Source: Selaginella moellendorffii (lineage: Eukaryota; Plantae; Lycopodiophyta). Taken from it: 64,000 nucleotides of DNA. The notes under the pieces were generated by a model, which saw nothing but the letters and a program-made list of their open reading frames with translations, was not told where the DNA came from and did no database searches. How positions within the stretch are numbered: the stretch's first letter is position 1; each line of letters begins with the position of its first letter. The translations under genes and the position numbers were made by a program. Shown here one piece after another: positions 1 to 64,000 of the stretch. The stretch spans positions 4,648,389 to 4,712,388 of the forward strand of contig NW_003314262.1 in assembly GCF_000143415.4 (NCBI RefSeq). The letters run 5' to 3'.

Positions 1-1046
1 GTTGTGACCCATCAAATTATTTTCTGCGTTGTTTGAGTGCCCTAAGAGAGAAGAGACTATGGGCAAGAAGAATAAGGGATTTATGCAATATTTTCCTTCC
101 TGATTCTTGGCTGAATCCACATTTCTCTTCTAGTTAAAGCTTATAAGCTACTTATAAGTTCAAACACATGTTGTTTAATGCATTCTTAAATATGGTCTAT
201 CTCTTATTTCTGAGATGTTCTTGTGAAATAAAATAATGTGCTCTAGCAACTTTCTTTCGTCTTTATACTTTCGGACCTTTCCAATTTAAACAAGATTTAT
301 ATTAGTGATAAGTATAATTAAACCAAGCTCCTTCCAAGGTGCTTTTGTGGAACACACATCCAGAAGCTACAGAGGCAGCTGGCACTAGTACGGGCCAAGA
401 ATGCAACGCTCAATGAGAGGGTTGCCTAATTGGAGTACAAATGCACTTGTGCTGTTGAGGCACAGGAGGCACTTGGCTTCCAGGTCAAGTCACTTATGAC
501 TTGGATCCTGGTGAACATCCCCAATTAGCATGATCCTCAAGCAGGCAATAGGATCTTGATGAGCACTATCAACTAGCATGCATAACAAGAAACCAACATG
601 CTGGGACCAACATGCTGCTTGTCTCCAACATGAGATTATGCACATTATGCCATCAGCTTGAAATACACCACTTTCTTTCTGAGTGACCTGGTTAGGAAGC
701 ATGCCTATTCTTGATTGGCCATCCAAACATCAACATGATGTTTCCCCAACCATAGATACCAAGCCTCCCCAAGCTTGACTGAAGACCTCTACTCGTTATT
801 GCTTTATATATATAGATGTTTGAATTAACATTCATATGTTTGAAATGTATAAATATTAGGGTTATATTGAGTTGAGACGGCATTGACAGATAGTGGCAAA
901 TAGGTGGCACATAACAAGTTCTGTAATCTTTCGAACCTGATTGCCATAGATATCTGAATAATCATGCTATGTTGAAAAGCCTCATCGTCAAATTCATTTT
1001 TGGTATTAGTTGGCAATATCATGTAATGGTGTATAAGTAGCATCAA

Positions 1047-2080
1047 CACAATCAAGAAGCTGTTTGCAGGCGTGGACAATGCTTACAGCTTTTCAGCTTA
1101 CAACATGGGATGGATCACATGAATACCTTATTGTTAGGCACTAGATCAAGATAATAGGATAAAAAAAAGTTTGCAATCAAGTGATCAAGATCCTAACATT
1201 GGTATTGAAGCCAAATTCAATTCTTGTAACTGATAAGTGGGCAAGAATATTTTAAAGGAATATTTAACATGATCTAGAAGTTTGGTAGACCAGGTGACAT
1301 GAGTATGATTGCAGATGATCATTTTCTAATAAGGGAAGGATTGTTAAGCACTAGGTTAGGATAATAAAATAAAGAAAAAGCCTTACAATCAGTTCTTTAA
1401 CCAATTGACTTAGGCTGTAATGGATACAATTTTAACACTTATACTCATAACCTAGAACTTGGGGCCCCAATTTCCTCGGAGCTTGGAATGGATCAAGATC
1501 ACTAGTCCACAATGGACTTAGAGCTGAATTATAGAGATCTTTTGTTGAACATATATGTAAATAATCAGGAATTTCTTCTGAGGTATAACTTCAAAGCTCT
1601 TGAGGTTCTTATTTACAGCTTTGTCCTAATGACCAGCGTATCAAACGAGTTGGAGCAGTATCCGACTTCTTTCGTTCATGTACTTGAAGCGTTTCATGAC
1701 CGTCCAAAGTGGCAGCAACTTCTCAAATATCAAAGTAGCCGCAGATCTTTATTCTCTGTCACGCTGATGGCATGCGCGTACATGCACACCGGAGACAGAA
1801 ATTGCCTTCGTTTCCTAAACAGTGGCCTATTGACCAAGGCAAACAAGAACCGAAACTTTCCAAATCGCCACTTAAGTCAGCTACTGCAACTTGTAGACTG
1901 GCTTGAGCATCTGGGAATGGAAAGGTTCTTCGAGAAAGAGATCAAGCAAACGGTGGTTAAAGCTTTCAGGTAAACTTCTTTGTCACTCGGAAAGTTCAAT
2001 GACTTGTCCACAGATGTTGGAGAGGAAATGCCGCAGGTAGTGGAAGTCAAAAACATCTAGAAAGCTTTGAAGACGGCTTT
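1047..2080 (+). pseudogene. Diterpene synthase (CPS/KS-like) pseudogene, copy 1
   Basis: 1047-1125 reads IKKLFAGVDNAYSFSAYNMGWIT*IP (SAYDTAW motif with a stop). ORF 1512-1973 has PTSFVHVLEAF..WQQLLKYQS..SLFS..ACAYMHTGD..CL.FL..DWLEHLGMERFFEKEIK, typical of the diterpene synthase gamma/beta domain. Interrupted by an LTR insertion and truncated. Confidence 0.8.
1132..1437 (+). mobile_element. TRIM-like non-autonomous miniature LTR retroelement
   Basis: TG..CA repeats at 1132-1198 and 1342-1437 share their first ~48 nt. PBS-like TGGTATTGAAGCC follows LTR1, PPT AAGGGAAGGA (1331-1340) precedes LTR2, and a 5-bp TSD CTTAT lies at 1127-1131 and 1438-1442. Confidence 0.85.
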
Positions 2081-2209
2081 TGTCGTCTCAAAATTGTTTT
2101 TGTTTCAGGTCTTGTGCTGAGAACTCGAGTTAACTCTCAGCGTTCAATCAAGCAAGAGGTGCAAAGGTTTTACTTCTTCTGTTCTGGTAGAGTTTCTTCT
2201 TTGATTGCA

Positions 2210-4430
2210 GAGTAGCATTAGCACGATCAAGAAGCTGTTTGCAGGCGTGGACGATGCTTCCGGCTTCTCAGCTTACGACATGGGATGGATCGCACGAATA
2301 CCACATGCTCACAGAACTTGGGCCCCAGTTTCTTCGGAGCTTGGAATGGATTGTTCGCAACCAGTGCGAGGATGGGTCCTGGGATCAAGGAGAAGAAGAT
2401 GCTTAGCGGATTTGCAGCACACTGTCGTGCGTGACTGCTCTGAAAACATGGAACCGAGGGGAGCGTAACATCCAAAGAGGTAAGCTCTCTGACACCTGTG
2501 AGATACAGAGTTTTTCCTGCAGGTCTAAGCTTTATAAAGTCTCAACGGCCGTTAGTCCACAATAAACTTACAAAGGACATGGAACATCTTCTATGGGAGG
2601 GCAAATTATGACGAATCTTTTAGTCAACGTATTTGTGAACAGGGTCATGAATTAACAACACTAACTGTAGCTTTTGTCCTGATAATCAGGGTATCAAATG
2701 CTGAGTTGGAGCAGTATCTCACTTCTTTCGTCCATATATTTGAAGCGTTTCATGACCGTCCGAATTGGCAACATCTTCTCAGATATCAAAGTAGCGGTGG
2801 ATCTTTATTCTCTGTTACGCTGACGGCATACGCCCATATGCACACTGGAGACAACGAGTGCCTTCGTTTTCTAAAAGGTGCTGTTGAGGGCCCATTGATC
2901 AAGCCAAACAAGAACTGAAACTTCTGCTGCTTAAGTCAGCTGCTGCGACTTGTAGACTGGCTTGAGCATCTGGGAATTGAAAGATTCTTTAGGAAAGGGA
3001 TCGAGCAGACGTTGATTCAAGCTTTCAGGTAAACTACTTGTCACTCGAAAAGTTGTCAATAGATGTTGGAAAGGAAATGCCGCAGGTACTGGAAGTCAAA
3101 AACATCTAGAAAGCTTTGAAGACGCCGCTCTTTTGTTCCAGATTCTTCGTCGTCACGGCTACTAAGTTTCCCCAGGTAGAGTGAAGTGAAGATTTTTATA
3201 TCACAGTGACGGATTTCGTGTTGTAGACGTGCTACATCAGCGAAAATTAAGCGAGGCACACGGTTTGAAGGATCTGTCTTTGCCATCACATGTTTTCTTT
3301 CCTAGTGAGAGCAGAAAAATGCTAGTTGCGAACGAAGTGGTTTGCCTTCAACAGTAAACGTTTTCTTTACAGACGATGATTCCATGGTATAGTATAATGC
3401 ATCGGATCCAGCACATCGAGGGTATAACTAGATTTACGACAAGTATGGATTCCATAAGCATGAGGTACATATGCGATAACTTCCTGTAAATCAGTAAGTT
3501 CCTAATCGAAAATTTCCAAACGAGCTTCGATACTGGCCTTCGCAAAGTCCGACTTCAATGCTTGCCAGAAGATATATCAGAAGGATTTGCAGCACGTTAT
3601 GAGGTATCTGTCTTCGATGTTTTTCCCCCGGCTTAATTATATGCAGCTCTTGAGCCGCAGGTGGAACGAAGAGTGCGGCTTTGGACGTCTGGGTTATGCC
3701 CGACAGAAAGACGTGATCTGCCTTTTTACTGCTGCCGCAACGATGTTCCAGCCGGAACTCTCGATGGCTCTCATTGTCATGGCACAGATGAATGTTTGTA
3801 CAACTGTCATTGAGAACTTTATGGGCATGCACCATTCTCTCGACAATTTGAGAAACTTTTGCACTGCCGGGAAAATGTATTAGTAACACATCTTTAGAAG
3901 ACTTTTGAGTATTAATATGTGTCTTGTGTTCAATCACACAGATGGGATCCGTCCGCCTTGAGCTGAACGAAGACGCTAGCAATATTTTCCGAGGATTGTT
4001 TAAGACGACAGTTCAGTGTGCTTCCGAGGTACAAGGCAGAGCTAGCTTACGAGCTCAAGGACGTACCTAGAACACAGCTTTTCTAATCGCTTTTATCAGT
4101 GGGAAAGACTTTGCGATGCGTTTCTACGTGATGCAGGATGGAAGCTCACGAATCACTGTCCCAGCCTCGAGGAGTACATGGAAAACGGAATCACGTCCTT
4201 TGCGCTGGAATCGATCATCTTATCTGCAATCTTTTTCCTGGATGAGAAAGTTAAGCCATAGGCTTTCATCTGTTAATCCTTAATTATTGGATGTTTACAT
4301 GAGATCTTTCCATTCCAGTGTGAGAAATGGGGAAGTCTCATGGATTACGATGTACAGAAGGCAACGATGGAGGAGCTGGTGCTCCGGCCCAAAGCAGTGC
4401 CGTCACGTCAAACAAAATTGGAATAATCTA
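2210..4430 (+). pseudogene. Diterpene synthase (kaurene-synthase-like) pseudogene, copy 2
   Basis: Contains SAYDMGWIARIP and a QCEDGSWG-like motif in a shifted frame. The DXDD position reads ESFEDAALLFQILRRHGY followed by a stop. The alpha domain reads RWNEECGFGRLGYARQK..AAATMFQPELS..TTVIENFMG (DDxxD lost) and PSLEEYMENGITSFAL. Frameshifts and stops are present. Confidence 0.8.
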
Positions 4431-4493
4431 TAATATTCCACCATTTTCAAAAGAATATTCATTTGATAATGGGATATTCTGCATGTTTAAAAT

Positions 4494-6754
4494 TTAAGTG
4501 AACCTGAGATTGGTAAAACCGGCGCTGCTGCCCGCGTTTCTCATCCCCCTGCTGTATGTCCTGTGATCACAGATCATCATCGACGAGGAAACCTCAGTTT
4601 CGTGATGGTGGTGGTGGTGGTGGTGGTGGTGATGGACTCCACCGTGAAACTTATGTAGGAAATGGTGGTGGTGGTGGCTATTGCCATCCGCGGCTGCCAG
4701 TGCTACTGTCGATGCTGCCGCTACCAATGCGTGCTTCTCGGTAGAGATCGACTCTTGCGACTCTGGTGACAATAGTTCTCCTTCCTGGTCGTGGCCGGAG
4801 GAAGGGGCGCCAGTAGCACAGCTACAAAAATCCATCGAGGAGCTTCGGGGGCTCGTCAATGCCGCCGCTGCTGTGGCTGCCGTGGCTGCTCCTGGATTTG
4901 GGTTCTCAAGAGCCTCCGAGACGCTCGGATTTTGGACAATCACGAGCATCGGCTTCTGGTTGCCACCGCATTTAGCCAAAGACATTGGCTGAAAGAAACA
5001 AGCAAAGGGTCAAGCATTGTGATAAAAAGGTAGCAGTGGTGAAGAAACGGTACCACTCCAATGTGCCACTCTTTGAAACTCAGCGTGTTGAAGTCCTTTT
5101 CGTTCATCTCCTGGAAAGTAGTAGTAACAAGTTAAAAAACAGCATGGAAAAATCGAGCCAGGCTCTCTGAATACTTACGATGCTGTAAATAGGAGGTAGC
5201 ATAGACTCTCTCCCCGAGTGCAACGTGGGAATCACAGTAAAAAAGGGTGTTGTTTCTCTAGCTCTAAAAGTCCACCTGCATGCCCGGGAGTGAGCGCCTA
5301 GGAAGTCCAGAGCTTGGAATAGCACTTACCCGATATAAGAAAAGATACCAATTTCCGTCCACTCCCGAACAAGAAGTCTCATCCAGTATTCATTCGCAAC
5401 CCCATCCGCCTTGGCATGCATCTAGTGGACTTCAAACTTTCAGTCGGATACTTGGATGCAAACAAAGCAAGAACTCACCAACACTTCCGCAACGACCATT
5501 GTCAGCATCGCAGCTTGGAACTTCCTGTAAAAAAAACACAGAAACTATGAACACAGAAGCATAAAGTAGGATAAACAACCATCAAAAACAAAAAGGAAAC
5601 AAAAGAAAAAACACGCTACAGATGATGTGCACCTCGTACTTGAACATAGTGTACTTGGTGTACAGAGCCGTGTGCATCGTATGAACGCCTTCGTTCTGAA
5701 TAAGTTGGAGCTGCTCCCTTAGCAATGCCAGATTCCTCGACACATGGAGAAATATGACGTAAAGGAGCACCAAGTAGATCAGCACCACTAATATCTGCAA
5801 AGCAAAAGAAAAAGGAAACAAAGAAGTGTCAAGTGTATGAACAAGCTCACAGAAGCGACTTGAAAGGAAAAACTCCAGTCATTCTCAATTCACACTAAAC
5901 TCAAGAACGAAAAACATCATTGTCAGCTATGCAAGAAGAACTTCCACAAAAGCACGGCTATCCAAGAGAAAGTTCCACAAAAGCACTGCCCACTCATCCA
6001 CTATCGAAAAGGACACAGGATACAAGACGCACCAATTCTCTAGCAAGACGAAGAACAAGCAAAAGGTCCCAATGAAGTGGAGAAAGTGGGCTTACCGCGA
6101 ACTGTGGCACAGCCGCCTTGTATCCGGTGAGCGTGAGGTAGAGCAGCGAGCCGAGCCCAGCAATGCTTCTCCTCTCCGAGATGGAGAGCTGCTCGTGCAT
6201 GATGCAGTAGCCATGCGAGATGAGCAGGAACGAGATGAAGCACGCCGTCTCGAAAAAAATGCGCGTCACAAAGACGCCAAACGCGACCCAGAAGGAGCAC
6301 GTCCCCAGGTGGAGGCACGAATACCTGGCAATCAATCCAAGCACGCCCAAAATCAACCAGCGAGCTAGAAATCGCGAGCTAGAGAGACTCACCAGAACGC
6401 GAACGAGAGCGCCAGGACCAGAGCTTTGAGCACAGGCACGGCAGTGAGGATCCATTGGAGATTACTCGTCTGCGATCACAATCCCGAAAGTGAGAGAGGA
6501 GAAATATTTCCATGATGAATGAAGAACCCTAAACTATTCTCTTCTTTCCCACCCCTGCATTGACAATGCATGCAAAGAGAAATCGTTACCTGCCATTGCC
6601 GCTTCCTCCATGTATTGAGCGTCCAGATTCCCACCAGGGTCGTCCAGATGAGCAGCAATCCAAAGAAGAGGAACGGCAGAGGCCTGTAGAGCGCCTCCCA
6701 ATCCCCCGGATTGGAGATCACCACTTTGGGGCCGTGATTCGCCACAGACTCCAT
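4494..6754 (-). CDS. Conserved plant multi-pass (about 7 TM) membrane protein of unknown function with a His-rich C-terminal tail; multi-exon
   Basis: Exons read by eye: MESVANHG..LFFGLLLIWTTLVGIWTLNTWRKRQWQ; CSFWVAFGVFVTRIFFETACFISFLLISHGYCIMHEQLS; NLALLREQLQLIQNEGVHTMHTALYTKYTMFK; WTFRARETTPFFTVIPTL..MLPPIYSI; EWHIGV; last exon PMLVIVQNP..HHHH. GT-AG junctions. Confidence 0.8.
4602..4680. repeat. (GGT)n/(CAC)n trinucleotide tracts encoding poly-His
   Basis: Visible GGT runs, translated on the minus strand as H5 and H11 tracts. Confidence 0.9.
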
Positions 6755-7518
6755 GCCGATCGCTCGCCGCTCATCAATCGCCCGATCAATCCATGGAAAA
6801 TCCTGGGAATCGGCGACGATCGACCAGAGGAAGGGGAAGAAGAAGAAGAAGAAGAAGAAGTTTCTAAAAAACTCGTTGCCGTCGTCTCCTCTTCTTACTC
6901 CGAAGCATCGGCTGCGCGGATAGAATCGAAGGAGAAAACGATCGATTGGATCATCGAGAAATATTTTCTCCCCCTTTTTCTCCACAAAGGGGAGAAAGTG
7001 AAATTTTTTCCTCTTCGTTTGCGAACTGTTGTGCCTTCCAGAGACTGCCAACTAACAAGCCCGTTAGCGCTTTTCAGTCAGCCCTGTAAGAGTCCCCTGG
7101 GCCAACCACAAAGACCCCCCAGGTGCGAATCGACCGCCACTGTTAGCTAGAGATAACTAACCGTTTGCCAAACGGAACCGCAATACGGAGGTGTGGTCGT
7201 ACGAACAACGGTCCATTTTTCCGTTAATCGCACTTTGGCTTCTTTGATTAAGCTTATTTTAGTGCTACTGTTAAGCAAAGTATCTTTGACCGGCGTCATC
7301 TTGTATCATTGACCGGCGCTGAGCAAAATCAGTCGGAGGAAATCTTCGCGGCGTTGGATTCTCATTTTTTTCGTTTTTTTTTTCTGGAAGTAGCGAACAG
7401 TACTTAACAGCTTCCAGATAAAAATCTTCGAGCTCGCTCGATCGGTGGTTGGAGGAGCTCGAATTTCGGGAGTTATGTAGCAGCGAAACGTCTATGTACT
7501 GTAAACTGGAAACGAACC

Positions 7519-10500
7519 TTACGATGCAAATGTGACGATTCGGTCGCTAATGCTGCTCCTGCAAAGCGGGCATTCCGTGCACGCGACTGCGCACGGTTGA
7601 CACACTGCAAGAGAGAAGTTAGAATGAAAGGCGAGCGCGGAAACCATTGGAGAACTTACAGCAAAAATGGCGACAGGGTAGAAGAACAGCGGCCGTGGCG
7701 GCTTCGAAGCAAACTTTGCAAACGTGCGCGTGCTTGTCTTCGTCGTAGAGCTGCAAGTTGAGAGTGGGGGCTTCGGCGGTTGGCCGTTGGAGTCGCTCGA
7801 GTTTCCTTCGCTCTTGGATCCTGGCCTGGAGACAAACAACGACGAGCTATAGTTCTCACGACCGTTTTGGAAAGAAGTATCCGCGTGTACCTTGGCGTTG
7901 CTTAGCTTGGTTAGAGCTTCGATATGGATGGCCTGTAGGTCCTCCAGTTCACTGGCGTTCAGCTCCTCTACGGACTCTCCCTAGCAGAATTCACAGCCAA
8001 ACAATCAGAAGTTCCAAACTGAGCTGACTAACCTTGAGCTGAGCAACGAGCGCCTTCAAGTCATCAGTTTCTTTGTCCTCTGAGCCGCTTGTTCTAAGCC
8101 TCTCCAGCTCTTGATGTTGTTCCTTGATTTTCTGTATGTTCGCTGCCGATTCTACACTTTGTGGTGATATAGGAGCAACGGCGGTTGAGACGTTACGTTC
8201 TGGCCTACATTCTGTGATCTCGACCACATCTTGAACAGGTCCACTGGTCGGAGGGTCGTTCGTTTTCATTTTTGCTAACAGAACCCACATGCTCGCCAAA
8301 TCGTTTTCCAAGTCGGCTTCCCGCTGCTTTGATTCGTCAAGCTTTCTCTTTAATTCCTTCTCAAGGGCTTGCTTCTCTGAAACTGTTTGCTCTAGATATG
8401 CTTGCTTCTCTCTCTTAGATCGCAGTTCCTCCTTGAGAGCTTGGACTGCATATGGTATCATTAGCCTCCGATCAACACTAGAAACAGAAATTCTACCAGT
8501 TTTACCTTGACATGTGATACTCAAAGCTTCATTTGAAAGTCTCGTATTTTGAAACACCAACTTCTTGATTTGTTCGGTTAAGTCTTTAATTTCAGTAGCA
8601 GCTGCAGCTGCCAGGTCCCTGGCATAACAAGCTTCCTCTTCCAGTTTGACATTCTTCATTTGTAAGCAGTTGTTTTCTTCTGACAAACGACTCCTTTCCT
8701 GGCTCACTACCTCGATTTCAGCCTTCAAAGACAAACAAATGAATCAGTCAGTAGACAACGTCGAAACCGGCAACCAAACCTTCAGAATCACATCTTCTGT
8801 TTCTTTCTTTTTAGGATAATTCTCTTGATGTGAAACGACCGTTTTGATGGCTTTTTCAGCACATAGTCGCTCTCCGGCGTCGTTTGCCTCAATCAAGCAG
8901 TTCGTCGTTTGGGGTCCAAGAACTATTTTTTGATGGCTAGCCTTCTCCAGAGCTTCTTGAAGTTGTTGTTGAAGGCGACCATTTTTTTCTTGCAAATCCT
9001 TAATTTCAGCCACCTGATAAAAGCTTTAATAGCTAGTTGAAGAACCAAGAACCAAAATGTTACCTTTGATTGCAACTGTTCCTCAAGTACACGGTTGTCT
9101 GCTGTTCTGATCTGAAAAAGCACACGAAAATAGTTTACTTTGTGTTGCCAAATACTTCAAATCCAACCTCAAGCTCGAAGGCCTTCTCATTTAGCTGACT
9201 CGTGAGTTTTTCAATCGCCTAGATACAAAAAACTTAAATCCCAAATTGACGGTAGAACAACGAGTTACCTGGGACATTTCTGGGTAGGAGGATCTTTCTC
9301 CAAGCTCTGTTATTCTTTGCTCTAAAAGTTGCATTTGACTTTTCTTATCTTCAATGTCGTCCCTAAGCTTGCCAATTTGTACCTGAAACTTATTGAAGCA
9401 CTTAAGACTCTTTCAAATGAACGGGCCCATACCTGTATTTCAACATCGTCTGGATGGTTTGCTGCTTGTTCGGATAGCCGCTTTAGCGAACTAGAGCGTA
9501 ATGCAATTTCTCCAGCAAGCATCTTGACTTGCTCTCGTGTAAGATCGATTTGATCTGCTATGTCCTGCAAGCAGATGTTAAACTCAAAAGATTTGCATCA
9601 ACAGTGACTTACGTGCTCCTGCCCGTTTCCTAAGTCAATACTGCAGGAATCAGTACACCGATCCGGTGGAAATGAAGAAGTATCTAGATCCGACTGTTCA
9701 TCGTATCTCTAGACAATGAGCTCGTTAATACGATTGTACATAAAAAGAAAACCTTACCTCTTCCGACTCCGCAAAGGAATGCCTTCTATTATGAGCGGCG
9801 TCGGGAAAAGAACCTGACAAATTATTCTTTGTGGAGACTAGTATAAGCTTTGTGAGCTTATGAATTCGTCCCATTAAAGCTGCTTTAGCTTGTTCCTCTT
9901 CTTCCAATCTAGACTGCATCTTCAGCTGCCCGGCCTCGAGCTTAAATCCAAAAAACAATGAAAAAGTGTCAAAATTCTTTCAATCCAGCAAGCTTGTACT
10001 GACCTGTTGTCTAAGCGTTAATAGATCTTCTTGGTTTGTCGTAGCATATGGTCGTTCTGTCATGCCTCTCTTAATAAGCAGCAATTCTTGCTTTAATTTA
10101 GTGATCTCCTTTTGATATTTCTTTATCAGCGATCTTTCATCCATAATCTGACGCAAACATTGATACACTGGTGACTGTCTGTGAGTGAGATAATATGCTG
10201 CATACCCTGTTTGGAGCGGCATAAATCTCGATTCTCTTAGCTCTCTGGGCAAATTTAAGAGTGTTGTGTGTCTCTTCCATATTGCTGGAAGCTGGCGTAA
10301 TTGTACAAATAAGCTGTCAAACATGAACTTCCGTTAATATCAAGAAACATATTGTTGCAGCTGTACGTACTGTTATGCGACCATTGCCACTTAACGAAGA
10401 TTGCAAAAGCCTTGTCAGTTTGGAATCACGATATGGTATATGTGATGCTTTTCCTTCACTTAATTTCGCGATTACCTGCAAGATGACTTATCGTGAAAAT

Positions 10501-12133
10501 TAAAGAGAAAAAACACGTCGTCTACCGTTCCCAAGGTAAGAAGACTCTTGTTTATGTAAGAGCCTTCTTTTCGACGCAAGCCAGTGGTTTCAGTTTTAGA
10601 GCTCTCAGATCCTGCAAGATCGATAAGATTCTACGAAGTCCGGTTGACAGTGTTAATTAGTTACCAGAATTATTTGATGGCTTACCAGCTGGGACAACGT
10701 GACTTCATCGTCCGGCCCCTGAGCACGTAAACTGCTTTCAATTGTCTGCAAATCAAAGTGTCAGTACTGTTTAGTATTCACAAATTATTACCAAGGTAAA
10801 GATGGTATGGCTTCGACTGCTGAACAGGTTGAAGTTGTTTGATCCAACGTGCCGATGCTCTGTGAAGAAATTGAAAACGGAGCGAACGTTTACAATGATG
10901 TACCTTCTCCAGCTGCAATGAGTGAAAGAGCATGCGATGGAGACAGCACAACCTCCTCTTTAACCCCTTCAACATAAGTCCCCTGTCATGTTTGAAAATG
11001 AAACCCTTAGATGTAAGTACTTGCATATTAAAGTTCTACCTGAGCATCCTCCCGAATGCGAAGATTTTGCCCTGCCGGATCGAGCAAATCGTTTATGACC
11101 TGGACGGTATATTTTGTAACATGTTAAGTTATAAACAAGGGAACAGAGGTAGCTTACTTCGTTGTATATTTCAAGGTAAGATACACGCAAGAGAAACTCC
11201 CGGTCTGGGGTCTGCGGCAAATGCCAGGGTAAGCAATATACGGATGAAGACATCTCACTGTTCACCTCTTGGATGATACTAAAAACATCTTTGATAGCTT
11301 GTGGAATCACTCCTGGATAATTTTGGTCGCCCTGGATTAACATTTGCAAAAGCTTCAAGAGAAAGAAAATGTAATAGAACTTACGTGCATTGTGTGTGTT
11401 TTCCCGCTACTGGTCACACCGTAAGCGAAAACAGTTCCTACAATGAATTGCCTTTAATTCTCAAACACTTACTATGGTGAGGCTTACCATTGATCCCTTC
11501 CATCGCGCCGCGCACCACGTTTCGTGCTACGGTGTCGTAAACATTTCTCGTGGTCGCGCTGGCCCCGAAGACTTTGTCTGGAAATCACAGAGAGAAGTCA
11601 GTCTTCGAGATTAAGCGTTGTGAAGAATCTTTCCAACCAAATGTATAAGCAACAGAAGGATTGAACTCGCTCCGGACAATGTCGCCGTCCACGTACCACG
11701 CAGCATTGTCCCCGCGATGAATTTCCCTTTCACTGAAAACCCAAAGATCGCCCAAAGATCTCACGGAAAGAACAAGAACAAGAGCGTCAAAATACCTCAT
11801 GGGGCGAAATCGAACAGTCACAGAGATATTCTCCTTGCCGTAATCCACACTCTCATCGGAATGCATTGTCCCAGCATCCTGGGAGAAGCGCGGCGACGAG
11901 CAAGACGATGCCAGGAAATGCGAAGAGACTCTCCCACCATTGCTGCTCATCTGAGACAAAGCCCTGAATCCCGCCGAGCCACCGCTGCTCCTCCGTCCGG
12001 ACGACGGCGGCGGGAGCATTCTCGGGGAATTCATCGATTGCCCGAACGATCCCTGGTGCTGCTGCTGTTGGAAGAGATTTCCATTCACCGAATACCTAAA
12101 CGGCGACGCTCCCCTTTGCTTGGCCGCTGCCAT
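7519..12133 (-). CDS. Kinesin-7 (CENP-E-like, MKRP/KIN7 type) with C-terminal RING finger; many exons
   Basis: [12 protein letters not shown]-loop [73 protein letters not shown], long coiled coils, and terminal [29 protein letters not shown]. Confidence 0.93.
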
Positions 12134-12962
12134 GATCGATCCCCACCGAGCGGCGCCAATGCTCCTCCAGGCGCCCGATCGATCACACAAACCCTGAGGA
12201 GCTCCAAGATCTAAGCATGCATTGGCAAAATGGGGCGATCTCTTTGCGCAAGAGCGCCTTGTATGTGGATGTATGTATGCTTTTTAGAGACCAAGACTCC
12301 AGGAGGATGACATGGCGGTCACACGAGCCATGTCATAACGGAGGCAACCGGTTGGCCGCGACACGTGTCGCTTCACGTGTGGTGGCCCCGTCGTGCCAGG
12401 AAGTGCCCCATGTGCTTGGCGGGAAAAGCTAGAATATCTGCTGAATATTTCCCAGTTCAAACATCATGTGCCATAGATTGCAAGCCAAGTCAAATGGCAG
12501 CAAACAAAACACGGCGATTCGGCGAATATCCCTCTCTGTGGAGAAGGATCTTCCCCCAGCGTGAAATGGAGAGCCCAACGAACTGTCCTTTCCAAAAACT
12601 TGCCACTTTTTCTCTAAGCCTCTCGCGCAGCAAGATCTTAGCTAGAAACTTGTTGCTCTTAATTGTACCGCAACATAATCCTCACGTTTTTGAGGACAAT
12701 GGACGAGATTCGCACTGCTTGTCTCCGACCAAGACAACCAAACTGTCATAAAAAAAAAAGAGACACGACATGAAAGAACTTACAAAAGCAAAAGCGTTTT
12801 GCGTGCTGCTGATGGGTCCTCCTCCTGTGAGTAGTGTACGTTGCACGACTCACCGAGAAAGCTGCAAACGTTTTTGGCCAGACGTGCCGCGTTCGATCAT
12901 TCACAAGGGCTATCCTTCACGTCAGAGACCTTATTTCGAGTATATGTTCCATGCGACAGACT

Positions 12963-14571
12963 TCATCTGGTAACTCTAAAAGACTGCAAGAAAAAGATGG
13001 ACTGCTAAACAAAAGCACTAGCGCAGAAAATTGATAGCTTACCTTCACTTGAGCGAGCAAATCTCTCGCGTCAGCATTGTGCTTGAAGTGATCTCGCACC
13101 GGCTACAAATCAGCATTAGCAATGTTTGGCGTGCGACAGGAGGCAATGGATATACCTGGAGAATTAGATTGAGTGATTTTGCCAAAGACGTCTTGATCTC
13201 ATCGGAACTTATCAGTCCTGACTCGAAGTCGCCATTCAGCTTCTCAGCTGACTCGTAGGTACTGTAAGAAATTGACGTTATAGAGACGAAGGAAATAGTA
13301 AAAGAAACGCGAGCTTACAGATTTCCGCCTCTTTCTTCTGAACGGCAGAGCTCAAATCGGCCATGCCACGGGATGACGACGTACTTCACGTATTCCAAGC
13401 ACGGGTTCCCTTCCACAACGTTCGGACAGAACGCACCTGCAATTTTCCTGTTCACATCATCCTGTCTAAAATATTAGTATCGGGCATTTCTTAGCGCTGT
13501 GTGCCATACCTCTTCGTCTTCCATAAATATCGCAGACTCGGGATCACTTTTCGACATCTTCAGCTGACCTTCCTTCAGCCCCGGCAGCATATCTAGAATA
13601 AAGAGAAAACAAAAATAAGTCAAAATGTGAAAACAACAAAAAAATACAATTGGAAACTTAAGCATACGATGAGACAAAATAATTGGTTTGAATTTCCGTT
13701 TGGTAGCAGAAGCATACTCTCTTGCAAGCATGTTCACTTTTCTCTGATCGAGTCCAAGCTGACAAATATCAGCCTGCGGAAGAAAAGAAAAGTTGGAGTA
13801 TTTCCGAAACTTGATACTGGAAATGCCCGTGCTCACCTTGAGGAAGAACACATCCGCGCACTGCATACACGCGTACATGATTGCAGACACCGAAAGCTCT
13901 TTTGGATTGGTCCGTCCCATAATTTGCGAGCATCTAGACAAAGAAAAGAAGACAAAGGAAGAAAAAAAAAAATAAAACAAAAAAGAACCGTGTAAGACCT
14001 TCATGAGTCACTTGGTCCAATTATGACAACGTTACTTGCCTTAGAATACGAGGAAGATTGTTCCTGCGAGCGATATCAAAGACAAGCTTCCAGTACTCCT
14101 CGGCCCTCGAGTTGATCTCGTGAGAAGACCATAGAAACTCCACCTGATTGAGATTCATACCAACAGCCTTCCACACTTCGATCATGTAGCGCCCCACGGT
14201 CTGGATCTTGTGGAGATCGCCTCCCATCTTGTTGTTGAGCTGCGCAAACCAGTCCGCGACCCAGAACTTAAACACGCATCCAGAGCTTGTCAATTTGTTA
14301 ACATTCAGTGCCTTCATCACTCCCTGCGATCAAAGGGTGGAAAGACAAAACGAATTAAGGCGATGTGGACAAACTCTCTCACCTGAGCGATGTGGACTCT
14401 GCCAGACGGTTCAAATCCATCGTAGCAGATCGGAGGAGTCGGCTTGTTCTTGAAGAGCGCGGCCAGATCCTCGGCGCCAGTGCATTCTTCGCCGACGCTC
14501 AGCGCCAGTTTCACTTTCTCCTGGATCGCAGCCGCAGCAGCGGCATCCTCTTGCGCCGGCAGATCCGCCAT
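12963..14571 (-). CDS. Cytosolic tyrosyl-tRNA synthetase; multi-exon
   Basis: ICYDGFEPSGRVHIAQG (HIGH-like), WVADWFAQLNNKMGGDL, YACMQCAD, DICQLGLDQRKVN, KMSKSDP (KMSKS); last exon SFRVTR*. Confidence 0.95.
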
Positions 14572-14646
14572 AGCGATAGCGACGCCCTATCAAAAACCCT
14601 AGGCCCAAGAACCCTAAGTCATTGTGGGGGCGGCATTTGATTCGCC
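14572..14646. promoter_or_regulatory. Bidirectional promoter core (telo-boxes plus site II) between TyrRS and TOM20
   Basis: AAACCCTAG 14594-14602, GGCCCA 14602-14607 and AACCCTAA 14610-14617 lie within the 75 nt separating two divergent ATGs. Confidence 0.65.
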
Positions 14647-15552
14647 ATGGACGACGGGCTCCCGCAGACCGATATGGAGCGCCTCGTCTTCTTCGAGGCA
14701 ATGCGCGAGCGCTGCGCCGCGGAGTATCTCCGCAGCCCTCACGATCCAGAGGTAAGGAATCGCGCCATTCAATCCAAATGCTGTGGAGTCTTCCTTGCGA
14801 TTAAATGATTTTTTTCTTAGAACCTAACGAACTGGGGGAACGCTCTGCTCGAGCTAGCGCATTTTCAACAGGGCGATGAATCGGTCCCGCTTGTAGAAGG
14901 TCGGATTTATCTTTTCCATTCAAATCACTCTCGTTGTTCTTGTAGATTCAATCTCCAAGCTAGAAGCTGCGCTAAAGATCAATCCAAAGAAGCACCAAAC
15001 GCTCTGGATTCTAGGAAACGCTCACACTTGCCATGGGTTCCTCGTAGCCGATGTTTTAGAGGCTAGCGAGCATTTTAAGAAGGCAGCTACTTGCTTCCAG
15101 GATGCATACAACGAGGTGAAAAGCATAGCTTCGTTTTTGCAATTGTTGTGATGTTATCCTTTTTTTTTCTTCCAGGAACCCAGCGAAGTTTACTCCAAGT
15201 CTCTAGAAATGGCTCGCCAAGTACGTTGCGAACAGTCTTTTCCCCGTGAATTTTTCTAGAGCTTTTTTACAGGCACCATTGCTCCATCAAGAGCTCCAGG
15301 TACAGCTCGCTTCTCAAGGGATGGCGATCAACGCTTCATCATCGTCGAGTAGAAGCGGAAACAAGGTAAAAACACTTCCATTACTGGTTAAAAAACTGGA
15401 GTTTTCACGAAACTTTCTAGGGAAAGAAGAAGAAATCGTCCAAGCGCAGCGATTTGGCCTATGATGTTCTTGGATGGGTGGTTCTGGCTATTGGAATTGT
15501 TGCGTGGGTTGGGATGGCAAACATGGCAAAAGCAGCTCCTAGTGCCAAGTAG
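14647..15552 (+). CDS. TOM20: Plant mitochondrial import receptor TOM20; 6 exons
   Basis: Spliced product MDDGLPQTDMERLVFFE..NLTNWGNALLELAHFQ..SISKLEAALKINPKKHQTLWILGNAHT..APLLHQEL..KKKKSSKRSDLAYDVLGWVVLAIGIVAWVGMA: TPR-like domain plus C-terminal TM anchor. Confidence 0.92.
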
Positions 15553-16619
15553 TACCTCCTAATGTTTTTCCTTTGTACATCAATTTTGAAAAGAACAAAT
15601 GCATTTCAATGGCAGCACCAATGCTCACAGTGAAGCTGTATGTTGTGAAATTTGAATTTTCTTACTTAAATTCGCAAGAAAAATTATAAATAGCTAGTAA
15701 TAAAATTATATTTTTTATAATATAATAAATTATTTATATATTAAATAAATAATACAGAGTTAATCAGTGTTTAGGATTTTTTTTCATTAGTGGATATTGA
15801 CTCTACCACACATAGTTAACAATTAAAAATTGTTAAAATATTTTATTTTTCCAACAAGCATAAACCATATTAATAATCAGTATCCACATTTAAATTAATA
15901 ATTTTTCATGGCATATAATTAATAATATAAAATTTTGTAAATGTTATTAATAAATTTGTATTGTAAAACCGATCACCTACCTTGAGTGATAACTTCCCTA
16001 GTGGTGAAAATCGTAAGTATTTTTGATAGTTTTTCCTTTTTTCCTTTTGAACTGCATATCATAATCAAAGTTTTGGCACATTATTCTGGAGAAAGACAAA
16101 AGAAAAAAAATTTAATAGTCAGTAACAAAAAATTTGGGAGTAGCTTATGTTGTTTTGCAAATAAGTGTACTCCACCTTATTATTCACCTCATTAGGGATT
16201 CCACTTAAAAACTTTTTAAGATGATAATTAAAACTTTTAAAGGAGTAAAAAAAGATATAATAAAATATTCATTTTAAAATTTAATGGTTTAATATCTTGC
16301 TTTTTAAGTTTTTCAATAACATTCCAACAAATCATTATATTAAAATGGATGATAAAACATATTTGGTGATTTACTAATTTTTGTGGCTACATGATATAAA
16401 CAAAAAATTTTAATTTTTACAATTAATATGCAAAAGCATACATTTTTTATTATAATATAAACTAATACAATAATTAATAACGGTTTAAAAGCTTATACTT
16501 ATGTTTGAATGTCAAATTCTTATTAAAAAAAATTACGGAACAAGCATCTAAATTACTTCAAAAATTTGAAAATATTTATATATTCTAAATGTTTCATGGT
16601 ATGATCTGTCTATCTATGT

Positions 16620-19499
16620 TTATAATTCCTGTTCAAACGTGTCTCCTTGGTGCATTCCTTGCCTCACATACTCTGAGAAGTGAAACTCCTGCGCCACCAT
16701 ACTTGCCAGATCCATCCGTCCAGCTTCTCTATAAACCTCCAAAACTGTCCTATAAGTTGCGGGGCTCGGCTGGAAGCCACACTCCTTGAGCCTCCTAAAC
16801 ATCCTCCCAACGCCTTCCAAAAGCCCGACTTTCCCGTAGGCAGCGATCACGCTCCCATAGCTCGCTTCGTTGAGCTCCACACCCCTAGCCTTCATCCGCG
16901 AGTAAACTTGGAGCGCCACGTCCAGCTTCCCAGCCTTTCCAAACGAGTAAATCAGCGCGTTGTAAGCGTCCACGCCGAGCGAGAGTCCCTCGTCTCTCTC
17001 GGCCCTCTGGATGGCGAACGCGATCTCGGCGGCCTCGTCGCTCATCCCGGCTTGTGCGTAGAGCAAAGTTAGCACCACCATCGTCTCCAGGCTCGTGCTG
17101 CTTTGCTCGAGCCTCTGGATGAACTCTCCAGGAACCATTCCAGCTCTCTCCAAAATCTCCTCGAAGCAGCTAAAGGTGCTCCTGCTCGGGACCAGCCCGG
17201 CTCGCCTCATCTCCTTGAGAGCCTCCAGTGCTTCTCTCATCAGCCCGGCCTTCACGTACATGGCTATGACGCCATTGAAAGCCCGAGCGTCCGTGATGAG
17301 GAAGCGCCTCGACATGACCCTGGCGACGTCCAGTCCTTGCTCGATCTTCCCGGCCTCCCTATAGAGCTTGAGCATCATCGTGCAAGCCACTTCGTTAAGT
17401 CCTGGCTTCCCGCGCTGCATGGCTCGAAAGAGCTGCTCGGCCTCCGTAAACATTCCAGACTTGATGTAGAGGTTGAGCATCGTGTTGGCCGCGAAAACGT
17501 CCGGGCTTAGCCTGCTTATTTCCTCGTAGATCTTCTCGGCCTCCGCTGTAAGTCCCAAGTTACTGTAGAGCTTCATCATCGACGTGTACACGATCGTGTC
17601 CGGGACAAAGCCAGCGGCTTTGAGGCTGTCGAGCGTCTGCTGTGCCTCTCTCGCGAATCCTGCTTCGGCATACGCGTTGAGCAAGGCACTGTAGCAGATA
17701 ACGTCCGCCTCAACACCGGATGCTAGCATTTCCTTGAACACCCTCTCGGCTTCTCTGACCCGTCCCATGTCGCCGTAGAAGCTGACAACCGAGGAGCACG
17801 AAGCCAGGCTTGGCTTGAATCCCGCTGCCTTCACGAGCACCAAAACTCTTTGCAAGATCTCCAAAAGTCTCCCTTTGCAGAGGAGCTGTATCAGTGAGTT
17901 GAAAGACGCTTCGTTGGGACTCGCTCCATCTTTCTCCATAGCTTCGAAAACGGTCACAGCGTCGGTAAACCGGTCGCAAGCGCCGTAAGCTTTCATCATC
18001 ACGTTGTATAGCGATGGAGTCTTCAAGCCCGCGTTCTTGGCGAGCTCGAAAACTTCCCGTGCTTGGTCCAGGCACTTGTGCTCGGCGTAAACGTCCATCA
18101 CCCCGACATAGGTGCTGACTTCCAATCCTCCCCGAGAATGGAGGAAACGAAACACCGACTCGGCCTTCGAGACGTCTCGAGCTCGGACATACATGGCGAT
18201 CATCACGGTGTACATCGCCTGGTCTATGAAAAACCCGGAGCCTTCCATCTCTTGGACAAGAGCCTCGGCCTTCCAGACGACGTTGTTTGCAGCGTAGGCA
18301 CTGATAAGCGTCCTGAAAGTCACTTGATCCGGGGACACTCCAGAGTCGCGCATTCTCTCCAGGCACCCGGAAACAAGCTCCAGCTTGTCGTTCTTCACGT
18401 ACATCTCGATCAGGGAGTTGTAAGTCGCGACGTCCGGGCAGCAATCCTTCCGCTGCTTCATCTTGGTCACTAGCAGCTCGGCTTCTCTGGTCCGGCCAGC
18501 TTTCCCATAGACGTGGATCATCGCGTTGAAAGTAACAGTAGTGAGCTCCACCCCGGCCTTCATCATCTCCGCGAAAACCTTGGACGCCTCGGCAAACTTC
18601 GCGTGCTCGCCGTAGAAACTTATCATGGTGTTGAAAGTCTCTGGATTCTCAGGCCTCTTCGTGGTGCCATCCACTAAGTTCTCCGAGAAGAGCCCCCAGA
18701 ACGCCTTCTCGGCCTCTTCCAAGTCTCCAAATCTTCGCTGGAGATTCATATAAGTGCTCACCATGACTTCGTCCGGCTCCACTCCACTCTCGATCATATG
18801 CCGGTAGAAACGAATGGCCTCGTCTTTCATGCCTGCTCGTCCGTGAACGTCCACCAAGATGCTGTACGTGAAGATCGTCGGGGGGACTCGCTCGCCAAGC
18901 ATTTCACTCCAGTACTTTTGGAGAAGCTCCCACTTCGCGGCCCTGCCCAGTGTTCTAAGCAAGATGTTGTAGAGAAAGACGTTGGCCTCGTAGTTGTCTT
19001 GCCGCTGGAACCAGCTGAAAACCTCGATCGCCTTCCTCCAGTCACGCTGCTCGCTGAGAATTCTCGATAGCTCTCGACTCTCCAGCCTGCCGGCTCGATC
19101 CAGCACCAAGGAGACGGAGGAATTTCTCTCTGCTAGAGCCGCGAGAATCGAAGAAACGTGAGCACTGTGCTGTTTTCTCGCTCTGGGAGAGTTTTTCCCT
19201 GTCTGACTCTCCCACTCTTTCCTTCCCGGTGGCTTTTGCGGCCGCCGGGACGAATTTCTAGCAATCTTTCCCGTTGCACACTGCTGCCCTGTGTCCACGA
19301 ACCTCCTCGCTCCTGGAAACTGCGGCATTCTCACCTCGTGATCGATCGGCGGCTCCTCCATAGAATAATCCGAGCGAAATGCGCTCACTGAGAGGCGCGA
19401 GAGGACATCGCAGCAGCAGGGCGGCGATGGCGCCATCATCCAGCGCTTCTTGGAGGAAGAAATCGGGGGAGGGGGGAGGAGCCCGATCGAAGAGTGCAT
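16620..19499 (-). CDS. P-class pentatricopeptide repeat protein, intronless, organelle transit-like N-terminus
   Basis: 959-aa ORF of tandem 35-aa repeats (YNILLRTLGRA, FNTMISFYG, YNSLIEMY, YSALLNAYA). Confidence 0.95.
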   Translation of the reverse strand: MHSSIGLLPPPPISSSKKRWMMAPSPPCCCDVLSRLSVSAFRSDYSMEEPPIDHEVRMPQFPGARRFVDTGQQCATGKIARNSSRRPQKPPGRKEWESQTGKNSPRARKQHSAHVSSILAALAERNSSVSLVLDRAGRLESRELSRILSEQRDWRKAIEVFSWFQRQDNYEANVFLYNILLRTLGRAAKWELLQKYWSEMLGERVPPTIFTYSILVDVHGRAGMKDEAIRFYRHMIESGVEPDEVMVSTYMNLQRRFGDLEEAEKAFWGLFSENLVDGTTKRPENPETFNTMISFYGEHAKFAEASKVFAEMMKAGVELTTVTFNAMIHVYGKAGRTREAELLVTKMKQRKDCCPDVATYNSLIEMYVKNDKLELVSGCLERMRDSGVSPDQVTFRTLISAYAANNVVWKAEALVQEMEGSGFFIDQAMYTVMIAMYVRARDVSKAESVFRFLHSRGGLEVSTYVGVMDVYAEHKCLDQAREVFELAKNAGLKTPSLYNVMMKAYGACDRFTDAVTVFEAMEKDGASPNEASFNSLIQLLCKGRLLEILQRVLVLVKAAGFKPSLASCSSVVSFYGDMGRVREAERVFKEMLASGVEADVICYSALLNAYAEAGFAREAQQTLDSLKAAGFVPDTIVYTSMMKLYSNLGLTAEAEKIYEEISRLSPDVFAANTMLNLYIKSGMFTEAEQLFRAMQRGKPGLNEVACTMMLKLYREAGKIEQGLDVARVMSRRFLITDARAFNGVIAMYVKAGLMREALEALKEMRRAGLVPSRSTFSCFEEILERAGMVPGEFIQRLEQSSTSLETMVVLTLLYAQAGMSDEAAEIAFAIQRAERDEGLSLGVDAYNALIYSFGKAGKLDVALQVYSRMKARGVELNEASYGSVIAAYGKVGLLEGVGRMFRRLKECGFQPSPATYRTVLEVYREAGRMDLASMVAQEFHFSEYVRQGMHQGDTFEQEL

Positions 19500-19551
19500 T
19501 TTCTTTCTTTCCTTAAACCCTTGCGCGCTAGAACCCTAAACTTATTTTAGG

Positions 19552-21630
19552 TCAAACTGGAGGAGAGTCTCGCATTTGGGAGAGCGCCCACGCGAGATCC
19601 CGCATCGTCGGCCGCTTCTTTGGATCCATCTCCAGGCAAGTCCTCGCCAGGAATGCCAGCGTCGCGGCATTCTGGACCGAGAAATCAGGGTCACTTGCCT
19701 CTAGCAGCGCCGGATCGATCCAATCCAGCAGGGAATCAGCCTCCCGGTCCAAGTCGGAGTAAATCGCCTCGTACAGGAACACCGGATTGATCTTCCCGGA
19801 TGGGAGGCCCTTCCTCTTCCAAGAACGCAGCTCCGATGGCTGGATTATCGGCTCCAACCCCGTCAGGAGCTCCAGCAGCACGACGCCAAACGCGAAGACG
19901 TCGATCTTGGTGGTGACGGTGCCGTGGAGGAGGTACTCCGGGGCCTTGTAGCCCTGGCTATGGCTGTCGATGGCGATCGTGGTGCTAAGATCCTCGGTTG
20001 GAGCGCTGGGGCCGAGGAATTTCTCCGATTCTTTCGCCTTTTGGAAGCTGGAGATCTTGGCCTGGTACGCTGCGTCGAGAAGAACGTTGCTACTCCGGAT
20101 GTTCTTGTGGACAAAGCCCGGCCGCGCGTAGTTGTGGAGGTACTCGAGCCCCCTGGCCACATCCAGCGCGATCGCCAGCCTCATCTTCCAGCCAAGGATA
20201 ACTCCGCGATCGAGAGGAGCAGCAGTGAAAGCACCAGTTGGCGACGATTTTCGAGAGGAGGGATCACCACCATCTAGCGAAGATCGTCGAGCGGCAGCAA
20301 GGCATTTGCGAAGCGATCCATTCTCGGCAAACTCATACGCGAGGAACGTCTGGTTCGTGTCCTCGTCGTGGCAAGCGCCGACGAGCGCGATGAGATTGGC
20401 GTGGTGGACGCGGCAGAGAACCCGGGTGCTGGTGGTGCCGTCCTCGGCCTTTTTGATCGCCACCTTGGTCCCGCGAAGAACAGCCACGTACATGGACGAG
20501 GAGCCCGGGATCCTGGCAGCCGGATCAAAGTCGCCGGTGGCGTCGCGGATCTCCTGGAGCGAGTACCAGGTCGGCTTCACCGCGTCGAGCACGTCGGGCA
20601 TGCTGAGCTTGGCGCCGTTGGGTCGAGTGGACGAGTTCTTGGGCGAGAAGAACGGCGGCGACAAGAGCTTGTGATCCTGGCTGGGGAGAACGATAGTGTC
20701 GGACACCATCTTCCCCGCCACCTTGCGGCGCCGCTTGAGCACGACCACGGAGATGGCAGTGAGGAACAGGAGGAAGAACCCCACCGCGGCACTCGTGATC
20801 CCGAGATAGAACTTCCACTCGGAGCCATTCCGCTTCGGGGGGATCGCTGGAGCATCAGCTGGCGGTGGCGGTGGCGCCGGCACGGCCGGCAGTTTGAGCG
20901 TGGAACCATCTCTCACGGGAACCAGCAGCGTTGTTCCTGGCTGGAGCTTCGTGTTCTGGAGCCGGTTCTCTTCCAGCAGCTCCTTCTCATCGACCCCGAG
21001 CTCGGCGTCCACGCTCGCGACCGAGGGCGATCGATCAACGTCGCCCAGCACGTACGTGACGAGGCGGAGGCCAACTCGATCCGAGCAGGCGCAGCGCAGC
21101 GGCACCTGGATCTGGCTGCCAACCGCGAGTTGCGTGGGGATCATCCCGGGATTGGAGGCCTCGATGGTGGTATCGGTGGTGAGGAAGTGGAAGACATCGT
21201 TGGCGATGGAGAAGTAAGTGTCGCCGGGGCGGACTTTGTAGCTGACGGTGGCGGAGGATCTGTTGGTGGTGGAGTTGCAAGAACAGGGGACTGGCACGAG
21301 CAGGAGCTGATCGATCGAGAAGGTGGCGTTGATCGAATCCGGGGGGTTCGAGGATAGGATGTCCGGGACTGGTGCCTTGAATTGGTCGGAGATATCTTGG
21401 AGAGATCGACCCTTTTTGGCGAGGAACACGAGCTGCGCTGGGCAGGAGGAGAAAAATGGAGAGTCGGAGCACTTGTAGCCCAGCTGGTCGTGCTCGTTGT
21501 AGTCTTGGCTGGAGAGCGCGAGCTTGGCGATGGTGATGACGAGGAGGAGGAGGAGGGGAGGGAGGAATGGAGCGTACCGTGGAGAGGAACTGGGGGCGGG
21601 TATCGTCGCCATCGTCGCCAGGAGGAGCAT
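19552..21630 (-). CDS. LysM receptor-like kinase, LYR/LYK4-LYK5/NFP type (probable pseudokinase), intronless
   Basis: Signal peptide; three LysM modules separated by CSC and CAC; YKVRPGDTYFSIA; Pro-rich linker; TM helix; kinase lacking GxGxxG, with HKN for HRD and SFQ for DFG. Confidence 0.92.
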   Translation of the reverse strand: MLLLATMATIPAPSSSPRYAPFLPPLLLLLVITIAKLALSSQDYNEHDQLGYKCSDSPFFSSCPAQLVFLAKKGRSLQDISDQFKAPVPDILSSNPPDSINATFSIDQLLLVPVPCSCNSTTNRSSATVSYKVRPGDTYFSIANDVFHFLTTDTTIEASNPGMIPTQLAVGSQIQVPLRCACSDRVGLRLVTYVLGDVDRSPSVASVDAELGVDEKELLEENRLQNTKLQPGTTLLVPVRDGSTLKLPAVPAPPPPPADAPAIPPKRNGSEWKFYLGITSAAVGFFLLFLTAISVVVLKRRRKVAGKMVSDTIVLPSQDHKLLSPPFFSPKNSSTRPNGAKLSMPDVLDAVKPTWYSLQEIRDATGDFDPAARIPGSSSMYVAVLRGTKVAIKKAEDGTTSTRVLCRVHHANLIALVGACHDEDTNQTFLAYEFAENGSLRKCLAAARRSSLDGGDPSSRKSSPTGAFTAAPLDRGVILGWKMRLAIALDVARGLEYLHNYARPGFVHKNIRSSNVLLDAAYQAKISSFQKAKESEKFLGPSAPTEDLSTTIAIDSHSQGYKAPEYLLHGTVTTKIDVFAFGVVLLELLTGLEPIIQPSELRSWKRKGLPSGKINPVFLYEAIYSDLDREADSLLDWIDPALLEASDPDFSVQNAATLAFLARTCLEMDPKKRPTMRDLAWALSQMRDSPPV

Positions 21631-21925
21631 CGGATCGAATGGAGAAATGGTTTGAGCGCGCCGAGGTCTGAGAGTAGGACGATTCGATCAAAACGATCCA
21701 TGTAGTGTGATATCAGCCATTCTTGTCGATTTCTGGCATGGTTATTCTCTTTTTCTCTGTTCGAATCAACAAAGCCCTAGAAACAGGGGGCTCTGTTTAG
21801 CCCTAAATATAACATTTTGTCACCATTATTCCTAGCAGCAACATTTTATGTTTTCTAGTCAACATTTCCATCCATAAGGTAATAGATTACTTTTGTTATT
21901 AAGACTACACTTATGCATGAACTAA

Positions 21926-23335
21926 TCAGGCATGGTTGAAGGCAGCGCAATCCCGGCGGATCTCTCCCTGTCCTCCCGTCTTGACGCCAATGCCGCCGAG
22001 CTTGTCCATGGCGACGGCGAACGCCTCGAAGAATCGCGGCTGCGATCCAGCAAAGAGATTGACGAGCGGCCTCGCGGAAGAGTTGGAGGTGGAGAAGAGG
22101 GCCTGGTCGGAGCGCAGCAATCCTCGCCCGTACAGTGTGTTCTTGAAGAAGGCGTTGTCGAAGAGGTCGGGCGTGGAGGGGTCGAGGTGCGTGACCAGGG
22201 TTGGATCCAGACTCGGGCCCCTCGGGCACGCCTGGCGGAGCTCGGCGGCGTAGGAGGGATTCATGGTGGAATCGATGGTTCCATAAATGCGGTCCATGAA
22301 TTGGTTGCAGTGCGCGAATCCAGCGGTGTGGCCTCCTCCTGGGATGGAATAAATGCATCCATCGATCGATCGATCGAGGACTGCAGGTGTCAGCAGTACA
22401 AGAATGTAGAGAAAGAATTTATGTCATGTAAGATCGTGGGAATGGTTTTATTGTTCCGGGATGTATGGATGCTAACCCAAGCGTGAATGATCTCTCGATT
22501 GACTAGCACGGAGCGAGGAAAAAATGCTTGGAAAAAAAAAGGCAAATGTTCTGAGAAGCTTTGAATTGTCTTGAGCGTATGATATCAGGTATAGGATTGG
22601 AGTGAAAGGGAAGGAGTTCATACCGGTGAGCGCCACCATGTCCTGGAGAGAGAGGCCTTTGGAGGCGAAGAGCGAAGTTAGCTCCGCCACTGTCATGTTT
22701 GGCATGGGGAGATTTCCAGGAACTCTGGAAGCTTTCGAGACCGTGCCATCTCTCCGACCAAGACGAACTTCCCAAGAGGGCCCTCCAATCTGTAGAAAAA
22801 CGGAAGCTTTGCGAACTTGAAGATGTTGTCTCTCAGTTTCTTACCAGGACGACGAGCTCTCGGGTGCTCAAAGCAAGAATGTCGGCACAGGAGACAACGC
22901 CGGGGCACTTTGATTCCACCGCGGCCTTGGCCTTGATCACCGCGTCAAATCCATCGCCAGGCAAGGAGAGGTTGACCTCGGCATCCTTCTCAGCCTTGTT
23001 GCTCGGAGTGGACGCGACTAGCACTGAGGCATCACACCCCTTTCGAAGAAACAAAGTTAAGCTTTTAGAATGCGCCAAGCCAAGAACAGGAACGATCCGC
23101 AAGGCTGTTTTACCTCAACCATGCAATCGTGGAAGAAGATCCGCAGCGTCCCAGCCGCGGCCACTGGCGTCTGCGCAAACTTGGCCGCAATGACGCGCCG
23201 CACAATGCTAGGGAGCTCCGGGCAGGATCTCACGTAGAAGTCAGTGGCGAGGCGAGGGGAAATCGCGATCTCGGCGACGATGAGCACCGGAGCAACTGCG
23301 AGAAAGATTGAAAGCAGTGCACTGCTCCTCTTCAT
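21926..23335 (-). CDS. Class III secretory peroxidase; 4 exons
   Basis: Signal peptide, [40 protein letters not shown], proximal His in [22 protein letters not shown]. Confidence 0.95.
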
Positions 23336-24695
23336 TTTGTCACCCAAGATCTTTTTTCTCTCCCAGAAAATAACAGAAACAAAGAAATGAAAACAAAAGA
23401 GCAAAAACAAACAAGTTATGTGGGGGGGAACTCTACTAGGCATTTAAAGCTTTTGTAGGAGCTTGGTCTTGTAGATTGGAAAGGGGGGCAGTGGAAAACA
23501 AAAAGGAGTCCTGAGATGTGAAGGAAGTTGCACAGAGAATACTTGGCAATTGCAGCTCTCTCTGCAACTCTATACTGACTCCTGTTGAAAATCAAAGCTT
23601 GGAACGTGAACCCGGCAGTACGCCTGGTGAATATTCGTTTTGTACCAAAGTTTTGGATATTCTATCCGAGATAGTTTAATGACAATATGTTTATAAAAGT
23701 TTGATTTAATTAAAATTTTCACTTTATAAATTAATAGTTGGATGTCATTCACTTTACGATAATTACAGGATTAATATAATTTTATTACCATTATCAACCT
23801 ATACATAAAAAAAGAGAGGATTTTAAAAATAAATTTAAGTGAGTTATAATAAACATCTATTGTCTAAATTGTTCATTTCTTAAATGAAAAGTTTCTTAAC
23901 TATAAGGCTTTTTAAATTTGATATATTAGGATGTACCAATAAATTAACTTATTGTGTTTAAATATCTTTAAGGATTTATATTAGCTTTGCTAAAATTGTT
24001 TTTCTAATAATATTTAAAAAAATTATTATGATTTACAATTTAGCATGGTAAAAAAAGACTATTCAAATATAATAAAACTAAACAATTCATGAATGAGAAA
24101 ATTAATTTATAAATCAACTATTTAAAAAGTAATACTAATAAATTATTTATGGTGATGCATTATATTGCAATAATAAAACTAATTTACAACTATCATTTAA
24201 AGTGGAAATTGAAATAAGAAACAAATACTTTATTTAAGTAAAGGTTATAAAAGATTTAAACATAATTGTATTGTTATGATTTGTAACATGTTTGTGTTTG
24301 TGTTAAATATATCAAACTATATTTTAATCCTAATGGAAAAAATAAAAATTTGTAATCTTTTCAATTATTATATTATCATTTTAAGGCTGACCCAATACAA
24401 TCCAAAACACTTATAAAAGTTAATTTAATTACAAAATACATATATAAATTTCGTAAATCTTTTTCACTTTCTTTTTTCTTTTGGAAAATTGCCAATTTCC
24501 GTCTTACTCTTTATAACAATTTCCTTCACTTTTTTTTTCCTTCTGAAAGCAATTACTTTTCACGTGAAGAATGCCAAAAGGTTTGTCAATTTCTGTGAGA
24601 GTTTAGTTCTAAGTAAGATAATGTGAGCCACGGAACTTTTTTCTTTTTCTCTCATAATTTTCTACTCGTCATTACAATGGAAAGAGATCTTTAGC

Positions 24696-35271: not shown

Positions 35272-37131
35272 CTATTTTGCAAGAGCTCCTTCATCCTTTG
35301 CGAGCTTGAGGATGCTCGAGAAGGTCACAAAGTACGAATCCCCGAGACCGGGCTCTTTCTCGACCACCTTCTTCGCAAGCTGGGCTCCCAGGGCTGCCGG
35401 ATCGACGTCGAGCTTGCAAGCGCTGAGCAGGCTCGTCCACGCGATCTCATCGGTGGTAAACGGCATGCTCGCAATCAGATCCTCGGCCTCTCGCGTCTTT
35501 CCGGCCCGCCCCAGCGCGTCCACCATGCAGTGGTAGTGCTCCACGTTTGGCAAGATCCCTCCAAGCCTCATGGAGTGGAAGTAGTTTCGAGCCTCGCGGA
35601 CGAGGCCCAAGTGCCGGCAAGCGCTCAAAACGTTGACAAAGGTGACGGAGTTTGCAACCAGGCCGTCCATTTCCATGTCGTGGAAGAGCTCCAGCGCCAA
35701 GGGGGCATGCCCGTTTTGGGCATATGCTTGGATCATGGTGTTCCAAGTCACTACATCCAACTCGGGCATTCTATCGAACAAGAGTCTCGCGATTCCAAGG
35801 CCGCCATTGAGAGTGTAGCTCGACATCAGGGTCGTCCATGCAACCACGTTTTTGAACGGCAGGGATTCGAAGAGAGCGCGGGCCTGCTGCGTGTGGCCGT
35901 GGATGCCGTAGGCCTGCAGGAGATTCGTCCAAGATACCACGTTTTGCTCCGGCATGGTGTCGAGCATCTGTGTTGCCACGGCCAGATTCCCGTTTTGGGC
36001 ATATGCCGAGAGCATCACGGTCCAGGAGACGACGTCGCGCTGCGGCATTTGGTCGAAGATGCTCTTGGCCTCGTGGAGATACCCTTCCCGGGAATATGCC
36101 TCGACCATGGCGGTCCACACGACGCGGTCCCTGTGCGGCATTCTGTCGAAGAACTCGCGAGCTTGCTCGAGATGGTTGCCGCACTCGACGTATGCGAAAC
36201 ACATCGTCGTCCATGAAACGATTGACTTGTGAGGGATTCGGTCGAAGATCTTGCGTGCCTCGAGGAGATTCCCGAGGCGGGAATATGCTTGCAGGATCGT
36301 GTTCCAGGCGATCTCGTCCTTAACGGGCATGTCGTCGAAGATTCTCCGAGCGTCTTGGATCCTTCCGGACTCAGCGAGGGCCTGGATGATCGTCGTCCAG
36401 GAAACTTCGTTCTTTTGCGGCATCTCCTCAAAGATTTTCAAAGCCTCGTCAAGATGCCCGTTTGTGGCAAATGCTCGAACCATCGCTGTCCACGAGACGA
36501 CGGTCTTGTGCTTGATATTTTCGAAGTATTTTCTTGCCTGGAGGATATTTCCAGCTCTTGCGTATGCTGATGCGATTGTCGTCCATGTCCGGTCATTGGG
36601 GCTTTCCATCTTTTCAAGCAGCGCTCTCGCTTTGTCCATATGCCCGGTTTGGGCATATGCATTGATCATCGCGTTCCATGCCACGACATTCTTTTCAGGG
36701 ATGCTCTCGAAAATATCTAGCGCTTTCTGTATATCACCTTTTTCACCGAACGCAGCGATCATGAACGTCCACGATGCAATGTTGCATGGCGACGTATGGA
36801 GCATGTCCGTTGCTTTGTCAAGATGCCCGTTTCGGGCATATGCGGTGATCAGGATATTCCAGGAGTAGGCATTTGGATATGTGATCTCGTCGAACACGCG
36901 CTGTGCGTCGACGAGGCTCCCGCATTTGCCGTACATGTCCATGAGAAAGTTGGCCACGAATCGATCGTTGGTGAGGTCGATGGCATTGCGAATTTCCGCG
37001 TGGAGTTTCCGGCCTTGGTGAAGATCACGGCACGATTTTAAGATCTGGACGTAGTGCGAGGGCAAATCGTGATTGGGAATGCGATTGAGAGGAGAAGGTG
37101 CAATCGATGTGTCTAAAACCCAGACTTTCAT
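35272..37131 (-). CDS. PLS-class PPR protein with E domain, no DYW
   Basis: 619-aa ORF with 31-aa repeats (VSWT.M..AYAQNGH..A..IFD.MP) and HYHCMVDALGRAG..IASMPF..WTSLLSACK. Confidence 0.92.
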   Translation of the reverse strand: MKVWVLDTSIAPSPLNRIPNHDLPSHYVQILKSCRDLHQGRKLHAEIRNAIDLTNDRFVANFLMDMYGKCGSLVDAQRVFDEITYPNAYSWNILITAYARNGHLDKATDMLHTSPCNIASWTFMIAAFGEKGDIQKALDIFESIPEKNVVAWNAMINAYAQTGHMDKARALLEKMESPNDRTWTTIASAYARAGNILQARKYFENIKHKTVVSWTAMVRAFATNGHLDEALKIFEEMPQKNEVSWTTIIQALAESGRIQDARRIFDDMPVKDEIAWNTILQAYSRLGNLLEARKIFDRIPHKSIVSWTTMCFAYVECGNHLEQAREFFDRMPHRDRVVWTAMVEAYSREGYLHEAKSIFDQMPQRDVVSWTVMLSAYAQNGNLAVATQMLDTMPEQNVVSWTNLLQAYGIHGHTQQARALFESLPFKNVVAWTTLMSSYTLNGGLGIARLLFDRMPELDVVTWNTMIQAYAQNGHAPLALELFHDMEMDGLVANSVTFVNVLSACRHLGLVREARNYFHSMRLGGILPNVEHYHCMVDALGRAGKTREAEDLIASMPFTTDEIAWTSLLSACKLDVDPAALGAQLAKKVVEKEPGLGDSYFVTFSSILKLAKDEGALAK

Positions 37132-37185
37132 TTGAAGATCTCAGTCATTTCTAAAACGTATGATCATGATATGTTCTTGGGTGTG

Positions 37186-38401
<1,216 letters not shown>

Positions 38402-40488
38402 TGCACGCCAACAACCCTAAAGAGGAACCCTAAAGTTCTCCAAAGTAAGTCAACACTTAAAAGTATATATAGAAGTATGTAGACAAAACTGGCAACTACA
38501 AAATCCCGACCCCTTGGGACATAGAAAAGAAGCTCTAATATGCCCAATGACTTGAGAATATTGTGCACACAAAAGCTCATTAAAAGGAGAGTCGATATCC
38601 TTCCTAAAATAACAACACATGAGCAACTGGTCAAATATTTACGTACTTACCTCCCTGAAAGAGCACACGATACGCATGCTGGACTTTCTTATTTTTCTCA
38701 GGAGCTGCGTCAAGAATGAGCGATTTCCAATCGTTTCTAGCATTCTTTAGCCTCGTGACAACACTCAAGGTGAAGTTATTGAGGCGATCAGAATCCCATC
38801 CCCATTCAGCATCCTGAAGCTCAAGATTTGAATTCAAAGATCATGAAAAAACTAAATACCCGTGGGAAGAAAAAAGTCATGCTGTCCACTGCTGTGTGCT
38901 TCCATCCTGGATTTGTAACAATGTAGTCCCCAATGTCTTTGTTAGATGCTGCTTGAAAATGTTCCATCCCAGATTATCTATTCGCTGGCTGTGAAATCGC
39001 TGAAGCCCTAGTAGCGCGACCACGGTCGGGGAGTAGCGTCAGTGGGCTAGAGTGCGGCGCTTGCACTTCGACGCCATGCCCGTCTTGGGCATACATTGCG
39101 TTCCAAGTTGAAGATCGATCTTTCGGCAGCGCCCATCGAGCGAGAGAAGACCGCGAGCTGATTGACGCAGCATCTGCTACAGCGCTGGAAGAAGCCAGCC
39201 ACACCTTTGAACGAAAAATACCAATCGACAACCATTGCCGGTGCTGCCCTTCCTTCTTTAGATCGTTGAGAAGAGCCACGTCTTCCAGCGACACCTATGC
39301 GGCACTTCCAGTGGAAATGAGAGAATGGCTACTTTCCTTACACCACTGCGCGCTACCACAAGATCATTTTAGGGGCTTAAGAAACTGTCGCATTGTGACA
39401 TCATCCAACAGCCCAGTTCACACTTGAAAAGATATTTAAAGTTCTTTGAAGAATTGTTATATAAATTGTTTTAATGTTTTTTTTTGTAAGGCATGGGTTT
39501 TTTATTGGAGGTAGCCATGATTGTTAAAAAATTAAGAATTTCTTGGTAGTATATTTTGATTTTTTTCTATGTTAATCTTTTAGTTTTTCAATTGTAGGAT
39601 TAATAATAAATGCTTTTTTATAATTATTTAATGAAACAAAAGTGAAACTATAAAATGTTTACACTCATTTTAGTTTAAGTATGTTTTTCTTTTTACAATA
39701 TTTATTTAATAAAAAACACAAAGAAATTATTTCAATATGATGTCATAAAATAAAATAAAAATCAAAAAATAGTAAAACACCTAGAAGATGTATTCTTCCT
39801 CCCATGCACTATAGCCCAAAGATTTCTCACCTAACATTCCTCCTTAACTAAAATTGATGTAAAAAACTAAAAGAAATGATTTGAAAGACAATTTGTAAAG
39901 ATTGAAATATAAAAGAAAAGGGTTTATGAATAAAAATGTATCATTTTTTTAATTTGTTAAAAATTTTGAAATATTTAAATTTAAGTGTCCTTAGTTTTGA
40001 ATAATACTCGGTTAGGTGACTTCCTAAAAAATCTAAATTCATGAAGTTACATTTGGTATTAAAGAAGAATTGTGTTCGATTTTGTTAGTTAGTAGGACAC
40101 TATCACTAGTCAAACCTAAAAGTAAAAAATTAAACATTTATATGGAGGAAAAACGTTATTTTCCAAGAATTTTTATTCTTTATAAATAATGGACTAAATT
40201 AATATCTCATGTATATAAATAAATTCTTCAAAGAGTTCATAGTTTTATTGTTTAGTTTAATGAGGGTAGGCATTCAAAAAACATCCCAAAAAGTTTAAAA
40301 TGAATAAAGTTTTATAAGATTTTAATACAGAAAATATAATTTCACTAAACTTAATAAAATAGTAGTTTTTATTATGATTTGATTAAATTAATATTGGTTT
40401 GAGGTTATATTGTAATGTCAGAGGAAATTTTTGGAAGTAGAATATTTTTAAGATGGAAGATCTAAGTAGGTCCAACTTCCAAGATACA

Positions 40489-42183
40489 CTAGGTATCAGG
40501 CTGTTGAGGCTTCACTGTAAACTTGAGAAGTGTAAGTTCGTGGAGTCGACCTTGCACAAGAAATCCAGCCATGGCAATATAGGCCTCAGGGTTCTCAGGC
40601 TCTCGCATCATCACCTCCTCTGCTGCCACCATCCCCTGCTCCATGTCGCCGTGGATACGGCACGCGTTCATCACCGAGGTCCAGACCACCTCGTTTGCAA
40701 CACAGGGCATGGCATACAAGAGCTCGATTGCATCACTGATCCGCCCGGTCCTTGCCAGGAGATCGATCACGCATCCAAAGTGCTCCCTCGCTGGCTTGAT
40801 CTCGAACTCCTGGATCATCGACACGAATTGTTTGATGCCGTGATCAATGAGCCCGCCGTGGCTGCACGCTGCGAGCACGCCCAAGAACGTAATCGCATCG
40901 GGAGAGATCTCCTTCTCGTCGGTCATCTCACGGAAAAGATCTAGCGCATCGCAAGAATGCCCATTCTGGGCAAATGCTGCGATCATGGAGCTCCACGCCA
41001 CTGGATCTCTTGTCACAACTGAATCAAACAACCGCTTTGCGAAATCTATCATCCCGGATCTCGCGTAGAGATTGATCATCGCAGTGCCGATGACAGCATC
41101 GCCCTTGAGCATCGAGGGATTGATCAACGAGTGGATGTGTTGCCCAGTCTCGATCGCGCCCACGCTCGCGCACGCATCCAGGACCGTCGCGTAGGTCTTG
41201 GCATTGGGCGCGAGATCCATCGCCGAGAAGGTCTCGATCGCGGCAACGCCATGCCCGTTCTGGGCATACGCCGCGATCATCGCGTTCCAGGCCACCAGAT
41301 CCCGCAAGAACAGCCAATGATCGAAGATCTCTTTCGCGCGATCGATCTTCCCGCAGCGGCCATAGAGCGTGAGGAGAGCGGTTGCAAGGATCTGGCAGTG
41401 GAGCAGCCCCTCTTGCGCGATCCGGCAGTGGAGCCACTCCCCCTGGCGGAGATCCCTCGCCAGGGCGCTGGCATCTACCGCGGTGACGAACGCGATCTCG
41501 TCCGGTGGAGAATCCATCGCCCGGAAGATCTCCAGCGCCTCCCTGGGTCGCGAATTCTGGGTGTATGCCGCGATGAGAGACGTCCAGCAGCAAGCGTCCC
41601 TCTCGCCCTGGTAATCGTCGAAAGCCCTCTTCGCCTCCTCCAAGCGCCCAAATCCGCCATAGCTCCTCACCAGCGCAGTGGCGAGGACGCGATCGCTGGA
41701 GCACTCGATTCGCGTGCGATCGTGGAGCGAGCGCAGGGATTCCAGGCTGGGGATCCCGCGGAGGAGGAGCGTGAGGATGGGGCGATGGATCGGCCCAGCA
41801 CCCAGCTCCCACATCCGATCGAAGAGCTCCAGTGCCTCGTCCAAGTGCCCGGCCTGGGCATACGCCGCGATGACGATGTTCCAGGAGTGGGAGTTCTTCC
41901 AGGGGATGGAATCGAAGGCGCGGCGCGCGTCGGCGAGGCTGGAGCAGCGCGCGTAGGTCTGGACGAGGAGATTGGCGAGGAAGATGTCGTCCTTGAATCC
42001 ACTGCGCGTGAGATGTGCGTGGATTCGCTTGGCGGAGTCGAGGGATTTCTCCCGCCCGCATTGGTGGAGGAGCGGCGGATAGGAGGCGCGATCCGCGAAG
42101 AGGTTGCGCTCCAGCGCCTCCAGCGCCGCTGGAAGGCTTGTTTGTAACAGTCGCCGCGCGGCATTTGTAGAGAGCGCGGGCAT
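40489..42183 (-). CDS. PLS-class PPR protein with E domain
   Basis: 564-aa intronless ORF with WNAMIAAYAQNGH repeats and HFGCVIDLLARTG..AMPC..WTSVMNACRIHGD. Confidence 0.92.
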   Translation of the reverse strand: MPALSTNAARRLLQTSLPAALEALERNLFADRASYPPLLHQCGREKSLDSAKRIHAHLTRSGFKDDIFLANLLVQTYARCSSLADARRAFDSIPWKNSHSWNIVIAAYAQAGHLDEALELFDRMWELGAGPIHRPILTLLLRGIPSLESLRSLHDRTRIECSSDRVLATALVRSYGGFGRLEEAKRAFDDYQGERDACCWTSLIAAYTQNSRPREALEIFRAMDSPPDEIAFVTAVDASALARDLRQGEWLHCRIAQEGLLHCQILATALLTLYGRCGKIDRAKEIFDHWLFLRDLVAWNAMIAAYAQNGHGVAAIETFSAMDLAPNAKTYATVLDACASVGAIETGQHIHSLINPSMLKGDAVIGTAMINLYARSGMIDFAKRLFDSVVTRDPVAWSSMIAAFAQNGHSCDALDLFREMTDEKEISPDAITFLGVLAACSHGGLIDHGIKQFVSMIQEFEIKPAREHFGCVIDLLARTGRISDAIELLYAMPCVANEVVWTSVMNACRIHGDMEQGMVAAEEVMMREPENPEAYIAMAGFLVQGRLHELTLLKFTVKPQQPDT

Positions 42184-42213
42184 TTACATTGCAAATGGGA
42201 GGGGATAACGGGC

Positions 42214-42384
42214 AATGCCGCGGGTACCGCACTGCACAGTTCGAATAGTACCGCACGGTACGCTATTAAGTAGCTTGCAACCGATTGTACTCCTTTTTCA
42301 GCTTCAGCTTGAACAGTACCGAATGGCTCGTTACTATAGTGCCGCGCGGTATACAGCCTGAGCTCAACAGTACCGCGCGGCACT
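42214..42384. repeat. GC-rich palindromic motif array with a perfect 14-bp inverted repeat
   Basis: AGTGCCGCGCGGTA (42338-42351) pairs with TACCGCGCGGCACT (42371-42384). Related GTACCGCACGGTAC at ~42248. Decayed paralogue at ~47535-47665. Confidence 0.75.
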
Positions 42385-42394
42385 CTTCTTTTTT

Positions 42395-42975
42395 TCATGC
42401 TATGACTTTGTAAGGATTAAAAATTCCATTTGGAGCGAGCATAGCTTTCATCTTTCTCATGAGTTCTATACCTGCGAGAAGAAGAGCAAAAGTTTCCAGA
42501 GCTTTTTGGAAGAAGTCGAATTTACCGTCTGGGGACTCCAGTGAATTGCGTGGGCTTTCATGAAGCCCAGCCCGTGCTCGGCGCTTACACTTCCTTTGTG
42601 CACGGCAGTCCACTCGTACACGAATGGTTCTATCTTTGCGAGAAGCTGTTCGTCAAGTCCAGAGGTTTTAGAGACGAAAACACTTGGAGCGGAGATGATT
42701 TCCATCGCCGAGGCTATGATCCTTCTGTTCAAAAGAACTTAAGTCTACATTTCACTATTTGTTACCGAGCCGTTCACGAAGAAGTTTTTCGTGCGAGCAA
42801 AACAAGAGAGTTGTTCTATAAACAGTACCAATCTGCCCGAGTAGCTCGATCGTCACATCGGTATGCTAAATGCCCTTCTACAAGACAAAGTAAAACAATT
42901 AGCGGAAAGAAATAGAAATCGATACATAGCTTCTGGTATCACTCCCGGCGAATCACGCAAGGCGATTTGAAAGCG
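42395..42975 (-). pseudogene. Deletion remnant fusing a VPS26 5' fragment to a D2HGDH 3' fragment
   Basis: 42395-42783 matches the D2HGDH 3' end ([16 protein letters not shown]; NPYKVIA) with small deletions. 42781-42975 matches VPS26 at 51067-51415. Confidence 0.9.
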
Positions 42976-43063
42976 TAATATAAACAAAGATCATTACGTG
43001 GCACAATGTGGAAGTGACACCTGTCACATTATTCTCGTATCTACTTAGAACCGTATACGCGTA

Positions 43064-43607
43064 TTAAAAGGTTGTGGAAGCAAAGCTTGGACGAAACTCT
43101 TTGCAGCATTCGATGTTTCCGTTGTCATTGTAGAGGCAATCTTTGAGGTCGATGGTGCTGGTCACAGTGCTTCCGTCCTTGGCCTTGCAAGTTGCACTGA
43201 AATCGCGTTCATTGAAAAAGAGATCTGCTTCTAAATGGAATTCGCTGCATTTTGAGTAGTACCCAACGTTGGGGTAAAAAGACTCGCCGTAGTTGTTGCA
43301 AGTGAGCGTCCCGTCGGGCTTCACCTGGAGGCACCATGCCAAGTCGATGCTCGTGGGAGCATAGAAGCGGCCTGAGCTCCTTTGGCACTCGAGCACCAGC
43401 CTTGTGGCGCCGAGTACTTTCGGGTCACGGCATGATTTGTGGAATCCTCCACACTGCACAATGGTCAAACAAGCGACACACGCTCCACTTTAAGTACTAA
43501 GAAGAACAATATCATCGACTCACAGTGGCCTGTGATGGAGTGCCCATGAGAAGCAGGACCATGAAGGAGGTGAGGAGGAGGAGAGGAAACAGGGGCGATG
43601 ATGCCAT
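43064..43607 (-). CDS. Secreted cyanovirin-N homologue (CVNH) lectin; 2 exons, 157 aa
   Basis: Exon 1 (43524-43607) MASSPLFPLLLLTSFMVLLLMGTPSQAT is a signal peptide. GT-AG intron 43454-43523. Exon 2 has two CVNH half-repeats (GFHKSC..LECQRSSG..TSIDL..DGTL; SKC..SATCKAKDG..TSTIDLKDCLYNDNGNI). TATAAAA at 43651-43657. Confidence 0.85.
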
Positions 43608-43774
43608 GGCTTTGAGAAACGTGGATGCAAGCGTGTTCTCAGCTCTGCGTTTTTATAGGGCTAGCTTTTGCTAGGCTCATGAATGATTGAAAACAACATC
43701 TGACCAGCTGTGTGGGACCTGCAAACATTTAATTAATATCAATTTCCAAAAGGCTGTAGATCCAATATATCTTG

Positions 43775-45480
43775 GTTGTCATTTTGTCCAGTGGGAGAGC
43801 CCAGATTATAGGCAATAGAGCTTGCTTTGGATATGGGAACATCTGACTAGACGTCTCCATTTTGAAGATTGGGAAATTGATGCATTTTAAATAGGGTCTT
43901 ATTTTGGTATTATTTTAATGTGGTCCACCAAATATTAAATATATGGTCCCAAACTAACAGTTGAGCATGATGTAGATGTCAAGCTTTCTCTCACTGCTTC
44001 TTTTAATTGCTTATTGTTAATTAATTATGGCATAAAATAAATTCATTTCTTTTAAATATAGCTAATGAATAACACCTTGAATATGGAGATAATGTTTAAC
44101 TACCTTATTGAAATATTATCATAATACTATAAAAATATGATTTACTTAAGTATTATATACTAAAAAAACTTATATAACTATAACAATTAACTTAAATTTA
44201 TATTAAATATTACATAATAGAATATACTAAATATTCAGATATATTCTTATGTATTTGATAAAACTTAGAACTTTTCAATTATAAATTTCAAATTTCATAT
44301 TTTTAGGAGCTCATCATAAACAGAAAGAAAGATGACATAATTATTAATAAAATTATAAAGGAAGAAGAAGAGGAGATGACACAAAATCCTAAAAACCATA
44401 TAGCATATGCATGTATATAGTAAGGTTTGAGTTTGAATCATATTATAGATAATGATAATGAAATACACTCTAAGACATACAAAGAGATGGCAAATATATG
44501 ATATCATTTCTAAAATATTTTAAATCCACGATATATAATTGTCATTTTGTCCAGCAAGAGAGCCTAGATTATAGGGTAATGGAGATTGCTTTGGGAATTT
44601 AGATCAAAGCCACTGATTCCACTAAAAATCTAATTAATGCATTTTAAATTTGAGAGTTTATACTTTGGAGGATCTTATTTTGGCATAATTTTGATGTGGT
44701 CCACAAAATATTAAATATATAGTCATTACCAACCAACTATTAGTCCCAACAAATAAGCTGAGCATGATATAGCTGTCAAGCTTTGACATAAAGATGGTTG
44801 TAAAAAAAGTCATTTTCATAATAAGATGATAGTTTATCCTATTACCTGTTTTATTTTTTCTCTCTGATTGCTTCTTTATATTGAATATTTTTAATTAATA
44901 AGATAATTTTTTTATGTTTATCTGATGAATAAAACCTTGAATATGATTATGAAGGTAATGCTAGAGGATAATTAACAACATTATTAAATTATTTTCATAA
45001 TACTATATAAAAAATATTTCAATTGTATTTAAATTTAAGTATTATATGCTATGAAAACTTTTTACAATTATAAAAAATAATTTAAATTATATTAACTATT
45101 ATATAATAAAATATACTAAAATGTTTAGGTATATTCTAGATATACATTTTTGCTTAAGCAAAAAAAAAAAAATTAACTCAAGGATTGTAGATTTTAACAT
45201 CTTTCTGAGCAATAGAATTTTGAATGATAATTAACCCTTAACAGATCTTGATAAATCTACATTATAAATTTCTAATTTTTGGTATTTTAAGAACTCGTCA
45301 TCAAGAGAAAGGAAGACAATAAAAATACTGATAAAATTATAAAGAAAAGAAGATTTGTGTTGAACAAAATGTCCTAAAAACCCTACTTTTATACACCATG
45401 CATAATAGGTAGGTTTTGGGTTTGAATCCAATAAATAAACTTGAATCCTATTGTAAACAATGCAAATACATGATATCAGC
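43775..45480. repeat. Tandem duplication (~0.75-0.9 kb unit) of AT-rich sequence upstream of CVNH
   Basis: GTCATTTTGTCCAG..GAGAGCC.AGATTATAG at 43778 and 44541; TCTTATTTTGG..ATGTGGTCCAC.AAATATTAAATATAT at ~43897 and ~44673; TGAGCATGAT.TAG.TGTCAAGCTTT twice. Confidence 0.8.
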
Positions 45481-46377
45481 TCCTCCCCTTTTATGCCAAA
45501 CTAAGTGGCAACTAAAGTGATGGGCTTGAGTGGATAAATACTAATAGAAATCTAACCAACTCAGAAAAATGGGAAACAGGCTTCCAAGTTAGTTGAGTAC
45601 CTGAGCCAATTGACTGGATAATAGAGCTTGTGATACCTGTACATAGAATCAAAGAATTGGTCGCAACTTTAAATCTAGTTTATTAGTGGTGAAACACAAG
45701 TAAAATTAGAAGAGGTGATATAGTATACAAGGATTAAGTTAGTGAGAACAATTTGCAACATGGTGATAAATAGTTTAAACACAAAAAGGTGTTAGTGAAC
45801 TTTCTTATGACAAGAATTTAAAATAATTGCATAAATGGTAAGATTAAGTATTAGAGGAAAAAAGTATGATTAAAGAGTAGTGAAGAATAAAGTGTGATGT
45901 GTCAAGAGTGGCGAGAATTGGTATAAGAAAATTCACAGTAGAAAGAAAAAGATCAATCCAATTATTATATTGATGAGAAATAAAACATTGAAAATACTAC
46001 TCAAGAGTTCTCACCATCTAGTATATATAGCTAATTATGTTGATGAAAAAGTCAATCCCAAAACTAATGGAATTCCAAAAGAAATGAATTCATGAACTTC
46101 TTGAACAAATGAATCATTGGCTTGAGTTACTTCAATCAACAATTTGAGGCAGTGATCAAACCATTTCAATCTAATGCAAAGAAATACTAGTAATTAAGGT
46201 AAAAATCTATCAACTATATATAGGAGAGAATTATGTGAGATAATTGATTTAGAAGTAAAAAGAATTAAAGAGTGTATAATATTGAAGAGAGAAAGAGGGA
46301 GTGAAATAATTATAAGTAAAAAATCAGCTTACAGACTAGTTAAACTAGTTTAACTGGTTCTTAGCCTTGTTGACTCA

Positions 46378-46520
46378 CACCACACCCTCTAGAACATCAT
46401 CATAATGGTATATGCTCATACTGGGCACTTCAAAGAAGCATTAGAGCTCTTTGATTAAATCTGGGAGTTGGGCATTGTTGGCCTGTTCCATCATCTTATC
46501 CTCACACTCCTCTGTGGGAT
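46378..46520 (+). pseudogene. Inverted, deaminated fragment of a PLS-PPR related to 41756-41895
   Basis: GAACATCATCATAATGGTATATGCTCATACTGGGCACTT..AGAGCTCTTTGAT..ATCCTCACACTCCTC..GGGAT aligns to the coding strand of the 40489-42183 PPR. Confidence 0.7.
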
Positions 46521-46869
46521 TTATTATTCTTAAATGCAGCACTTTACAATTTTTTTGCATGGATTTGCTTTGCAAAATTTAGAGATTCACGAGAAAAATC
46601 TTTGAATCCAATGAAATGAGTGTGGATTATTGAAAATTCAATTATAAACATAAAATTTATAATATAAAAGTGAGAGTCTTGCCATTTTATTGCACATTAA
46701 ATTTCAAGCGTTAAATTTAGAATCCTTTTTTGCCACATAATTGCAATTTTTGCTACATCAGCAATACCCCAGGCTATGTAAACTTTGCCAAATCACTATC
46801 TATGTGGATAATAAATGCTTATCAGCAAGGAATTGAGATCATTAATTCTAATAGTTAAATAGCAAGCTT

Positions 46870-47045
46870 CCTAGATCACATTGCTTGCCAGCTGCTCACT
46901 CTCATTTGTGCTACCTCATGCTGCTCACTACTACTCATGCTACTCATTGTTGCTTGCTTGGCTCACTGCTGCTTGTGCTGCTCCCTATTGCTTGCTTGGC
47001 TCCTGCTTGCTCAACTCGCACTGCTCGCTACTACTCACTAGTGGC
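46870..47045. repeat. Low-complexity (TGC/CTCA)-rich tract
   Basis: Repeated TGCTGCTCAC/TTGCTTG units. Confidence 0.6.
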
Positions 47046-47394
47046 TGGAGCTGGATTAATGTGAGTGGTAGAGGGCTTGTGCTTATGATGATAAGCTCTG
47101 ATTCAAGCACGTCTTGGAGTTCAATGAGCTCAATGTGATACCAGAGGAGCCCTCAGCCCACAAGGAATCCAGATGATATACACACCATTACTCTGTGATT
47201 TTACACGCTACTAAACCTCAAAGAAAGAAAAAAAAAAAAAGATTAGTAAAAAGATTTTAAAGAGATTGAAAAATAGAATGTTCGAAAAAATTGTTATATT
47301 ATTCTTTGCAAAATCTATATAAATGCTCGCATCAAAACTTATCAATCAAATGAAGGAAACAACATAAGCAATGTGATCTGAAAAATTGGCTACC

Positions 47395-47535
47395 GCTGTG
47401 GATTGCCCGCATTGGTGGAAGAGGTTGCGTTTCAGTGCCTCCAGCGCCGTTGGAAGGCTTCTTTGAAACAGTCGCCGCGCGGCACTTGCAGAGAGCGCGG
47501 GCATTTACTCGCTTACATTGCAAATGGGAGGCAAT
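47395..47535 (-). pseudogene. Truncated duplicate of the 5' end of the 40489-42183 PPR
   Basis: GCCTCCAGCGCCG.TGGAAGGCTT.TTTG.AACAGTCGCCGCGCGGCA.TTG.AGAGAGCGCGGGCATTTAC matches 42115-42188; the rest is missing. Confidence 0.85.
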
Positions 47536-47690
47536 AATACCGTGCGGTATACAGCTCGAATAGTACCACGCGGTACGCTACTTAAGATCCAACAGTACTG
47601 CCCGGCACAATTTTTTCATCTTAACGGGTAGTGTCGCGCGGTGTACAGCTTGAGCTCGACAGTGTACGTGTCTTTTCTTTTCGTTTTTTT

Positions 47691-50015
47691 TCACGCTATG
47701 ACTTTGTAGGGATTAAGAATTCCGTTTGGGTCGAGCATAGCTTTCATCTTTCTCATCAATTCTACCTGCGAGAAAAGCAAAAGTTTCCAGAACTTTGAGA
47801 AGAAGTCGGATTTACCGTCTCGGGACTCCTGCTGTAGTGGATTGCGTGGGCTTTCATGAAGCCCAGCCCGTGCTCGGCGCTTACGCTGCCTTTGTGCGCC
47901 GCCGTCCACTCGTACACGAATGGTTCTATCTTTGCTAGGAGCTGTTCGTCAAGTCTAGAGATCTTAGAGACGAAAACACTTGAAACTTGGAAGAAAAAGC
48001 TTGCCTTTTCGTCGTAGTCTGGAGCGGAGATGTTTAGATGAAGATTTCCATCGCCGAGATGACCGTACGCTACCACTGTGGCTAATCCTTCTGTTCAAAA
48101 GAGCTTTTTAAGTCTATAGACAATTTCACTATTCGTTACCGAGTCGTTCACGAAGAATTTCCACGAGATTGTAGAGGTCTTTGATCGGTATTGAGAGATC
48201 GTATTTGTACACTGCTCCAGCCTTCCCCAGGGCTTCGGCAATTCCCTGAAACAAAGATGGAGAAAAGATTGTAACGAGGAAGTTGTAGAAACCATGCCTC
48301 TCTTATATGCCAGAAATTTGATATTTGAGTGTTGTCCTGTGCGATTGTGCCGTCGACAACGAGTCCTTGTGTAAGAACAGTCTCCACAAAGTTATCTAGC
48401 TTCTCCCTGTAAAAAAAACATAAGTACAGACATCCTAGGCGCGTGGATGTAATAGCTTACTTATCATGTGACTGGTTACTGCCTGTGGTTTCTATGAGAA
48501 GGTAAAATTTTTCCTTGGCATCGGGAAGTGGATGACGATCTCCGGAGTGTTTTAGCACCTAAAAGAAACTGATTTAGATAAAACATGAAATGGATCCCAT
48601 ACAAGTTCTTCGCTTACCATATCAAGCGCAAACGAATCAATAAACTCAAATGCCGACAGCACTTCGCCGAGATGTTTCCTTGCTTCGAGAAGCATTTTCT
48701 GTGGAGGAAACATCAGCAAACATGCGAAAAAGAGGATCACAATGTCGTTTCTTACCTGGCAGCTTGTGTAGTCTGTGCACGCCAGAAATCCCACATTCAC
48801 GGAAGGTAGCTTTTGTGGTGTCAGCACAGCCACTTTAGTCACCACTCCAAGTGTTCCCTCGGCTCCTGCTTAAACGCTTTGTAAGCAGTGATATGGAACT
48901 GCTTTGTAGAAATGAAACATACCAATGAAGAGCTGCTTCAAATCGTAGCCTGTGTTGTCCTTTCTTAAACTCGATAGCATATCCAGAATTGTTCCGTCTG
49001 ATAATACAACTTCAAGGCCTACAAGAAAGAAGAAAGTTTGAGACTTAGAAAGAGCAAAGCTACGATTTCTACCGAGAATGTTGCCATGCAGTGACCCGTA
49101 TCTTATCAAACGAAGGCCACCTGCGTTTGTCGAAACGTTTCCTCCGATCTGGCAGCTTCCTTTGGCTCCGAGGTCCAAGGGAAACATGAAACTTCGAGGG
49201 GATTAAGCCAAGATTAAACTGAAGTAAGTTTATACCCTTTGTCCGCAAGAAATTTGTCCAGTGTTTCCAAAATGCAGCCTGCTTCACAGATGAGAATACC
49301 ACTGACCTGCAAGGCTCGAGATTCGAATGGATGAGAAATCTAGAGAAACGAGAAGTCCCACCTCATCGAAGGAAATAATCGAGTTCATTGCTCCAAGATT
49401 GACTATAACCTGGTTGGATCATTCCAAAACTAGAGCTTGAAACAGATAAGTTTTTTTCATACCTCATCAAATACAGGAACGCTTCCTCCAACAAGCCCCG
49501 TGTTGCCACCTTGAGGAACAACAGCAATTCTTCTCGAACTGCTGTACTTCAGGATCTCGGCTACCTGGCCTGGAGGAACTAAGAACTTTGGAGAGAAAAC
49601 GTTTAATCGAGACACTCACTTGATTTGAAGATTGGGGGCGAAGGAGGAGCTGAGCGGATCCTTTGAACTTCCTCATCCAGTCCGTGTTGGCCACTTCCAA
49701 TTCATCCTTGTCCACAACCAGGCCCTTCGATCCCACTATCCCGGAGAAGTGCTTGATATCTTGATCATCCAGTGTTGCAAAGCGTTCATCTCTTACAACT
49801 TTGGAGGACGCTGGAACGCTGTAAGCTCGACAATTCTCTAGCCACTTCTTCCCTGGAGAAACTCGAGCGATCAAGTTTTGGAATGATAGAGAAAACTCAT
49901 GAAAGAAGAATGTGTACCGAGAGGTGTCCAGCGTCGTTGAGCTAGAATTCTCCTCATCTCCAGTAGAGCGAGCCCTAATAGAAAGTCTAGTAAGTAGTGT
50001 GCATCGTTTATTCAT
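47691..50015 (-). CDS. D2HGDH: Mitochondrial D-2-hydroxyglutarate dehydrogenase (FAD-linked oxidase); multi-exon
   Basis: [109 protein letters not shown]. Confidence 0.95.
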
Positions 50016-50055
50016 TCACCACTGCGACTTATTCCAGAAGAGAAGCTAGAAGGCT

Positions 50056-51481
50056 CTAAAACGGTCGAGCTCTATACATTGTCACCTCTTGTTGCTTGAA
50101 GTAGCGTCGATCTTCCTCGTCCACGAGCACCAGGTTGAGGTAGTACTTGACGCTAAATTTGTTGTTCACGTTGCGATACGTTGGCGTGAGATTGAAAGGA
50201 CTCAGAAACAAGCGAATTGGAACGGATTCTCCTGCCATAAAACAAAGTTAAAAAGAGGAACTTTCAGTCGATCATCAAGGACATACCACGAACAGGAGCT
50301 CCATCCATAAGTTCATACTTTGCAATCGTCTCGGTCTCGTTGTAAGTGTTTGGCCCCGAGCCAGTGGACTCCCGGCGTCTTACTTCAATCTCCATGTGTC
50401 GGATCTTGAGCCGGACGAGGAGAAAGAAAATCTTGCCAAGGATCACGTCCTTCAAGTGATATCTGAAAGGAAAAACTTGTTTTTCTCCAAGAGCTAACCA
50501 ACGTGAAGGCTTACTTGCTTTTGTTGTACTCGAACTCTATGTGTAGACAATCCTCAATCCCAACCTCCATCTAAGCACAAGTTGGTTTTTTTTAAAATAA
50601 AAAAGCAGTAAATTGTCGAAAAAAAAGAGAAGTACCACCTTGATAGAATTGTTGATTGCGGGAGGAGCCGAGAAATTGTGTACCTGGTTATGCAGGAAGT
50701 TAAGAAATAAGTCAGCCTTGTTTGCTCAAGATCATACCCAGAAGTCCTTGCTCTCTGTAAGATTCGACAAATAGTTTCTGCTAACAGTGACTTTCAGTAT
50801 ATACCTACAAGAAAGAAAGAAAAAAGCATTGACAAAAAGAGAGAGAAAAAAACATGAACACTAACCTCAATCTCACGTTTGTGCCGTTGTAGGATTCATA
50901 CGGCATTTCCACCGCTGAGAACTCAAAAGGATAGACTTTTCTCTCCGCAATCTCTCCCAAGACATCCAGCTCCCTCACTGGAAAAAGTTGGAGTATATAG
51001 AACTAGAAACTAAAGCTACCAAGTGATGTGAAATCGTAGTAATTCCCGCGATCGAAATAGAGCTCTGTGAAGTTTTTCGTGTGAGCAAAAAAAGAGAGCT
51101 GTTCTATAAAACAGTACCAATCTGCCCGAGTAGCTCGATCTTCACACCGGTATGCTCAAGCTTTCTTCCAGGCAATGGATCGATACGAACCTGTTGTTCC
51201 ATGCTAGAAAAATTCCATGACGAGCTAAACAGCCATACCTCTCCATGAAGGCTCTCTTGGCTGTGAAAAATCGGCAGACCATTGCCCTTCTACAACACAA
51301 TGTAAAACCATTAGCGGAAAGAAGAGGAAGAAATACAGAGAAATCGATACATAGTTTCTTCTGGTATCACTCTCGGCAAGCACGATCGCGATCACGCAAG
51401 GCGATTTGAAAGCGCCGACGATTAGATCCTGCCAGAGAAAGAGATCATATCAGTGTAAGAACAAAGATCACACCACACCAT
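50056..51481 (-). CDS. VPS26: Retromer subunit VPS26; multi-exon
   Basis: ATG-only first coding exon (51479-51481), LIVGAFKSPC, KLEHTGVKIELLGQI, YPFEFSAVEMPYESYNGTNVRL, MEVGIEDCLHIEFEYNK, KYELMDGAPVRGESVPIRLFL, DEEDRRYFKQQE. Confidence 0.95.
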
Positions 51482-51614
51482 TGCGCTTGCTCCGGGATGA
51501 TAGAACCCTACATTCCATTTTAAGTACGTGGCACAATGTGAAAGTGACACGTCACAAACTTGGGATATTGATATTTAACTTAGATTAAACTTAAACTTAA
51601 ATTTAAAGGTTTGT

Positions 51615-52093
51615 TCAAGCAAAGCCATTGTCGTTATAGAGGCAATCCTTGAGGTCAATGGTGCTGGTCACAGCGCTTCCATCCTTGTCATTGCAAGTTG
51701 TAGTGAAATCGTGCTCTGTGAAGAAGCGATCTGCTGCTATATAGAATTCGCTGAATTTTGAGTACCGCCAAACTGTGGGGTAAACCTCACTGCAAGTGAA
51801 CGTCTTGTTGGGGCTAACCTGGATGCACCATGCCAAGTTGATGCTCGTCAGAGCATAGAGCCGGCCTGTGGTCCTTTGGCACTTGAAATTTGGTGCTGAC
51901 GACTGGCAAGGAGCGGCATGAGGTGGAATCCTGAACTCTGCACAATGTTCAAACAAGCCACACACATTCATATAAGCCAATGCCACTATAAGTACTAAGA
52001 AGAACAATATCATGGACTCACAGTGGCCTGTGATGGAGTGCCCATGAGCAGCAGGACCATGGAGAAGCTAAGAAGGACAGCAAACGATGCCAT
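51615..52093 (-). pseudogene. CVNH lectin paralogue, probably a pseudogene
   Basis: Signal exon 52022-52093 (MASFAVLLSFSMVLLLMGTPSQAT) and the same intron position, but spliced exon 2 is out of frame. The C-terminal NIECCKEFRPS and the TATA-box segment are deleted relative to the 43064-43607 copy. Confidence 0.75.
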
Positions 52094-52314
52094 GACTTTG
52101 AGAAACATGAATGGCTAGCTCTTGGCCAAGCTCATTACTGCTTTGACAGCTCTCTAGGTAATAACATCAAATTCAAAAAGGCTGTGATCCACCCAGTCTC
52201 GAATAAAAGCAACTTTGGTGATGGGAACACCTGAGATCAAAACCAGCACCACCAGGCAGTGTTATATCTATTTGAGAAGATTAGCTAATTAATGGATTTC
52301 AAAGCTGTTGACAA

Positions 52315-52464
52315 TATGAGTAAGGAATATACTATAAATATTTAAGTATATCATTAAATCTCTCAAATTATTTTTAAATATGATTTATTATTAATTTTAT
52401 TACTAATCACTAATATTATGGAAATAAAATATACACATTTATTTGATTAGCCCCAAAATGCTAG

Positions 52465-52536
<72 letters not shown>

Positions 52537-53550
52537 GGTTAAAATTGAAATCAATCTGGTAACTATCAAAATCCCACTACACTAATATTAATATATAATA
52601 TCATAACTATTTAGTTGGACTTTACATCATCTCCCTCTTTCAGAAGGAAGGATGAAAGGCAATTAGAGTTTAAAATTAAACTCAATACATGAGAGTTCTT
52701 GTCAAGCTAATGTAAGTGATTAATGTTTCCATTCTATTTTAGTTATTTAACCACACCTTTGATAATTTAGAAGAATCTCATTCATAATATCCATAAGTAT
52801 TATTTCTGATTTAGGGACTTGCTAGCCCCATCTGTGAATAGCCTCTATACCATTTTAATTTTGCATTTAGTACAAGTGTTTCATGTGTCCAATCCCACTA
52901 CAGATATCTAAAAGTATTATTAACATATCAACCCATTAAACTAAAGCTATATTCATTCACCTTTTTTCATTAATGGTCTAAAACCACCCATACCACCATT
53001 TCCTAAAGATTGTGTTATCCATCCATGAGTAGTCATCCCATGACCACACTTTAGCATCCTTAGAGTGCCTGAAAATATGCAGTAATATTTACTAACATTG
53101 TCATTATATCAGGGCCCGAAGGCTTGACCACTAAATCTTATTAACTTATAGGACTTCTTCACTATATGATTATACCTTTGGTCACTATGCAAAAGGTTTA
53201 CTCTTTTTCTTTTCCACAAGGATGATATTTTGAAACACTATAGCTCTATACAAGCCTTGTGGATACTCCCCTTACCTTTTGCCTTTGGATGCTTTAGTTA
53301 TATGGCTAAAATGAGGTTTTGATGAGCCACACTAAATATCTAAGTAAGTAGTGCCACTCACACTTAGATTAGAAGCATTGATCATTCGATTTCCCAAAGG
53401 AGTTAAAACTAGCTTTTGAACACTTTACAAAATTACCCTAAGTCACATTGGCCTTTTTTGGCCAAACTAGTTCTACTGGAGTGCAACTCTACACTCTCCC
53501 TACTATCATTTGACAATTGTTTTAGGCTTTCACCCACCAACTTGTATTAA
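52315..53550 (-). mobile_element. Old Gypsy-type element remnant: degenerate 3' LTR (52315-52626), PPT and decayed internal sequence
   Basis: LTR aligns with 61692-61866 (ATTAGCCC..CTAGCTTATA..CAAAATCCCACTAC.CTAATATTA.TATATA) and is followed by TCATCTCCCTCTT (PPT on minus). Extent of the internal part is uncertain. Confidence 0.7.
52467..52531. repeat. (TA)n microsatellite inside the old LTR
   Basis: About 32 TA units where the sister LTR has only TATATA. Confidence 0.95.
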
Positions 53551-53554
53551 TATT

Positions 53555-53785
53555 TGGACTTGGACTTGGATTTGAGTTTGGATTTGGTCTCGGTCTTAGT
53601 CTTAATCTCAGTCTCAAACTTCATCTTAGACTTAGTCTCAATCTTTATTTGGACTCTATCTCAGACTTCATCTTGGATTCCTTCTTGGATTCCATTTCAT
53701 ACTCCATCTTACACTCCACCTTGGATGCCATCTTGAACTCCTTTTTAGACTCTATTTTAGACTCTTTCTTGGACTCTATCTCAGG
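53555..53785. repeat. 6/12-bp minisatellite (TTGGAC / TTGGACTCTATC-like)
   Basis: Visible tandem degenerate units. Confidence 0.8.
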
Positions 53786-53867
53786 CTCATACCCAACCTT
53801 TTATATGTTACAACACTTGTTATGTGTTAGTCCTTTTGATGTCCCTTTCTAGAGACGTGTTCACCGA

Positions 53868-56800
53868 TGTAGTGCATGTGGTTTTTACTCTATATCCTAT
53901 GGTGATTTACCATAGGATAACCATGAAGCAGAACCTAAACCCTCTATGTGCCACATGTCATATGCCACGTGTCCAAAAGACAGTGGTGTGGAACTCGAGT
54001 TTCAGGGATTTGGGCCACTAAATAAAGAAACGGTGCCAAACTCCCATGGAGCCAAAGAGTGATGGAACTGGACCATGGAGCAACTCCTGAGTATATAACC
54101 TAAGGAGCGAAGGGACAAAAGCCCAAAGCAACTTAGAATAGTCCTAGAATAACTAGCATCCCAAACGGAGCCAAACAAAGTTTGGTGCTATTTCGGCATA
54201 TCAGTGGGCTAATGCAAGGATATGGGTACTCCACCAGCTAGCATAGTGTGGAGCTTGGGCTTAGACCCAAGTCAGATGTAAAACAAGGATACGTACGCAA
54301 GCAAGAGCTAAATTATGCCTCAAGTTGGTCAAGCATGCCCGACCTACCCACTATCCCTACTATACATTTGAAACCCCCCACAGTGGCCCCCCCTTGAGGA
54401 ACACACGCTTTGGGCTTTCACCCCAAGCTTTCTTTAGTATCAGGAGTTAGTCTCTGGGACAAGCTCGAAATTTACTAAATATGGAATATCCCTAGATTGC
54501 AAATTTGGACACGGGACGAACACCATTATGTTCAATAGAATCTCTACATTTTATAGATATGCCAAATGAGCAAATTTAAACACTTTCCATAAATAGCATT
54601 TGGGACCAAAATGAGACTAACACAAAGGGCATGATAGTGAGGGTGTTTGGCAGACACGGTAAGCTATTATCCAGCAATATTGAGGGACTAATCTCAATGC
54701 GCAAGGGTTCTTGAAGACAGAGCAAAAAAGAACTAAGAGCCAAGCCAAGTATGCTCAGCTAGAAACACATAGGAGTTCCTACTTTATGTCCATTTGGATA
54801 AGTACATATGCAAAGTCCAGTTTACTAACACTTGAAAAGGAGGTGTTGATAAAAAGAACTAGCAAAACCAACTTCCTGCCATCGTGGCAGTAAAGAAAGA
54901 GTGTTTATAAGGACTAGTTGACAAGTAACTTTTGATACTCGAAGTCACATTCGCGACACTCCCCCCCCTAGGGAAGGTCGATGTCCTCGTCGATGCATAC
55001 TCAAGTCTAAACTGCTGCCAAGGCAACAACTTTAGAAAAAGTTCATGGTGATCACACTATGTGACAAATGCACTAACTTAAATGAGTTAGGAGGCAACCT
55101 CTTTGTCTAACGTGGATGCGCTACTAGCTTAGACGCCTTCTGGCCGTCGCCGACAAGGAAATGACAAACAGAGTTAACCACCCTTGCTGCTCTGGGTGTC
55201 ACCCAGCTTACAAAAGTGTGATACGCCCTTGCCCACAGGGACATAGAGAGAGAAGCCAAAGGCCCCAACCCTCATGAGCAAACAAACCAAACCTGTTAGT
55301 ATGGTTTAAATAGACTACTGTAAACAAGCAGTTAGAGTTGTTTATATGGTCATGCCCTTTTAAATGACATAAAGAACATCGATAGAGAGGCAGGTGATGT
55401 GATCAGTCGATAGTAGCTACCCCATGACTAAAGATTTCATTATGCATACGAAGTGCCAAAGCCAGTCTGCCTATACTGGCCCAAACTCAAAGATCAATAT
55501 ATAGACAATATCAAAGTCATAGACAATGATATCTTAGAGACTTAATTATTAGTGAATAAAGCTTAGTTTAGAACACCAAAGTATTCCAAGTAAGTTATCA
55601 TTTGATAAATTAAAATTATAGTAGAGGAATCATCAAGATCACTACCATTGGAAAACATAAGATTCACCATCTAAAAATATTCAATAGCCAATGTATCATC
55701 AAGGAAACTCAATGATAAAACTCAACTACCAAAGATTGTAGATAACATGCCAAAAAACTTACAAAAGACAGTACAAAGAATATAAAGTATTATTGACTGA
55801 TAAGCAAAATGCTCGTGAATGTATCACCCGATGGAGAGAACATCCTAATCTATCAAAACTAACTTGAGCAACAATCAACAAAACAGAATGAATGCGGTAG
55901 AACCAACAAACATTCGTTCATACCAACTATCGCACTAGTCAATCGGAATAGATCCTAGTCAATAATACTAAGGAATCAGAGTTGCTCAAGCAAGTGTCAG
56001 CAACATTCTATTGATGTCTTAGACCTAAGAGACTAATCTAGAGCAAACCACAAAGAACATGTGGTATTACAAAAAGCCATAAGCCAGCAAAGAGAACAAC
56101 TAACTATCATGAAAGATCATTAATAATCCCATCAATAAAGAGATGCATAATCATCATCGAAGAATGACAAATCATTTTAGATCAACAATGATCAAGCAAA
56201 ACTTTTGACAAGGCTAATTAACTATCCTAGATGATAGTTAATTATCACCATTGATTGCCAGATGCAAATACTAACTTTAATATCAAACCTAATGAGTTAA
56301 ACTATCTTCCCTAACAACTTCTAACAAATGGAACAATGAGCATAAAACTTAAAGAACTAAAAGCTCAAAGAAGCCTATAGCCAAGTCATACTTAACAATG
56401 ATCATGAGTTTTATATGAACTAATTTCAATGCTAAAGAAGAAATCATGGTGCAACCCACAATATTCTCCTCAACAAATTCATAAGCTAAACTTCATAATG
56501 CAAAGTTAATGAAGAGCATATTTGCATTAATTCAAAAGCCAAGCACAATGAAGCTATACTCCACAAATGATCATAAAATCGATCCTCTATAAATCCATCT
56601 ATAGAAAGAGGTACCTCACCTTTATAACAAGCTCAAGAAGAATCATCAATGATCAATATATTCCAACTCAAATCTAACAAAATTCAAGCATTTCAATATT
56701 GATCACTAACTCTTCATCTCATAAAGCTAATATAGTTCACGATTGAATCACTTTTCAAGGAAAAGCCAAAACTCAACTCCTATTAAATAATCTCATCTAG

Positions 56801-59800
56801 AACACAACTAACTCAAACTTGCTACTCAGTTCATTTGAACGTCAACATAGTTGCTAACTAGTAAATGCATAGATGCCAATAACCGAAAGCTACAGCCAAA
56901 TCACTAACACTATCGGGATCAAGACTAATAAAACTCAATATCAATTCTATAAAGAGACATCTCATTTCACTCAAGTCTTAACATCAATATTGTCAACGAT
57001 AAATATCACTTCAATGCCATCAACACTAGAACAAAGCTAAAAGAAAGCAAGAGTGAATCACTACCCAAAACTTTATAGTAACCAAGTTAATCAAAGTCGA
57101 AGATACTTTAGTCAGTATCTGAGACCAATTCTTCAACAATACTCAGCTATAGATAACACATCATCAAGGAGTAATTCACCACATTTAAGACTCAATATAA
57201 TCCAACATTATGAACTAAATGTAATCAAATGATATCGACAAAGGTAGAATCGATATGCCAACATAGAAAAACCATGTAAGTCTAACGACATGATCTTCCG
57301 CAACACCATCCGGTAAAGCAAGCCCATCACTGCTAAATCATCTTCGAGTGAAACAAGTGTTAAATAGTCCTCGACGAAGTCTACAAGTAATCACTAGTCA
57401 TAGAGCAACCAACAATCACTTTTCAACTTGCCTTCACAAAACCCAAACACTAAACTCATGTCATCAAGTTATATACTTATCCAATATGAACATAATATCC
57501 CAAATACGAGATAAAAGTTTGTGGACAAGCATGAACTAAATAACCACTTGAATCCAACTCAACCGCAATAAGCTCACCAATACGTCTAGTCAACATCTCT
57601 GAGCATGCCTTGAAGAGGCTAGCTATGCATGATCAACACTCAGTCGAAATTAAAGTGAAGACCATAAGATGGACTCATATCTTCTCACAACCTTCTTATA
57701 GACAAAGCTATAGTATGGGTACCTTAGCTTCAAAAGTTAACATCCTTTTCGGGCTGCATCATACAAACTATCTACTAAGGTTTAGGTTAACTAAGGTCAA
57801 CTCCAACCCCTTCACTAATTTGTATTGGCTCATGAAAAAGGAATGATTTTGGAAAAAGTGATCAATAGATCAGCCATTGGAAAAGTCTAAGAAAATTTAT
57901 GGAAAAAATTTCAATCCTAGAAAAAGAATGACTTTTAGTCCAGGAATGCAAACTTTCAAAACTCAACCAACTTCCTCCTACCAACAACTTCACATAAATT
58001 CACCTTAACATAAATTCTCAAGACCCATAGTATGCTTAAGCCTCAAACATCATGCCCACATTTCCGACATCTAACACCGACATTCGCAATATACAAAAGG
58101 AACATCCAAGATTCAATCACAAAGACCATATCTTCGGATATCCAAATTGCACTAACACTCTTTTTCAACCACTTTCAAGACTCAATGTGAAGCCAAAACA
58201 CTAATAAGAAAAATGAAATGGAAAATCAAACTCTAAGAAAAAATCCTCATCACTTGAAATAACAATGCCACTTCCACTAATACAAGTGTTAGCAATGTCA
58301 ATGCCTCAGCTACACACTTTCTCCATTTAACAATCTACTCCAAGTGCTAACAGACAAACCAACAAGCTATAGCAAGTGAATGCGATAACCCTTTCCAACA
58401 TTACAATAGGCAAACTCAAGGAAACAAGGTACCAACATAAGCTTACCATAATGGATCACCATTAAGAATTCAGTCAAAGCTACTACAATGCTACTTCATG
58501 CAAGTAGATTAGCATCACTATCAACCACTTTAGGGTTGATCATCATTTAACCAAGCAACTTCGTAAACACATTGCTTATTATCACATGGATATGATATAA
58601 GTATCACAATGACTTGATCATCCATTGAGCAACACTACAAGCAATGCCCATGTCATTACTTCAAATATTTATGTGAATATCAAGTGCCAACTCAATTTGA
58701 TAAAATGCAATATAAATGCCATACTCCACCGATAGAGATTTACAACACCTAACACCACTAACTTTTGTTCACAACATGGACAAGCTCATGTCACTCTCTT
58801 TCCCACCAAACTCAAAACTAATCCAACACTAAGCTACTCAAGGAGCAATAGCAAGGTTCCCTGAAAAAGAATTGAGCATTATAACCCAAGTCTTCTAATA
58901 GCGCTTCACTGCTATCCATCCCATAATTCACCACTAGTAAGACCATTATACCCAACATGCATCAAGATAGGGACTCTTGATTGCACGATATGAACACGAG
59001 CAATGAGTTAACACCTCATTGCAAATCATTTCTCCAAGAAAAGAAGATGATTTACGTGTTTAATCCTTCGTCTTTGAGAACTTTCTTTTTGGTCTTATCT
59101 TTGACTAAACCTCAAGCTTGTGTTCGCACTACCTTCACTCCAATCCAAGAAAAGATTATAAGAGAGCATGGCAATGATTACTTGAACCAATAGACTAATC
59201 TCTATAGTCTTGATTGATCCACTCATAATCATGCCAAGGATCCACTAGTGCCATGCTAAATAGCTACGGATTAGCCTATTTGCCACTCATAGCAAACCTA
59301 GGGAAAGTTTACTTTCACCCATGGTACATGGAACAACTTATGGAACCATTAGAACAACTTATAGGACCACCGATAGGTTAACATTAATCCTGCCAACTCA
59401 AAGTGCAACCTTGAGTTGCTAATGTGCCTCACGAGCCCAAGCGAAAACTCGTGCAAACAGAACGACTCAAATACATCCTATGAGCCCAAGAGCAAACTCA
59501 TATTATTATGGTACAAAAAGGTAACCAAATCCATACCCAAGGAACGATTGCAAAGTCATTGCACCCAAACGTGTACTCACTTGAATCATCGTTTTCATCT
59601 CTATGTATGCAAATAGATTAATTGCCCAATCTCATTGGATAGTACTCATTGAGACGTATCCTTTGATACCACATGTAGTACACGTGGTTTTTACCTTTTA
59701 TCCTATGGTGATTTACCATAGGATAACCATGAAGCAGAACCTAAACCTCTATATGCCACATGTTATATGCCATGTGTCCAAAGGACAGTGGTATGGAACC

Positions 59801-60801
59801 TGAGTTTTAGGGGCCACTAAATAAAGAAATGGTGCCAAACTCCCAAGCATGGAGCCGGATCACCACCACCCGAGGTGCTCCCTTTTTCGACAAGGAGTGA
59901 TGGAACCGGACCATGGAGCAACTCCCGAGTATACAACCCAAGGAGCGAAGGGACAAGAGCCCGGAGCAACTTGGAACAGTCTTAGAACAACCAACATCCC
60001 AATATTAGGACTAGCACGCAAAACGGAGCCAAACAAAGTTTTGCACTATTTTGGCATACTAATGGCCTAATGCAAGGATATGGGTACTCCACCAGCTAGT
60101 ATGGTGTGGAGCTTGGGCTTAAACTAGACACAAAACAAGGATAGGCACGCAAGCAGAAGCTAAATTATGCCTCAAGTTGGTCGACCATACCCAGCCTACC
60201 CACTATCCCTACTATATATTTGGAACCCCCCACAATGGCCCACCCTTGAGGAACACACGCTTTGGGCTTTCACCCCAAGCCTCCTTTAGTATCAAGAGTT
60301 AGTCTCTAGGACAAGTTTGAAACCTACTAAATATGGAATGTCTCTAGATTACGAATTTGAACACAGGACGAATACCATTGTGTTCAGGAGAATCTTTACA
60401 TTCTATAGATATGCCAAATGAGTAAATTTGGACACTTTCCATAAATAGCATTTGGGACCGAAATGAGACTAACATAAAGGGCATGATAGCGAGGGTGTTT
60501 GGTAGACACAGTAAACTATCATCCAGCAATATTGAGGGACTAATCTCAATACGCAAGGGTTCTTGCCAAGTTAGTGCAAGACAGAGCAAAAGAGAACTAA
60601 GAGTAAGGCCGAGTATGCTCAACTAGAAACACATAGGAGTTTAAGTATAGATGCAAAGTCCAGTTTACTAACGCTTGAACAAAGGGGGCTGATAAAGGGA
60701 ACTAGCAAAACTGACTTCCTACTATCGTAGCAGTAAGGAAAGAGTGTCTGTAAGGACTGGCCAACAGATAACTTTTGATACCTAAAGTCACATTCGTGAC
60801 A
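53868..60801 (-). mobile_element. Decayed LTR retrotransposon with ~1.1-kb LTRs (53868-54958 and 59674-60801)
   Basis: Both LTRs run TGTAGT..GACA on + and are collinear. On minus, PBS TGGTATCAAAG follows the 5' LTR (~59661-59671) and PPT AGGGGGGGGAG precedes the 3' LTR (54959-54970). No long internal ORF; a YDFDIVY remnant (~55500-55522) hints at Gypsy RNase H. No matching TSD. Confidence 0.88.
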
Positions 60802-60984
60802 CTCAATCATTTTGTATTTGTTTCTTAAACACTTTTTTAAGAGTTTTACTTCCACTCTTGATTTTTCAAGTTAAAACTTTTGGTCCAAACATGTTACATT
60901 TATTGGACTTTTGCTTTAGCCATTGCCACATAGCCTATTTTTGGCTCCACTTTGGGATTTAGGGATTTATATTTTATAGCTAGT

Positions 60985-61222
60985 GCAAGACATGGCAAAA
61001 GAGGATTAAGAGCTGAGAATGTTTAGCAAGAAACACATAGAAGTTCTTATATTATGTTTATCTAGTTAAGTATAGATGTTAAACTCAATTTATTAACACT
61101 TGAATAAAAGGAGCTGAAAAGGGAATTAGCAATACTAATCTCCTGCTGTCGTGGTAGTAAAGAAAAAAATCTAAAAGACTTATTGATAAATGAGTTTTAA
61201 TACCCACAATCACATTTATAAC
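60985..61222 (-). mobile_element. Older partial LTR of the same family as 53868-60801
   Basis: AGAAACACATAG.AGTTC..TTTA.TAACACTTGAA..GTGG.AGTAAAG..TCACATT.ATAACA resembles 54720-54958. Confidence 0.7.
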
Positions 61223-61691
61223 ACTCTTGGGCCTAGTAAAACTCATTGTATTTCTAAATGAGTTTGTGGCAACTTTATCTAGTGCTACCAACTTATTAAA
61301 GTGTGCTTCTGATGTTGTTTTGAGTGTTTACAGATATTTTATAGATTTTTTAAAATGTTTTCTAGAGTATTTTTGCTTAAATATTTACATTTTCTTGACT
61401 GGAAAGTGAAGTTTACTTAATAAACCAAAGAATTTACATTCTTGGTGTGGTGTGATTTTGTGAGAGGTGTATTTTTGAAACTTTAGTAATCTATTTAAAA
61501 AGAATTTCAAGAAAATGTTGAAAACATTTTATCTAAGTATAATGCTATCAAATAAAATATAGCAACAAGATTATTGTTTTAAACTAATTTTATATTAATA
61601 AAAATAAATGAAATAATAACCAACCAATGTGCCAATGAAGCTAAATAAATTGTATTATTATTACTGGAAAGAATAATAATAAAAATAGTAG

Positions 61692-64000
61692 TGTGAGTGC
61701 ATGGAATATAGAAAGGGAATACAAAAATATACATATCAATTAGCCCAAAAACCCTAGCTTATATACAGGAGCGAGTGGTTTGGATTAAAACTAATCCGAC
61801 AGATACCAAAATCCCACTACGCTAATATTAGTATATAGCATCGTAGCCGTATACTTGGCCCTCACATCATCCCCTCCTCTTGGAATAATGAAAGACCATC
61901 AGGGTTCTCTTGTAGATGGGTCGGGATCAGGAGGAACGTCAGGAGGAGGCATCAGCGGATCTGTAGGTGGTATTAATTGCTCTTGATCCCTTGGTATAAA
62001 GCTTTTCAATTGCTACACATGCACAATCTCTGGAGGATCAGTCTGCTGAATGTCATGCCGAACCTCATAAACTTATGGTCCAATTTGCTACAACACCTGA
62101 TATAGTCCTTTCTACTAAGTAAGGAGCCCCTTAAATAAACCATGTACCATAAGATGGGGAAAACATACTAACGCCAAATCATCCACTTTGTACTCCACAG
62201 GTGGATGATGATAGGTGTTGTAGCGTCGTTGTTTTCTCACTTGTATGCATCCTAAGTGTTCGGTAGACTCTGGTCGGACAAGTGGAAGAATGTTCGTCAA
62301 ATACTGATCCCACAACCTAACATCGATAGCTCGTGGCAATTGCGAAGGTAAACCAAGCTTTATTGGTAAAATCGGATCATAACCATATAAGAGTTTATAT
62401 GGTGAAGCACTAATAGAATTCTGCACCCCTGTGATATATGCATACCGAAGAGATGGCAAATAACCATCTTAATCCGAATGTTGAAAGTTCACATACTTTG
62501 TGATCATCCCTCTGAATGTCCGAATGAGTCATTCTACTAGACCATCTGATTGTGGATGATAAGCACTCGTGAAAGTGTGGCATATCTCTAACTGAGATGT
62601 CAAAACATGAAGCCTTACCACGTCCTGTGAGTCGACTGCAGCATGCAGCTGCCTCAGTCCATAAATAGTGGGACTATTATCTGAAAGAATCCGCTCTAGA
62701 CAAGAATGCTGGAACACCACTCGATTGAGAAGGAAGTATCCAACAGTAGTTGTAGAAGCACTAACAAGAGCACCAACTTCCACCCAATGAGTCAAGTAGT
62801 TAGAAGCAATAACAACATACTCATTGCCAGTAGTTGACCGTGGAAAAGGCCCCATAAGATCAAATGCCACCAACTCAAATGGACGGGAAACTGCAATGGA
62901 TTCCAACCGTCCTTTCGCAGCATGAGAGGGAGTATTACGAGCTTGGCACCAAATGCAGCTACGCATATACTGGATAACATCATGTTATATCTCCGGCCAA
63001 TAGAAAGACCTATACAACTTCTCAATCACACGACGATGTCCTATATGCCCACCTAGAACAGGAGAATCATGGTAGGTATGGAAAAACTGTGGAATAAAGA
63101 CGAAAGGCACCACCAGCCGTGAAGGACTATTAAGATCCGTTCTTACAAAATAAAGAATGCCATCTTCAAAGCGATATTGAGAATGTAAATGCCGGAATAG
63201 CAAGTCATCAGCAAGTGATGCAGGATTCTCAAATCCATCTTGAAGCCTTTGAATCCATGGCTCAAGCTTTTGAGCCTCACGAGAGAATGTAGATCTTGCT
63301 TTGCACCTTGTGGACACTAAACGTCAAGTACAGCAACTGCCGATGGCATAGAATCCTCGTCTAGAAAATCCAAAAATACCAAAATAACAAGCTTGTTAAA
63401 AATATGAGAAGAGAATGAAAAAGGAAGAGGAGCTTGAGAAAGGGCATCAACATCAGCCATAAAACTCCCGGGGTGATGAACAATATCAAAATTATATATC
63501 TAAAGCTCACCGAGCAATATGACCAATAAAGTTCTTTTGCTTCAATAATGAAGTAACGGCAGCATGATCACCTTCAAATAACATCCAGGAACCATGTAGA
63601 TATGCAAAAAGTTTCTCAAAACCCCATACTGCTGCTAAACACTTATTCTCTATCGTGGAATAATTCACCTCCGCTAGTTATAATGTACGGCTTATATATA
63701 CAATAGGATGGCATTGACTAGGCACTCTTGGGCTCTTTTGCATCAACACACCTCCAAGACCAATGTCAGAAGCATCCACAGACAAAATAAAAGGTCAAGT
63801 GTAGTTAGAATATGCCAAAATCGAAAGAGTCGTCAAAAGCTCTTTGAGATCCATAAACGCCCGCTCACAATCCAAAGACCAGATGAAATATGACGTTGAT
63901 GACTTTAGTAACACTCGCAACAGTGCAGTGCAATAAAAAGATGATCCACAAAACAATTGAGATACTGCACCTTGCTCAGGAAGTGCTACACATCATTCAC
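61692..64000 (-). mobile_element. Ty3/Gypsy retrotransposon 3' part: 175-bp LTR (61692-61866), PPT and disrupted RNase H-integrase
   Basis: LTR TGTGAG..CTCACA; [18 protein letters not shown]; integrase HHCC (YHDSPVLGGHIG..CIWCQ), FDLMGPFPRS, TSAYHPQSDGLVE, SPYKLLYG; stops and frameshifts; continues beyond the window. Confidence 0.93.

What the first reader, a model, noticed from the sequence alone, without database searches (positions are those of the whole stretch)
43064..43607. Secreted, 10-cysteine cyanovirin-N homologue in a land plant
Seen: an intact two-exon gene with TATA box, signal-peptide exon (missed by the ORF track) and two ~50-aa half-repeats with the cyanovirin-N pattern (F..SC, L..EC....G....SIDL, N.DG.L). 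The mature protein has 10 Cys and insertions between and within the repeats (NNYGESFYPNVGYY; EADLFFNERD). Established: cyanovirin-N (4 Cys) binds high-mannose glycans and is antiviral; CVNHs occur mainly in cyanobacteria and filamentous ascomycetes, with a patchy seed-free plant distribution (e.g. the fern Ceratopteris). Inference: an apoplastic, disulfide-stabilised anti-microbial lectin, possibly horizontally acquired. The second NxDG motif is roughly kept (NDNG) while the first is altered (VKPDG), so it may have one functional sugar site or a new specificity.
Basis: partly seen in the sequence, partly recalled or inferred. Interest (0 to 1): 0.8.

Follow-up and report, generated by a model that had tools for sequence, protein, structure and literature searches.

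The report
Annotated Selaginella cyanovirin-family lectin gene
This is a real, spliced and expressed two-exon gene of the spikemoss Selaginella moellendorffii for a small secreted, cysteine-rich protein of the cyanovirin-N lectin family, but the gene is already annotated and listed in a published census of plant lectins, so it is an ordinary member of a known family.

Summary
On the minus strand there is a TATA box, an 84-nt signal-peptide exon (43607-43524), a 70-nt GT-AG intron and a 390-nt exon (43453-43064). The gene encodes a 157-aa protein with a CVNH domain (Pfam PF08881, E 2e-16) and 10 Cys. Contigs of two public runs skip exactly 43454-43523, so it is spliced as read. An AlphaFold2 model (pLDDT 80.6) matches only CVNH structures (TM 0.85-0.88).

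It is not new. The product is letter-for-letter SELMODRAFT_437973 / XP_002962178.1 / UniProt D8QSH7. Gene 437973 is listed as 'cyanovirin' in Van Holle & Van Damme 2019, which counts 27 such gene models in S. moellendorffii. That paper also finds the family in liverwort, mosses and ferns, but not in seed plants.

The 'extra' cysteines are mostly a subtype trait: an 8-Cys frame is shared with bacterial, fungal and other Selaginella relatives. Only the terminal pair looks lycophyte-specific.

Recent horizontal acquisition is not supported. Three Selaginella CVNH lineages share the intron position, and the locus is syntenic in both haplotypes. An ancient transfer remains open.

Other points: a decayed tandem pseudogene lies at 52093-51615, and the two haplotype alleles differ unusually much (dN/dS about 1). 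Other readers of this scan noted two more CVNH genes elsewhere in this genome.

The parts
43651..43657 (-). TATA box (TATAAAA), 44-50 nt upstream of the ATG
   Evidence: Read from the sequence. The stretch containing it is missing from the pseudogene copy.
43524..43607 (-). Exon 1: 28 codons for the signal peptide. It has a 17-residue hydrophobic core and SQA at -3..-1 before Thr28.
   Evidence: It is identical to the N-terminus of P0003. Contigs of X4 and X5 cover 43524-43598. No signal-peptide predictor was available, so the cleavage site is judged by inspection only.
43454..43523 (-). Intron, 70 nt, GT..AG, phase 0
   Evidence: Contigs in runs X4 and X5 skip exactly these 70 bases (table 5). 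The same junction appears in the deposited proteins P0001 and P0003.
43064..43453 (-). Exon 2: 129 codons plus a TAA stop (43066-43064)
   Evidence: Pfam CVNH E 2.2e-16.
43103..43453 (-). CVNH domain: two pseudo-repeats (mature residues 1-52 and 65-117) joined by the linker NNYGESFYPNVG
   Evidence: Pfam match with two stretches. The AF2 model has strands 8-14, 18-24, 31-37, 42-44, 50-52, 69-77, 82-90, 96-102, 107-110 and 113-116. The top 25 Foldseek PDB hits are all CVNH, TM 0.85-0.88. The linker residues 58-62 have pLDDT below 50.
43067..43102 (-). C-terminal tail KEFRPSFASTTF, predicted disordered, with a 3-aa indel between the haplotypes. It may be a propeptide.
   Evidence: pLDDT is below 50 for residues 120-129. 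The propeptide idea is inference only.
43029..43063 (-). 3' UTR, minimum extent. The haplotype-2 transcript contig runs to 42829.
   Evidence: The X4 contig covers 43029-43211 and the X5 contig covers 42829-43453 (table 8).
51615..52093 (-). Decayed tandem paralogue (pseudogene). Landmarks: ATG 52093, donor 52021, exon 2 from 51937.
   Evidence: It is 76% nt identical to the live gene. The alignment shows 2-nt and 8-nt deletions (frameshift), Cys1 to Ser, Cys69 to Phe, and a 42-nt deletion of the CC tail. If spliced like the live gene it hits a premature stop at 51850-51848. No gene is called there in the public annotation.

Best explanation
This is the nuclear gene SELMODRAFT_437973 (LOC9662497) of Selaginella moellendorffii. 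It is one of about two dozen gene models of the plant 'cyanovirin' lectin family in that genome.

Shown here: it is transcribed from a TATA promoter, a 70-nt intron is removed, and it is translated into a 157-aa precursor. The domain adopts the CVNH fold, which is two pseudo-symmetric halves, each a three-stranded sheet plus a hairpin.

Inferred: the 28-residue signal peptide sends it into the secretory pathway, and the domain is locked by five disulfides. Two of these would be the canonical ones (Cys8-Cys23, Cys69-Cys89). Two would probably close each hairpin (Cys41-Cys52, Cys106-Cys116). One would tie the N- and C-termini together (Cys1-Cys117).

Inferred function: an extracellular or vacuolar lectin that binds mannose-type glycans of microbes. 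The site built from the N-terminal strand of repeat 1 and the NDNG hairpin of repeat 2 is probably the better preserved one.

The gene is inherited vertically within the plant. It arose with a tandem duplicate that has since decayed, and its two haplotype alleles have diverged fast at the protein level.
For: Identity:
- The spliced product equals P0003, that is EFJ37438.1 / XP_002962178.1 / UniProt D8QSH7.
- L001 (scaffold GL377566.1), reverse-complemented, equals window 33064-53607 with 0 mismatches.
- Gene 437973 is listed as 'cyanovirin' in Suppl. Table 1 of PMC6362431.

Family and fold:
- Pfam CVNH, 60.9 bits.
- phmmer against PDB finds CV-N constructs at E 1e-7 and Cyt-CVNH 5k79 colinear over residues 2-114.
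- AF2 gives pLDDT 80.6 and pTM 0.71.
- Foldseek's top 25 hits are all CVNH, including CrCVNH 2jzj at rmsd 1.8. The ESM Atlas also gives CVNH clusters.

Expression and splicing: joints skipping 43454-43523 occur in X4 and X5. The X4 contigs are identical to the window. The X5 contig carries the 9-nt insert of the other haplotype's allele.

Plant gene, not a contaminant: the second haplotype locus L002 has the same order Vps26 - FAD-oxidase - CVNH - FAD-oxidase fragment - PPR, and is 93.8% identical over 12.7 kb.

Family within the plant:
- P0017 and P0028 are further S. moellendorffii 'cyanovirin-N homolog' proteins. Each has a signal peptide and 10 Cys.
- All three lineages have a phase-0 intron 0-2 codons before the first Cys.

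Cysteine frame:
- C8, C23, C41, C52, C69, C89 and C106 are at least 90% conserved in 31 relatives, and C116 is invariant in A3.
- Bacterial relatives are arrays of four-Cys half-repeats, often in odd numbers. That favours pairing within each half-repeat.

Fast evolution: between haplotypes the mature protein has 12 nonsynonymous and 3 synonymous differences (dN 0.040, dS 0.038) plus a 3-aa indel, with all Cys kept. Neighbouring genes have dN 0-0.01.
Against: - No sugar binding, localisation or disulfide map was or could be tested here.
Two relatives (P0026, P0029) keep the Cys41/Cys116 equivalents but lack those of Cys52/Cys106, which fits the proposed hairpin pairing less well.
- The signal peptide has no basic n-region and was not scored by a predictor.
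- Residues equivalent to the CV-N domain-B site are poorly conserved, and the first hairpin has VKPDG instead of N.NG. The protein may therefore bind weakly, bind another ligand, or not bind sugar at all.
- dN/dS near 1 also fits relaxed constraint.
- The runs used are only guessed to be RNA. The intron-less joint is what argues for RNA.
Confidence: 0.85

Rival explanations
1. This lineage of Selaginella CVNH genes was acquired separately by horizontal transfer from bacteria that carry multi-repeat CVNH proteins. The other Selaginella CVNHs would then come from a different, fungal-like source.
For: After the allele, the best hits in 1.84 billion representatives are bacterial or metagenomic multi-repeat CVNH proteins (E 2e-10 to 1e-6, for example Arenimonas oryziterrae WP_022969483). 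These rank ahead of the Selaginella paralogues (E 2e-5 and 2e-4) and of fungi. The ML tree places this gene on the bacterial side and the other two Selaginella lineages on the fungal side of a 94/93 split. CrCVNH of a fern scores only 18.5 bits by sequence.
Against: The split is not starred and the branch to this gene is very long (2.3), so its place is unsure. The sequences were also chosen as hits to this gene, which biases the sample. The AU test does not reject all Selaginella CVNHs as one clade (p 0.20). The three lineages share a signal peptide starting MAS/MAP, a phase-0 intron at the same junction, and the extra terminal Cys pair. The gene has plant-type structure and synteny in both haplotypes. 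No bryophyte or fern sequences could be retrieved for the tree.
Confidence: 0.08
2. The protein keeps the CVNH scaffold but is not a mannose-binding lectin. It would be a disulfide-rich secreted defence or signalling peptide with another ligand, or a lectin of altered specificity with at most one working site.
For: The first hairpin reads LQVKPDG instead of the I.N.NG consensus. Positions equivalent to the CV-N domain-B binding residues named in PMC9725752 (E41, N42, N53, T57, R76) are mostly replaced in the alignment. Surface residues change freely between the alleles.
Against: The second hairpin (YNDNG) keeps the invariant Asn109 and Gly112. By my recollection, which I could not check in a held paper, other CVNHs with a single working site still bind mannose oligosaccharides. 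All characterised members of the fold found by the structure search are lectins.
Confidence: 0.2
3. The mature protein is vacuolar rather than apoplastic. The disordered, variable C-terminal tail (KEFRPSFASTTF) would be a C-terminal propeptide acting as a vacuolar sorting signal, as in some other plant lectins and chitinases.
For: The tail lies after the last Cys, has pLDDT below 50 and carries an indel between alleles. There is no ER-retention motif. Short C-terminal sorting propeptides are known in plant defence proteins, but this last point rests on my own knowledge and was not checked here.
Against: There is no sequence rule for such signals, and nothing was tested. The paralogue P0017 ends directly at the CC pair without a tail.
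Confidence: 0.2
4. Assembly contaminant: a fungal or bacterial gene wrongly placed in a plant scaffold.
For: The family is commonest in fungi and bacteria.
Against: The gene sits between plant genes (Vps26, FAD-oxidase, PPR, PDR transporter) on a 6.2-Mb scaffold, and again in the syntenic second haplotype. It has a spliceosomal intron that is removed in transcript-like contigs from several studies labelled with one organism. It also has a decayed tandem copy beside it.
Confidence: 0.01

Closest known systems
SELMODRAFT_437973 / XP_002962178.1 / UniProt D8QSH7 (S. moellendorffii 'Cyanovirin-N domain-containing protein'), and its haplotype-2 allele SELMODRAFT_406227
   Same: The first is the identical sequence. 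The allele is 91% identical by BLASTP (93% by phmmer) with the same splice junction and the same neighbouring genes.
   Different: The first does not differ at all: this is the same gene. The allele has 12 amino-acid changes and a 3-aa insert in the tail.
Other S. moellendorffii 'cyanovirin-N homolog' proteins (XP_024520435.1 = P0028, XP_024521273.1 = P0017)
   Same: They share a signal peptide, a single CVNH domain, 10 Cys including an N-terminal and a C-terminal extra Cys, and a phase-0 intron at the signal-peptide/domain junction.
   Different: Identity is only 31-34%. They lack the EADLFFNERD insertion, and P0017 also lacks the long linker and the C-terminal tail. P0028's intron is GC-AG.
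Cyanovirin-N of Nostoc ellipsosporum (PDB 2EZM, 3EZM and mutants)
   Same: The fold is the same (TM 0.85-0.88 to monomeric forms, rmsd about 2.3). Both have two pseudo-repeats, and the canonical Cys pair in each repeat is conserved.
   Different: Identity is 22-25%. CV-N has 4 Cys, no signal-peptide exon or intron, and no long linker. By sequence, this protein's repeat 1 resembles CV-N repeat 2, so it aligns end to end with the circular permutant 1N02. The sugar-site residues of domain B are mostly replaced.
CrCVNH of the fern Ceratopteris richardii (PDB 2JZJ), the classic plant CVNH
   Same: It is a plant CVNH with the same fold (Foldseek E 8.5e-8, rmsd 1.8, 24% identity).
   Different: It is very distant in sequence (phmmer 18.5 bits, E 0.017 against PDB). 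Orthology was not established.
Bacterial multi-repeat CVNH proteins (e.g. Arenimonas oryziterrae WP_022969483.1, and metagenomic P0004 and P0005)
   Same: These are the best sequence matches outside Selaginella (33-36% identity, E down to 2e-10). They share the four-Cys half-repeat and Gly/Tyr-rich linkers between half-repeats.
   Different: They are arrays of 3-12 half-repeats in proteins of 200-1170 aa. They are bacterial and have no intron. They lack the terminal Cys pair.

Membership tests
CVNH (cyanovirin-N homologue) family, Pfam PF08881 | Match to the family HMM above the curated gathering score | tested here: met
   60.9 bits against a cut-off of 24.5, E 2.2e-16, for exon 2. The full protein P0003 scores 59.9 bits.
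CVNH (cyanovirin-N homologue) family, Pfam PF08881 | Two tandem pseudo-repeats of about 50 residues | tested here: met
   The Pfam hit has two matched stretches. Both halves align to the repeat consensus GS...SC...G..L.A.C...G....S.DL..C..N.NG.L.C.
CVNH (cyanovirin-N homologue) family, Pfam PF08881 | One conserved Cys pair per repeat (Cys8-Cys22 and Cys58-Cys73 in CV-N) | tested here: met
   Cys8/Cys23 and Cys69/Cys89 occupy these columns. The CV-N connectivity is as cited in PMC11952781. Actual bond formation cannot be tested here.
CVNH (cyanovirin-N homologue) family, Pfam PF08881 | CVN fold: two pseudo-symmetric domains, each a triple-stranded sheet plus a hairpin from the other repeat | tested here: met
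   The AF2 model (pLDDT 80.6) has ten strands in the expected order. The top 25 PDB matches are all CVNH proteins, TM 0.85-0.88 normalised by target length. This is a predicted structure, not a solved one.
CVNH (cyanovirin-N homologue) family, Pfam PF08881 | Binding of Man-alpha-1,2-Man or high-mannose glycans | not testable with these tools
   Only residue comparison was possible. The repeat-2 hairpin keeps N109 and G112, while the repeat-1 hairpin is altered.
Plant 'cyanovirin' lectin family (Van Damme classification) | CVNH-domain gene of a seed-free land plant, as catalogued in plant genomes | tested here: met
   Gene id 437973 of S. moellendorffii is listed as cyanovirin. The paper counts 27 genes in this species, 2 in Marchantia, 16 in Sphagnum, 1 in Physcomitrella, 2 in Azolla, 11 in Salvinia and none in seed plants (PMC6362431 supplements; main text).
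Secreted proteins (classical secretory pathway) | Cleavable N-terminal signal peptide | tested here: inconclusive
   A 17-residue hydrophobic core and small residues at -3/-1 (S-Q-A) are seen by eye. No predictor was available and no experiment was done. The paralogues have similar N-termini.
Horizontally acquired gene (recent transfer into Selaginella) | Absent from related plants, nested within a donor clade with support, and lacking host-type gene structure | tested here: not met
   The family is reported across bryophytes, a lycophyte and ferns. The tree is unresolved and the AU test does not reject one Selaginella clade (p 0.20). The intron position is shared among paralogues. An ancient transfer into early land plants is neither shown nor excluded.

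The most novel reading that the evidence does not exclude
This CVNH lineage may be an independent bacterial-to-lycophyte acquisition, distinct from the fungal-like CVNHs of the same plant. Its two haplotype alleles (dN/dS about 1, with dN 4-8 times that of neighbouring genes) may be kept apart by diversifying or balancing selection in an arms race with microbes.
Probability: 0.1. Interest if true: 0.5.

Novelty: already known. Interest (0 to 1): 0.15.

Why it matters
As a discovery it matters little. The gene, its family assignment and the family's distribution in seed-free plants are already in public databases and in a 2019 paper.

What remains open is biochemical, because no lycophyte CVNH has been characterised. 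This subtype has eight framework cysteines plus a terminal pair, and may be an unusually stable version of an antiviral and antifungal lectin scaffold.

The expansion of the family in Selaginella, the fast-diverging alleles and the birth-and-death pattern at this locus fit a defence role. That role could be tested directly.

Tried and rejected
- Word-based protein searches found only Selaginella proteins and a few fungal CVNHs. This was true with exon 2, with a 10-sequence profile and with the paralogue P0017. No bryophyte or fern sequence was found, so I could not test the family's plant-wide distribution myself and it rests on PMC6362431.
- Exact look-ups of P0001 and P0017 were not on record. 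I used P0002 and P0060 instead.
- The tree of 36 domains is poorly resolved: 19 of 33 inner branches are open. I do not rely on it to name a donor.
- Disulfide connectivity could not be measured because model coordinates are not exposed. Co-occurrence of cysteines among relatives gives mixed signals: P0026, P0029 and P0009 on one side, arrays with odd numbers of half-repeats on the other.
- The paper PMC5009269 (Cyt-CVNH) is not held. The sugar-site residues of CV-N domain A are therefore from memory only and are not used as evidence.
- Contamination was rejected (see rival explanations).
- The joined protein was never typed into a tool. It was joined only inside scripts, to compare it with the stored record P0003 and to count substitutions. 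P0003 was then used wherever the whole protein was needed.

Full report
**What is there.** Window 43064-43607 holds a gene on the minus strand.
- A TATAAAA box lies at 43657-43651 and the ATG at 43607.
- Exon 1 (43607-43524) encodes 28 residues with a 17-residue hydrophobic core ending in SQA-T.
- A 70-nt intron (43523-43454) begins GTGAGT and ends TGTGCAG.
- Exon 2 (43453-43064) encodes 129 residues and a stop.
- Exon 2 has ten cysteines, at residues 1, 8, 23, 41, 52, 69, 89, 106, 116 and 117.

**Is it real.**
- Pfam's CVNH model (PF08881) matches exon 2 at 60.9 bits (cut-off 24.5, E 2.2e-16) in two stretches.
- phmmer against PDB sequences finds cyanovirin-N constructs (E 1e-7) and Cyt-CVNH 5k79, colinear over residues 2-114.
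- By sequence, repeat 1 of this protein resembles repeat 2 of CV-N. It therefore aligns end to end with the circularly permuted CV-N 1N02. This only reflects the internal repeat.
- An AlphaFold2 model built on a 31-sequence alignment has mean pLDDT 80.6 and pTM 0.71, with ten strands in the expected order.
- The top 25 Foldseek matches in the PDB are all CVNH proteins (TM 0.85-0.88 by target, rmsd about 2). They include the fern CrCVNH 2jzj. The next match has E 0.07.
- The ESM Atlas searches also return only CVNH clusters.

**Expression and splicing.** Twenty public runs of one organism, from seven studies, hold part of the stretch. I laid four of them on 42700-43900.
- Contigs of X4 and X5 carry a joint that skips exactly 43454-43523 (CT..AC on the + strand, that is GT..AG on the gene's strand), at contig depths of 6127 and 877.
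- The X4 contigs are identical to the window.
- The X5 contig has 20 differences and a 9-nt insert behind 43093. That is the allele of the other haplotype.
- One low-depth contig of X16 keeps the intron, so it is DNA or pre-mRNA.
- The runs are only guessed to be RNA. The intron-less joint is what shows a spliced transcript.

**Identity.**
- The word search with exon 2 returned one cluster of three S. moellendorffii proteins.
- One of them, P0003, is letter for letter the spliced model. Its accessions are EFJ37438.1, SELMODRAFT_437973, XP_002962178.1 and UniProt D8QSH7 ('Cyanovirin-N domain-containing protein').
- Its locus on scaffold GL377566.1, reverse-complemented, equals window 33064-53607 without a mismatch. 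The window is therefore S. moellendorffii.
- P0001/P0002 (SELMODRAFT_406227, 91% identity by BLASTP, 93% by phmmer) lies on scaffold GL377570.1. It has the same neighbours (Vps26, FAD-oxidase, CVNH, FAD-oxidase fragment, PPR) and is 93.8% identical over 12.7 kb. It is the allele in the second assembled haplotype.

**Already known.** Van Holle & Van Damme 2019 (PMC6362431) searched 38 plant genomes for lectin domains.
- Their Supplementary Table 1 lists gene 437973 of S. moellendorffii as 'cyanovirin'.
- Their Table 2 counts 27 cyanovirin genes in this species, 2 in Marchantia, 16 in Sphagnum, 1 in Physcomitrella, 2 in Azolla and 11 in Salvinia.
- The text says the domain was lost in gymnosperms and angiosperms. 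It repeats the suggestion of Percudani et al. [quoted passage not shown]
- Two further CVNH genes of this genome were also noted by other first readers of this scan.

**The cysteines.** In the alignment of the protein with 30 relatives, C23 is invariant and C8, C41, C52, C69, C89 and C106 are at least 90% conserved. C116 is invariant among single-domain relatives.
- 28 of the 37 other proteins found by the exhaustive search contain half-repeats with four cysteines.
- The eight-Cys frame is therefore a trait of a whole CVNH subtype found in bacteria, fungi and Selaginella. Only Cys1 and Cys117 are extra.
- The other two Selaginella lineages also have an extra N-terminal and an extra C-terminal cysteine (P0017 ends ...NLECC, and P0028 has a Cys in its tail).
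- I infer five disulfides: 8-23 and 69-89 (canonical; CV-N connectivity as cited in PMC11952781), 41-52 and 106-116 closing the hairpins, and 1-117 tying the ends together.
- Bacterial arrays with odd numbers of four-Cys half-repeats favour pairing within half-repeats.
- Two relatives that keep only the 41 and 116 equivalents do not fit this scheme. I had no access to model coordinates, so the scheme is unproven.

**Sugar sites.** The hairpin of repeat 2 (LYNDNG) keeps the invariant Asn109 and Gly112. The hairpin of repeat 1 reads LQVKPDG, without the Asn and with an extra residue. In CV-N the repeat-1 hairpin (E41, N42) belongs to the domain-B site together with N53, T57 and R76 (PMC9725752). 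The equivalents here are mostly replaced (alignment).

**Origin.** The exhaustive phmmer search of 1.84 billion representatives gave only 38 hits at E 0.001 or better.
- After the allele, the best hits are bacterial or metagenomic multi-repeat CVNH proteins (E 2e-10 to 1e-6, 33-36% identity; one is from Arenimonas oryziterrae). These rank ahead of the Selaginella paralogues and of fungal proteins.
- An ML tree of 36 domains puts this gene with the bacterial set, and the two other Selaginella lineages with fungi, across a 94/93 branch.
- That branch is unstarred, the gene's own branch is very long (2.3), and the sample was chosen by similarity to the query.
- The AU test does not reject a single Selaginella clade (p 0.20).
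- Against separate origins, all three lineages have a signal-peptide exon followed by a phase-0 intron 0, 1 or 2 codons before the first cysteine. The junctions are SQAT|CGGF here, TSK|ACEGF with a GC-AG intron in the P0028 gene, and VIE|AQCDF in the P0017 gene.
- I conclude that the gene descends vertically within the plant. A recent transfer is not supported. An ancient one is neither shown nor excluded.

**Local history.**
- A copy on the same strand, about 8.5 kb away in the window, is 76% identical in DNA.
- That copy lacks the stretch with the TATA box, has lost Cys1 and Cys69, and carries 2-nt and 8-nt deletions. Spliced like the live gene, it stops at 51850-51848. It has also lost 42 nt encoding the CC tail.
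- No gene is annotated there, and it is also present in the other haplotype.
- Fragments of the Vps26 5' region and of the FAD-oxidase 3' end lie downstream of the live CVNH gene.
- A block CVNH-Vps26-FAD-oxidase was therefore once duplicated in tandem and then decayed reciprocally.

**Allelic divergence.**
- Between the haplotypes the mature protein shows 12 nonsynonymous and 3 synonymous differences (dN 0.040, dS 0.038, ratio about 1) plus a 3-aa indel. All cysteines are unchanged.
- Neighbouring coding stretches have dN 0-0.01 and dS about 0.01-0.02. For example, the 1692-nt PPR reading frame has dN 0.0054 and dS 0.0126.
- The counts are small. The pattern fits either relaxed constraint on surface residues or diversifying selection, as is common for secreted defence proteins.

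**Verdict.** The finding is an already annotated and published member of the plant cyanovirin lectin family. Function, location and disulfide pattern remain inferences. The horizontal-transfer idea is not supported for any recent event.

Noticed in passing
window 51615-52113 (minus): An unannotated pseudogene copy of the CVNH gene. The TATA stretch is missing, Cys1 and Cys69 are lost, there are frameshifting 2-nt and 8-nt deletions, a premature stop falls at 51850-51848, and a 42-nt deletion removes the C-terminal CC. The other haplotype has it too (L002 about 1457-1916).
   Followed up: yes
window 42097-42686 vs 47418-47982; 42781-42975 vs 51069-51414: Remnants of an old tandem block duplication. 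A 3' fragment of the FAD-oxidase gene (78% identity) and pieces of the Vps26 5' region lie just downstream of the live CVNH gene. The full Vps26 and FAD-oxidase genes lie downstream of the dead CVNH copy, so the decay was reciprocal.
   Followed up: partly
window 43736-45428: A very AT-rich block (GC 25% over 44001-46000) upstream of the gene, with degenerate direct repeats offset by about 0.8-1 kb (68-74% identity).
   Followed up: no
window 43064-43453 vs L002 10001-10581: The two haplotype alleles of the CVNH gene differ by 9% in protein (dN 0.040, dN/dS about 1), while neighbouring genes differ by 0-2% (dN up to 0.01). Both alleles appear as spliced contigs in public runs: X4 has the window's form and X5 the other.
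   Followed up: partly
window 43632-43634 (minus); L002 10001-10003: The RefSeq model of the haplotype-2 allele (P0002, 169 aa) starts at an ATG 27 nt upstream. In this window that codon is ACG, so the extension is probably an annotation artefact rather than a real longer N-terminus.
   Followed up: partly
L003 3085-3139; L004 about 3414-3704: The paralogue encoding P0028 has a 55-nt GC-AG intron (donor AAG|GCAAGT) at the same signal-peptide/domain junction. The P0017 gene has a longer intron there, with the same ...tgtgcag acceptor context as this gene.
   Followed up: yes
proteins P0004-P0040: Bacterial and metagenomic CVNH proteins are arrays of 3 to 12 four-cysteine half-repeats, often in odd numbers, joined by Gly/Tyr-rich linkers. 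One (P0034) combines them with cysteine-rich N- and C-terminal regions.
   Followed up: no
window 35272-42183 (minus; L001 11425-18336): The public gene model here is a 1517-aa product that combines PPR repeats with JAB/RPN11 domains. In the other haplotype a separate 243-aa PPR model is called instead. This may be a fused annotation.
   Followed up: no
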